Notes under the pieces: generated by a model
The model's input: the letters and a program-made list of their open reading frames with translations, nothing else
Told to the model about the DNA's origin: nothing
Databases searched by the model: none
Source: Iphione sp. A-MEVVRFRX5
Taxonomy: Eukaryota
NCBI GenBank assembly: GCA_976226885.1
Contig: OZ320313.1
Span: 23,250,001-23,314,000 of the forward strand
Direction of reading: 5' to 3'
Length of the DNA stretch: 64,000 nt
Position numbers and translations under genes: made by a program
Shown: positions 1 through 64,000 of the stretch, piece by piece
Position numbering within the stretch: the stretch's first letter is position 1
How the letters are laid out: every line of letters begins with the position of its first letter

Positions 1-217
1 CAGGCCGGCGGCCAGAGGACTTGATTATTGACCCTCAACAGTGGACGTCGCCTGCTTGTCGCATGCCCTTCGCCTACTATCGCCGCGCCGAGTGACATTT
101 ATTTACTTCTCAGGTGAGGAGAGGGAGTGTGTGTTGGGGGGACCCCAACACGTCCTGACACCGACGGTAGTGGCCTTTTGTATTGTGTATGTTGGCCGGT
201 GAGCGGAGCCAAGTCAA

Positions 218-275
218 GGGCGGGGCGGTTTGATTTTTAAAGGTATATAAGGCCTCCAGGACTCAGTAGGCAGTG
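218..275 (+). promoter_or_regulatory. Candidate core promoter of the FAM43-like gene (GC box, TATA, Inr-like)
   Basis: GGGCGGGGCGG at 218-228, TATATAA at 244-250, and TCAGT/GCAGT Inr-like motifs at 263-267 and 270-274 (A272 is 28 nt from the TATA). A CpG-rich leader follows. Confidence 0.55.
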
Positions 276-1261
276 TCGTCACCATTGTCTTCGTCGTCTT
301 CGTCGTCGCTTGCTGGACGCGGACCATTCATCAGACGAGCCGGGAAGAGAGCGTCCGCCGTCGACTCGCCATTGTGCACACGGCGGGACTTTTCGGCGGT
401 CGGGTCAGGAGGGACTACTACAGAGACGAAGCGGCGGCGGCGGCGGCGACGGCGGCGGTGAGGCGCAGCTGGCGCCGCAAATAGACCACCTGGGCCCCGC
501 TGTCTCTCCTGGTGGTGGAACGCGTGCGGGAACTCATACACACACGCCCCGCCTCCCTCCCCCCTGCACCCAACATCTCCTACCCAACCTCCTTACAAAT
601 TCTGTCATCGGGTACGTCGGCGTACCCTGCATGTCTCGTGCTAGCGCATCAAGTTCATCCGCAAGCTACACCAGACGCAGCTTTAGACAAGCCTACATCG
701 ACATACCATTTCTGCACCCCTGTCCCCGATCATAATCATACGTATCGCGCCAGGCCTTACGCGTACTACTCTCGCCGCTCCGTTAGCCAATTGGACCGAA
801 AGGTGTAGTCTCGCCCAGGACAGCTGATTTTTATGATGTCATAGGAGTTCCCCACATATGCGTCACCACCCGCTGCATTGTCAATGACTTACCGGATGTC
901 AGCACGTCAGTTCCTCATACGCGTCTATCAACCATAAATACCACATACAGAAAACAACGTCGACCCTGTCCAGTTCCCTTCGACCTCAAGGAGGATATAA
1001 CGTGTTTCCTGGATAATTATACAGAATCGCGGAACATCGGGAGCATTATTTATGATCTTCCCGAACGCATAAAGCAATGCTATGTCCGAGGACAGCTGTT
1101 CGCGTGTCGAGTGTTTAATGAATGTGACTGGGCCGTCTGTGTGGTAACGGGATACGTACACAATATTTATTTTTACACATAGAAGGGACGAAAGAGCGCA
1201 CTACCGCTCTCTTGTAAGAGGATTATCAAGTCGTTTGGGGTTGGTAGTCCAAAGCGTCAAC

Positions 1262-2887
1262 ATGAGTCTCTTTAAGAGCCGTAAGAAGTTCACCGTGTCC
1301 GAGCGTGACCCGACGTACAAAGTCAAGTATTTGGGCAACGTACAGACGTCCATGATGCGCGGCGACGGCTGCGTGGACAAGCCAACAGGCATCCTGTGGA
1401 ACAATTACATGAAGACGGCGAGCGGCGGGCTCGACATGAAGCTGACTGTCTGTGCGTCGGGGCTGAAGGCGATCACGCGTGAGCAGGGACTCACCGAGTA
1501 CCGGGCCCATCGAATCTCCTACTGCATCGCCCATCCCAAGTACCCGCGCCTCTTCGTCTGGGTTTACCGCCACGAGGGCAAGCGTCTGAAGGTCGAACTG
1601 CGCTGCCACGCGGTTCTCTGCAAGACGGAGGAGAAAGCAAAAGCCATGGCTGTTCAGCTGCACGACAAGCTCGCTTTTGCTCTGTCGGAATTCATGCGGG
1701 ACAAGTGCCGGCGCCAGAATACGCGCTTGACTCTGCAGCGGACCAACTCGCTCCCTTTGAGCAGCTCGGTCGGGACGAGCGGGCTCAACGCGCGCAACAA
1801 GTTCCTGAGCACTGCGGCGAACTTCAAGCCGCCTGTCGACCGCAGCGCCAGCGCGCCCAAATTGGGCTGCATCGCCGAGGACTTCGAGCCGGAGGAGGTG
1901 GTCGAAGAGGAGGAGGAGGAAGTAGAGGATCAGGATGATTACGCGGAGCTTGACGACGACTATATGCTCGTTATGACATCATCAGCACGACGTCGTAAGA
2001 GGGGAAGCAACGTAACGCCGCCGCCCGATCGGATCAGCGAGGAGGATTCAGAAGAGGAGGAAGGAAATAGAAACGGAGAAGAGGAGGACGAACAGGCGGA
2101 AGACAGCGCCATCGTCGACCTGGGCGACGATGTGTTCAACCTGGAGGTAGGAAACGACGTGGAGGCGCTCAAGATGGAGCGCGGCGTTCAATACCAGCTG
2201 GCGCACATCGAGTCGGACGAGGCGGACGACGACGAGGAGGAGGACGACGGCGACGACAGCTCGGAGAGCGGTTTCTCCGAGCAAGACACGCGGGAGAGCA
2301 GCTCCAATGGCAGCGGCGGGAGTGCCTTTGGTAGTGACCCCCACTTGGCGGCGTCCGGGAGCAGTTTAGGTGGAGGACATCAACCGTTACGGACGGCGGG
2401 TCAGAAAGTATCTCCGCCCACCCTTCATCGCCCTGTGAACGATGCACAGCCGCCGCGGCACCATCCAGTAGAACGGTCGGCTTCAATAGCGACGTCTACC
2501 GTCAGAACGGCCGCCGTGAAAACGAAAGGCGAGGATGATGTGCTGAATTCCAGCAGCCAGACATCCTGTCAGTGTGCCACCACCACCACCACCACCACCA
2601 CCACCAGTACCACCACTACAAAGAGTACCACCCGTACTACTACTCCCACCACCATCACCCCCACCAAAATTGACAGTGTCGCCGCCGCCGCCGCCCCCGA
2701 TGACATGCGAGTGACTTACAGTCCGGACATCTCTCTTCCGCCAGCTGGTGCACTGACCAGCGCCGGCGACGGTGGGAGGTCGGGTGGTCAGAGTGGTCTC
2801 CCACCACCCAAGGCCCACCGCGTCAGTTCGACGGCTGCTACGGCGGCCGACTACAAACCAGTGATAGTCAATCAAAGACGACTGTGA
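1262..2887 (+). CDS. FAM43A: FAM43A/B-like PTB/PID-domain protein, 541 aa, single coding exon, with acidic and Thr-rich C-terminal low-complexity regions
   Basis: Long GC3-rich ORF with first ATG at 1262 in good context (gtcaacATG). The N-terminus FKSRKK..SERDPTYKVKYLGN..RGDGC..MKLTV..YCIAH..RLFVWVYRHE..LRCHAVLC..EKAKAMA matches the FAM43 PID domain as I recall it. A/B paralogue assignment is not resolvable. Confidence 0.85.
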   Translation: MSLFKSRKKFTVSERDPTYKVKYLGNVQTSMMRGDGCVDKPTGILWNNYMKTASGGLDMKLTVCASGLKAITREQGLTEYRAHRISYCIAHPKYPRLFVWVYRHEGKRLKVELRCHAVLCKTEEKAKAMAVQLHDKLAFALSEFMRDKCRRQNTRLTLQRTNSLPLSSSVGTSGLNARNKFLSTAANFKPPVDRSASAPKLGCIAEDFEPEEVVEEEEEEVEDQDDYAELDDDYMLVMTSSARRRKRGSNVTPPPDRISEEDSEEEEGNRNGEEEDEQAEDSAIVDLGDDVFNLEVGNDVEALKMERGVQYQLAHIESDEADDDEEEDDGDDSSESGFSEQDTRESSSNGSGGSAFGSDPHLAASGSSLGGGHQPLRTAGQKVSPPTLHRPVNDAQPPRHHPVERSASIATSTVRTAAVKTKGEDDVLNSSSQTSCQCATTTTTTTTTSTTTTKSTTRTTTPTTITPTKIDSVAAAAAPDDMRVTYSPDISLPPAGALTSAGDGGRSGGQSGLPPPKAHRVSSTAATAADYKPVIVNQRRL

Positions 2888-4090
2888 ACGTCTCCCCTCT
2901 CATCACCCTGCTAATATTTACTGCCTTAATTCCATGTGCGATCATGAATAACTATGTACATGTATACATGTATTTATATTATATAGATATGCACATGTAT
3001 TAGACTTTGGAGATGGAGCTACTCTGTACATGTGTACCACGAAAAAAAAGTAGCCAAAACTTAGCCAGACTTTTGTAAAGCTTTAAACTCAACAAATATG
3101 TTCATCTCTCGTCTGTAAAAGGCGGTTTTGTGCACGGTCCGGTGCATGTGCTATATTTTTGGCGGTCCGGGTAAAAAAAGGAGCTTTGTTAGTGTCAAAG
3201 TGACACAGTCTGTGTATGATAAAGGGATGTAGGCTAGCGTCGGTTGTGCGTGAGTAAATAATAAGGTGCATGCACGATCGGTCACGGCAAGTACAGTGGG
3301 TTGGTTGACCAACTATGTCTACCTAAGGACTTCCACATACAAGCGATTAGGAAGTGATGACATTCTTCGTGAATCCGCAGCGTAGAATATAACGTGACGG
3401 TCATACTTACAAGCTGTCTTGTAGCAAGCACACTACAGATATACCCGCACACCTGTACAATTATGTATAAAAGAACACATGTATATGTCATCAAAAGTTA
3501 TATATATAAGCATGTACATGTACAATGTATGCATCTTTTATATACATGCTATCTTATACATCATTCCACCCTTGTATATGTTATGTATACATACCCGATC
3601 GTGATACCTCCACATACTCTATTGGGGTGACACCAATGCTAACTCACGCACATCGTAACATGCCCCGATATTTTGGTGTCGTGTCAACATGAGCGCATCA
3701 GGTTTTAAATACATTTACTACTACTGGTCTGCATGAAAAGGCAGGTAAGCCTCTCCAACTCTGACGGTGCTACTTCATTGGACGGGCGTATATGTATCTA
3801 TACTCACTGTTTAACAGCAGTTTATTTTCGCTTCTTAGGGAAAGGTATAAGGAAAGTGTATGCACTGCACGAAAGGGGGTCATATGAAGAATAATTTGCC
3901 AGCGGTCCTTTAGATAACATCAATAGATAAGGACAAGTAAGCGAGAGCTGATCGCTGAGGTGGGGTATTGAAGGAAGGAAGCAGCTAGGTGAGATAGGAG
4001 GATGAGCCAAACGAGCAAGAGAAAGAATGACAGAAGTGCACATGACTGTACAGAGGGACAGACGTACATGTATTTGGCTGGATATATGAC

Positions 4091-4170
4091 ATGACTAACT
4101 CACACCATGGCCAACTCATGCCATGACAGTCTCATGCCCTGGCCAACTCGCACGATGACCAACTCGCACC
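4091..4170. repeat. Degenerate 16-bp tandem array (5 copies), probably a subterminal array of an old MITE
   Basis: atgactaactcacacc / atggccaactcatgcc / atgacagtctcatgcc / ctggccaactcgcacg / atgaccaactcgcacc. Inverted remnants (gtgagttggtg) occur near 4420-4455. Confidence 0.6.
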
Positions 4171-4333
4171 TTTCCACTGTTAAAACCACCTTTCTACCGT
4201 TTAAACCATCATAACTCCTGAAAGTCCACATGGATGACATTGAATTTGTAACTTGGTATATTTAAGCCATTGCAACTATGAGATTCTCCATAGGTGTGTT
4301 TTGAATTTTGTACATACATTTATATATGTTGGT

Positions 4334-4339
4334 AATAAA
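4334..4339 (+). other. Candidate polyadenylation signal for the FAM43-like mRNA
   Basis: AATAAA about 1.45 kb after the stop codon, in AT-rich context. Confidence 0.3.
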
Positions 4340-5010
4340 TCTGAACATGTCATTGTAAAACAATTGTAAATTTGTAAAGCAAAAAGGATACGCTAGAGTC
4401 ATGTAAGGTGGAGTGCAACAAGTTGGTGAGACGGGAAACTGTGAGTTGGTGAGAGCATTGATTGACGAGGATTGACAGGTAGCAACTTTAAGGCGTGATT
4501 TAGTTAAGATGCAAAGTGTCCTGTTCCCTGCAATGTTGGATCCGAGAAGATTCGTACCACCGTTACTAGTTCAGTTTCCCGTCTAAATATACATGTACTT
4601 TATCTTGAAACGTTCTAAACTTGTACGATCAGCTTTACCTATAGCAGAGAGACTGGTTGATATTGTGATGCAACAAATACGTTACTGGAAAACGCAGCAT
4701 GGTGATAGTTTGAATCAAGACGAAGCTGGATTCTGACATGTACTTACTTTGATGTGCCCTTAGCTTCTTGAATACATATATTTACTTGATTTCTCTTAAA
4801 CCATAAATAATTGTAATTCCTCCTTTAATTATCAAGTCATTCCATAAAGCAAAACTGCAGATTAGATTTTGTACCCATGACGATGGCACAAAGTAGCAAT
4901 GGTGTGAGTTGGTAGTTGTACTAGATATCCATGATTCGACTTGGTAATGGTGCAATTTGTCTTCTGCAGTGACGAGTTGGCAGAGAGCTAGAGAAATAGA
5001 GATACTCAGA

Positions 5011-5024
5011 GACAGAGAGAGACA

Positions 5025-5075
<51 letters not shown>
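5011..5075. repeat. (GA)n microsatellite
   Basis: Direct reading. Similar tracts at about 9994-10020, 18888-18922 (CT), 24826-24857 and 28464-28505. Confidence 0.95.
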
Positions 5076-5076
<1 letters not shown>

Positions 5077-7899
5077 ATTATAGCTGTTGTTGCTTTTCCT
5101 TTCTCGTGCTAATCCCTAATCCACAGATTAATGCCACGTTGATCGGGTGTGGGATTAAGGCCACTCCTGGGCGTGGACAGGTACCTCCGGCCGAGCAGTA
5201 AGATACTTGGGAGGTGCAGAGCATGCGGTGAATTTTCAGGCCCTGTATGCTTTGGTTGGCAGATGGCCTGTGAATGCCTATACATGTTCACGTATTTGTA
5301 TTGAAAAGTAGGAGCCTAGCTACTGTTTGCCCACTCACCCACCTCCCCAGTTAATGGTAACATACCCAATAACCCCGATTCTTCCGTTGTGATCAACGCA
5401 GAGAAGGCTTGGTGTCCGGCAAAAAAACACTACAGCTCTGTACCTGTAGGTTTTAACACCGTGTTAATTTTCATCAGTGCAATTGAGAAGGTGTGACAAA
5501 GATTAATTGGCACGTTACTAAAAATAAGATTGTTTTATTCGTACATGTGTCACACGTGATTTTTTCTGTTGTAGACTACTCTTAGGTGCAAACGAATTTT
5601 AGATAAACATGTACATATACATATGTACTGTGTCTGGGAAGTTTATTTTACAATTTTTTTTTCATAAAACCTTTATCCCCACCATTGTTTGTGAGCGTCA
5701 TATTGACAGTTTAAGTTGGACTTTTATTCATCTGGTCAGTGCCAATATCAAGTTTATTGTGCCCGTGACCATTTTGGTAGTAGAAACTCTGTTACGTATT
5801 AAAGGAGATAAATATATCAACTTTGACCGGTGCTTAAAGCAGGTAATCTAGAAAACTTTGGAGCCGTTCTATGGCTTTCTTATCGGTAGGACTTTTTTTT
5901 ATGTGTTTAGATGCTAGACGGTGAGTACACACAGTCCAAAGAGAGTACGGTAGTTAGGCTCAGTTCGTCAGGAAATGTGTGTAGAGGTATGCACCCTCGT
6001 CAGAGCCTTCTTCAAACATACCCAACAAGACAGTGTTAAAGTTTTTTGTTATTTATAAATGAGAACCTGCATCGTGGCATCGAGATGAAACACCAACAGT
6101 GAAACGGGTCCACTTTTTCGTTTTCCTTAACAGTCGCATACCTCGTCTTTCCTCTTAGGTTTCATGTTGAGTAGATCATGATGTAAGTGTTTTTTTCTTC
6201 ATGTACAAATATTAAACTTTTTTCTACAACTACTACACTAACGTGTGCATTCTTCATAGATATATCAAAGGGTTGAGGCCCTTCTATGTGTCAGTTTACC
6301 TGTTATTAACTACATGTAACTGGAAACTAACTTAAGACTTTTGTATATGTTTCTTTGGTTATGTATTTCAGCTGAGCTTGTGTACATGCACAAAATGTGA
6401 CCAGGTACAATTTCTATATTGATTTATGAATTCGATAGTTTCTTTGTGAGGATTTTATGCCTCTATGCTACAAAGAAGTGTACATATGTAATTGTTAAAC
6501 CATCTTGAAATTAAAATGTACGAGTATTGTGTATTTTTCGTAATGTTCAACCACCTATTCGTAAAATTTATATTATGTGAACGATGCGAAATTGTTTCCT
6601 ACCTGCCGATAGCAGATTCAGTCATGGATGTCATTAAAGTCATTTGTTTATTGGAAGAATCTGGCTTGATTACATATTTTGTAAACATTTGTTTAATGAT
6701 ATATAGCACTACGAGCACTTTAATGGGCAAAGTTTATACAAAATGAAAGTCTTCGTCTAGTCGGAATCTATAAACTATATTTTTCAGGCCACCACCGGCC
6801 CGCTGCTGTTCTTTTTATACGTTTCGAAATATGTATGTGTGTAGGGCTGTGGTATTCGGTGTGTGCATCAAGTGTCAAGCATCACTACCCATCCGTCAAC
6901 ACCGAGGTACATTCTATGTGTGCATCCAGTGTCAAGCTTCCGTGCATCAGGCTGTCAGATCAACGAAGAGAGACCGAATGCCTCAGGCACAGAGCCCAAA
7001 GCCTCAGACACAATCCAAAAGTGTTTTGATAGCAGTGTGCTGACACATTCACCCTTGACATTCAACGCTCACATATAAAACGTTACGTAAGATGATATAT
7101 GCGACATTGTGATACAAGAAAAACCACTGATCTAAATATCTATCTATATATATAAGTTTTTATATATGTCTTTTTATTATGTCTGAAGGAACAGGTGCAT
7201 GCAGTACACATCCACTTTTTAAAGGAAAACGTCATTTCTGCCCACAGTAAAGTAGAATGTCACCGTGACTCTTGTCAAGAATATACACAAATAACTTCTC
7301 CTCTCAGTCATTGCGGTTTTATTTGAAAGCGGCCAGCACACATCTCATTTCTTGCCAGTTTCGTCAACAGACCGTAACATGGAGTAGTGCGTATAGAGAC
7401 GATGACAAGAGTAGAAATAGGTCACATCACACACATGCCTCCCCTAATTGTACGATATATGCCTGTGCAGTGTATAAGACGTACATAAAGACAATCACGT
7501 GAAGATGTGGGTCAATGTCTTCAACAGGTCATGGTCTTTCCTCATTCTATATTTCCGGTCCGATCTTTCATACCATCAAAGGTAGTGGTTTCCCACTTGC
7601 TAGTGCACCCGCTCAAACACACACACACACAGAAAACAATTGAATCCCACCTGGAAGACAGTAACCGGAACTTAATGTAATTAAGGATGTTGTCTTGCTT
7701 CATACTGCACTTGTCCAAGATGATATTCATACAGAATTAACAATTGAATGTTATTCCAGCCTTGTGTTGGGATACAGTGAGCTTACTGACCTCTAGTGGG
7801 GGTATGGTAAACAAGTGTGTACCAACACTGTTGGTATGCAAAAGAAAATAGTTCCACATACCAAAAATATGTCATTTATTTAAATGTCAAGGGTAGAAT

Positions 7900-8052
7900 A
7901 AAGACAAAACCAGTACAGTGAGCTATGGGTGATACCAAATACTCATTCAGGTAGCATTATCATACCAAACTCAGCCTTCCAGCCTCGTTTGGTATTCATG
8001 CTACCTAAACTTATATTTGGCATCATCCAAGCACACTGTACCAGTTTTGTCT
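7900..8052. repeat. Imperfect inverted repeat (about 70-bp arms, 16-nt loop)
   Basis: Left arm aagacaaaaccagtacagtg..gataccaaata..ggtagcat..ataccaaac pairs with right arm gtttggtat..atgctacc..tatttggcatc..cactgtaccagttttgtct. Confidence 0.7.
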
Positions 8053-8180
8053 AAATACTGATACATTGTATACTCCTAGTAAATATATAAGTATACTTTG
8101 ACTTCTCCCATTGAAAGGACTAGTTAAAGAGTTGACATATGCCTATATTTGGATAAAATTTAGAGAGGGAATGACATTTC

Positions 8181-8770
8181 TGGCCGATTGTTAGAAATGC
8201 TATTCCACTCTTATTCCAGTGAATAGTTATGCCCTTCATCCCAGTAGTCTATTCCTTGTTGTCAAGAGATGATATTAGGGACCTGTGCTGGGTATAACTA
8301 TTCCTGCTTGGTTAGTAGGTTTATCCCACTCAAACATAGCCAACATACTGTAAACAAAATGGTGGATGGCTGCTCAACTCAGACTTTTAAACACAGAAAT
8401 ATAATGAAAAAAGTTCATTTTAAGTAATCCTATCAGTAGATTTACTTAAATTTAGCATAGACACACCTTCTGGATGTCTTTTTAAGACATTTTGATGCAT
8501 ACTTCCATTAAAATGAATTATTCCTGTGCAGAGCATCATGTTCACTCTAACAGAAAGTCAACAACTTTTAGACTGGTACCCTGTCCTCAAGTTCGTCTCT
8601 CTGAGGGCATGGGTACTGGTCTAACAAACTTCTGTTTACTTCCTGTTTGGAGGAGCATGGAATAACTGGACCAAGGTTATGCCTGCTAATAGGTATAACT
8701 ATTCCCTCCACATTCAGGTGAACAACTGTTCATGGGAATAACTTTTTGGTTTTTTTCTAACAATCGGCCA
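8181..8770. mobile_element. MITE-like element with 17-bp perfect TIR
   Basis: TGGCCGATTGTTAGAAA at 8181-8197 and its reverse complement at 8754-8770. Repeated internal ggtataactattcc motifs. No clear TSD. Confidence 0.55.
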
Positions 8771-9082
8771 ATTAATGTATATCAGTAGCATACATGTTCA
8801 TGGCCATGTTTCTATACATGCATACATTTTAGCTAACGTTGTTAAGTTAAAAAAACATTCATTATGTTTAAAGATCTGGACTGATGAAAGAACCTGTTGT
8901 TTGAAACATGCCACTTTTTACTTGTAGTTTGCTCTGCGCAGTAAAAGAGATTTTATGTTTGCCTGCAAGAGCTTTTGAAATTTTTTCAGTTTTGCAATTT
9001 TTCACTCCAAAGTGATTGTGTATGGGGGTCTGGGCTTGAAATCATATCCCTTTCTCCCTCTCTCTTTATTAACATATGAAAC

Positions 9083-9983
9083 GTCCAAAAAGTGCTGAAT
9101 TTGATGACTTTAGGTCCAAAAAGTGCTGAATTTGATGACTAAAAGTCCAAAAAGTGCTGAATTTGATGACTTTAAGTCCAAAAAGTGCTGAATTTGATGA
9201 CTAAAAGTGACTCAAAGAGGTGAGAGACCACTCTCGGGAGACCCTCTCCAGGGTGAGAGACCATCAAAGACGTCGCAGTGCATGCCTGCGACCACTCTCT
9301 GGCTACCCCTCCAAGGTGCGAGGAACATCACAGACATCCCCGTTGATGCCTCGACATCCCGCGACCACTCTCAGCCTCACCCCTCCAGGGTGAGAGACCA
9401 TCAAAGTCGTCGGTCGCAAAGTGATATTAAAATGTACTAAAAACGACCCTAGGAGGTGTGGTCGTATGGTGAATTTGGTCGGAAAGCAATATGGTCGCAA
9501 AGTGATATGTAATCATATGGTAAATGTACTAAAATTGCTTCCGTTCCGACCCAAAATGGTCGCAATAGTCGATTTGGTCGCAAAGTGAGGAGGTCGCAAA
9601 GGGAGTTTCTCCTGTATATGCGTCCGGATATCTCAGTGTATGTACACAGTGGGACGTCTGTTTGCAGACACATCTGGGATGCGGACACATCCCAAATGTG
9701 GACAATTTGAAAAAGAATCAAACTGAAAAGTCATTTTCCAAGGTCGACATGAACAAACATTTGGACTTTAACTGGTCAAATTCAGTACTTTTAGGACTTA
9801 AACTGGTCAAATTCAGTACTTTTAGGGCTTTTACCAGTCAAATTCAGTACTCTTAGGACTTTCACCAGTCAAAATCAGTACTTTTAGGACATTTACTGGT
9901 CAAATTAAGTACTTTTCGCACTTTAACTGGTCAAATTCAGTACTTTTAGGACTTGTACCAGTCAAATTCATTACTTTTAGGAC
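9083..9983. mobile_element. Foldback-like element bounded by inverted arrays of a 31-bp unit
   Basis: 4 x 31-bp gtccaaaaagtgctgaatttgatgact.... at 9083-9206 and 7 x 31-bp tttaactggtcaaattcagtacttttaggac at 9767-9983, which is the inverted relative. The interior has further repeats (ctccagggtgagagaccatcaaag x2, ggtcgcaaag x4). Confidence 0.65.
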
Positions 9984-10094
9984 ATACACCTTGGAGAGAG
10001 AGAGAGAGAGACAGAGAGATTCTGAACTGCAGATGATTGATGCAGAACCGAGCATGTCCCGAATCGGGACATTCGACTGTATGTGTGTGTATGT

Positions 10095-10345
10095 TAAAAC
10101 TATTGTGCCAATCACAAAGAATTACACCCAAATCTGTAAAAATAGTCGGTTTTTTAGCCGACCGTAAAGAATTATGTGCGATTCTGTTAAAGCGTTATGC
10201 TTTTGTGCCAGTCACAAGAAATTCTTACCAATTTTGTTAAAACGGCATTTAAAAAAAAAGCCAACCACAAAAAATTATGCCTGACTCTATTAAAACAATG
10301 TGTATTTCGTTCTGATCACAAAGAATTATGCCCAAATCTGCTGAA
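10095..10345. repeat. Degenerate tandem array, roughly 50-60-bp unit, about 5 copies
   Basis: Recurring ttaaaac...tgtgccaatcacaaagaattatgcccaa-like units. Confidence 0.55.
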
Positions 10346-10419
10346 ACAGTGTTTTTTGTGAAACTATAGTGTCCCCTCCTTCTGTGAACTGCTATTCATC
10401 CATGGGCATCCGTAATCCA

Positions 10420-10581
10420 GAAAAAAAATGACATTCCTCGTTTTTGGTCTCCGGACACAGAACCCAGAGCACAGAGCCCACACAGATGGAAATATGTTGA
10501 GAGTCACAGAATCGTCCATGCCCACACCACACAGTCCAGGCTGCAGGAGAAATTTTCATACACATGGAACGCGGGCTTTTA
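10420..10581 (+). mobile_element. Right-end fragment of the MITE family seen at 24692-25249
   Basis: tttttggtctccggac and ggagaaattttcatacacatggaacgcgggctttta align with ttttcggtctccggac and ggagaaaatccatacacaaggacaccaggcctta at 25090-25251. Confidence 0.6.
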
Positions 10582-12182
10582 ATTCTTACGTCACTTTAGA
10601 AGAAAAATCTGGTTTCTCAAGTTTTCCATTTGCCATTTGAAGCAATGCTAATCTATTTGAGCATTCTCACAAAACACTTAGTTCACGGAACCCAGTCACT
10701 GTCATCATATACATATACCCACTACATTCATGATTTTGTAAGATAAATGCTCAGATTTATACCATGATGTAATAAAATGCACACTTCCTAGTTTCGTAAT
10801 GCAGACTGCCTTGATATTTTAAGAAAAAAAGTACAAGTAAGCCTAAAAGAGCTCAAATTAGTTTTAGACCTAAACAACACAAACAGACGTCTCATATGAA
10901 AACTCACGCCTCATATGAAAAGATAACTTTTTAGTCAATATTGTTCATGGAAATTGATAAGGTGTAAAATCCAGCGTGAAGCCCGTGATGTCCAAAGTGT
11001 TTCTAAAGTTAGTCCACAAAACGGTATTCCAGATAAACAGGGAACATAGATATCCTCATGTCCAATATGTATACTTGTCTGCAAAGCACAATGTTGTGGA
11101 TGAGTTTAATAGTCCATCATACAAGTCAGATGTATTTACATACAAGAGAATGCACACAATCTTGAACAAATGTCCTTATATATCCACCCACCATAGTTAG
11201 GTTTCTTCGAGGTAAATATCCTAAACTACCGACTGACTGGCAACAATCAAATGTTCCACACGTAACGTATAGCATTACAAATAGTCACATGATGCAATTA
11301 CAAAATTAATCCGTTTTCCTATCTTAGACCTTTCCCACTTTGCTTTATATTAAATGAATACTACGCAAATTTCACAGTCATAACGTACAATGTATCTACA
11401 TGTATAAGTATTGTCATTGCTAGGCACCCTATTTTGTACTATAAAAAGAACAGCGATTTCAGATTGAAGTTCCCACAAACATTGGTTATATTCTGCTTGA
11501 ACAAACTATACAATGATCCTGGTTCACAATATGATTTGCTTTACAGGATTGATTTAAAGCTCCATTCGACACGTCTTTATTTGGTGTATATATGTTGCAA
11601 ACTTCAGCTATGTTTCTTCAGTAGATTTTATTGCTGTGACATGACTCATAACCCACCGCTTATCACTATAATTCTACATTTATCGGAATATAATGGACTG
11701 ACGTATTGGAAACAATAATTACATGTATACATGTACATGTATATGATGTGCATGATGTCATAGGAATTAACGGGAAGTACTCGTATATCAGATGTAAAGG
11801 AGAAACCATGGTGCTAGAAGCTAAAATTCTAAGCAAATAGCTTCTTTATGCTTTAGAAAAACACCATTTCTTGTTGCACAGTGGGAGACCAGAATACACT
11901 GAATTCAGAACGGTTACGTTTTTTTCTGCTACCGGATAGAAAAAAGTGGATGTTCACGGGATTTGAACAAGTTTTTTGAGAAAAAACCGCTACCGTACTT
12001 CAGTAGAATTATTAGCAATCATTTATTTGGTTGTTGGACGTCCAAGATTCAAACATCATAGGCACAACAAAGAGAATGTCTTTCTCAATGACTAAACACT
12101 ATGACGTTGTTTTTCACTCACATGGTATATATTGTACACTGGCTATCTGTCACATTTTCTTGGTTTTTGAGTCCACCTGAAT

Positions 12183-12737
12183 TGCTATCTCCAAGGCAGG
12201 GTATTGTCCGCACAGAAATTTTGGTGTGATGCGTGCAGCCCGGACATCGCCGCAACAGGTGGCAGGTTCTATCCCCATGTGCGCAAAATATATGCACTGT
12301 CTTCCTGATGTGTGTGTGTGTATATGTGTGTATGTGTGCTGTCTCACTGGATTCCTGACAAATTTGTGTAAGTAATGTGTTTTTTGTGCAGATCTCATTG
12401 AATTCCTGTCAAATTTGTGTAAATTATGTGGGATTTTTTTTTCAGATCTGACTGAATTCCTGTCAGATTTGTGTAAATGATGTGTTTTTGTGCAGATCTC
12501 ATTGAATTCCTATATTTTTCTACTCTATTCTGTTCTATTCTATTCTATTATCAGTCTGCACGAAGTGGTGGGGTCCGGGAAGACCGGATGACTAGCGATC
12601 ATCCCGCATGCAGCAGGTGGGGTGTCCGGATCATCCATGCACATGGGTATAATTGTAAATTAACTGCTTGGACTGGACCTCCCGCTGTCCATGCAAAAGG
12701 TGGCGGATGCAGAAGGTTTGCATCCTTGGGGATAGCC
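12183..12737 (-). mobile_element. Non-autonomous derivative (MITE) of the element starting at 59371
   Basis: 12570-12737 is the reverse complement of about 59371-59545 (e.g. ggacctcccgctgtccatgcaaaaggtggcgg vs ggacctcccggtgtccacgcacaaggtggcgg). Imperfect TIR pair TGCTATCTCCAAGG (12183-12196) and CCTTGGGGATAGCC (12724-12737). Confidence 0.7.
12343..12511. repeat. About 51-bp tandem repeat, about 3.3 copies, inside the 12183-12737 element
   Basis: Units ctca(c/t)tg(g/a)attcctg..aaatttgtgtaa...ttttgtgcagat start at 12343, 12394, 12448 and 12498. Confidence 0.85.
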
Positions 12738-14779
12738 TTTTATTTACCTTATGTATTCAGTATCTTAGGATTTAATCATGCTCTAGTAGAGAGCGAAAAG
12801 GATGGTATCAACGAAGTAATCAAGGGATCTTTATTGGTTTATGCCACTCTGCATCGATGTATTCATGTACGTGCACATTGTATTTGTCTACATGTAATGC
12901 TTATTCGAGAGTGCACAGTTTCCAACGCACCATGTTCAGTAGCTGTACTTGTTAGAAGCATACACGTGCAAAAATATATTTCGTTTCTCATCCACGAAAC
13001 ATGCGAGTTATTTCAGTATGGGGAATCCTTCAACCACAGTTGAGTACTATGATGAACGGCCAGTTTTAGTCATCTGCACATCGATCTGGCCAGGCTGCTC
13101 TCCTGATGGGTGACAACTGTCTCTCCCTAATTAAGCACTGCCTCATGTCCGTGACCTTGGCCTTGTGGGTCATTAAGGTCACTTCGTTAGTCGTGTTGAT
13201 GGTCATTAAAACATCCAGTAACACAAGGCCAGTTGCGATACATCTTTATATTAATGAGAACATTATCGCACCAAGTGTCCTAACTTCATGGCCTTGAAAC
13301 CAGGAAAAAAACTGTGGATTATGATGGAATAAACACACTCTGCACTTTGTTTCTTGTACGTATATGCAAGAAGCAAAAATTGAGAACTGGCGCATGTTTA
13401 GTAGACAAAAAAGAAAGCATGTTTGCCTTTATTATCCTTTCTGTCAGGAGAGTAAAAGGAAGTCCCGATGTTGATTCATCCATTTTTTTTAAATGAACAG
13501 GCTATGTACAGAACATCAGCGGACCTATGCCTAAACAGACGTGTATGTATTTCGATTATCTGCAATGCGCAATATTCTAATATTTACAGAACTATGTAGA
13601 TCCGTGGGGAGTTATAAGAAATATACCACATGGAAATTCAGTCTTAAAATTAGAAACGTTTATAGACAGTTCAATCATTTCCATAAAATCAGTGCAACAT
13701 AGCGGGTCAATACAAGGACATTTTGATAAATAAATGCTCTTCCATGTGCATATATATTCATTGTTTTGGATACATAAATGCAACATGCAGAGCAAACTAC
13801 GACCCAGAAATATGCTACCCCCTACCAAGGTGTGCAGAGCATCACACTTATGGCTGCCTACAGGTGATTCCAAGCCATTCTCAGTGAGTTCTGTCATATA
13901 CAGATGTCTAACCTTAGTGGCTTGGAGGTTAATTTTAATACGAGCAGTTGTCATGGTGGCCCCAGGGGTCGTTCTGTCTATTGTAATTAATATGTGTACA
14001 TGTACTTGGAGAAGCCTCACACAGCCTGGTCAAGGAAAATATGGTATGGCTACGTATCCGACAAGTTCAATACATGCACATGGAAAAAACATCTAAGACA
14101 GATGCACACCGATTTCTAAATCAGCCCGGTAGCACATGAGGAAGATCTTATCAAGTAGAGAAGCTCAGCTTATCGTAATTGTATGGGGGATGTGTGTAAA
14201 ATGTGTCATTTAAGAGTTAGTTCATCCAAAGGCACATATGTGTGAATAGATTAGCTATAGATCTTCCTTTCATGTGTGGTTGAGTTCACAAGAGATCTAT
14301 TCATAGACATGTGCTAAGTACGCACATGTATGCGCTTGACCGGCCGCCTTCGAGGCTACCGATAATAATATGAGATCCTTCAAGACATCTTCTACATTTA
14401 AATTCCTATTGCTGGGCGTAACACTTTGGGCCAGTTGCCAGTGGGCTTATAAGAGCGTACCTCACCGACGAGGGAGATGGACAATAGTTGATGTTTGGAG
14501 TACAGTTGTGCAATCTTATCTATGGTGATATGGATAGAAATGTCTTCTTTCAGAACACTGTCAGAAGAGTCCTAAATATAGGGTCATGCAGGTACCTCGT
14601 GGTACAGAGAAAAAGGAAAATGACAAGTGAAAGGCAAAGACAGAGAGAGAGACAGAGAGCGGAGAAGAATGTAACAAACTCAGGTCATTGTAGATTGTTA
14701 AAGCTATGTTAACTGTAAAGTTTCTTGTTATAAGATTTTGGGGATCTCAGGCCCAACCACCATTGCGTTGTGGAGTATA

Positions 14780-15211
14780 CACAGCCAAAAGTCACTTTCT
14801 TGCTCTAGAAAACTTTCCTATTTTAAGATTTTGCATCACAAAACAAGATACATGTAGTTTCTTAGTAAGTAGTTGATTGGTTAAGATATTTCAAGATACT
14901 TTTACTCATTATCGCCTTTCTTCTTCATGTAACTGTAAAAAGTTTCTTGTCTGACTGACCGTCTTTTTTCTTACTTCATCTTCTTGATATGAGAACAAAT
15001 ATGTTGTATCAAGAAGATGGAGTAAGAAAAAAGTTTGTCTGTCAGACAAGAAACTTTGTTCAATTGCTAGAAGACAAGTTCCTATAATTAATGAAATTAT
15101 CTCGAAATATCTTAATTTACCTATTACTTACTAAGAACCTATTTTGTTTTGTAATAGAAAAATCTTAAAATAGGAAACATTTCTTTACCAAGAAAGTTAT
15201 TTTTGGCTGTG
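14780..15211. mobile_element. Hairpin MITE (about 210-bp imperfect arms, 17-nt loop), TA target duplication
   Basis: TA|CACAGCCAAAA at 14778 and TTTTGGCTGTG|TA at 15213. Arms 14780-14989 and 15007-15211 align throughout as inverted copies. Confidence 0.85.
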
Positions 15212-16593
15212 TACCCTAAACAACAGTCAAGTCCTGGTCAGTGATAAAAGATGTGCGCATATTTCATCAATACTGAAGAAGTTCAATACTGTAATAAGTG
15301 TGTTTGTTCTCCCACTTGGTCACTCCAACTATGGAATATCTAGTCCTACTTTGACTAATCCAATGTAGCTTGGGTGTTAATACTCCTACTTAGTAACTCC
15401 AACTATGTGTAATTAAATCCTGGCTCGGTTATTCTTTGTAGTCCTAATGAGTGGCCATCTGGTAAGTCTTCGCTTAAGGTACTCCAAGTGGGTATGTGTT
15501 CTTAACAACTCCCCTGAAGAGACAAGTTCCACAATGGTATCCAAGTGCAGACTGGTTTATTGGCCACACAGGGCCCATATTTATAGTAACTCTCAAGGCC
15601 AGGTGTTCACTTGTCATAGCAACAATGTATCATATGATGGAATGAAATGGTTACAAACTGATTTGTGTTATTACTGTCCACCAATCAGCTCACAGCTTTT
15701 TGGCTACAAAGTAGCAATGGCCTGGATCCCCAGGGTCCAAGGTCACCTTCTAGCTTACTAGGGGCATTTAGTGTAATTTGTAGCCTATAAATCACTTGTG
15801 GTGCCATGAGCAGGCTCCCTGGGGTCATTCAGTACACCCCAAACTCTCGTGGTGCCACGAACTGTACATCAATAGTACATCAGATACAGACTTCCTTAGC
15901 CTTACCCTGGTGGTACCATAAATGATCATAGTACAGGGTGCAACAGATACAGACTAACTTAGCCTGGTGGTGCCGCGTTGGTTGATGCAATAAAGCCAAT
16001 TCATCCAGTTCTGTTGTTCTGTTTGGTGTTTTTCATATATTTGTCTAGTATATGTCTAAAAAAATAAGCTTCGCAGTAGATATTATGAGAGATGCATAGA
16101 GTAGCTAAAAATTTTGGTTTCTCCCACATTGTAGTTAGCGGGTTTACATGCTAGCAAAAAATATTGCAGTGTCATACACACTTTGTGAAACAATGGTTGA
16201 CCATACAGAACAATGTCTGGTACAGGTGCTTGCATTTATTTTAATGATGATGACTGTGACAATAACCTTATTGTACTACATGGATGGTTGGGTATCACAT
16301 CTTGTGTTGCTGTTTTGAGTTCAAGATTAAATAAATTCTAGTGTCAGAACTACAGAATTGTTCACCGATTGTGATAAATATATGAAGTGGGAGCAGATGC
16401 TTCTAAATTGACTTACTTATCTGTTGCCTATTGACTGCAAAGCTAATTGTACAACCTGCTGCATTATAACTGAAGCTGAACAAGAACCTATGAATGTCGT
16501 GTATCATAAACTTTATTACAGGGAGAGTGCATGTAGGAGGAAGACCACTGGAAGAAATGAAGGAAGGAGAGGAGAGTATGGAGTGACAGTGTA

Positions 16594-17618
16594 AGGCCCG
16601 GTTTTCATACCTGCATCGGTGTCCTGGTGCATTTCTGTGTGTATTTATAGATCATGTTCATTAAAGTCTGGGTATACGCACGTTAGTGTCTGGGTGCATT
16701 TCTGTGTGTTTGCAGTGCATTGCCAGTTTGCACTGTATGCCCAATAATTTCCACACACATACACAGTCCCACACACTCCCACACTATTCCTTCATATATC
16801 TTCACATTTCGTCACTTTTCAACATGATTTATGCACATGTCCACACATGTCAGTCCTTTTCCTCACTTTTCCCATCGTTTTCACTGTTTTTAGTGGCTTT
16901 TGACATCAAATTTGTCCCTTTTCATCAGTTTTCCAATCATTTTTGTCATTTTCTGCAGCCTCTAATATCAAATTAATTCTTTTCACCATTTTTTTTATCT
17001 TTCACACAATGTCATCCAACCTCATACAGCTTCAAATGAGAACACCCCTGTAAATGAGGGGTGTCCATGAGGCCCGGCTTCCATACCTTCATTGGTGTCT
17101 GGGTGCATTTCTGTGTGTTTAGAACTGTGTGTTTTTATAGATACAGTCCAGGATGTTCTATACCTGCATTGGTGTCCAGGTGTGTTTCTGTGCGTTTCCT
17201 GTGTATTGCAGTTTTCGGTGCATGCCGATAATTTCTGTACACATGCACACTCCTGCACTGCTATTTCTTCATATTTCTTCACTTTTCTTCACTTTTCTTC
17301 ACTTTTCAACATGATTTATGCACATATCCACATATGCCAGTCCTTTTCCACACTTTTTCCTATCATTTTCACCATTTTTTGCTGCCTCTTATCTCAAATC
17401 CGTCCTTTTTCATTAGTTTCTCCTTCCTTTTACTGTTTTTGCAGCCTTTATCATCAAATTCGTCCTTTTCCAAAATTTTGAGACATTTCATGCAACCTCA
17501 TGCAACCTCAAATGAGGACACGCCTGCGTATAAGGTTGCGGGAAGACTGTGAGAAAAAATATATGCATACCAATGCACAGAGACTTCTTCCACACATGCA
17601 GGTATGGAAACTGGGCCT
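16594..17618 (+). mobile_element. TA-flanked MITE with AGGCCC termini, built of two diverged tandem units of about 470 bp
   Basis: TA|AGGCCCGGTTTTCATACCTGCAT ... ATGCAGGTATGGAAACTGGGCCT|TA. A second left end (gaggcccggcttccatacc) at about 17068 starts a diverged repeat of the first unit. Confidence 0.8.
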
Positions 17619-18888
17619 TAGAGAAGAAAGTTTCATGCACTTTTTGTTAGTTTTGGTAAATGTTTTTGGAGGCTAAGTTGTGGCTTGAGGCCACCTCATG
17701 TTAGAGACAGCCAGGTCCAAGTATTTCACCTGGAACTAGATCATGTTTGTGATGACGGCATATCAATGGTCCTGTGGAGCAGCAAGGTGTGAAGTCACTC
17801 CATTCAGTTTCTGTGTACGGACACCGACAGTCGAATAACTTCCACTGCCTGTGTGTTTGCATATCAAGATGATCATTATCGCTCTAGACCGAAATGGACT
17901 GCATATAATTTTAAATCCGGAAAAGGAGAATTTCATATTTATATATGAATACATATTTAATAAAACGGGTTACAACCGAATACATTTACTTCATGAGAGT
18001 AATGTGGTTTGTTGAAATTCGGACGATCATGTCTGACTCTTTAAGGCATGACTCGTTGAGCTACTGCAAGTTGTTCATGTCTTTTCCGGGGAAAACTATT
18101 GACTTTCTCCGTTGTCCAACTGCAGTGAGTGTGATAGACCAGTGGCGAAGGAAACAGGAAACTCGCTAACCAAGTACGCCTTATCTTAATACTGAGAACA
18201 GTTAATTTGCTAGACTGAATAAAGTAGCATGATAAGGCATGTACTTAGCAACCGGTCATTCGCTCCATAAGGGGAACAATAAACAACGTGTCAAGTAAGA
18301 ACAGTACTTATAATCAATATACGGCTACCGATGAACCAATGAAACAATTGTCCCTAGTCATATTGTGGTGGTAATGCGCTTTGGTCTTTTACACAACTGT
18401 CTCTACCGTCTCTCTAATAGACATCACCGAAAGGGAGCGGCAGGCATTAATTCGTTAGGTATAAATACACACACATAACTTTGCTTTATCAGATAGTATA
18501 GCCGGAAGAAAGGTGCATGGAACATAAAATGAATGCTTCTAAAGGTGTAAAACGTTTCCTTCTTATGTCTGTACTACGCAGAACTCAAACTGTGATTCCA
18601 AGAGCCGTTTACATGTAATTTCAAATATATATACTGAGAGTAAAAAAACTGAAGACGAAGACTCTAATGTAGCACGGTTTTGACAAGTTGTGTCCCAATA
18701 GCTGGGTAAGGGAATGGAGGATTCAGTCCAAGGCATGAGGACCTTTTCCGATTAAACGAGAGGACCACATTCTCCTACCGAGGTGTAAACATTCTTACTT
18801 CCTTCTCTCCTTTCAGTCTTCCTCTTACCTGTGTATATATACACATCTTTCTGTCTCCATAACTACTCTTTTCTGCATATTTCCCTTA

Positions 18889-18919
<31 letters not shown>

Positions 18920-19699
18920 TTTCTCTCGCCCCCCCCCCAATCGTTTCATCCTCCATCATGGCTATACGCAAGCTTTTTTGAGTCAAATCTATTTTCACTC
19001 AATGAGTATTTGTATTCTGACCTGCCAGGCAACTGTGACCATGGTGATGAACCTGAAAATATTTTGTACTTTCTGATTGGGTACCCGTGTGTAGCTTCTG
19101 ATTAAGTCCTCCTGTGTGTACTCCTTGTAAACTTTTTTCAGTCCTTCCCTCTTTCTCGTACACTAGCAAAAAAAGGAGACATGGCGACTGTACGACGCAC
19201 CGTACACACAATACACACTGACTGATGTGAAACCCACTTAATGATATTATACAGGATACCAGTATACAGAGTATATACTGTTTGAAATGGTGTGAAACAC
19301 ACAGCTGAAACACCATGCATAGGAAAAATAACGGTGCTAAAAATAAAAAGGAATGTAACCAATAAGTCACCGAACAACCTAAAACATTCATTTCATTTTT
19401 TCATTTCATTTCATTGTATCATTTACCAGGAACTAGATATTCCCTATCACATGACAGGGCTCTTCCATATCCTCCTGGGGTAGCATACTACCTTTTATTA
19501 TTGAGAATTGAGAGACCAGAATATCCGGGGTTGTCCCCTACTCTTATTTCATATAATGCAGGATTGTCTCCTACTCTTATTTCATATAAGTTTCTGGGGT
19601 CTTTTTGTGCATAGGGGACAAAATCCTATACACCCACAGCTTTTTTTTACAAGTTGTGGACCACTCTGGCTTAGGGCTACTGTAAATCTGTCTGGTCTT

Positions 19700-19776
19700 G
19701 ATCATGAGTCCCAGGCCTGGGATTGAACATGTGACCTCTCAGTCAGTGGGCCAGTGCTCTACCACTGAGCATTCTC
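19700..19776 (-). mobile_element. tRNA-derived SINE head or tRNA pseudogene
   Basis: Minus strand reads GCTCAGTGGTAGAGC (A box), 27 nt, then GTTCAATCCC (B box), which is tRNA-like spacing. Acceptor and anticodon stems are not intact. Confidence 0.7.
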
Positions 19777-22700
19777 ATTATAAAAAAATTCACAAAACTA
19801 CTGAAAGAGCAAAATAGCTTGAGATCTACACTATAATCCTAAGAGGTATAGATAACAGAAAGACACAACAAGTTCACATACCATATGCACTAAGTTAAAC
19901 CCTTGGATTTAATTCAAGGGTGAACAAACAAGACAAGAGATGTCACCAGGTTATATATACGAAAATTTGTAGATAGCCTCGTATTGTTAATTGTAAATGT
20001 ATCTTCGCTACAAGTGTTACTAGTTTTGAGCCATGGCATCCTTAGCCAGGTTAAATAAACCTTTTAAAAATAGTCAAGACATCCTCAGGTTCAGCTCTCC
20101 TAAAGCTCCTATCATAAGTCAGAGTAGGGCCCGGAGAGGTATTGTGACACTTTACATTGAGGGTAGGTCATGCAGTAACTTAAGCGACTTGTTTCTGTTG
20201 CAAAAAGCATTTCTACTCCGAACGGTACTCCTAGATATGTTTTTATCAAATGGATACTACGAAATGCCCCTGTAACCTCAAGGAACGTTACTTCCGGAAA
20301 TATTTCTATCATGTTTTCTATGAAATACTCTTGATAACCTCGGGGATCAGTTCAGTTCAACTAAATAAACAATAATATGAGAGTTACTGTTCAGAGTTTG
20401 TTTTGCACTGAATGTATATGGATCATATGTATGTATTGTGTACAAATAAACAATGCAGCCTTGAGCAAAGGTATTACACATTTATCTACTTTTGAGATAA
20501 GATAAGTGAACGTGCACGGAAAGACGGAATCTGTATCGGGGACCCGTGGTATTTACGATTGACCGGAATATGGCTGAATAATGCATGGCCCGTCACCATC
20601 ATATTGAACAGTGATATTCAGGACATGTCTCGAGAACTTAGCTAACCCCTGTTCACGCGGTGCGTCCATCGATTCCATGGTAAACTTGATATACAGTAGC
20701 GAATATCATTCATATACATGTATTGATTTTCTCCGTGTTGCCTTTCGTCTTTTTTGTCGAATTTTTACCATGCTATACAGTCGACGTTCCCATAAAGACC
20801 AGATCATAGAGGATACCAGACCACAACAGAGACCACATTTTAATCATACCCAAAGCTTTTTATATAGAAAGAGACAACAGAGGAGAACAGACTACAAAAG
20901 AGACCAAATTTCTTCAATGCAAGAAGTGAACTCCAAAACGAGACATAAATTGACTGTAATTATATACACAGATGCATGTATACATACGTGTGTATCTGCG
21001 TGTGGGCATGTGTAGAATGCCATGGAAAAGGAATGAAGGTGGGGCATTGAGTATGCCGATTTTGAGTCAAACGATTCACGCAGACAGTCGATACAAATAT
21101 GTGTATAAATAATAATACATTTACATTTATTAATGAGCCACAGAGACATTTGGGAAGTTTGCAGCTCTAGTTCCGAGTTGATCTCCAAAAGAAAACATTG
21201 CCGTTTGATCCAATAAAGACAGTAATACTTCGCGGAACATACAGGTAGAAGGTACTGGTGTAGCGATTGGTAGTGTCATTCATTCAGAATAGACCAGATA
21301 AGACGCACCAGAAGAAGCATCGTGTTTTGCCAAAAATATCTTTTTATCTCGGATTATTTCAATAGCATATCATTACCTGCTATCATGGTGATAGAGGGTG
21401 GTGAAAGTATCACGTTCATTCCACTTCACTACAGTCTCGCCCTGGCATGCCACCAGCCAGCCTCGGTACTTCGTTGAGATCTCCCACCTACGCACCCAGA
21501 CCTTACATAATTTATCCCCGTTTATTTACATTCCTATTTACTAACCTTTGACTCTCATTATTCAGCACTTTAATGTAGACTGTTTATATGTATATTATTG
21601 ATGTTTACCATTACTCCAGATTAAAACCCCATTCATTAGTCTTATTTGACCTCTCACATGTTCTTAACTAACTCTTGCGAGTCGTTGTTGTTATAATCTC
21701 ATGTTAATCGTATTGGATTCGCAGGTCACCGGATTGTGTATACTATTGCTGTGTCATTGCGTAGTTTTCAACTGATGGTACTTCTGAAAGGTATGTTTTA
21801 TTCATTCATTAAGGACGTTTTCCAGTGTGTATCTTCTAGTTTGTTGTTTGGAGGTCCTCTCGGTAAAGTCTGTTAGACTTTTACTGGTCTTTTCTTTACA
21901 CCCTCCTCGTGATTCTCTTTGCGTGTGATTTACGTTTTCCTGACATGCGATGTGTGAGAATAGTTAACCTTTCCCAGCCCTTCCCTGCGTGCCTTCTGTG
22001 TTCTCCAGTTGCATAATATAATTACCCGGCAGCCTGAATCTGGGGTTTAAATGTACAATCTAGCAGCAACTCACCTTGACGGCTCCAAATGTTATAGACT
22101 ATTATTTGTTTTGTAAGAGAAACAACCCACTAATCAACTCTATATTAGGGTTAACAGATCATGTTCAGTATATATATTTCTTGCAGAAAAGAACACATTT
22201 TTGCAAATTACCATACATGCCAGCACCCTCATTCTAAGATATTAATTTGACGAGACCCTGGTGCATAAGTCCTCTTTATGTATAATGATATCAGGAAGAT
22301 AAACGTCATAAAAGATAACACCTATGTGTCCTGTAACTGTAACAATATATACTAGCAAATCCATTTAAAGCACCCCTTCCACTCTTTTGTCTCTTCAGCC
22401 CTGCCATCCCCCAGTTCCATATTTTCACATAATTTTACTTAGTTTTGTTGTGATCCCTTCTGTTGCTGCAAAAACTCACACATGTTTGCGAAGCATGACT
22501 TGCCCTCTCTGTGTACAGCTGATACGTATGTATGAGCTCAAATGAACTGCACCGCAGGGAATGGAAAATGCCTAGAGGGTCTGTACAAGGGTTGGAAGAT
22601 TCATGTTGCATTTATCGAAATTTTTATGATGTAATGGGGGGAGGAGACCCTCCCCCCCACACACAACTATTTTTCCTAAAACGCCCCCTTAACTTAACCT

Positions 22701-23962
22701 CCGGTAAAGGTTCCTCTCTCACCATTTAAGGGCATTTAAGTGTGACCTGCAGAAAACCCTTGTTTTCAAATAAGGGCAATTTTAGCATAACTTCCTGTAC
22801 ATTTGTTTCAATTAATGTGAGGGAGACCACCCACTGGCCCCCTATTTCTTTTTCACATGCGATTCCAACACTATTAATTTAAAACCAGATAATTTTTTTT
22901 CTTGTTAAATGTACAAACCTCTCTCTTCACAAACTTTCTATACTGACAGTGTTAATTATTCAGCTGCCAGTCAACCTAAGATGTTCGTCAATATGAATTT
23001 AAATGATGCTTCTATGATTACTTTCATGTATATATGTTTGCCGTCTTCTGTATTAACTACCCGTATTTTTGTATGTCTGCTACTTGTTTCGTCCAATTAT
23101 ACTATTAATTTTAGGCTTTTCCTGCTTTTGACCAGAGAACTGCGCCCGGCAAGAGGTCAACTTGCAAGACGTAATATTTTTAAGAGTAAGTTATGGCCTG
23201 TATGATAACACTACATGGGCTATTACATTTTAAAATGGATGCTTTCATTTTTTTAAAACGCTTTCGCCGACAACTTCTGGGGAAAAAAACTGCAAGCTGT
23301 AAATAGGATTTTAAAGCCGAATCATTGTGATCTCATCGTTGAGGTAATATGATACCTATCACACGTCAGGTTAATATTAATAGGCTTTCATACGTTGCAT
23401 TTATACCTACGTGATAAATGACTAATTTAATTGCGTCTATTCATTTGAAAAGTGTCCTGTTTGTTACATTAAGGTTGACTCGTAGATAGACGCTCTGCGA
23501 TGGTACCTTGTGATGGCCCCTGCCATCAGACAGCCCAAATGCGACACAAATTATGCTAAATACATGACAAAAGTGCTCCAATCAACAACCGTGTAGCAGC
23601 TGGCCGTTATACTTCATATGCTTTTCATATTCTAAAAGCATTTGTCATAAACCTTTGGGATATCCGACCCATCTTACGCAAGGGAGATTTGAAAACAAAG
23701 TTAGATTTTCTCATATATTTGGTGAATCCATATGTCGAAAATGAGTGCGAGACAACACGTGAGTGATTATCTAAACAATGTCTTGTAATTTGCAACATAT
23801 GGATATAGTCAGAATTGCCCATGACAGTATTAAATGTAAGACTATCACTGTTTGACGTTTTCTATGATATTAAATGTTCTATTTTCCTGTGGACCCACAC
23901 TTCATCAAGGGATCAAAACTATGAAGCTATGTTCAAACAGACTGATAGATTACATAGAAGAA

Positions 23963-24656
23963 TTTTGATTTGAAAAACCTTGTATTGAGCAGTACTATCA
24001 TCTGCTATAGATGTGTTTTCAATGTACAACTCATCCTCACATTGTACAATTAAAAGGACCGCTCACTGTTCTTGGAGTTTTAAAGCTGCCATGACAAATA
24101 TTTCTTTACAATAATACAGTTGATTCATAAAGAAAAAAGAAACACAAAAGACAAAATAACAACCTTCTTAATCATTTGTACAAACCAAATTAAGGATTTT
24201 TAAACCAATCACATTTTCTTTAAATAGTTCCTTATCATACTGCAACCCTTCACCTTCACAGATTGTGGTAGCAGATTCCACCATTTTACCCCCTCAATTA
24301 TAAAACTTTGCTCATACAATGTCAGTATATCTCTCCTCCTTTAACTGAATAACCATACTAGATTTAATATTTAATTTCTTCTTTACCTTACAATAACCTA
24401 ACTCATACATATTGGTTATTAACAATAATAAGTAATAATTCAACCTCTTTTCATAGTCCAGAATACCATTGGTGTTTAACCATTCTTTGATTTCTTTCAC
24501 ATCTGCCCAGTTAAGCATCACACAAGATCTTATCGCTCTGTACCAAGCACTCAACAACCTTTGGGCATCATGTTTTCTTACACCACTGAGAAAGGCAATC
24601 CCATAATCCAAATGTGGAATCACAAACATTTTAAACAAATGTATACCGAGTTCCAC
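23963..24656 (-). mobile_element. Decayed 3' end of a LINE (CR1/L2/Crack-like ORF2 C-terminus plus 3' UTR)
   Basis: LFKMFVIPHLDYG..QRLLSAWYRAIRS resembles the post-RT LYKSLxLPHxDY..RLQNRAAR motif. After one frameshift it reads EQSFIIEGVKWWNLLPQSVK..YLKKM* (stop at 24209-24211), like the SF..G.KLWN.LP terminus. Tail-like ctcaatacaaggtttttcaaatcaaaa at about 23963-23990. Confidence 0.75.
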
Positions 24657-24691
24657 TTATACGGTTACTTGAGTACACAGACTGGGGTGTA

Positions 24692-25249
24692 AGGCCCAGT
24701 TTCCTTGTGTGCGAAGATTTTTCCATACTGTGTGTCTAGTCCGGGAAATGTGCTATTTTCTGCACATCCGCAGACACCGGTTTCTTTAGTGTACGGATTT
24801 TTTTCCTACTCTGTACGGATTTTAGAGAGAGAGAGAGACAAAGAGAGACAGAGAGAGTCAGATAAAGAGATGTAATGTATGGAGGTTGAGACATATCAGT
24901 AGAAATTGTGCAGTTTTTTATGGAGGCTGAGACATATCAGTAGAAATTGTGCAGTTTTTATGCAAATGATATGCAAATTAAAAAATATTTCACAACATCT
25001 AACATATGTTTCATAGTTTTTCTCTTTCTTAAAATGCATCCAACCCCTTTTTATATACTTCTGGTATGTCCGTGCTCCGGAATCCGAAAAAAAACGAGCA
25101 CTGTTATTTTTCGGTCTCCGGACCACGGACCACGGGCCACAGACACGGACACATGGGACACCCTTTGTTGAAATCAGTGAGATCATTTTTTTCTGGGCCA
25201 CGCAGTCGATGGCCTGGGGAGAAAATCCATACACAAGGACACCAGGCCT
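24692..25249 (+). mobile_element. TA-flanked MITE with AGGCC termini
   Basis: TA|AGGCCCAGTTTCCTTGTGT ... ACACAAGGACACCAGGCCT|TA. Internal (GA)n, a 41-bp tandem duplication at 24878-24962 and cggaccac subterminal repeats. Confidence 0.8.
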
Positions 25250-25464
25250 TACCATTGTTCTGAGTGTAGAATAAGCATCCGCAGTCGGGAGTGTCCACTG
25301 TACCTGAGCTACACCTTCTCTCTTTCTCTCACGAAAGTACTAAATAAGGACAACAATCAAAGTTAATAATTTATTATGTTCATGGTACCCTTCAAAGGGC
25401 ACGTCATGTTTTTTTTATCAATCTTTATTTTTCCAGGAAACTTGAGATGAACAAAGATATGCAT

Positions 25465-25700
25465 ATGAATGATAGTACATGTACAGGATTCATGTCTCCT
25501 CCAGGGTATCAAGTGTGAGCTCACACCTCTCCAGGTCACGCCTACATTTCCCATCTTTAGATGAACAAAGATATACATATGGTGATCCTGGTCATGGTAA
25601 AAGCGATCGGTCAGATTCATGAATGATAGTACATGTATAAGATTCATATTCTCCTCCAGGGTATCAAGTGTGAGCTCACACCTCTCCAGGTCACACCTAT
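25465..25700. repeat. About 85-bp direct duplication (period about 155) containing a perfect 14-bp palindrome
   Basis: atgaatgatagtacatgta..ctcctccagggtatcaagtgtgagctcacacctctccaggtcac occurs twice. GTGTGAGCTCACAC at 25513-25526 and 25668-25681. Confidence 0.85.
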
Positions 25701-25820
25701 ATCTCACACCTGTGGTCTATTGTCCCCTTGGCAGCTTTGTACCCCTCTAGGATACGCCTTCTCACCTTTGGTCTATTGTCCTCCTGACAGAATTCTACCC
25801 CTCCAGGTCACCGCCTCCAG
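25690..25820 (+). repeat. About 57-60-bp minisatellite, same family as 47510-47765 (opposite strand)
   Basis: ctcacacctgtggtctattgtccccttggcagctttgtacccctctagg matches the reverse complement of the 47.6-kb units. Confidence 0.7.
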
Positions 25821-28458
25821 GGTGTCTGTCGACTGTACTCTATTAAAATCAGCGTTTGGAGCTGTAGAAAGCCGGTCCACAGGCAGGTGTCCACTATAAG
25901 GATATTAGGGGGGGGCTCGAGGAAATGTATCAATGCATTGTCCGAGTTGTCTGCAGTCGCCGGGCATCTAGAGACAGAGGTTTTACTCGATTTGCAAAGA
26001 ATGTGACTATGCTAGATATTTCACATGATATTGGTAGGTTGCTCTGCACCCGGTTTTACCTGTGTATATGATAGAGAAGAAAACGGTAATATACTTGATG
26101 GATACTGAATAATGTACCAACTACATCTATAGGGTCAATGGAAATTTAAAAATTAGAAGTGTATGGATTGTCCTTGACTTGACATAATTGGCTAAATATT
26201 GAGGGGTTAATGTATATTACGTTATAATTTCGTAACCTCCTTAAGGTAAACGTGCAGCCGGCCTATGTGAAATCATCTGTTCTTGCATGCTGCCACAATA
26301 GTCCTGATATGGACCACTAGGAGAGACGTTTTCTGGTGGCTGGCTTGTGCTATTTTACTCCTGTGGCGTCTCATTTGGATTTGGACTGCTAGATATGATT
26401 TGGGCCAGTCTTTAGAGGATGAGGTTGATGTTATACTAAAAAGGTTTTTGGCAAGTGGTCCATGCAATGTACTGTCAAATGTCTCCGGTATGTCTATGAA
26501 GGCACAGCCTAGATAATAACTGTTTTTGATCTCAGGGACATGTCTTCATAGATTTGAGGCTATGGCGATCTTTTGACGAGTAAAAGCCATATGGAATATT
26601 TCAGTTTAATCTCGAAAGAGAACCAGTACCAGTATCCAGGGCAAAGAATGTGCCCCTGGAGACTCGTCGATGATTTACAGATTGATTTATATATTTTACT
26701 GATAATTTTAAAGAAGTGAACTTTCTATAGGTACATGTTCTTTGGATGGGTGTTTATATCTGGTAGGAATTCTGTACTATTATGTCCCCATTCATGGCTG
26801 TGGGCGAGTTATAACCAGTTCTCACGCTCTAGCTTTCGTGATTAAAACGATCCAGAATAGCTTGTAGAAAGAGTATCCAAATACTGTGTCCTGTTCTTTT
26901 AAAACAAGAAAATACTGTCGTTCCAAGGCCTATGTAATTATTCCGCAATTACATACGTATAATAGTAACCTTGACTGTGTTCACCTTTGCTACACATAAC
27001 TGGCATCGCTTCATTCAGAAAAAAATACGTAACTACTTTAACTGTTAGCGATAGCATTCCTGCACGGACATTCAGACCGCAATGCTCAATCCCTTCTCCA
27101 TTTTAAACGGACACCTACCCTTTCTACATTTGATATATACGTCCATCTTTTCAAAGCAATCCATCCGGATCTTGGGAGGTGACAGGTAGGTTTCTATTCC
27201 AATGATTTCTTTCGACTTGTTTTTTATTAATCGCTAATAAACAGTGTATATGTTAACCTACTGCTTGTACTTAGACTAGAAAGGTTCTAAACCCTTACAT
27301 GATAATTTCAATGTTTTTGCTGTCACATACCGGCCTCTCCTGTTCAACAGCGCCCGTCCATTGACACATGGTATTCGTGTATGCAGGATAATAGTTCATT
27401 GAACAGGGTTAGACCATCCACAAGTGATAAATGTTTAAGCACTAGATATTCACATACGTCTAGGCATGCCGTATCATATTAATAGTCATGTAACACATTT
27501 TAGAACCAGTATGTGTCGTCACTGCTTATGGAAGGTAATACCTGTCATTTCTTAGAAGTGCTGATTAGGATTACTCCGAGCAATATCACAACTAGAATAC
27601 AGTGGCAACTTACCCTGAGGGCAACTTAACCGAGGGCAACCCACAATTAACAGCACGTTTGGAAGGTCCCACTACTATATGATAGGAAAAGTAACCCTCC
27701 GGTCGCTTGTTACTGTATTTAATCTAACTGTGACATGCATATTGCTGTCTATCATAAACTGATACACGTTTGGGATATGGGAGATAGGTAAAGCTTCTGT
27801 ATGTTAGTGGTGGTTTGCTTAATATAGGCCTGTACATAACCTTTTGACTTTGTGTTTTGAAAGTGGGCGGTTGTTCTACTCTAAGTAAAACCTCTTAAGA
27901 TTATCATACACGATGAAGAAAATTTATTATATCAAATGCATCAAAGTTTGACGGTAGCTCTGGATGATCTAAATTATTCATCCATGCAGTTAACAGCTAG
28001 AATAATCCGTGTATCAAAGAAATTTTGTCACTTCACATATATTCCTACGGGAACTGCTTGTACGCGGAGGGGGGGGGGGGAGGACAGGAGTGGTGGATGA
28101 ACTCGCGAACTCCCCCTCCCATCCACATTTGTTACGGGATATTCAATGTGGTACGGCATTGTATTGAATGCAATCTGCATTCCTGGGGTATTAGATATGC
28201 CTCAATTGACACATCGCCATACTGTCACATGGCCACACCCACCCATCACAACGTGACAATCATACTTTCACTACGGTCATGTACAATGATAAAAAAAAAT
28301 TTAAAACAAAGCTATGGAACACTTGGATTGACAGACATCGTGACCCTAAAACATGTTATCCTGTCTTGCAGTTATGTGTCAATTGCCATGAAAAAACACG
28401 CAATTTCCACCGATATGCCTCAATCTCTATGAATAATCTCTCTCCTTGTGTGTGGGGG

Positions 28459-28510
<52 letters not shown>

Positions 28511-28514
28511 TGGA

Positions 28515-28612
28515 TGCATGGAAACTGGGTCTCCATGCTCGTCCAGAAAATAGCCCATTTCCAGACTTGATACACAGTATGGACAAAACATATGCACATG
28601 GAAAATGGGCCT
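28515..28612 (-). mobile_element. Left-end fragment of the 24692-25249 MITE family
   Basis: Reverse complement gaggcccattttccatgtg..tccatactgtgtatcaagtctggaaatgggctattttctg aligns with aaggcccagtttccttgtg..tccatactgtgtgtctagtccgggaaatgtgctattttctg. Confidence 0.7.
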
Positions 28613-31600
28613 CAATCCTTTGATTCTTATCTTAGTTCTTGACATGTTTAAAAACATGCACACGCATATCGTCAACAGAACCAGAGAATAACAGTCATGG
28701 CTAATAAGTGTGGTCTGAAAGACTAAACTAGCTGTTGAATATCATGTTTCTCTTGGACTGCATGGTCAGCCTTTTCACCCCAATATCATAGGAATTTTTG
28801 TAAAAAGCTGAACTGAATGTCCTTACAATGAAAGTGTCACTAAGTGTGTGAGTGGAATTATAACAATTGTAAAAAAAATAATCTCAGCTGATTCTGGTAC
28901 AATTGATATTAAACAGACTTATTACTATGCGGCGATACATCATCTGCAGCTTGAAAATAAACGCAGGTTTCTACAGTACTAACAATCAAAGATTAGTCAC
29001 CTTGGCATAACTGTAACGGAAAATTCTGGTTCATGTCTTTATACCAGTCATCTAAGAAGCCATGGGGCAACGGAGCGGTAAACAATGTTATTTTGGGCTG
29101 TTTTTCCAAGAATATTTAATGACTAAATTAAACGTATTCGTACAATAATTTCGCGGCGCTAGGTCAAACAGAACAAGAAGAGACAACGTACGCGGTGGAA
29201 CTAATCACAAGGTCAACATATCGGAACAAACAATGGTACAATATAGATGAATCATTAATTACTGCCTGAAATACATTTTACCCTTCCTTTCCTCAAAGCC
29301 CTTCAGGATATAAGGAGGAAGGTGTTTTCTGTGAAGTAAATTGGATGTGCGGTCGTGACATTCACTCTTCAACTGCGTAGATTATTCAGAGACATTTTAA
29401 TGATAAGATTAGACTTACACTTAACATCAGTAAATAAGAGCTGAAAGCAAGCAGGTCCGACCTATAAATGATAGTAGACGACTGTCTTTGCTACCTGAGG
29501 TACCGTGACCGTTCTCAAGGCTGGCCTTGTCTTTTTATTCTCAATTTCTTCTGGGAAAAAGTTCGAGTACCTAGGTACAAAAAGGCCTGGCAGTGCAGAA
29601 AGTGCAAGGATTTATCCATCTCTATATACACAGTACTACGGGCCCGTGGTCTGCCCCGATTGCATAGCGTGACCACTGCCTCATTAACAGGACCAAAAAG
29701 TGTAGGGTCCTCGCTTCTAGACTAAATGACACTTTTCACAATGACTGTGTTGAGACGGTGAGCGACAGTAACAGGAGAGGCTAGGTCTGTGCTTTCAACA
29801 AGGTTGATGCTGTGTGAGCCTTTTCGGCTCAACCAAACCAACAAGCTAACATCATAGGGACGCTCGAAAACATTGACTGAAATGGTCTCAGAGACTCAGA
29901 AATAACGGCTTCCATAATGTGTTCCTAACCATAGAACCAATGTGTGAAAAACATTTTCTAAGAAGTCCTTAATAGGTGCTGTCTTTTATCACCTTTTCCT
30001 GACTAGTTTAGAGCACCTTCCTAAAATAAATAATATAATATTTGAAACATGACGTTTCAGCATTTTGCAATCTCCTTGACTACTTTTGTCGCCTTTTATG
30101 AATGTGCTTTTTTCTTCATATTTATGCCTTTCCTAGCTTGTCTTCCATGCATCTTGAGGTCATATACCTTATTTCGGAGGGTTAGAGACTAGAATACCTT
30201 GGTAACACATTTTGTTTACGGGATCGTAAATTGTGACAAACAGAAAAAATAGCCAAATAACGTGGTTTCTAAGTTCTGAGAATGCAGAAAGTAACAAGCC
30301 TGTACACCTGTAAAAATCATTCTATAGGAAAATGATAGCCCTTCCTACGATCTACACTCATTATAAGTCAGCTCGGGTATCGGGCTAATGAGGGTCAGAT
30401 CAGAACCATATAATTTGCCTTTAGAAAATCCTTCTATACTAATAAGGTCATTTCCTAATAAGCTCAATTTATGTCAGTTCCATAGGCGACGGTATTGGAG
30501 GGATTGTTTTTAGGAGGCAGTTGTGAAATACATACAGGCCTAAACACCTCCAGCCTGACAGAGTGTTTGTTACAGTTCTCCTTCAGCAGCTGAGCCGTCG
30601 CATAATGTCAGGTAAAATGTTTACACACTTAGAAGGGTTTCTTCGGAGCGGCTTTCTTCAAAGGCCTGGGTAATACATGTACAGACATATATGTGCACAA
30701 TGGAAACAAGATCTACTCATTATTATCACCCGTAATGAATCGTTCATAAGGTGACTACTGTACAGAGGGATCACCCTGGATATACATGTATACTCTGTAC
30801 AGTGATGCTGGATCTAGGGGTCATCGACCTGGAATTACGTAGGTGATTTGTGTCACAGGGTGTGAATCAATGTCGGATGGGTACATTGACACCAGGTAAG
30901 TAGTCTCATTGTCATAGGTAAGACGGACTCCACCAATTGATGGATACCTTCCAGGTCGGTGGGAATACCCAGGTCAGGCCTATGTTCGCCCTGAGGCACG
31001 TTTCTCAGCAATAGACCCATTATTTTTTTGTTATGTGGGCTGATCTGAAGGAGATATACACACAACATGGGGCTACCGTATAACAAGTTAATCAAACTAT
31101 ATTGGGATTCACCTAAATTCCGACTGAGCGTATGAAATTACGATGCGGGTAAAACCAGGATAGGCGCACATCTAAAGAGATGGCCTGGGAAAGAACCAAA
31201 ATCTATCCCCCACGGAGGCTCTTTACTATATATACAATGTAAAATGTGAAAGATATGAACAACAAAAGCAAATGAAAGACTTCTTTTTGCCATTGTGCCA
31301 TCATTAAATAGGTACCTAAAAGCTGGAGTTGAATATAATAATAGTAACAATAATAAATAAATTTTATTCTTCCACATATCATCCTACCGGACAGTTTTCC
31401 TAGTACAGAAGTGCAATTACAACATTATACTGACATGAATCTAACTGTATAACAAGGTGAAGCGACTGTAATGTGATATAAATTATGAAGTGAGAGTTAT
31501 AAGAGTTGGAATATTATTAGAACATACATGCAATCTAGTGTGTTGAAGAGGGTTGCACTCAGGAATTTAACTGGATTGTTGAATTCAGTAATATCTCGGA

Positions 31601-33674
31601 TATTTCTGTAGATTGGGTCCAGTTGATTCCACAAAGATATGCCAACATAGGCAACAGAGTTTCTGACCTTTTTGCTTTTGGAATAAACGGAGAAATTTGA
31701 GACCCATCTGAGTTCCTGTTATGATCTCTAACAAGTGTACCAATATGCAACAACAGAAGGCAGTGCAAGAGTTGAAACCTTTTTTCTGACATTGTGTAAA
31801 CTTTAAACAGGTACCAAATAACTGGAGCTGAATATACAGTGAACATACGTCTACATATGAACAGCAGAACCTAGTGGAAGACTTGTGTCCGTCTGAAAAC
31901 TTCTTTCTGCCAGTGTGAAATCTTTTGACAGGTACCTAACCGTTGGAGTTGTTATGGAACTGAGACATCCACAGTACTCTATTCCCGTCACGAATTGGTC
32001 GCTCATTAAACAGACATCAGACAGACTTTCGCCGCCAATGTTCGCTATACATGGAGGGCTGTGAATAAAACTGTAGCTAAAGCCAATGCTTTAAAAAAGT
32101 TTATAGTATTAAGATACAGAGTACACATGTTAGTATTTTAAACAATTTACATGTAATCTATATTAAAATTCCATTGACCTTTTCCTATAAAAACCATTAA
32201 TTTCTTTACGAAGTGCTAGAAGCCTACAAAGAGGTTTCTCCATTCATTTGTACTTAAACATGTAGGTGTTAGTTTTTATTAACACATTAACACATATGAA
32301 AAGTGTTCGGCAAGAAGTGTTCCAAAGTTAACACTTGTCTTACATTGTATATACTGAACCTGAGGTGTTCATGCCTCTTTATGGAGCCTACATGAAACGA
32401 ATTTATTTTCACCTGTATTGTATGGAGTTTAGGTGGTTTCGTAGCACTCCGTATACGGGTATGATGTTAGAAAGCGTGCCAATGTTGCATACATGGTAAC
32501 ACTTTAGTAATAATTTGTATGTGTATTAACATCTATAAAAGTTTTAAAGAAATAAAATGCACTCTAGGGAGTCGTAATTCTAATAATCATCTGAGTGATA
32601 TTTTCCATGATGTAGCGACGGAAACTTTTTCTAAATACGTTCCTTTGGTAATCTATTCACGACAGAAGATGGTCAACATCGCCTTATTCGTTGCTAAGCG
32701 AAACCATGACATTCTGCAGAAAAAAAGACTAAATTATTGCATCTGACTTTGCGGTAATAATTAATATAAATGAGTCATGCATCATTGCATCAGTACTATA
32801 TTATGTACCTTTATCACAGCTGGCTGGGATGGAATACCATCAGGATGATAGCTAAATTTACATTACACACAGTTGCATATATCAAGCTAGTATGGATACA
32901 TATATACGTAGCCAAGAAACGACTCGACTTATAAAAGGAATCCAGCCCAATGTCCCAGGCTCTCATTAACGTCAATGATTTTTTTTACTAATTCAACCAA
33001 ATGAAGTTGTCCCGCCACTTATTCACACCTTCTCGTTCCGTCTCCTTATGTCTGCCCCACCTCTTGTCAACCCTGCCACAATCAACACCCAATTCGCAGC
33101 TATCTGGAATTAGACTGGATTGAAACTTCTAGACCAGCTGGAACCAATTGCTGTCGTGTTTTTTCAGTGATATTACACAAAAAGTTAAATAATTCTGTGT
33201 ATGGCTCACTAACCATCGAGTAAGACAAGTCTGATATTGTTTTCATTGAATTACAATAGGCATGTTATTCCAGGCACAGTCAGAATGAAAATAAACGCTT
33301 CTTCCAAGAGGAAATACCGAGAAAATATGACAGTTTCGATAACCTAAATATGATTGTCGTCCCATTAAAGTACAAAGGCTAAACACAAAACAACGTAATG
33401 CCTCTGGTTGTCTAATTGAAATGCCATATAAGACATTTATTTGTCCACAGATGCAATTTGAATACGCTAACCATCCGTCTACTTAGCATTGCCATTACGT
33501 TGAATTCATGTATATATGTCAGCGTTGTCGCACTACCATGCTTTGGTTGGTCCGTTTCCTCTTATTGTGACAGAGTACAGTAGAACGCCAATTTACGACT
33601 AGAATTGATTGTGGGGGTCAAGCCTGGAAATATATGTACTGCCTTTCTCCCCTCTCTCTACTAAGTACATACAT

Positions 33675-34120
33675 GTCCTAAAAGTGCAGAATTTGATGAG
33701 TAAACGTCAAAAAAGTGGTGAATTTGATTAGTCGAAATCCAAAACATACTGAATTTGATGAACAAGGACTGTAAAAGTGCATACACCTGAGCGACCTTTG
33801 AGGGGTCACAGCTGATGCCTTAGGTCGGCTTGGGTCGTACTTCTGCCATTATTCTTTTGAGCACGACTTTAGAGGGATCATTGTTGACATCTTGGGTTGG
33901 CTTGGGTTATACTTTAGTCATTCCTTTGAGCAGGACTTCAAATAGTTGGAAATCAACATTAAAATACAATAGATATGATCCTAGTGTAGGTGGTTGGAGG
34001 CCGATATTGGTCGGTAATTGATTTGGTCAGAAATCGATCACTTTGCATATTGGTTATCTATAGAAAATATTTCCCTACAAGCTCAATTAGTTGGATTAGC
34101 AAATTTGGTCGGAAATCAAT
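33675..34120 (+). mobile_element. Older partial copy of the 9083-9983 foldback-like family
   Basis: About 3.3 degenerate 31-bp units (gtcctaaaagtgcagaatttgatgag..) at 33675-33780, plus aatttggtcggaaatcaat-type internal motifs near 34020-34110 matching 9472-9490. Confidence 0.6.
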
Positions 34121-37100
34121 GCAGTCATAAATAGGTATTCAACTGTTATTGTATATATCACATACAGGTGTTGATTGCAGCCTATTGCGGCTATGCAAAA
34201 TATGATATAATGTATTCTACAACGGATGGGGAGGGGGTTATTCCCAAGCAGCTCCCCTTTAATAGAGGTAGCATTCCTTAATGGTAGCTGAATGCTAGCT
34301 ATTAGTATACATCTTACCAAGATACCTGCACCATACTCAATGATACATATGCGGCATTCTGTTCATACATTGACCACAGAGTAATTTGTGGGATATGGCT
34401 TATATTTGGTAAGTTATTGGTAAATGCCGAACTTAATTCTAACGTCTTTACATAGACGACTCCCAGGGTGAAAGGAACCTAGGCCGTCTTCACTGAATGT
34501 GAGATGTATTTCTTCATTAGGCAGCGCGCTCCGTTTCCTAAATGCGCAGTTATTGCCAGGACTGACAACATAAAAATGACATCATAGTAATCTCCAAAGC
34601 GCAACACATGTAGTTGCAACGAATATGTTTTTTTTTTCAATTTTCGCATTCTGTATTTAATATGCAGGTACTAGTGTGTTCACAAAACACTAATACACTC
34701 TTCTGTGAACCTATTCTGCAATCAACAGACCAACAACATTTTCTTAGGGAGATAAGTTTGATTACTAGATTGTAAATCAGGCCACGTATTCCTCAACGCT
34801 GAGCATCCTCCTGTAGTGTACTTGGATGACTAATTAGTGGATTTGGGAATTCTCTTAGAAATTTCTTATGTTTGCTGCGATGTTGTCAGACCTGTTTACC
34901 TTTGCTTGACATCACCACACCCAGAATCACCCTGAACCTTCCTCCTGCAATCTGAATAAAGTAGGGCGGAGATGGCAGCAGAGAGTGAGACATGACTATA
35001 AGTGGCCCAGGTGCGCCAAGATAGAACAATGATCGAATAGATCTGTGTCCTCAACTACCTGATGCTAGAAGCTGCGGCCGTCCTGCCAAAGGTCAAGGTC
35101 GTTGTCGGAGAGGAAGTGGACCAAAGGTCAGTGCCCCTAACGGGCAGCGAGCCAAATACTGGCCCCAGTCACAGCCGGCCGATGCCAGAGGAAGCATTCC
35201 AGCCTGGTCACGTGGGTCGCCTTTTCGGACGAGGTGAAGGTCGCGTGGTGGGGGTCAGAGGTCAGGCTCGGGTCGGAAGTCAAGGTGAGGTATCAGAGGC
35301 CGATCAGCTGAGAGAAATGCAATCCCACAGTTCGAGGCTGATCTTGTTGTTTGCTTTTTAGTATCCGTCAAAAAAAACAAAGCAGCCCGTTTTGACCAGC
35401 ACAAACGAAGCCCCCATGCAGCTGTTGCGAAAAAAATTGCACGTACATGAAATATATCGACATATCCATTTGTCTTTTTCGTGCAAAAGAAAATATCACT
35501 TTAACAAATTGACGACATGAACTGTGCGTGGTATTTGGATAACGGCTGCATTTAAATAAACGATATGACCGGTTCATAGAATATAAATATATCTAAACTT
35601 AAATCCGAAGTGTAGTGCAAAGTATTTCTGCTTCATTTCTTTGACATCACAGACAGGAAAACAGGAAGCCACAGTACTGCCTCGATCAATTAAAAGTCGT
35701 ATTTTACAAAAGAATGTACTGCTACAGTACAAGTCGGTGTGTGACAAAGAAAAATTGGCGGATGCCTCCAGGGCCTTGGAAGTTCGAAACATTTTTCACA
35801 AAAAAAATCTCATTCACCAGAAGTGAGGAATAGAATATATTGAGTATAATACAAATTAGGGCCGAGATTGTTGATTTTAGATGTCCATAGTAATTACACC
35901 ATGAACTGCCTCGACGAGAGGTAGGATGATACCATACCTATTATCTGTGTATTTTACCTTTCGTTTTAAACACGAATAGTAGTCGAATTGCAAAGCAAAG
36001 GCCAGGGTCTGCAGGCAGTCACAAAACGCCTTTTTACAGAAGTTGAAATTTACAGATTGTTTCCTGCTAGTTTACCTGGGCTTGACTTTTTTCCGTGTCG
36101 CACCTTTACTTTTTACAAGGCTCCCTGCCGCCCTCGCCCGTAGCTGCTCGGGCAGACACTAGCAAAGTTTTTTTTTTACAAATACAATAAAACGTTTCAA
36201 GTTTCAAGTATACGTGCATACATACATAGGGAGGGAGTTGTAGTTAGAAATTGCAGTGGAGAATATGCCCAGCTTACAAACAGACAGATTAAATATCTAA
36301 TGTTCATACCGTCTGTATTATGTAGATGGAGGCGTTTGAGTTTTGTTCAAGTATTCCCAATATGTTCCACACAGCAACCATCCGTTTACGTGGTGTTCAT
36401 AATGAAAAGCGTGTTGTTTTTTTTTGTTGGGGGGGGGGGGGGTTAGTATTATTGTTAGTTGACCAAAAGTGCGGTGAGATTTGAATGTATGTATGTTCAT
36501 TTCGAAACCCCACCTAGGGACTTGTTTCTATAATAATGTCTTTCCCCCTCGTGCTTGGTTGGTAAATGATATTTTGTTACCGCATTACACGCCGCCTCCA
36601 AGATGTTCAAGGTGCGAAACAAACGCAGCTGTTCTACTAAGAAAGTAACATTAATTCTGTACAGAAAGTATAGAAGAGATGTTTTCATTTGTTGAAGAAT
36701 GTCTTCGGTTGCCAACTGGCATGCACTATAAGTGCGATCTCTCTCCTTTCTTTTTGTTTTGTTTTGTTGCGGTAAAGTAGAACGGAGAAGTTTGGGGCAC
36801 AGGTGGTGATGAAGCTCCACCCATGAAACAAGTCTGTTTCATCTCCTGTCTGGAAGATTCTTTTTTTTTTATTATAATCAATATTATGAACTTGTCAGAG
36901 GGGCGGGTATAGCTTTGTTTCTTCATTTTCTCGGGGATGTACGAACGGATCCGGTGCTTTTCGAATAAACACTCTCCATTAGAGCAGTGGGCTCGTGTTT
37001 GTTAGGACCGATTCAACACCTCGGGGAAGGTATACTCAGGCCCAGGGCAGTGTCCTACATAACTTTTACTGTTTACAACTACCTCCTTACATGGTCTATA

Positions 37101-40100
37101 ACTGTTGCCCGCGAGGATCTCACAGCAAGGAATACGTTTGAAAGAAGGAAATGTTTCCACGCTTTATGGTAGGCCTACTCAATTTCCGCTTAAATAATCC
37201 AGTGCAACAATGGCGGCACAACCAGCGTTTGAAAGATGATAGCATAAAAGAGAGACCTTTAAGTCTACCTAATACCTCTTTAATTATTTGGCAGCACTTA
37301 TTGCAGGAAGGATTCAGTCACGTCTTCCTTTTTGATATATTTACATATATTTATATACATGTATATATATGCAGATGTGTGATTCATACATGGCATAAAG
37401 AAAATCCAAAAAAATCCTCTGATGACAATCGTCCAAATTAAATGTTTTAGTAACGGCGACCTGCGTGCCTGCTTTCCTTATATTACAACCGTAACAACCA
37501 AAGGAATGTTTCGCCCAATTTCGTGCCTATAAATAATACCATTTCTTTAATACGTAATATAGGGCCTGCCTTGTTCCAAGGCTTTTGCGTTTAATGATTA
37601 CACACTACGCAGCTGATGGCGAATGCTACAGTTATGAGTGTTTGAAATTTGCCGTCGCTACCTTCGTAAATATAGAACAATTTGTCGAATTTGTTCGTTT
37701 ACCTGGTAGAACCAAATACTACAGATAGCTTTCTTCTAGGTCAAATAAGCCCGTATTTTGAATGACATTTCATTTCAATAATCTAAAAATACCCGCATTC
37801 TCTAGTGCTCGTGTACTTTAAACATATAAATACTATATAACCTATTCAAAATATCCTTCGACATTACTAGTCTTGCTTTCATTGACATTAACTGATGGGC
37901 AATAATCCCGGGGAAGGGCCCTCCTCTTGCAAATGAATTTCCCCTCCATTACCTATAACGTATATAATTTTAATTATCTACGTGCATGTATATGCAGGCA
38001 CATTGTGTTCTAGTTCAATGGAAGTCCTCTCACACCTGATGAGGCTATCGAATCTACCTGTCTCGTCCCCCACCTGTTCAACGTTGCACCTGTGTGAACT
38101 GGTCCCAACCCAGCCACCAGCCCCCCCCCCACTCCCACCTCAACCCCCAACCCCTGGAGGCAGAGAAAACCACCTGTCGTGTGAACGGCTCCTACATTTA
38201 GGTGATTCATGGTCTGAACTGCTGACTAGCAGCTTCTACGTGCACCGGACCGGTAGGCATGTCAATATGGCCACATTACAAAGACTGACCGCCAGCCTAG
38301 TGGTTCCATCGGCCACCACCAGGCACGCTGACTTCAGGTAAAAAGTCCTGACGTATTGTGCGTTCTACTTGAAAAACCACTTCTCTATACAATTGCGACC
38401 TTCACAAGGCCTACAGAAGATATAACGCTATCTTTTACATAGATTCTAAAAAGATGCGTATAGAAGAATTAGAACTAGAAGAACTCAATATTTAAATTTA
38501 AAAATCTTCAATACACACGAAGCAAATAGTTTAAACATTCTAGAACCTTCTGATCCACCTATATGCATGTAAACATCAGTGAGGGTGAACCGAATTGCCC
38601 TGAGAGCAAGTGGGCTCAGGTCACTATGCTACCTCAAATGTCTTACTGAATATGCCTGTAACCATCTCCTTTCATTTTTAAAATGTACATTTCTTAATGT
38701 GTGATCCTGTTCGCAGTGGTTTGAAAATGAGAGAAAGGCGTACCACGAATTAATGCGAAGAGTGAATGTAGGATAAAAGAGGCCTGATTACGATATAATA
38801 TATATATATATATTTTTGGAGGGGGTGTATATTTCTTGTAGTATAGGAGTGTAGCACCGTGGCAACATAAACTATATAATAGTGACACTAATCACTTTAG
38901 CAACATCAACGTGAGAATGGCTAATTGCAACCTGGGCAATAGTGCTTAAATTCACAGGAAAGTTGTGGCAAGAAACCCAATGCCTTGGGCTGATTAGTAC
39001 ATTAGAGAGAATGTATTTATATCCAAGACCGCCGAAGCTTTATAACTATGCTGGGCTGAAGTTGTCTGATTTATAGCAGGCCATAGCTCTCTTTTCTAAT
39101 CAGTAAAAACGTACAAATGGATTAAAGAAGCAGGTGGTTCTGTCTAGTAGATGGTAGACCTCCAGACACATAATTTTTTAAATACGGTTATATAGAGATA
39201 GCTTTCTCATAAATATGATAAGTGTTAAGTAATTGCTTTCTGCTTATAAAATGTGACCAGCTAACATCTTTTTCACTGTACATGTTGTTACCTTACATTG
39301 GGTGTGAGTTCCAACCTTCACTTCCAAGCCTTTTAATAGTCATATGAAAGAATGAACAAGGCCCAAGTTGGATTGAAGTATGGTGGATCCAGGCAGTGAA
39401 TCCAGAGAGTTTATTCAAACCTTATATACAGTATAACTTGACATGAAGTAATGTGTGACATCATGGCAACATTATCAAATGAAAGGAAATGTACGACTAA
39501 ATGACCTTGAAGTGCAGCAACAAAAACGGCATTAAAGTGTTTCAACCTGCCCCTGTCAATAACCAGGCCCAGGTTCCTCCTCTTCAGAAGAGGCGACTTG
39601 CTGACTTTGCAGCCTTAAAGAAAGCCTCTTTGATAATATCTCTCCCACGTACTTCAATACCCTACGAAGAAATGGTTGTCCATTATACGAAGCGTGCCAC
39701 GTGACCATTTCATCATGTCTGGTTCGATATTCCAGGAAACGTGACTGTGGATGTGGCACATATAAGCTCAATCTGACCACAGCTACAAGGTGAGACGCTT
39801 GATTAAGATATTGATTCGTCCTTACCTGCTACAAATCCTCATAATCCTATTACTTGACCATTGGCTGCACGCACTAGTAGGAAGTATCGATGGGAGGGGA
39901 TCACTTGAAAGAGGAGAGTAGAGAAGTATATTTCTACACTTTACACAAAACGGCATCCATATAGGGTAAATGGATGTTTCCACGGGATCATGTAGAAAGT
40001 TGAAAGAGAATATTACTTGGCGGATTTTCACAGAGAATTAGTTGATAACCATTTGATGTCATGATACATGCACGTGCCCCTTTCTTTGCGGAAGACTAGG

Positions 40101-40339
40101 TCTGAACTTCTATGCACAGGTGTCTCCATGTAGTGTGTTGTAGGTCCATGTAGCTACCATGGAAGTTGGCCCTGTGCTATTCACTGAAAAATACCATGAG
40201 AAGAGATGCATACAGAGCCTTAGGCTAGACCAATACTCCATTACAGCTGCTGGCGCCGGTACAGAGGATCACACCTCAACTCAAAGGATACATTAACAAG
40301 AGGTCCTTCATTGTTCCTTGGATGGGTATATTTGTCTTA

Positions 40340-41475
40340 GGACCAGTTTCCATATGTGAGTCAGTGTCTGTGAGGCTGCGTGAGGTGTCCAGGCGTATCA
40401 TTATGCGTTTTCTTTCATGCAGTCTCACACACTGGGGTGTCATTTGCCTGCTTTGAGGAGCACCAAAAACACTGACCTTGACTGAAAAATGTAAGACAAC
40501 TGCCAACTTTGATGAGAATAGTGATGACAACTGGCGAATGTGATGGGAATTGCAGCCAAAACCAGTGATTTTCCCTGGAAAAATTATCAAGACTGGCTAA
40601 TTTGATGAAAAAATAGCAAAAACTGGCAAATATGTGCAGAACTTGTGCTTTAACATGCTGTACATAATATGCTGTAATCATGTTACTTTACTTAAACATT
40701 ACCTCCTCCAAGGAAAATCTTCTGTTTACTAAATACATTAATGCATTTGTGCAAATTATTGGACAGTGCTCAGTAATGAACAAAACACACCAAATGCACC
40801 TACACACATTTATATAGAAGATACTATCCAATAAATGCAACCTGTTCAATAAAAATGCACCGTAACACACCCCAGTGCACATACGCCCAAATGCAGGTAA
40901 GGAAACGAGGCCTAAGTTTGAGGGATGGTGCTATTTCCAAGATCCTATTTGTGCACTTGCGTTACATGAAATTTACCAGCAATGGCTGAAAACAAACAAT
41001 GCAAGTGAAACACAAATGCAGTGCAAACACATATATGCACTAGGCCAAAAAAATAATAGGTGTGTTTCTGGTAACCCACCCCTACCTAGTAAAACCTCAC
41101 CCTACCTAAAAAATTTTTGGTCCCAAAGAGTTTCCAAGGCTGAATTTCTGTAGATATGTGTTTTCATGGCACATGTGTTTAGTAAATTTAGTAGAAAAAC
41201 AATAAAATCCATGGAAATTCACCAAAAGACTGTACAACTCAAACAGATTGGTCTTAATTCTTCTTAGTGTCTTTATTATTATTGAAATCCAGAGGAGGAA
41301 AGTGGGGAAAAAAATTTTTAAAAAAAGGTACCCACCATCCCTACCTAGGTTTTTGGCTGGTCGTGACCAGAAACACACCTATTTTGTTTTTTTTGCCTGA
41401 TAATTACCTGTTGGTAAAAATGCGACACATTGGTGACACAGCACAAGGCAGTAACGCACCTATGGAAACTGGCCC
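40340..41475. mobile_element. Composite or nested MITE cluster with GG(A/G)CC..TTTCCA termini
   Basis: TA|GGACCAGTTTCCATATGTG at 40338 and CACCTATGGAAACTGGCCC|TA at 41477. An additional end (atgcaggtaaggaaacgaggcc, 40891-40912) resembles the 16594 family terminus. Confidence 0.6.
41042..41398. mobile_element. MITE nested in the 40340-41475 cluster
   Basis: AGGCCAAAAAATAATAGGTGTGTTTCTGGT on the left versus reverse complement AGGCAAAAAAACAAAATAGGTGTGTTTCTGGT on the right. Repeated ccctaccta subterminal motif. Confidence 0.75.
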
Positions 41476-42481
41476 TACATGTGAGGGATGAGAAGGTTTA
41501 AGGAATGAATACTGCCAGTCTCATTTTCATTCTATGCCCTTCCCTCAGGCTTCTCACGGCAAATCAAACCCCCATCTTCGGTCTGCGGAGACCAAACAGG
41601 TCCAAACCACTTCAAGTTTCACTATCTTAAAGAAGATAAATACATAATTCGACTTCACAGTATGGGGGATGTCTTTGGAATACCGGGTACTTCCACCCAA
41701 TAAAGAATATCACATTCTGGAGGTGTGTTTAGCAGGCCATATAGGCAGGGAATATTTCATTCTGTAGTCTTAAATAGTCATGTTTGACTGGCCTTGTCTC
41801 CATCGTTTGCAAGACTTCTACATTACACAATACTCATGAAAATGATACAAATGAATCTTATGATAGGAAAGGGTGTGTTTTCTTTCATTTTGACATATGG
41901 GTGTTATATTGATGGGATGATCTTCAGTGTACCTCAGTCAGAGCTTCTATTCCAATCTCCTCCTCACACTAACAACACAGGAGATTGATATATTCCCAAA
42001 ATAGTACACAAGTACAACTGTATCTTCGTAATCGATAGAATGAGGAATCTACTGGCGTTATCAGAATTTCTGCTGCTCTTATCTACAGAGATCAGAGAAC
42101 ACTAGATTAGAACTTTCCGAACAATAATATAACATGAATCTTCATAGCGTTCCAGATCTAGGCAGGTATCACGTTTACAATATCATGCCTTTATCTAATG
42201 TTAGGTTTTTTTGGGTTGGGAAGTGAAAATGGATGTATTTATACCCTCATCTAGACCTACTGGGGAGAGGCTATACGTTGCCATCTGAATTTAATTGAAG
42301 TATACGTATCTAGGTGGAGGAGCAGCAGACGGAGAAAGTAGTCCCTATACATGTAATTATTATTAGAGAGAGAATCCTTTTAGATTGTAGGCCATGGCCA
42401 AGACTCCAGTGCATTAAGATGGTATCAACGAGAAAGAATTCCATCTTTTATCTTCACCTTTATTTACTAACACGTGTTCTA

Positions 42482-42664
42482 AGGCCTGGTTTCGATATCT
42501 GTGGTTGTCTGCGCCAATTAAAAAAACGCAAACACACACCTACATGGACATGCATTGCAAGGCATGTGCGAACACCGCACCATGAATTCACCACGCTCTA
42601 TCAGAATGCACAGTAATGTACCATCATGTACACAGATGCACCTGCAGAGATGGAAATCAGGCCT
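42482..42664. mobile_element. Short (183-bp) TA-flanked MITE with AGGCCT termini
   Basis: TA|AGGCCTGGTTTCGATATCTG ... CAGAGATGGAAATCAGGCCT|TA (20-bp TIR, 3 mismatches). Confidence 0.8.
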
Positions 42665-43382
42665 TATGCTAACATAACTTTCAGCAACGAGTGGAATTTC
42701 TTCCACTAAATAACACGTATGCTTATTACAAATTACGTTACTATTAACCTATCATCGGGCAACCAAATGGCGTCTGCAGCTAAGAAATGTAAATGAATTT
42801 TAGTGCCACTGACCATCAAAGATAGCCTTACTGTATATTTCCATGAGTGCTACTTGAATCCCAAGATAGTCGGAGGGATCATTTCACCCAAGAAAACAAA
42901 TTAATCCAATTCAAGCCAACGATGGTTAATATCTTTAAATCGCAGTGTTCGGTTAGTTGAACCCATCGTGTTCTCCCATGAAGCAGAGGAATTAAACTAT
43001 GATAGGCCTATCATTAGAAAAGTCTGATTATGCTTTATCAAGAAGCCACACCTGTTTGGTTATGGCGCAGCTGACGGAAGAATGGCATTCTGAGCTACAA
43101 TCGACACATTCTTGGAGGCTTTTACTAGACCTTATCAAATGGCCTTATCGTCAGATATCTCTGATATATGAACCTGTTTTTCTCACTCTGATGTCTGTCA
43201 CAGATGTTTGTAGAAACAGTGATCACTGATATCTGTGCATATAAATGAGTACATATGAAATGCAGGCTACAAAATACTTTATTCACAGATAAGGAAGCAT
43301 CGATATTCGTTTATCTATGAGTATTTGTAAGGCCTTGATGACGTAATTATGTCAGTAACCCATGAGGACACGTCTAGTATTT

Positions 43383-43644
43383 CAGGCCCGTAGCCAGGAG
43401 GCTTTGTGGGGGGTATCTGAAATTAATGAGGTGGACATCCTGGTTAGCGAGGTGGACCTCCTAGTCAGAGAGTTGAACCTCCTGGTTAGAGAAGTGGACC
43501 TCTTGACGAACCATCAACATAATGGCTCATATTTTTTTCACTATTCTTATTGGTATTTTACATGAATCTTTCTTTGGGTGGGACTCATGAGTCTTCTAGG
43601 GGGTATCGGACGATACCCCTAATACCCACTTGGCTACAGGCCTG
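43383..43644. mobile_element. MITE with CAGGCC.GTAGCCA termini and an internal 4 x 21-bp array
   Basis: CAGGCCCGTAGCCAGG ... CTTGGCTACAGGCCTG. Units gaggtggacctcctggttaga-like at 43428-43511. No matching 8-bp TSD visible. Confidence 0.7.
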
Positions 43645-46600
43645 TACTTAAATAGGATAATAAAGGATTCTTTATATTTTGATATCCAGTTGTTACAATG
43701 AGTCGAAGTCAAATACACACGACCGTCTCCATTAAAGTATTGTGTAGCGTAGGGAGCTATTAAATATGAATCTGCTCCCCAGCCCAGAAAAACTCTGTCG
43801 CACGGCTCTGTTACTGGCATGTTGGAATAGGCCTGACATCTGACGGCAATTTTTGGAACTTGCCGTACGGCAGGAGACTGAACTGGTAGGCCATCTGGCA
43901 ACGTTGTCTCTAACTAGCTAAAACTTCCATAATATATGAAGTAAGAGAGATAACATTTTGTATTTACGGAAACCTATTACATCTTGATCCTTCCCGAGGA
44001 AAAGAAAAGGGTATAATATATTGTAAAGAAAATGTGGAAAAACGGAGACGAGTACGTGTGCCAGGCATCATGTAAATAATTATCTTGCTGACGGCATTAA
44101 CCTTACGTCTTTGCCCTTTTGTTATATATAGGGGCTTAAAGATTTGTGTGGGAAGCAGTTACATTGAAATAAACCCCCGGCATTCGTAGGGCGTCTTGTG
44201 GTCGGCACGCTGTTCAAACGTTCAAAGAGCTAAAACAGTTAAATGATACCAGATATTCATTACTGACAATCAAAATATTCCTAATAATTAAATGTGGACC
44301 TGCTCATCCACCACACATAGTGAGGATAATGAGTATTGCAAACGTTTCCGATGGCCATTTAGACCAATCGGGGTCAACATTTTTATCAGTGTTACCAAAT
44401 GCATGTCTCCGGCCAATCAGCCTACATAGAACCTTATTTTCTTTTTTCAAAGTAGCAATATCTAACGAATCAGCTAGCAATACACTCAGTGAGCGTGCTA
44501 ATGAGCGCCACAATGTGTGACGGATCTACAGAATGTGGGTAGATCCACAGAATATGTTCAAAGACACATATTGAACTCACAGACACATGTTTACTCACTC
44601 ACTGGGTTACTAACTTGGATATCCCCAAAATGCAAATGTCTACAATCATACCATCACATATACATCAACCCCTTCACACAATGTCATTGTACAACATATT
44701 CCTGGAAAGCAACAGAAAACTAACAGAATGCATAAATTTATGCGAGTATGGAAATCAGTTCCCAGTTAGCAAATTCGCAGACTCTGTTAGTAATTACATG
44801 TATAAGGTTAAGGCCCCCCCCCCTCAACTCCTGGATTATGGGCTAAGCCACAGCCCTGGGTGTCAAAGGTCCTACTGGGGTGAAATGTTGTTGAAGCCCA
44901 TTTGTAGAGTGCTCTTTCGGGGGAGGAGGCTGGTGTGAGTGACTATCAAAGTTACAGCTGAAGCGATTGGACATGGAGCCATCGACTGGATAAGTGCCAT
45001 CACTGAAGCAAAGGCCACCTCAACGAAAAAAGAGGCCTTTCCGACAAATGAGTTAACGTCCACCCAGATATTCCAGCAATCTAAATTCTAAAATGAAACT
45101 GCATACATGTAGTTTCCTTTCCTCATATTACACAGCCTGTCTCAAGTGATACATTTTAGAGAACACTTTTGCATGGAAACCTTTCAGTTACTTGGAAGAT
45201 CGACTTAAACCACATTGCCCCCCTCCCCCTAGTCAAGGGCCTTTGTGTAGTATTCCTTTGTGCCGCAAGCAGTTCAACAGCTAACTGAACAGCATCTAAC
45301 TGAACAGCGCCGACGAGTGTCACATTTACAGGAAGATAGCCTCATAATCACCAACTTCTCTGACACAGACTGGTTAGGGAGAAGTTTCGCTGCTGTCTAC
45401 TCCAGTAGTCATGACAGTAGAGTGAGTAACACTTGTTTGTACGTGTGTGTGTACATACCCTGTCGAATCGGTCTCTTCCAGAAGCCACTCCTGGGTTAGT
45501 TAGGAGTGACTTCCCGGAATGCCAATGGGTGTTTTAGGATAGTCCATCGGTATCAAACCTATCAAACCAGATGAAATCTTAGAGCTAACCACCACAGTGA
45601 CTCATCGCTCTCTAATGTGTGGAGCCGTCAGCGAGTACTCATCAATGTTGGCTGTTGATATGTTATTAGACCAATTTATGGATATTTACTCATTAAATAC
45701 AGACAGGCTAAACCCCTCTGGTGATAGGAACGTACGGTATCCAATATTAATAGAATAATATTGAAAAACAGGAGAATGATATTCAAAATAGAACCAGTCA
45801 CTTAAACTGTTAGTTGTACAACTTCGTTGACGTTCAGTTCGCAATGTTTAGTTAACATTTTCCTACAGATATGGTATAAGTATTGTTAATTATGAAAAGG
45901 TAACGGTTGTAAACATTAACACGCTCTATGGATTTGGTTCCTGAAATTTTAGTTATGTACAACGATAAAAGGGATGACTTCTTTTTAAAAAGCCACGTTT
46001 GAACAGGGCTTGTAGAATGCTGATGATAATCATTATAGCAGAAATAGTCACATACCACATTTAAGAAAACATTACGAAGGAAAGACTGATTAACCGACTA
46101 GGATGTGGTATACTGAAAATAGCATTGAAATATGTGCGGTTGACTCCACAAGTCAAATGTTTGGCCATTACTATACATTCACTGTATGTCCATCTTGATG
46201 CGTCGTTTTTATGCACAATTGAGTTATCCATATGCTCCCCATGAATGAATTGACATGTTATCATCATTAAAAAATACTGCTACATACTTTCAGTATCTAG
46301 CATGTATTTTTCACATTTAAATAAATCTGTTAGAACATCACAATGAAATGAAATCTAATGAAACATCTAATGAAAAATCAATTGACATCATGTGCCTGAT
46401 GAGACCTATGCTCCCATAGCAACCAAAACAACAAATATAAAAGGGCAACAAGAAGGAATGCTGGCCACTCACTCGGTAGCACTCCAAGAGTAAGGACACT
46501 AGCGAACGTTTTTCCCGTGTTATCATCATTAATCTTGAGAGAATTATTTCTATTCTCTACTCCCTTTGATTGAAATGCTGACATTAAAAGCTGGTAATAC

Positions 46601-47348
46601 ATAAATACATAAGAAAATATCTTTAATATCATCAATTAAAAAGGTAAGAAAAGTAAGATAATGTCTATCTTTTCTACTAATGTAACTTATGAAGAGCTAA
46701 GCAATCAAATATCAATGAAATAAGAATTGTGAAATATGTTACTGAATATCAACACTTAGGTATTGGCAGTAAATTAAAATTTTACGTTGAGCTGAAAAGT
46801 GTTAAATATCACAAAAGCTATTTGTTTTGAATAAAGTAAAAACTAAGCTGAGACCAGTGGATTTGAGATTATACTGAGCATGTCTGAGGCATGGCTGCAC
46901 TTTAATTACTTAATGGTGTTCCTCGAATGTGATAATGAAAGAGATCATTGTAATTAATAAAAAATATGAAATAGGGTCGTCGCCATAATTTATTACAGTG
47001 AACGCTACTCAAATAAAAACCTGAGTGTCAATAATGAATATGTTAAAAATGTACATATTAAGCATAATTTAAGTCTTATTAGAGGGAATTATGCATTTGT
47101 AATGTGTTTTTTATAAAAAAAAATATTTCACATGAGTCTCCTAACACAAAAAAATCATGTAAAAGTAGAAAACACTGATAAATAACACCCATACCTAAAA
47201 CTGAGAAAATCTACTATCTATACTGGTCACAATTTGTGGAAGAACTTTGATATCTTACATAAAAATTTCGGTAGGATTGAGAAACTTACGTCATTTGCTG
47301 TCTATTAGAAGGTTTTCTTACTAGTAATCCTACTTATAGTTTCTTTTA

Positions 47349-47959
47349 TAGTCCAGTGCCTCCTTAGGGACATGTTTCTAATAGGGACACACCTCTAAAA
47401 GGGACAGTTTGGGCCAGACCCTAAATATTTCTGATATAATCATGTTTAAAGGAAATTCTCTAATAAGGACAGGCTATAGGGGTGGAGCACCTCCATAGGG
47501 ATAGCTCAGAGGTGCAACCTGGAGGGGTAAAGAGCTTGCAGAAGAACAGGAGACCAGTGGTGGGAGACATGGGCATAACCTGGAGGAGTACAGGGCTGCC
47601 AGGAGAACAATACCCAAAGGTGAGAGATATAAGCATGAACAAGAGGGATACAGGGCTGCCAGGAGGACAATAGCCATAGGTGTGAGGCATTAGCATGACC
47701 TGCAGGGGTAAGGAGCTGCCAGGAGGACATTACCCATAGGTGTGAGATAGAGGCATAGATCAGAGATAGGTGAGACAGGCATGAGGAATCTCCCCCCCCC
47801 CCTGTGTGTGCATTTGTGTATAAAATGTCCTCAGGCCCTATTCTACATGATAACTGGTACAGAGTGGCCTCAGGCCACAATGCCTCCAGTAGAGACACAC
47901 CTCTACTAGGGACAGGTTGATGAAGAACAGGGGGTGTCCCTATTAGAGGCACTCCACTG
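47349..47959. mobile_element. Tc1/mariner-pogo-like MITE remnant (TA|CAGT-type ends) enclosing a 60-bp minisatellite
   Basis: Left TATAGTCCAGTGCCTC versus right reverse complement TACAGTGGAGTGCCTC. Repeated gggacacacctcta subterminal motifs. A second left-like end near 47857. Confidence 0.55.
47510..47765 (-). repeat. 60-bp minisatellite, about 4 copies
   Basis: gctgccaggag(a/g)aca.ta.cca.aggtg.gag units at 47595, 47655 and 47715, with a degenerate unit at about 47534. Confidence 0.85.
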
Positions 47960-49993
47960 TATATAATAGCAGTGGTCTGTTGCTGTAAACTGTACCTTTT
48001 GTCATTATAATTTATTAGTTCTTATTACTGTTGATTGAAAAAGGTTAATGGACCTATGAGTTTGGTAGTACTATGTTAACGAACAATGTATCCACACAAT
48101 GAAAAATGTCTTAATGAGACGATTGTTGGAGCAATAAATTCATTTTTATGTTATCTTATCAAATATATTGTAAAGTGTACCAATAAAGTTGCTGTGAACA
48201 CCAAGGCTGCTGGTTTCAAAACTGTTTATTTCCTTCCAAAACCAGTGTTTATACACCCTTTCTCAGTGTTATTCAACCAATCAGAGGCACAACCAATCAG
48301 AGGCCCAGCCTCACTATCTGACCAATCAAAAGACAGTTCATCATTTGCAACAATTTATCATGTCAATAGAATATTCTCAGCCAATGAACACACATATTCT
48401 AGTAAAAGATAAAAAGTAACAAGTTATAGAACACTTTCCACCGATCAGGGAGCTCTCCCTATATAAGGAGATATGGGATGATCTCTCAGTAGGCAATCAT
48501 AACTTTATTACCAAATAAGGGTGACTTCCCACCAACTAACCACAACAAACCAATACAGCAATGGAAATTTCTATGAGGTCATCAAACTGTGCTTATTGAA
48601 CCCAAAGTGTATGTAGCAGTGACATTAGAGATTACATTTATTTACCCCAAGACTTGCACTCAATGACCCCTACTAGCAGTAGTGCTACTAAACCTAGGCT
48701 TCAGCCTACAATATGTTACTGCATGGTCAATTGTCAGAGCTTTTGCTTTGAGGAGATGTAAAAACCTCTCTATCCTCACTAGCTCGTATCCTATCTTTTC
48801 CTCACACACTATTTAATGTTCATATATCAAAACACTAGCTACAGAGATACCACTGACGTGGACAGATATGTCTTTCATTAGGCGAGGGAAGTAAATGAAA
48901 CAATTTATTACAGAAATCAAAATAAGCCAATTCCTGCTCGTGCCAGTTTTTCAATTGTACTAACTGCAGCAATTCATCTCTTAAAAACTGAAAATAATTC
49001 CAGAAAGGTGCACAGCACATCAAGCAAGACAGAATTCACTTCCCAATGGAAGCGATATGAACCCAATCAAACCACTGCGTTGCTATCATTGTATCTAATC
49101 TTACAATCCCAGGTTGAAAAAAACAGGTGACAGTCATCTTAAATGTTAACATAATCCACCGTGTTATACACCGTGCCAGGAGATGCAGAAACCGTTAAAG
49201 TTCTAGACTGGTCGGAGCAACTACTTGGGATTTATGTATTGTCTCCAATCCACACAACGTGTACTGCCTCTCTCCCGCTTTATTACCACCTCTTCGATGC
49301 ATCAACAACTGTTCAGAACTAAACGGCGTTGATACAGCCTATTATATAACATCACACGAGGACCGTTTCCAAGATTACCAGAACTATCTCCGGATAAAAC
49401 AAGTTCTGACCTAACATTATAAAAACCAATCGTTTTAAGAAAAGCCAAACAGTAAAACAGGGACGTCTGGGTGACAGTGGGTAGATAATCGCCAGTAGAA
49501 GATCGTAGCAAAATAATCCCCTACTGTGCCAGCTTGGACTAGTACCTTAAATTATCATAGATGGCAATTCTTCTGCAACCCTTGCCAAGGCTATTTCCAG
49601 AATAACGCGGACGTCTCGAATCCTGCCATGATGTATACTGGTAGCGCTGTGAGCTGAGCTATAAGGCCTGCAAACCTTTGGTTTTTTTCCTGACGAAATT
49701 ACCCCTCTTGATAGCTTTGTCTGATATAGCCCTTAATAGGGTAATCTCCCCCAGCTGTAATACTATCCTGCTCATATTAAGTATGTGAACTTCAGTGTCC
49801 AAGGAGATATGCTTTTCAGCCGGGTCAGTAATCCTTATCCATGATGTGTCAAGTCCATCTGTTTGAAATTTAATAAATCACATGATTATTCAATATTCCA
49901 AGAGAACTGGCATTTTAGGATTCAATAATAATAATAATAATTTTTTATAGGTTGATGAAGATATGAGGCACAATTAAAACCAAAACTGAACGT

Positions 49994-50561
49994 GTATTGA
50001 ATATTGAATATTGTTTATTGTCTATAAGTCATTGTTCAATCTACAAAGCTTATCGGCATGGAAGAACAAGAGGTAAGAGGTGTAATTGCAGTATTGCTAA
50101 GCACAAATACTGGCTGGTTGAAAATATTTTACATTCTCACAAGTGTTCTTTTTAGTTCTTTGTGACTAGGCAATATAACAAATTATAATCTATCACGTAG
50201 ATAATCACTTAACAGTGCTTTTGTTCGTTTATCTATACCTTGATTTTGTAGGATGGTTATGATTAGGTCTCTATTCAAAAGGTCAAAAGCCTTGCTCATT
50301 TCGAACCTGGCTATACCTACAAATCTGTTTGCATCAATTCCTCGTACAACATCATTAATTATTGAGGCTATGGCAGTAGTAGTACATTTTCCTGGTGTAA
50401 AGCCATGCTGACGCTCAGACCAGAATCCAATATTGTCAAGACTTTCATATAGCTTGTTACATAGCATCGTTTCGAAGACTTTACCTGCCAGGTTCACTCG
50501 TCATTCCACCTTTGAAAGTTGGAGTTATTCTTGCTATTTTCCAATCCGGTAGGTATCTTCC
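49994..50561 (-). mobile_element. Decayed non-LTR retrotransposon fragment: part of the reverse transcriptase plus a 3' tail
   Basis: GRYLPDWKIARITPTFKGG (50561 downward), then KVFETMLCNKLYESL...SERQHGFTPGKCTTTAI...FEMSKAFDLLNRDLII...LLSDYLRDR, which are canonical LINE RT motifs with NYRPIS missing. Tail aataaacaatattcaatattcaatac at 50020-49994. Confidence 0.85.
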
Positions 50562-53520
50562 GTGTAATTGTTAAAATTTACCCTGTTGACACCAATGTAT
50601 CGCAAAGCCTTGAAATCGCCTGTGTCTGACAAATACAATCCCCGATCTGTAAGTGTTGCAATATCAACCACACTAAGACATAAAACATTGAGCAAAAATA
50701 CTGCCGCCTCAGTGAATCCAGTTCAACTTGGATCACATTATTTATACATATGTACAGCCAACCATTCTTATCAAAACTACCTTGGTCAGAGTGAATTATG
50801 ATCACATAACGTGGCATTGCAGATGAGAGAGACAATAAGATAGATTACAAGTTTAAATAAGGCTTTAACTTATATCTGTCTTGATAATGAGGGGTTTGGA
50901 TGACAAATATTGAGTTATTGATTTTTCTGTACCGATCCGCTACCATTTCTTCACGGGGAGGGGGCAACTATTTTGGTGAAGCGGTATTGGGCGTTTTAAT
51001 TCACTGCGAACCGTTATTCATTGCCAGGGTTCAGCATAAACCGCTATCAGAACCCTCTAGATTTCAAACCCATTTATTATTTGCCTTTAAAAACTCAGCG
51101 CCAATCGTTATTTCATTTCCCCAAGGTCTTGTTGAAGCGTTATCAGGGAGGCCCTAACCCCCCCCCCCCCCTGTTTCTTCTTTCAAGTAGACATTCACAC
51201 ATGCTATCCGCTTGGGTGATACCTAAGACAGCGTTGCAGCATGCCAGTTGCTGCCTCATTTGCTGCATGTAGAGCAGAGTGACTAATCAATAAGTAGGGC
51301 TGCCTAGGGGCCTCGGGTTGAACTGCAATACTTAGGGAGCCCCTGCAATGGGTATTGCATCCCAATATAGAAGCCAGGATAATACATTAATCATTACATG
51401 TACATGTATATTCAAACTTCTTTCACTGCAATCTGAAAGGAACCTGGTCAGACAGCCAATGTACAGACCTAGCTGCAGAAGCTCTCAGACCAAGATGTCA
51501 TAACTATTTTTTTGTGGATAAAGTATACTCTGCCTACATACAATATCCATTCACCACAGAACAGTTACGGATTAGCCAGCATCCGCTTCTATGAGGTTAA
51601 CTGTACATTAGCTTTGTCATTCGTTTAGGGCTAGTATAAAAAATACATGTGCATGTATCTGTGTTTTCGATAACCCGACCGACCCAGATTTTTTGCCTAA
51701 ATAAAAGAGTTTCTCTTTTTCTTGTTTTGTTAACATCTTTAGAGTGAATGATGATACAGGTCTATCCAATACACTATTCTCTTCCTTAGGGCATTGGCTT
51801 TTACTTGATACCAGTGTTATCAGAATCTTAGCAATAGAAATGATATAACCATATATACATTTGTTTGTTTCAGCATTGATTAACATTAAGGCAAGACAAG
51901 AGACTATCTAGAGACAACAGTCAAGAGTTAAAGAGACGGGGAACAACTTACATTTGTCAGTGACAATTTTCCCTGTTACATATGCCACCTGTGTTTGGTT
52001 TTATAATTGGCACTTTTTTCATGAAATCCGAATAGAACAGTTTCCTGCCTATGATGCCATTTACGTTTTAGCTGGTTTGAGACCCAATTAAGGAAGATTC
52101 GATCGGAACTAGAAGATTCGCTCAGTTGTGCCAACAGACGACGTTCTAATTCCCAAAGTTCCTCTGACGCCTTCTGCTCATAAAACAGGGTTTGCCTTTA
52201 ATAAAAGATTCCTGTTAGTTAATCACAATCGATTGTGTTATTTCACTTATTTAGAGGCCCTGAAACACTTTATAGATACCGCGTCTCCAATAACTGTCCT
52301 CCACTGGAAAGTTCTTCACCGATCCAAATCGATAACGCCTGTTGAGTGAAGAGTTACTGCATATGATGCGTGGATGAGAGTTGTTTTTTCGACGTTTCAC
52401 ATATATTTACAACACATGTAGTGAGATCACATATGAAGAGCAAACACTGTGACCTTCCACTTGGCACATTCCGTAAATTCCAGCTATATGCCACGCTAAG
52501 TTAAACTTATGTTTGCATAGCTTCCCTCACAGCAGGGTTTCTCCTATATATAGTAATATGTTATAGCTCAGATAATTTTCTTTCTCTAGTACGGCTCTTT
52601 GCAGATCAATATTGAGTCATCTAAATCGTGACAGTTTCAGGTCAAACCCTGGGGGTCAACTAGATTGCCTACTCCCCAACGTTCGGTTTCAACACTATCT
52701 TATCGGGTATACGATTCTCTCCCAAGAGATTATGGCTCTCTGCTTTATTAATATCAAAGGACGTTCTCTAGAAAAATTAATTACAAGAATGCATTCCCGA
52801 TACTTTTTAAAGTTGAAATAACACGACAAGTAATGCTGGGCAGATGACTGCTTTCCAAAAACCTCTCACCCGCTTTAGCCCTTCTATCTTTCTTCCCTCG
52901 CCCCGCCCCCCCCCCCCCCCATATCCTTCTCCTCACCATTTCTGCTTTTCATCACTAGCCCTATACATTTCCGAATAGTTTCTTACTCTTGTTACCGTTT
53001 GCAGAGTTTCCTTTATCAGCTCGATGTTCTGTTATCATCTACCTTTTCTTTACTTCTGATATATATTACTGGATCTGTTCGTAGTGGGATAATCGTGGGG
53101 TAATCTTATGAGCAGTAACATGTCAAAATGGGTCCACGATCATTGTCATCCCAGTCTGTCTACCGTGAGAATTGTCTAGCTATGTAAAGGTTCTGTGTAC
53201 GGTTGCACATCCAGTATCCATCTCCGTATTGTGGGAAGTTATAAACATCGTGGGTTAGGTTGAAGGCTATATATGCTTCTGAATCCCCTTTTAGCCCCCT
53301 GCCTCAAATGGAGGTTTACAAGAATGTCCTTAGGTCTGAAAACCCTGAATTTCCCAATTCTTTCCCAAAGGTTCATTTTCAATTGGGAGTAGAAATCAGT
53401 ACATTGCACGAAAGTTAGGTGTAGGAATGGACTAGGAGTATAAATAGCTGAGCAGACACCCACAGCTACCGCTGATTGTAAAGCATGGTCGTTGATAGAC
53501 CGCCGATAGCAATTATATAT

Positions 53521-53790
53521 AATGCCATCGTTAATGACTATTTACGTCCAAATGGTGATCCGAAATATGCAGTAAAGTGTCATAATCGAGAGAACTAATG
53601 ACATGGGTAATAGTTTACATAATATGATACAATGGTAATCAAAAAGGATCTGCCCACCGGAATTAATGCCATTCCTAATGACTATTTACGTTCAAATGGT
53701 ATAACATTCTCAATAGGCAGTAAAATGTCAGAACCGAGTAAACAAATGACAAGAGTAACAGTTTCCAAAATATGATAAAGTGTTGATCTT
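53521..53790. repeat. About 125-bp diverged direct duplication (period 144)
   Basis: aatgccat..taatgactatttacgt.caaatggt..gcagtaaa.tgtca..aatgaca..aatatgata starts at 53521 and 53665. Confidence 0.8.
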
Positions 53791-56700
53791 AAAACAATGC
53801 ACATTTCAACTTTATTCACATTATGATAGTTTATTTTCCTTCATGCGATACAAATAAAAACATAGGTTGTTTTTGCTTAGATTAATGCAGTTAGGATTGG
53901 TAATGTAGCTAGACTCATTTGTTGGTTCTACGGGCTAGGACAAAGATGCTAAGTTATTACAGATATCGAGATTCTCGGGAATGCCCCGCATCTGGCACGT
54001 TACTCATATAGAACGAAGTTGTCTCTTCTCAGAAACGAAACTTTTAGTCTCAAACAAATGGCCCCCGTCACTGCTAGTGTTCCAGAATTACGCTTTCCCA
54101 GTTGTTGACCTAAACTATGAACAGACCTCGTAGAAAAAGAGAGGAATGTGTAAATCTTCAGTATGATGGTGCAGTGTGAATGTTCTTCTTATAAAGGTTG
54201 CGCAATGTGCACAGATGCAAGTTATTAATAGGCAAATGTGTGCCAGGACAACTGGATCCTATTTGTACTTACGAAAGCCTGTCTAACGTGCAATATGATG
54301 TAGCAGATTATGGTTAAGTATCTTACTGCTGGGAAAGGAGGGCCCTTCATATACGTTTGTGGATAGGTTGATGGGAAGCTGTAGACGTCAAGAAGTATGT
54401 TAGATAGTGTCTAAATGTAATGGACAGGATTCTACCAGATGGACATGTGACCCGATGATTAGGAGTCAATCAAAAAATTAACCCACGTTAGAGTCCAAAG
54501 TTCCGACTGTAAGTGAAGCCACTTGAAATGCACTAGAAAGACATCAATGCTAACTGTGTTCTTCAATCTGCTCCTAACATGTGCCACTGTATAAGTACAT
54601 GTACATGTATTCCTCAAATTAGAGAGCAACCGAACTAGACCTCCTGTGTTGTACTTTGTTACACTTGGAATAGCTGTATATATAAGAAGCATTCTATGAA
54701 ACAATTATTTGAGCACCACATAAATATGGTCTGTACACATCACTCTTAGGAAAAACCCTTTCATATTGATGCAGTCAGTCCTCTTCATCCATAAACTCAG
54801 AATCTGTCATTATACAAATGCATCTTCATAGGACCAAATGTTTCAACTTTCTCTACTGTTCTATCTTATCCGGATTTTTCGTTACCAGGATGAAATAGCC
54901 CAGAATCCGCATATTGAAGCATGACTGTGTGTTATGAAGAGGTAACTGTCCAGAGTGTAGATAAAAACTTTTCTTGCATGTCTACATTTAACCTGGTAAA
55001 AAGAAACATGAAAGTCGGGGTCGTTTGATCCCGGCGATGTAATGGTGTACGTGACCTGATTCCCGTTAACCTCCAAGGCTATGGGGTATTTAGGCATTAA
55101 AAAAGTAATTTTTCTTCTGACTGACTGAAACCAGTGTTACTAATGTAGTACATGTATGAGGTACATGTATGCAAAAATAACTATGTTATCAATGTATGCT
55201 CTAAAGTGGTGCATCAGCAAATGTCACATTTCCTGGAAACGTTGCGGACAAGTCCGAATATATTAACTGTGAGTAGGAGTTGATGAAAGACCCCGCGTGG
55301 ATAGAGCCTCTTGTCACAGTGTGGCTCCCTTTAACGTGCCAAGCCCCTCTGTCATGGGTTCGTCCATCTTCGTCGCGGCGATCAACGTCAGATCGCAAAG
55401 AGGAAGTGACAATAGCATTCGGGCCATTTTGGGCTTATATCTTCGCGATCTGGAATCCCTTGGCCTGTAGATCTACAGATAACTATTGCGCTCCAGGCAT
55501 ATGAGCTCATAACTAATAGTGAGATGCAGGAGAGAATCCAGAAGAGAAAATACATGTGGTTTCTTGAACACCAGGATGAAGGACAACATTGAAGCGTGTT
55601 TAACAGATACAAACAATAATTGGAAGATGTAGAGTATAGAGTAAAGTCAGATACGTATGAGAACAATACAAATTAAACACTTTTCGCCTCACAATGCCAC
55701 GTAAGATATAGTAATGCATCACTGGCAAGCAAGACAAAGGATCTATTGACGAATCCGCGGTAAGAAGATAGTCCGAGGATCACTGGGGTCATTGTATCTC
55801 CTGATTCCAATTAAGAGCTCTAAAACGTTTTGTCGACAAGACTGCTTTTTTTTCGTTCGAGGTTCAGACCACACACATGTGTGTTTCCTGGACACATGGA
55901 GAGGATTGAAGAGTAGATTTAGTTTACTAAACGTAACATACGTATCCTTGGTGAATGAGTTAGATTGTAGCAGACAATGACAAATGGATGGATGCCATTT
56001 AAGAAATGTCAAAATATTCTTGGTTTTCGTCTCGAGTACACCGACAACACGAAGTATTTTATTCAACTTTCTCGACAGTTTAGTCCTCCTGTGTGATACA
56101 TTGTCCATGACATGTCGGTATGACAAACCCATTTATTTGTCTACATGTGTAGCTTTCATGCATTTCGATGTCTGTCAGCAGAGGGAATTTCCTGTTTCTT
56201 GTCTATCGGCTCATATTTGTTTCCATTTCCTGCCTATATACTTTTTCTTTTCTCTCCCCTTGCTCTGTTTATCGGTCTCACTCTCAATGTTTCTCTAGAC
56301 TCCCCTGGCTGAAGGGATCCCGTGTATGACCCTCCATATGATCTAAAAAGCTGGCTGCTTTCACTTAAAGTGTTTGTAATCGAAGTAGGCCACTGAAACT
56401 GGCCTTGAGGTGCCCCCTAATGTGACCTCGGCAGATGGTACTACTCGTGTGCTCAACCCCGGATCATCACCTCAAGGACAGACAAGAGAAAGTCGCGGGG
56501 AGTTCAAGTTCCAGTTAGAGAGCTGGGATCGCCAAACATTCAACACAAGCGTTAGATTACCGAGGATCCCATACGGAGAAGGAATCATCAATGATCACTC
56601 TTAGACAAGTGGAATTAACACCAATTACATGTCGTCAGGTAATGAGGCAGAAGACATTCATCAGTAAAGACATGGGAAAGGACAGGAATTGCGCATACAG

Positions 56701-57194
56701 TTCTTTCCGAAACGGATCTGATCTTAAACTTATCCTGATTTGAGACTTGTCCCTAAGATGGCGTTTTACTGTTGTTCAATAAGGAAGTATCAAGAACCCG
56801 GATGATCAGACAGTGATAAACTATTACGTTCAAAATTTATTTGATATTTACCGAAATCCTTGTTGTACGGCGGAATGTCTTGTTGCCCAAGACGTTTGGT
56901 TGGTCTCTTGATGACTTCCCAGAATTTCCGTTAAATAATGCGTATAATGGACCAATAGCTTCGGTATCCATATACATACGCATGCATGTCTCCTATCATT
57001 CTGATCAAAGTAGTACTTGAAGGATTTTTTTTATTTATGTCCTGTCCTTGAGCGACTTCTCCTGATGGAATGGCTGAATGGAGATGCCATTATGCCACGA
57101 CACCAGGCGGTCGACCTATAAACTTTCTGTGGATAACCGTGGGTAGTGGGCCTCCTGAAAGCATCCTGCATGCAAGCAGATAACGTGAAAGCCT

Positions 57195-57195
<1 letters not shown>

Positions 57196-57227
<32 letters not shown>
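57196..57227. repeat. (CA)n microsatellite
   Basis: Direct reading. Confidence 0.95.
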
Positions 57228-57228
<1 letters not shown>

Positions 57229-59719
57229 CTGTGACTGACGAATCGTGACCAAGCCGAACCGGTTAGAGTAGCGCCATATTCACTTCCCTGTGATCAGCAC
57301 AGCATGTGAGCAACCAGCTGGACAGTATACTCGGAGGTGTTTCGTGGCTCCTGGTTTCAGGAGACTGCTTGACTCAGTGGTCGTAAAATGCTCGAGTTCT
57401 AAACAGTTCGCAACTAAAGTACTTTAGGTCTGCTAGGCGAGCTTTAGTTTTTTGTGAGAGATGTATTGTTTCTATACCTGTATTTTGTAAGACCTGGTAA
57501 ATTATTCTTTTAGAGGTTAATAGGTCCGATTATTTCTTGACATTTGTGTCTAATTCAAAGCCTGTTCAAGATGATTCATTTTCTTGAAGGCTCATCAGTC
57601 TGGTTACTGAACAGTTCCATCCTGGAAACAAATTCCCCCTGACCTACTTCCTAGGTAATATTTGACCGTTTCCCTGAACAGTTGCCTAGGACATTTCCTC
57701 CCGGATATTTTACTTTAGGCTTTTCCCCGGCGCTCTCCCCCCCCCCCCCCATTTACTTCTCTAACATTCCCCGCAGACCCCCTTCCCCATGAGCTATCCC
57801 GACTACAAATCTGTAATAACATCGTTTTCAGAATATATGCCCTGTATCTTTTAAGGCAAATGGATAATGAAACAGGAATGAAGTAAACAATGATACATTT
57901 CCTCGGCCCTCCTTATTTTTTCCCTGTGCTGCATAGTGAACACCTTATATGAAAGTTTAATTGAGGCAAACCTATACATATCTTGAAGTTATGTAAACAA
58001 TACATCATACAAAAATATCATTAGAATATCTAAAGAATATTTGGAGGGCTTTCGCCTAAATTTAACATTGCTCATTTTCCTAACCTGAACACCTTTGACA
58101 TCTTGCTGTTAGGTGGATGCGTAGGTCAGCACATAGGGGAAAACAACATGAGGAAGAAATGTACAGGCAGCCTTTCCATTGACATGTGGATGTATTTTTG
58201 CTTTGTACACCTAGTCACTCAAACAAGCATAGTAATTATTGCTGGATATGTGATACATTGATTTCAACACCTGCACTTATCAGCCTGGCTGTTTGGGGGC
58301 TATTTTGTCTATGAGATTTTGTACATGAGAAGGGATGGTGCTGGAGCGTATGCCTTCAGGAGAATATGCAAATGTTAAGTCCGGGAGAAGGCTTAAAGGA
58401 AAAGTTCAGGCAGAATCAGGTCAATTCACAAACTATGATGGATAGGTACTGATCCTCACTTTACTCACAAAAAGAAAAATCTGTTTGGGGTACCTAGTCT
58501 TATCTATGATGTACTACAGTAAAGAATTCAGGATTTCAAGTTAACCTCAGGTGTAGTTTGTAGTTTATGACGAGTTCAGCTTGCCATATGGGAGCGTCTA
58601 TCACCCGACCCTCCCTTCAACCGCGCTTTTACAAATTGTTATGGCCGACCATCAAGAAGCCTGCCAAGTAGGGTGAAGATGAGATATACCACCTCCGAAG
58701 CCTCCGAGATCTCAATGCTAATAGATCAGCGATACTCTGACTTTAATGTCAATATCGTTATGTCAATATCGTTGCAAACGATTTACACAAATTTAACCTT
58801 CTAGGATAAAGAATAGGTTTCCTATTTCCTTACCTGTATTTAGATTGATAGTAAACTGATGAAAACACTGAAAGAGACAGCCATTTGGGTGTAACAGGTT
58901 TAAATCAGGTTAATATGGTAGTGAGTCATTACCTTTCTAGCAAGTTCTTTGTTTCATGACTTTGCGCGATAGTCTGTAGAGACAGCCGATATATATATGG
59001 ACAGTTTTAGGCGTTTTTGCAACCGCTTTCCTGAAATTTTGTAGGGTTCTTTTCCTACACATATAAACAGAAGCTGCCTGCTAAATGGTTAAATGCATCT
59101 CAGCTGATCTTTCTATCGGCAAGTTGCATTAAATTCATCTGGAAGCTAAATGCAGCTTTATTTTTTACACTTTCCTCGAGATATGCTGCGTGTAAGCAAA
59201 CGAATGTACATTCGTGCACATAGTTTGTAATTTTTATTCAGTTTGACTTGGGGTTAACCCCATGTAGTTCTCGCTACTAAACGTAATCCAGATAGCCTGA
59301 AGTGTTTGGTTCAGTATTCAAAATAAACTCTAAGAGGCACTTCATATTGACCTCTCTTCATTGGATTTAAGCGCTATCCCCATAGACGCGAACCTTCCGC
59401 ACCCGCCACCTTGTGCGTGGACACCGGGAGGTCCGATCAAAGCCAAAAAGATAAAACTATCCCCATGTATGCGAACTTCCCGGACACGCCACCTGCTGCG
59501 TGCGGGACGATCGGTGTTGGTCCGGGAATCCCGCACCCCGCCACCTCCACGCCACCCTTTGCGTGGACATAACTGTGTCAAATCGCTCTCGCGCGCGCGA
59601 GAGACGCCGAGATTGACCCACATCTTTCGGCGTTGTTTACTTTGTGCGGACGCTGGGGTGTCTGATCGCTCGATATTTCGTCAACTTTTACTCGTGTTTA
59701 GACACCGAAATATCCAATC

Positions 59720-59918
59720 ATGGGCCGCAAGAAGCGAGCAACTGATCGTCCAAACCCTCTCACAACGTGCTCGGACGCTGAGGTGGATTTCTTCATCAAA
59801 TGCGTGGAGAGAAGGCCGGTAATCTTTGACCCCTCTAGGTCCGATCACAAGGACATATTAAAGGTTCGCCAGGCTTGGCAGTCCGTGGTGAACGAGATGG
59901 ACATGGAAGGTTTAGAAG
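59720..59918 (+). CDS. MADF (Myb/SANT-like) domain gene, exon 1
   Basis: FFIKCVERRPVIFDPSRSDHKDILKVRQAWQSVVNEM matches the MADF pattern LI..V..RP.LWD.....YKD...K..AW..IA.EL. Donor AAG|GTACGT, phase 1. Confidence 0.75.
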
Positions 59919-60929
59919 GTACGTTTTTTTGATCGGACATACCAATGTCCAAGCGAAAAGTCGACTTTGATTTCGTGATATATAAATGTTGCCAAAGAAT
60001 CTTTTATCATGTGAGCTGTGTGTGTTTGTGGTAGCAGTAGGATACTAGCCATTATAGGTTACATACAGCAAAGAAACATTCATCTTTTGAAAATGAAAAG
60101 ACAACTTGACCTATGCAAATGAGGTCATTAGTTCAGGTGTCACCACAATGTGTTATATGTATGTGATTGATTTTTGATTTTTAATTGTCCCTGCATGTGA
60201 CATTATCCCTGCACTGTTGTGGTAAGTAGAGTAGACATTTTTGTTAAGTGCACTGTGTGTTCTTTGCTCCTTTTAGATTGAATTTTGTTATTGCTGAATA
60301 TTGTAATCATGTTATTAGTATGGTTAGACAGGAGGCCATCTTGTGTCCTTCTTGAGCAGCAAGGCAGCAAGTGGCATTTTTTGCAGAGAGGAGGAATTTT
60401 TTCCAATTGGATGAAAGTGAGTACACCATTGCTATTACATTTGTGTTATATTATAACTTGTACACCTGTGGCATATGTTGGCTAATGTTTGAACTGGTTT
60501 TTGATAATTTCTGTCATGTATTTGAGGAAAATGAGATGCACACTTTCTAGAACCTTCCATGAGCTAGGTTGCACCCTTGGGATGGAGAGAGTAGACATGT
60601 GTCCCATGATGTTGGCAATAGATGTTTAGCCTGAACATTACATTGTATGATATTGTTGTTGTAGATGATGTAGTACTGTTGCAGACTATCAATTACTTGT
60701 GTGCACAGCTGTATTTGGTAGAAGATACTAGCATGGTGTACTCCATGCATCAGCATTCTTAGTCTGCAGTGTGTAAGTAGTCAGTTAGTATTTGCCAATG
60801 TGTTTCAAGACATGTTATGTACTGGCAGGTGATGTACTAGGTTATGCACTTGTGCATTTAGGAAAAATGTTTGATGGTATATGTCATGTTCTTAGCAGAC
60901 AAAATGTTGTGAGACCTGGTTTCTTTTTG

Positions 60930-62025
60930 TGGTTTTTTTTTCATGTTGTGTGATTTTGACTCTCTGGCCAAACTGTACTGGTTGGTCACCCAATGTATGT
61001 GTATATTGGAAAAATGTATGATGGGGTTTGTCATGTTCAGAGCTACCAACATATTTTTTTTCATATTAGGATGGTGTGTGCCTTTGTCTCTGTGGCCAAC
61101 CTGTACTGGTTGGTCACCCACTGTATGTGCAAATGGCAAATATGTATGGGGGGGGGTTCCTGTTCAGGGCCAATAATTTTTTTTTTTTTTTTTCATGTTA
61201 GGATGGTGTGTGCCTTTGTCTCTGTGGCCAACCTGTACTGGTTGGTCACCCACTGTATGTGCAAATGGCAAATATGTATGGGGGGGGGTTCCTGTTCAGG
61301 GCCAATAATTTTTTTTTTTTTTTTTCATGTTAGGATGGTGTGTGCCTTTGTCTCTGTGGCCAACCTGTACTGGTTGGTCACCCACTGTATGTGCAAATGG
61401 CAAATATGTATGGGGGGGGGGTTCCTGTTCAGGGCCAATAATTTTTTTTTTTTTTTTTCATGTTAGGATGGTGTGTGCCTTTGTCTCTGTGGCCAACCTG
61501 TACTGGTTGGTCACCCACTGTATGTGCAAATGGCAAATATGTATGGGGGGGGGGGGGGGTTCCTGTTCAGCGCCAACAATTTTTTTTTTTTTTTTTCATG
61601 TTAGGATGGTGTGTGCCTTTGTCTCTGTGGCCAACCTGTACCGGTTGGTCACCCACTCTGTTTTATGCATGTGTATATAGACAACATATAATCAGGATTT
61701 GTGTTATGTACATAGCAACCAACTGCTTTTAGGAACAGGTTAGGGTTTTTCTTCCTCTTAGGGTAGTGAGTGTGCTTTGTCTCTGTGGCCAACCTGTACT
61801 GGTTGGTCACCCACTGTGTGTGCATAGGGCAAATATGTATGGGGGGGGGTTCCTGTTCAGGGCTACCAATTTTTTTTTTTTTTTTCATGTTAGGATGGTG
61901 TATGTTTATTGTCTCTGTGGCCAAGCTGTACTGGTTGGTCAAACACAATGGGTGCATATGGCCAACATGTATGAAGGGTTTTGTCATGTTCAGAGCCATT
62001 TTTTTGTTTCTGATTTCATGTCAGG
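60930..62025. repeat. About 132-bp tandem array (about 7-8 units) in intron 1 of the MADF gene, each unit with a 10-bp hairpin, a G run and a T run
   Basis: ggatggtg starts at 61069, 61201, 61333, 61466 and 61604, with further diverged units on both sides. Confidence 0.92.
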
Positions 62026-62074
62026 ATACTTTATGTGCACAGGAATGTTTCACTACTGCAGTGTCTGACTGTAG

Positions 62075-62242
62075 ATTTTAATTTTTCTAGAATGAAGCGG
62101 TTTGGGCTGGACCCTAAAGATCCGGCATATAATGCCAAGCGATCAAAGATGAGCAGGGAGGAGGACATTAACCGAGACCCTATAGGTACGCGCTGGAAGG
62201 CCTCGGAGGATCGGCGCGAAAGGCGGCGACTGCGCAAGATTG
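62075..62242 (+). CDS. MADF gene exon 2 (start uncertain: 62075 keeps frame, 62091 does not)
   Basis: Open frame DFNFSRMKRFGLDPKDP...TRWKASEDRRERRRLRKI. Donor ATTG|GTAAGT, phase 1. Confidence 0.6.
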
Positions 62243-62567
62243 GTAAGTTACTGTCTTTGACCCTACAATGTATTACTCTATCCTTGTGCAGTATCAAGAG
62301 AGGGTATTGGAAAAGGGGGAAAGGATAGTATGGTACCTGATTATGTTGAGAAAAACTGCACATACCTCCTTTCCCTCCACCAAATAGCCAAGTGTATGGA
62401 CTTACATCTTGTAAAGATGATTACAGATTAAAATGAATATGTTGCTCACTACATATGATTAACCTTATATATTTCTTAAGAATAAACTTGTCTTGTGGCC
62501 TTCCTACCTGAGCTACAAAAGGAATGATTCCTATTTCCAGTATTGCAACATTGAAAATGTATTTCAG

Positions 62568-62732
62568 CCCGGGGTGAAGAGCCCGCGAAAGTGAAGCGTG
62601 GAAAATATGAGAGCGCGGCCGCCTTTGCATTCCGGGAGGCCCGCTACCGCGCCGACCTCCAGGTCTGGGCCCTCAGCCAGGGGGAGGGCGACACCTCCAG
62701 TGGGGAGAGCGAGGAGGAGGAGGGGCAGCATG
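62568..62732 (+). CDS. MADF gene exon 3
   Basis: Acceptor atttcag, open ARGEEPAKVKRGKYES...ESEEEEGQH, donor CATG|GTAAGT. Phase 1-1, GC-rich against AT-rich introns. Confidence 0.75.
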
Positions 62733-62919
62733 GTAAGTTAATGTGTTGGTTCATTCTGCTTCAGTTTTTTGGGGAGGGAATTTGGAGGGGATTCCTATGT
62801 ATACTGACACTCATATCAATTATACTTGTATTGTATTAACCATAAATGGAGACACCCTGTTGCTTTGCAAACCACATTAATTGAATTCTAATATGTGTAC
62901 ACCCATTTCTTTCTTGAAG

Positions 62920-63270
62920 GTGCCGGTAATCATGCCCTAAATGGGGCCTATGTCGCCCCTCCTCCTGCTGATGAGCAGGTGCTCCAGCCGCCCCAGGCAC
63001 AGCCCCCACCACAGCAACAGCAGCAGGAGCAGCAGCAGCAGCCCCCACCACAGCAACAACAGGAGCAGCAGCAGCAGCCCCCACCACAGCAACAACAGCA
63101 GGAGCAGCAGCAGCAGCCCCCACCACAGCAACAACAGGAGCAGCAGCAGCAGCCCCCACCACAGCAACAACAGCAGGAGCAGCAGCAGCAGCCCCCACCA
63201 CAGCTCCTGCAGGAGGCAGCCGAGGAGGAGGAGGAGGACGACGACGACCAGCAGGAAGCTGGTAGCAATG
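62920..63270 (+). CDS. MADF gene exon 4, Gln/Pro-rich repeat
   Basis: Acceptor tttctttcttgaag, open GAGNHALN...(QPPPQnEQQQ)x5...EEEEEDDDDQQEAGSN, donor AATG|GTAAGT. Phase 1-1. Confidence 0.75.
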
Positions 63271-63695
63271 GTAAGTTGCTGTCTAGAGTTTATGTCTTTT
63301 CAGTATGCTTGCTGTAGTCTTCGTGTATATTTCTACACATAAAGGTTTGAATGGTGGCCGTCATGTAGTACATACAGTTAAGTTTCATATGTAACTGGTT
63401 CTATAGGATATCACTTAAATTTAGCACATTTATGTGCATATCCTTCTGTAGTATTTATCAGTAATACCAAAAAACAACTCTTAAAAGTGAAGACATTTAT
63501 TGTCACAAACTACCAAGCCAACTGTTACAGGCCCGCACGGCACCCCCTTGTATAAAAACCATATCCGCCGGGTCACACACACACACATGCAACCCCACAT
63601 GAACACACACAAGCACTAATGCCCTATCAATATGGCCCATAATGTTGTCTTGTCCAACTCTAAAAACAAGGTTTTCCCTGTGCTTAATTTTACAG

Positions 63696-64000
63696 ATGCA
63701 GGCAGCGCCAGGTCGTCCACCAGCGACACCACGGTCGACCTCGCTGCTGCCTACCTCGACCTGGAGGCCCGCATGGACCGCTTTGATAAGGAGGTGGTGT
63801 CCATCGGCCGGCGGCTAGATGCCCTTGAGCATCTAGCCCGCCACCGTCGCCGGCCGTTGGACGCCAACGACAAGCGCATCTTGTCGGAGCGCTTCGAGCG
63901 CATCAAGGACACGACCGGCCTGACCAAAAGCCAATATGAGGAAGTCGTCCTGGACGTGCTAGCTGTGGAGGGCCGTCCAGGACTTGGCCTGCCCCCATAA
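63696..64000 (+). CDS. MADF gene terminal exon 5 (coiled-coil-like segment), stop TAA at 63998-64000
   Basis: Acceptor aattttacag, open DAGSARSS...YLDLEARMDRFDKEVVSIGRRLDALE...GLPP*. The five exons sum to 1188 nt, giving 395 aa in frame. Confidence 0.75.

Follow-up and report, generated by a model that had tools for sequence, protein, structure and literature searches.

The distal part of the 64,000-nt stretch of DNA analysed here (the window) is occupied, from 59370 to 64000, by the left 4.6 kb of a young PIF/Harbinger DNA transposon that appears to carry three genes. Two of them, a DDE_Tnp_4 transposase gene and a helper gene with a MADF domain, would be interlocked on opposite strands, and the third would be a separate four-exon orphan gene (e2–e5) of ~323 aa nested in the expanded intron 1 of the MADF gene. 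To this model as a whole, which includes a young family of ~75–90 copies, we assign a probability slightly below 0.8.

Ends, target sites and copies of the element

The transposon is 9,704 bp long and extends from position 59370 to 5,073 bases beyond the window end (L061:5073; L061 is the sequence that follows the window). The features at its left end, together with a related sequence elsewhere in the window, are as follows.

59367..59369, no strand: left target-site duplication, TTA
59370..59392, plus strand: left terminal inverted repeat, AGCGCTATCCCCATAGACGCGAA
59404..59569, plus strand: subterminal direct repeats, three times CGCCACC-N4-TGCGKG plus a second TATCCCCAT
12184..12736, minus strand: MITE-like relative of the element's ends, ~553 bp

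The earlier note had described a terminus at 59371, subterminal repeats, preserved CpGs and a related MITE, all of which are borne out, with the terminus lying one base further left and preceded by TTA. Copies of the motif CGCCACC-N4-TGCGKG are confined to the first 200 bp (three) and the last 85 bp (two) of the 9.7-kb element, and the repeats are candidates for sites to which the MADF protein binds. Observed/expected ratios of CpG reach 1.34 at one end and 1.09 at the other, as compared with 0–0.4 in introns and 0.2–1.15 in exons (the lowest value being that of e4 with its Q/P repeat). The MITE-like sequence is 76% identical to bases 3–177 and 70% identical to bases 9597–9700 of the element. 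Both the inverted terminus and the DDE_Tnp_4 transposase that had been anticipated downstream are found within the 5,073 bases past the window, and the left end is complementary to L061:5051-5073 at 23 of 23 bases.

The 3-bp TWA target-site duplications of PIF/Harbinger elements are likewise present. In 18 of 21 copies the left and right 3-bp flanks are identical (TTA, TAA and once GTA), and the left flank is TTA or TAA in 25 of 28. The window's copy is one of the three mismatched cases, as its left TTA is paired with TAA at L061:5074-5076.

Copy number, which the earlier note had named as informative, is high: the transposase is present in at least 74 copies, at least 30 copies are full length with ends that are 99–100% identical, and the genome contains 48 exact matches to TTA followed by the initial 38 bases of the left end. 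Copy lengths range from 9.1 to 10.06 kb. The 99–100% identity between copies implies movement that is, by this measure, recent. These comparisons draw on 30+30 partial loci, on 50-bp flanks, on two loci with the module only and on two further copies of 10 kb; full-length sequence was compared for the window's copy and two others, and the subtype alignment comprises eight representatives. Since the transposase and the right inverted end are present, and many near-identical copies occur with TWA duplications, the proposal of a young and unusually elaborate autonomous Harbinger-type element is well founded. By contrast, the number of copies that carry the transposase, the full-length copies whose ends and target duplications match, and the 99–100% identity between copies make it practically untenable that the locus is a domesticated gene or a normal host MADF gene, present once and preceded by a MITE. 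A domestication in progress, which had been offered as the other possibility, is therefore unsupported, given that the gene sits in all these mobile-looking copies.

A MADF gene probably interlocked with the transposase gene

The exons of the two backbone genes are distributed over the window and the following sequence.

59720..59918, plus strand: MADF exon 1, 66 codons plus one base, donor GAAG/GTACGT
59919..64000, plus strand: first part of MADF intron 1, with the tandem array and the nested gene inside it; the intron ends at L061:812 (~4.9 kb in total)
L061:813-1293, plus strand, outside the window: MADF exon X, which completes the MADF domain
L061:2442-3609, plus strand: MADF exon Y, in the transposase intron and in frame with exon X
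L061:4395-4022, minus strand, outside the window: DDE_Tnp_4 transposase exon 1
L061:2334-1305, minus strand, outside the window: DDE_Tnp_4 transposase exon 2

The DDE_Tnp_4 domain (PF13359) expected of PIF/Harbinger transposases was found at L061:1707-2333 on the minus strand (E=9.5e-21; 74.5 bits, cut-off 24.8), and it is present in all 844 relatives retrieved with the transposase. HARBI1/ALP1-like proteins of fish, molluscs, echinoderms and cnidarians have the same Pfam pair (PF04827 and PF13359) and are ~55% identical to the element's transposase over the DDE_Tnp_4 core. Many of these proteins are annotated as products of host genes, whereas here dozens of near-identical copies have the gene enclosed by inverted ends. 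The transposase of the window's copy carries a private in-frame TGA (TGA in 2 of 74 copies, CGA in the other 72), and this copy would thus need the enzyme in trans.

Similarity searches were run exon by exon. Exon 1 encodes the first half of the MADF domain (PF10545, positions 1–37 of 84; 24.5 bits, E=3.6e-5), and exon X, ~4.9 kb downstream, matches positions 44–83 (18.8 bits). Relative to the gathering score of 22, exon 1 alone lies above and exon X alone just below, and the two halves are complementary. A second gene with a DNA-binding domain of the Myb/SANT/MADF kind, as expected for PIF/Harbinger, is thus found in the form of a MADF domain on two in-phase exons. The acceptor of intron 1 (TTTGCAG/TT, L061:812/813) is in phase with exon 1, the junctions 1–X and X–Y are in frame with consensus sites, and the sites of X and Y are conserved in the divergent copy L084. 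The same MADF split is found in L088, a relative from another assembly (33.3 and 27.8 bits), in which the homologous intron measures only ~570 bp and lacks the nested gene. Because exon Y lies inside the transposase intron, the MADF and transposase genes interlock; we infer these interlocked transcripts, as well as the splice junctions and the promoter of the nested gene, from sequence.

A word search with exon Y found no relatives, and the exon is frameshifted in L084. In L088, compared with regard to conservation of the interlocking, an opposite-strand ORF is present in the transposase intron but has no similarity to Y. The helper gene possibly belongs to the MADF-BESS type, in the sense of a resemblance only. 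With MADF-BESS proteins such as Drosophila Adf-1/Dip3 it has the N-terminal MADF domain in common, and its C-terminal stretch FCLSLVQDLLDLPPQK... aligns to positions 2–23 of the BESS profile (PF02944), at 13.3 bits (E=0.076) and thus under the Pfam cut-off of 21; its long Pro/Ala-rich repeats are without counterpart in those proteins.

A gene probably nested in MADF intron 1

The nested gene and the tandem array in front of it lie entirely within the window.

60943..61973, no strand: tandem array of 132-bp units, 7.6 copies, directly 5' of the nested gene
62091..62242, plus strand: exon e2, ATG at 62092, basic NLS-like head (KRSK, RRERRRLRK)
62568..62732, plus strand: exon e3, phase 1-1, acidic tail
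62920..63270, plus strand: exon e4, phase 1-1, Q/P-rich repeat and acidic run
63696..64000, plus strand: exon e5, stop codon 63998-64000, conserved C-terminal helical domain

Exon by exon, the gene is intact in 27–29 of 30 copies. Exon e2 has 120 genomic matches, which are mostly open and full length from residue 1, and both the acceptor before it and the ATG at 62092 are invariant in four subtypes. Exon e3 is open in all eight subtype representatives and in 29 of 30 copies, with splice sites conserved in L084, and e4 varies in length in frame (276–396 nt, multiples of 3, in 27 of 30 copies). Stops in e2, e3 and e5 are absent from all eight types, and 52 of the 100 residues of e5 are invariant across seven subtypes. 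A poly(A) signal, ATTAAA, follows 305 nt downstream of e5. The ratio dN/dS, a comparison already suggested by the earlier note, is 0.16–0.35 in 27 type pairs with synonymous differences, and 0.18–0.35 where dS is 0.7–1.4. Open frames and selection across diverged copies mark e2–e5 as a real gene which, to judge from these alignments, is under purifying selection. The e5 product is predicted to form three helices (pLDDT 66); it had no sequence matches among 1.84 billion representatives and no usable match in the ESM Atlas, and a Foldseek search of PDB with the model gave no match below E=0.5. A 448-aa open frame beside an e2-like exon at C10:18445493 was considered as an intron-less retrocopy and rejected, as it consists of the e2-like exon and a tandem repeat that stays open by chance.

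The earlier note had read exon 1 and e2–e5 as one intact five-exon MADF/polyQ gene. The open blocks, GT/AG borders and phase-1 junctions on which that reading was based do exist, and joining exon 1 to 62075, behind an AG (62073-74) that is present in this subtype, again yields an open frame of 395 aa (66+1+5+50+1+54+1+116+1+100 residues). That the resulting fusion protein is the Harbinger helper is nevertheless very improbable. The AG is absent from subtypes D, E and F, which have TGTGG or TGTGA in its place, and use of the invariant acceptor at 62090, TTTTTCTAG/A, shifts the frame of exon 1 into a GAA TGA stop. Moreover, the fusion would contain only MADF positions 1–37, whereas L088 joins both MADF halves over its short intron without any such exons. 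The frame is hence a false join of two genes, of which the MADF gene continues in two exons past the window. The profile match foreseen for MADF holds for exon 1, but positions 44–83 are found in exon X instead of e2–e5, and the segment RWKASEDRRERRR, which had been taken for an atypical third MADF helix, lies outside the domain.

A closer relationship between the two genes is conceivable, in which e2–e5 serve the MADF transcription unit as alternative 3' exons, with a shared promoter and polyadenylation after e5. Exon 1 would then be spliced to the acceptor at 62090 and run into the GAA TGA stop, and the ORF would start at the overlapping ATGA by reinitiation or leaky scanning. Overlap of stop and start, the invariant polypyrimidine-AG immediately 5' of the ATG, the poly(A) signal after e5 and the lack of an obvious separate promoter for the nested gene are in line with this arrangement, which we consider possible while leaning against it. 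With 67 codons, the upstream frame is long for a reinitiation event. A promoter or a 5' non-coding exon could reside in the tandem array immediately upstream, and invariance of the acceptor is weak evidence since the flanking DNA is conserved anyway. We retain e2–e5 as a separate nested gene.

Variation of the nested module and comparison with known elements

The nested module exists in at least seven types on backbones that are ~99% identical. Between types, introns differ by ~10% (7–13%) and exons by 28–38%. In the comparison of the reference with L085, the backbone differs at 1.4% of third positions and 1.3% of non-coding positions, as against 50% and 11.5%, respectively, in the nested module. 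Base composition alone does not account for this difference, because like-for-like classes are still 8–36 fold apart. The two copies are 97–100% identical up to ~60940 and diverged from ~61990 onwards, so that the 5' border of the variable module, as placed by alignment, is in or just 3' of the 132-bp array.

Genealogies of individual segments conflict: E groups with F in the e3 tree (support 100/99), D with F in the e5 tree (99/97), and C2 with E and F in the tree of intron i45 (100/100), whereas the exon X tree sets apart only L084. These conflicts point to recombination of the nested module. Recombination is also needed to explain why e3 of L084 is nearer to type A than are those of C, D, E or F, although the L084 backbone is the outgroup.

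The mismatch rate rises at exon borders from ~0.10–0.12 on the intron side to 0.22–0.37 within exons, and the introns show no gradient. Such a step, together with the deep divergence of exons relative to their introns, would be expected of a mechanism that acts on exons, for instance targeted hypermutation or conversion with spliced RNA or cDNA as template, which we nonetheless regard as improbable. Among 17 near-identical copies, private mutations are mostly CpG transitions, and their density exceeds that in introns by a factor of 6.5 in nested exons and of 4.9 in the backbone exons X and T. An increase of 5–6.5 fold in all GC/CpG-rich exons, backbone included, largely rejects RNA-templated conversion and exon-targeted mutation, and a general difference in CpG/GC mutation rate explains most of the exon step. 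The excess of exon over intron divergence is thus largely a CpG/GC effect. When seven types are compared with the reference, the exon/intron divergence ratio is steady at ~2.5–3.2 in five cases (it is 1.2 in L021), exon-only matches number 0 among 40 scored matches, and the closeness of L084 to type A by e3 requires recombination.

If the element works like characterised Harbinger elements, its MADF protein may recognise the subterminal repeats and recruit the transposase for cutting and pasting at TWA sites. The nested protein might be a nuclear accessory or regulatory factor, a function that is pure inference. Its module appears to have recombined between sublineages, probably by template switching during gap repair, so that a nearly uniform backbone carries seven or more versions that are deeply diverged. 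One might speculate that the nested gene encodes a specificity or counter-defence factor of the transposon, of which old allelic lineages are kept by frequency-dependent selection (for example, host-repressor escape or type-specific self-regulation) while recombination homogenises transposase, MADF gene and ends; we consider this rather unlikely. If true, a eukaryotic cut-and-paste transposon would possess a phage-like variable module.

Harbinger elements are textbook two-gene transposons, and zebrafish Harbinger3_DR is a PIF/Harbinger element with a DDE_Tnp_4 transposase and a Myb/SANT/MADF partner. The same combination is found in Caenorhabditis Turmoil/Harbinger-1M_cIno (PMC13668399), and insect PIF/MADF pairs also consist of a DDE_Tnp_4 transposase and a partner gene (PMC9710019). 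The element described here departs from this scheme in three respects. The helper gene would interlock with the transposase gene on the opposite strand; whereas published pairs are arranged head to head (PMC13668399), the genes converge here, each with an exon inside the other's intron. The MADF intron, expanded to a length of 4.9 kb, contains a conserved third gene that has been inserted into the ancestral intron; a literature search found no description of a third Harbinger gene. What is new, finally, is that this nested module varies, far beyond the rest of the element, into its deeply diverged, recombining types.

For annotation, such elements call for caution, as chaining exons across them yields plausible yet false fusion genes. 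Being young and mostly intact, the family offers a workable system for studying the role of an accessory transposon gene and the exchange of modules among DNA transposons. The variable cargo modules of tailed phages likewise combine a conserved core with deeply diverged versions of an accessory module shuffled by recombination, a likeness of pattern only, as the present element is a eukaryotic cut-and-paste transposon.

A complete Harbinger element and its copies

In this eukaryotic genome of 1.18 Gb (window at G000:C1:23250001-23314000), window positions 59000-64000 were read together with the 10 kb directly beyond the window end (L061). The earlier note had called a Harbinger-type transposon here, and this call is borne out by exactly inverted ends, TWA duplications, a DDE_Tnp_4 transposase and many near-identical copies; the transposase and second terminus that it proposed to look for downstream are both present in L061. 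The element measures 9,704 bp end to end.

Features of the element (window coordinates unless marked L061)
59370: left end, starting with AGCGCTATCCCCATAGACGCGAA
59720-59918: MADF exon 1, Pfam MADF positions 1-37 (24.5 bits), ending in phase 1
62091-62242: nested exon e2
62568-62732: nested exon e3
62920-63270: nested exon e4
63696-64000: nested exon e5
L061:813-1293: MADF exon X, Pfam MADF positions 44-83 (18.8 bits)
L061:2334-1305, minus strand: transposase exon 2
L061:2442 to the stop at L061:3609: MADF exon Y, 388 codons
L061:4395-4022, minus strand: transposase exon 1, donor AG/GTAAGT
L061:5073: right end, reverse complement of the left end in 23 of 23 bases

Among 21 copies with both flanks known, 18 carry the same 3 bp on either side (TTA or TAA, GTA once), and the left flank is TTA or TAA in 25 of 28; these triplets are the TWA duplications of PIF/Harbinger. 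The window copy is one of the three mismatches, with TTA on the left (59367-59369) and TAA on the right (L061:5074-5076), which either a single substitution or exchange with another copy could explain. Five copies of the motif CGCCACC-N4-TGCGKG lie near the ends, three within the first 200 bp and two within the last 85 bp, and the rest of the element has none. At the two ends observed/expected CpG reaches 1.34 and 1.09; exons range over 0.2-1.15, with the lowest value in e4, which encodes a Q/P repeat, and introns over 0-0.4. Subterminal repeats and preserved CpGs had both been named in the earlier note, as had a related MITE; a MITE-like stretch of about 553 bp lies at 12184-12736. Its ends share 76% and 70% identity with those of the element, and it probably belongs, as a MITE, to a related family of Harbinger elements.

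With the best 40 candidates scored for each, exon e5 and the two terminal segments (560 bp at the 5' end, 513 bp at the 3' end) have at least 30-40 matches in the genome, 94-100% identical. A 34-nt pattern from the transposase is present 74 times, and the left end, taken as its first 38 bases preceded by TTA, 48 times. Paired end coordinates show that 30 copies or more are full length, at 9.1-10.06 kb; three copies of the family were read over their whole length. The copy number, which the earlier note had marked for checking, together with these identities and paired ends therefore identifies a young family, mostly full length. A 132-bp tandem array of 7.6 units (60943-61973) lies directly upstream of the nested exons, and differences in its copy number are probably behind part of the length spread.

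The central piece of the transposase matches DDE_Tnp_4 (E=9.5e-21), and its relatives, about 55% identical, are HARBI1/ALP1-like proteins of fish, molluscs, echinoderms and cnidarians. In the window copy an in-frame TGA interrupts the transposase at L061:1704-1706 (minus strand), where 72 of 74 copies read CGA and only one other, at C1:150440311, has TGA; the stop is therefore essentially private to the window copy.

A gene nested in the MADF intron

Protein searches were done exon by exon. The five-exon MADF gene of the earlier note joined exon 1 to e2-e5; its MADF N-terminus stands as far as profile positions 1-37 in exon 1, but the second half lies beyond the window in exon X and not in e2-e5. 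A predicted acceptor (TTTGCAG/TT, L061:812/813) puts exon 1 back in frame with X, whose consensus donor GC/GTAAGT is predicted to join in frame to an acceptor at L061:2441/2442. The transposase intron (L061:2335-4021) contains exon Y, and the X-Y intron in turn contains exon 2 of the transposase, so that the two predicted genes appear to interlock on opposite strands. For a BESS-like stretch in exon Y (13.3 bits, cut-off 21) we claim resemblance only.

A related Harbinger element in another assembly (L088; ENA ERZ25084518, 19.4-kb contig, 7091-11242) has a transposase core 60% identical and convergent transposase and MADF genes. Its MADF profile is split at exactly the matching position (1-37, 33.3 bits; 44-84, 27.8 bits), in an intron of about 570 bp that holds no homologues of e2-e5. 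The intron position is therefore ancestral, and in the Iphione element the predicted intron has grown to about 4.9 kb. The transposase intron of L088 contains a 144-aa ORF on the opposite strand.

The 395-aa frame that had been read through exon 1 and e2-e5 requires an acceptor AG at 62073-74, which is present only in the subtype of the window copy (types D, E and F have TGTGG or TGTGA). What is invariant is TTTTTCTAG/AATG at 62090-62094. Splicing of exon 1 to this conserved acceptor would give GAA TGA, a stop overlapping the nested ATG (ATGA, within 62089-62095), so that the single frame is not supported. The overlap would be akin to coupled termination and reinitiation.

In each of the eight subtype representatives the frames of e2, e3 and e5 are open; e3, e4 and e5 are each intact in 27-29 of 30 copies, and the splice sites are conserved. 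The dN/dS comparison among copies that the earlier note had proposed gave 0.16-0.35 (27 type pairs with synonymous differences, dS up to 1.4). Taken together, these sequence data argue that e2-e5 form a real gene, separate from the MADF gene and under long-term purifying selection. The predicted protein has a basic, conserved head, then an acidic part and a Q/P repeat; in-frame changes give the repeat exon different lengths (276-396 nt), also between copies that are otherwise 99-100% identical. In the C-terminal domain, predicted to form three helices (pLDDT 66), 52 of 100 residues are invariant. Searches of 1.84 billion representative proteins, the ESM Atlas and the PDB gave no relatives of e5. 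Elsewhere, at locus L089 (G000:C10:18443600-18446600), an exon distantly like e2 (42% identity) precedes a tandem repeat open for 448 codons; this frame is spurious, and the locus is no retrocopy.

Divergence and mosaicism of the nested module

The e2 peptide has 120 genomic matches (41-100% identity). In the 40 copies that match the window copy at 99% or better over the 560 bp of the 5' end, e2 identity falls into classes of 100, 94-98, 78, 76, 74 and 72%.

Types of nested module
A: window copy and L001-L017
A': L024
B: L084 (G000:C10:107992801-108002700), older, 5'-truncated, exon Y frameshifted
C1: L018
C2: L021
D: L085, complete copy of 9,840 bp, flanks TTA/TTA
E: L086
F: L087

The type B copy lacks exon 1 and e2 and has a backbone about 91% identical, yet it keeps open frames in the transposase and in e3-e5.

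Identity of the window copy to type D
59370 to about 60940: 97-100%
X, Y, transposase and 3' end: 99.0-99.5%
non-coding between Y and transposase exon 1: 97.3%
nested introns: 87-93.5%
nested exons: 66-72%

In this pair third positions and non-coding sites differ by 1.4% and 1.3% in the backbone, as against 50% and 11.5% in the module. Mismatch rises sharply at nested exon borders, from about 0.10-0.12 on the intron side to 0.22-0.37 in exon interiors. A process targeted to the nested exons might be suspected, and private single-copy variants in 17 near-identical type A copies (62140-64000 plus L061:1-1500; L001-L017) bear on this. They occupy 29/888 sites in nested exons, 17/681 in backbone exons X and T and 9/1,749 in introns and spacer, with odds ratios of 6.5 for nested exons and 4.9 for X and T (p=7e-8 and 7e-5). 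These variants argue against exon targeting; most of the exon excess can therefore be put down to a mutation rate that is generally higher in CpG/GC-rich exons. CpG sites in these copies are mutated in 10-15%, for the most part by transitions, and this excess in GC/CpG-rich exons over AT-rich introns suggests germ-line methylation of the elements. Beyond the reach of such an effect is the 8-36 fold excess of module over backbone.

Segment trees of subtype representatives conflict with strong support. The e3 tree joins E with F (100/99) and C1 with C2 (97/95), leaving A, A' and B together, unresolved on short branches; the e5 tree pairs D and F (99/97) and unites A, C1, C2 and A' in a single clade (100/100); nested-gene intron i45 places C2 with E and F (100/100), and exon X separates B alone. 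These conflicts point to repeated recombination of the nested module between sublineages. On the 5' side the module is bounded within or just past the 132-bp array, and on the 3' side its border depends on type (within L061:1-400 in E and F, about 400-650 in D). Template switching in gap repair, perhaps helped by the array, would be the most economical source of the mosaic.

Proposed functions and known Harbinger elements

By analogy with characterised Harbinger elements, we propose that the MADF protein binds the subterminal repeats and recruits the transposase. The third protein, encoded by e2-e5, is probably nuclear. It may be expressed from the MADF promoter by alternative splicing, via the ATGA overlap and an ATTAAA signal 305 nt past e5, or else from a start within or close to the tandem array.

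Published accounts of Harbinger elements with a MADF partner describe two genes (PMC13668399, PMC9710019), and among the papers that could be searched none reports a third.
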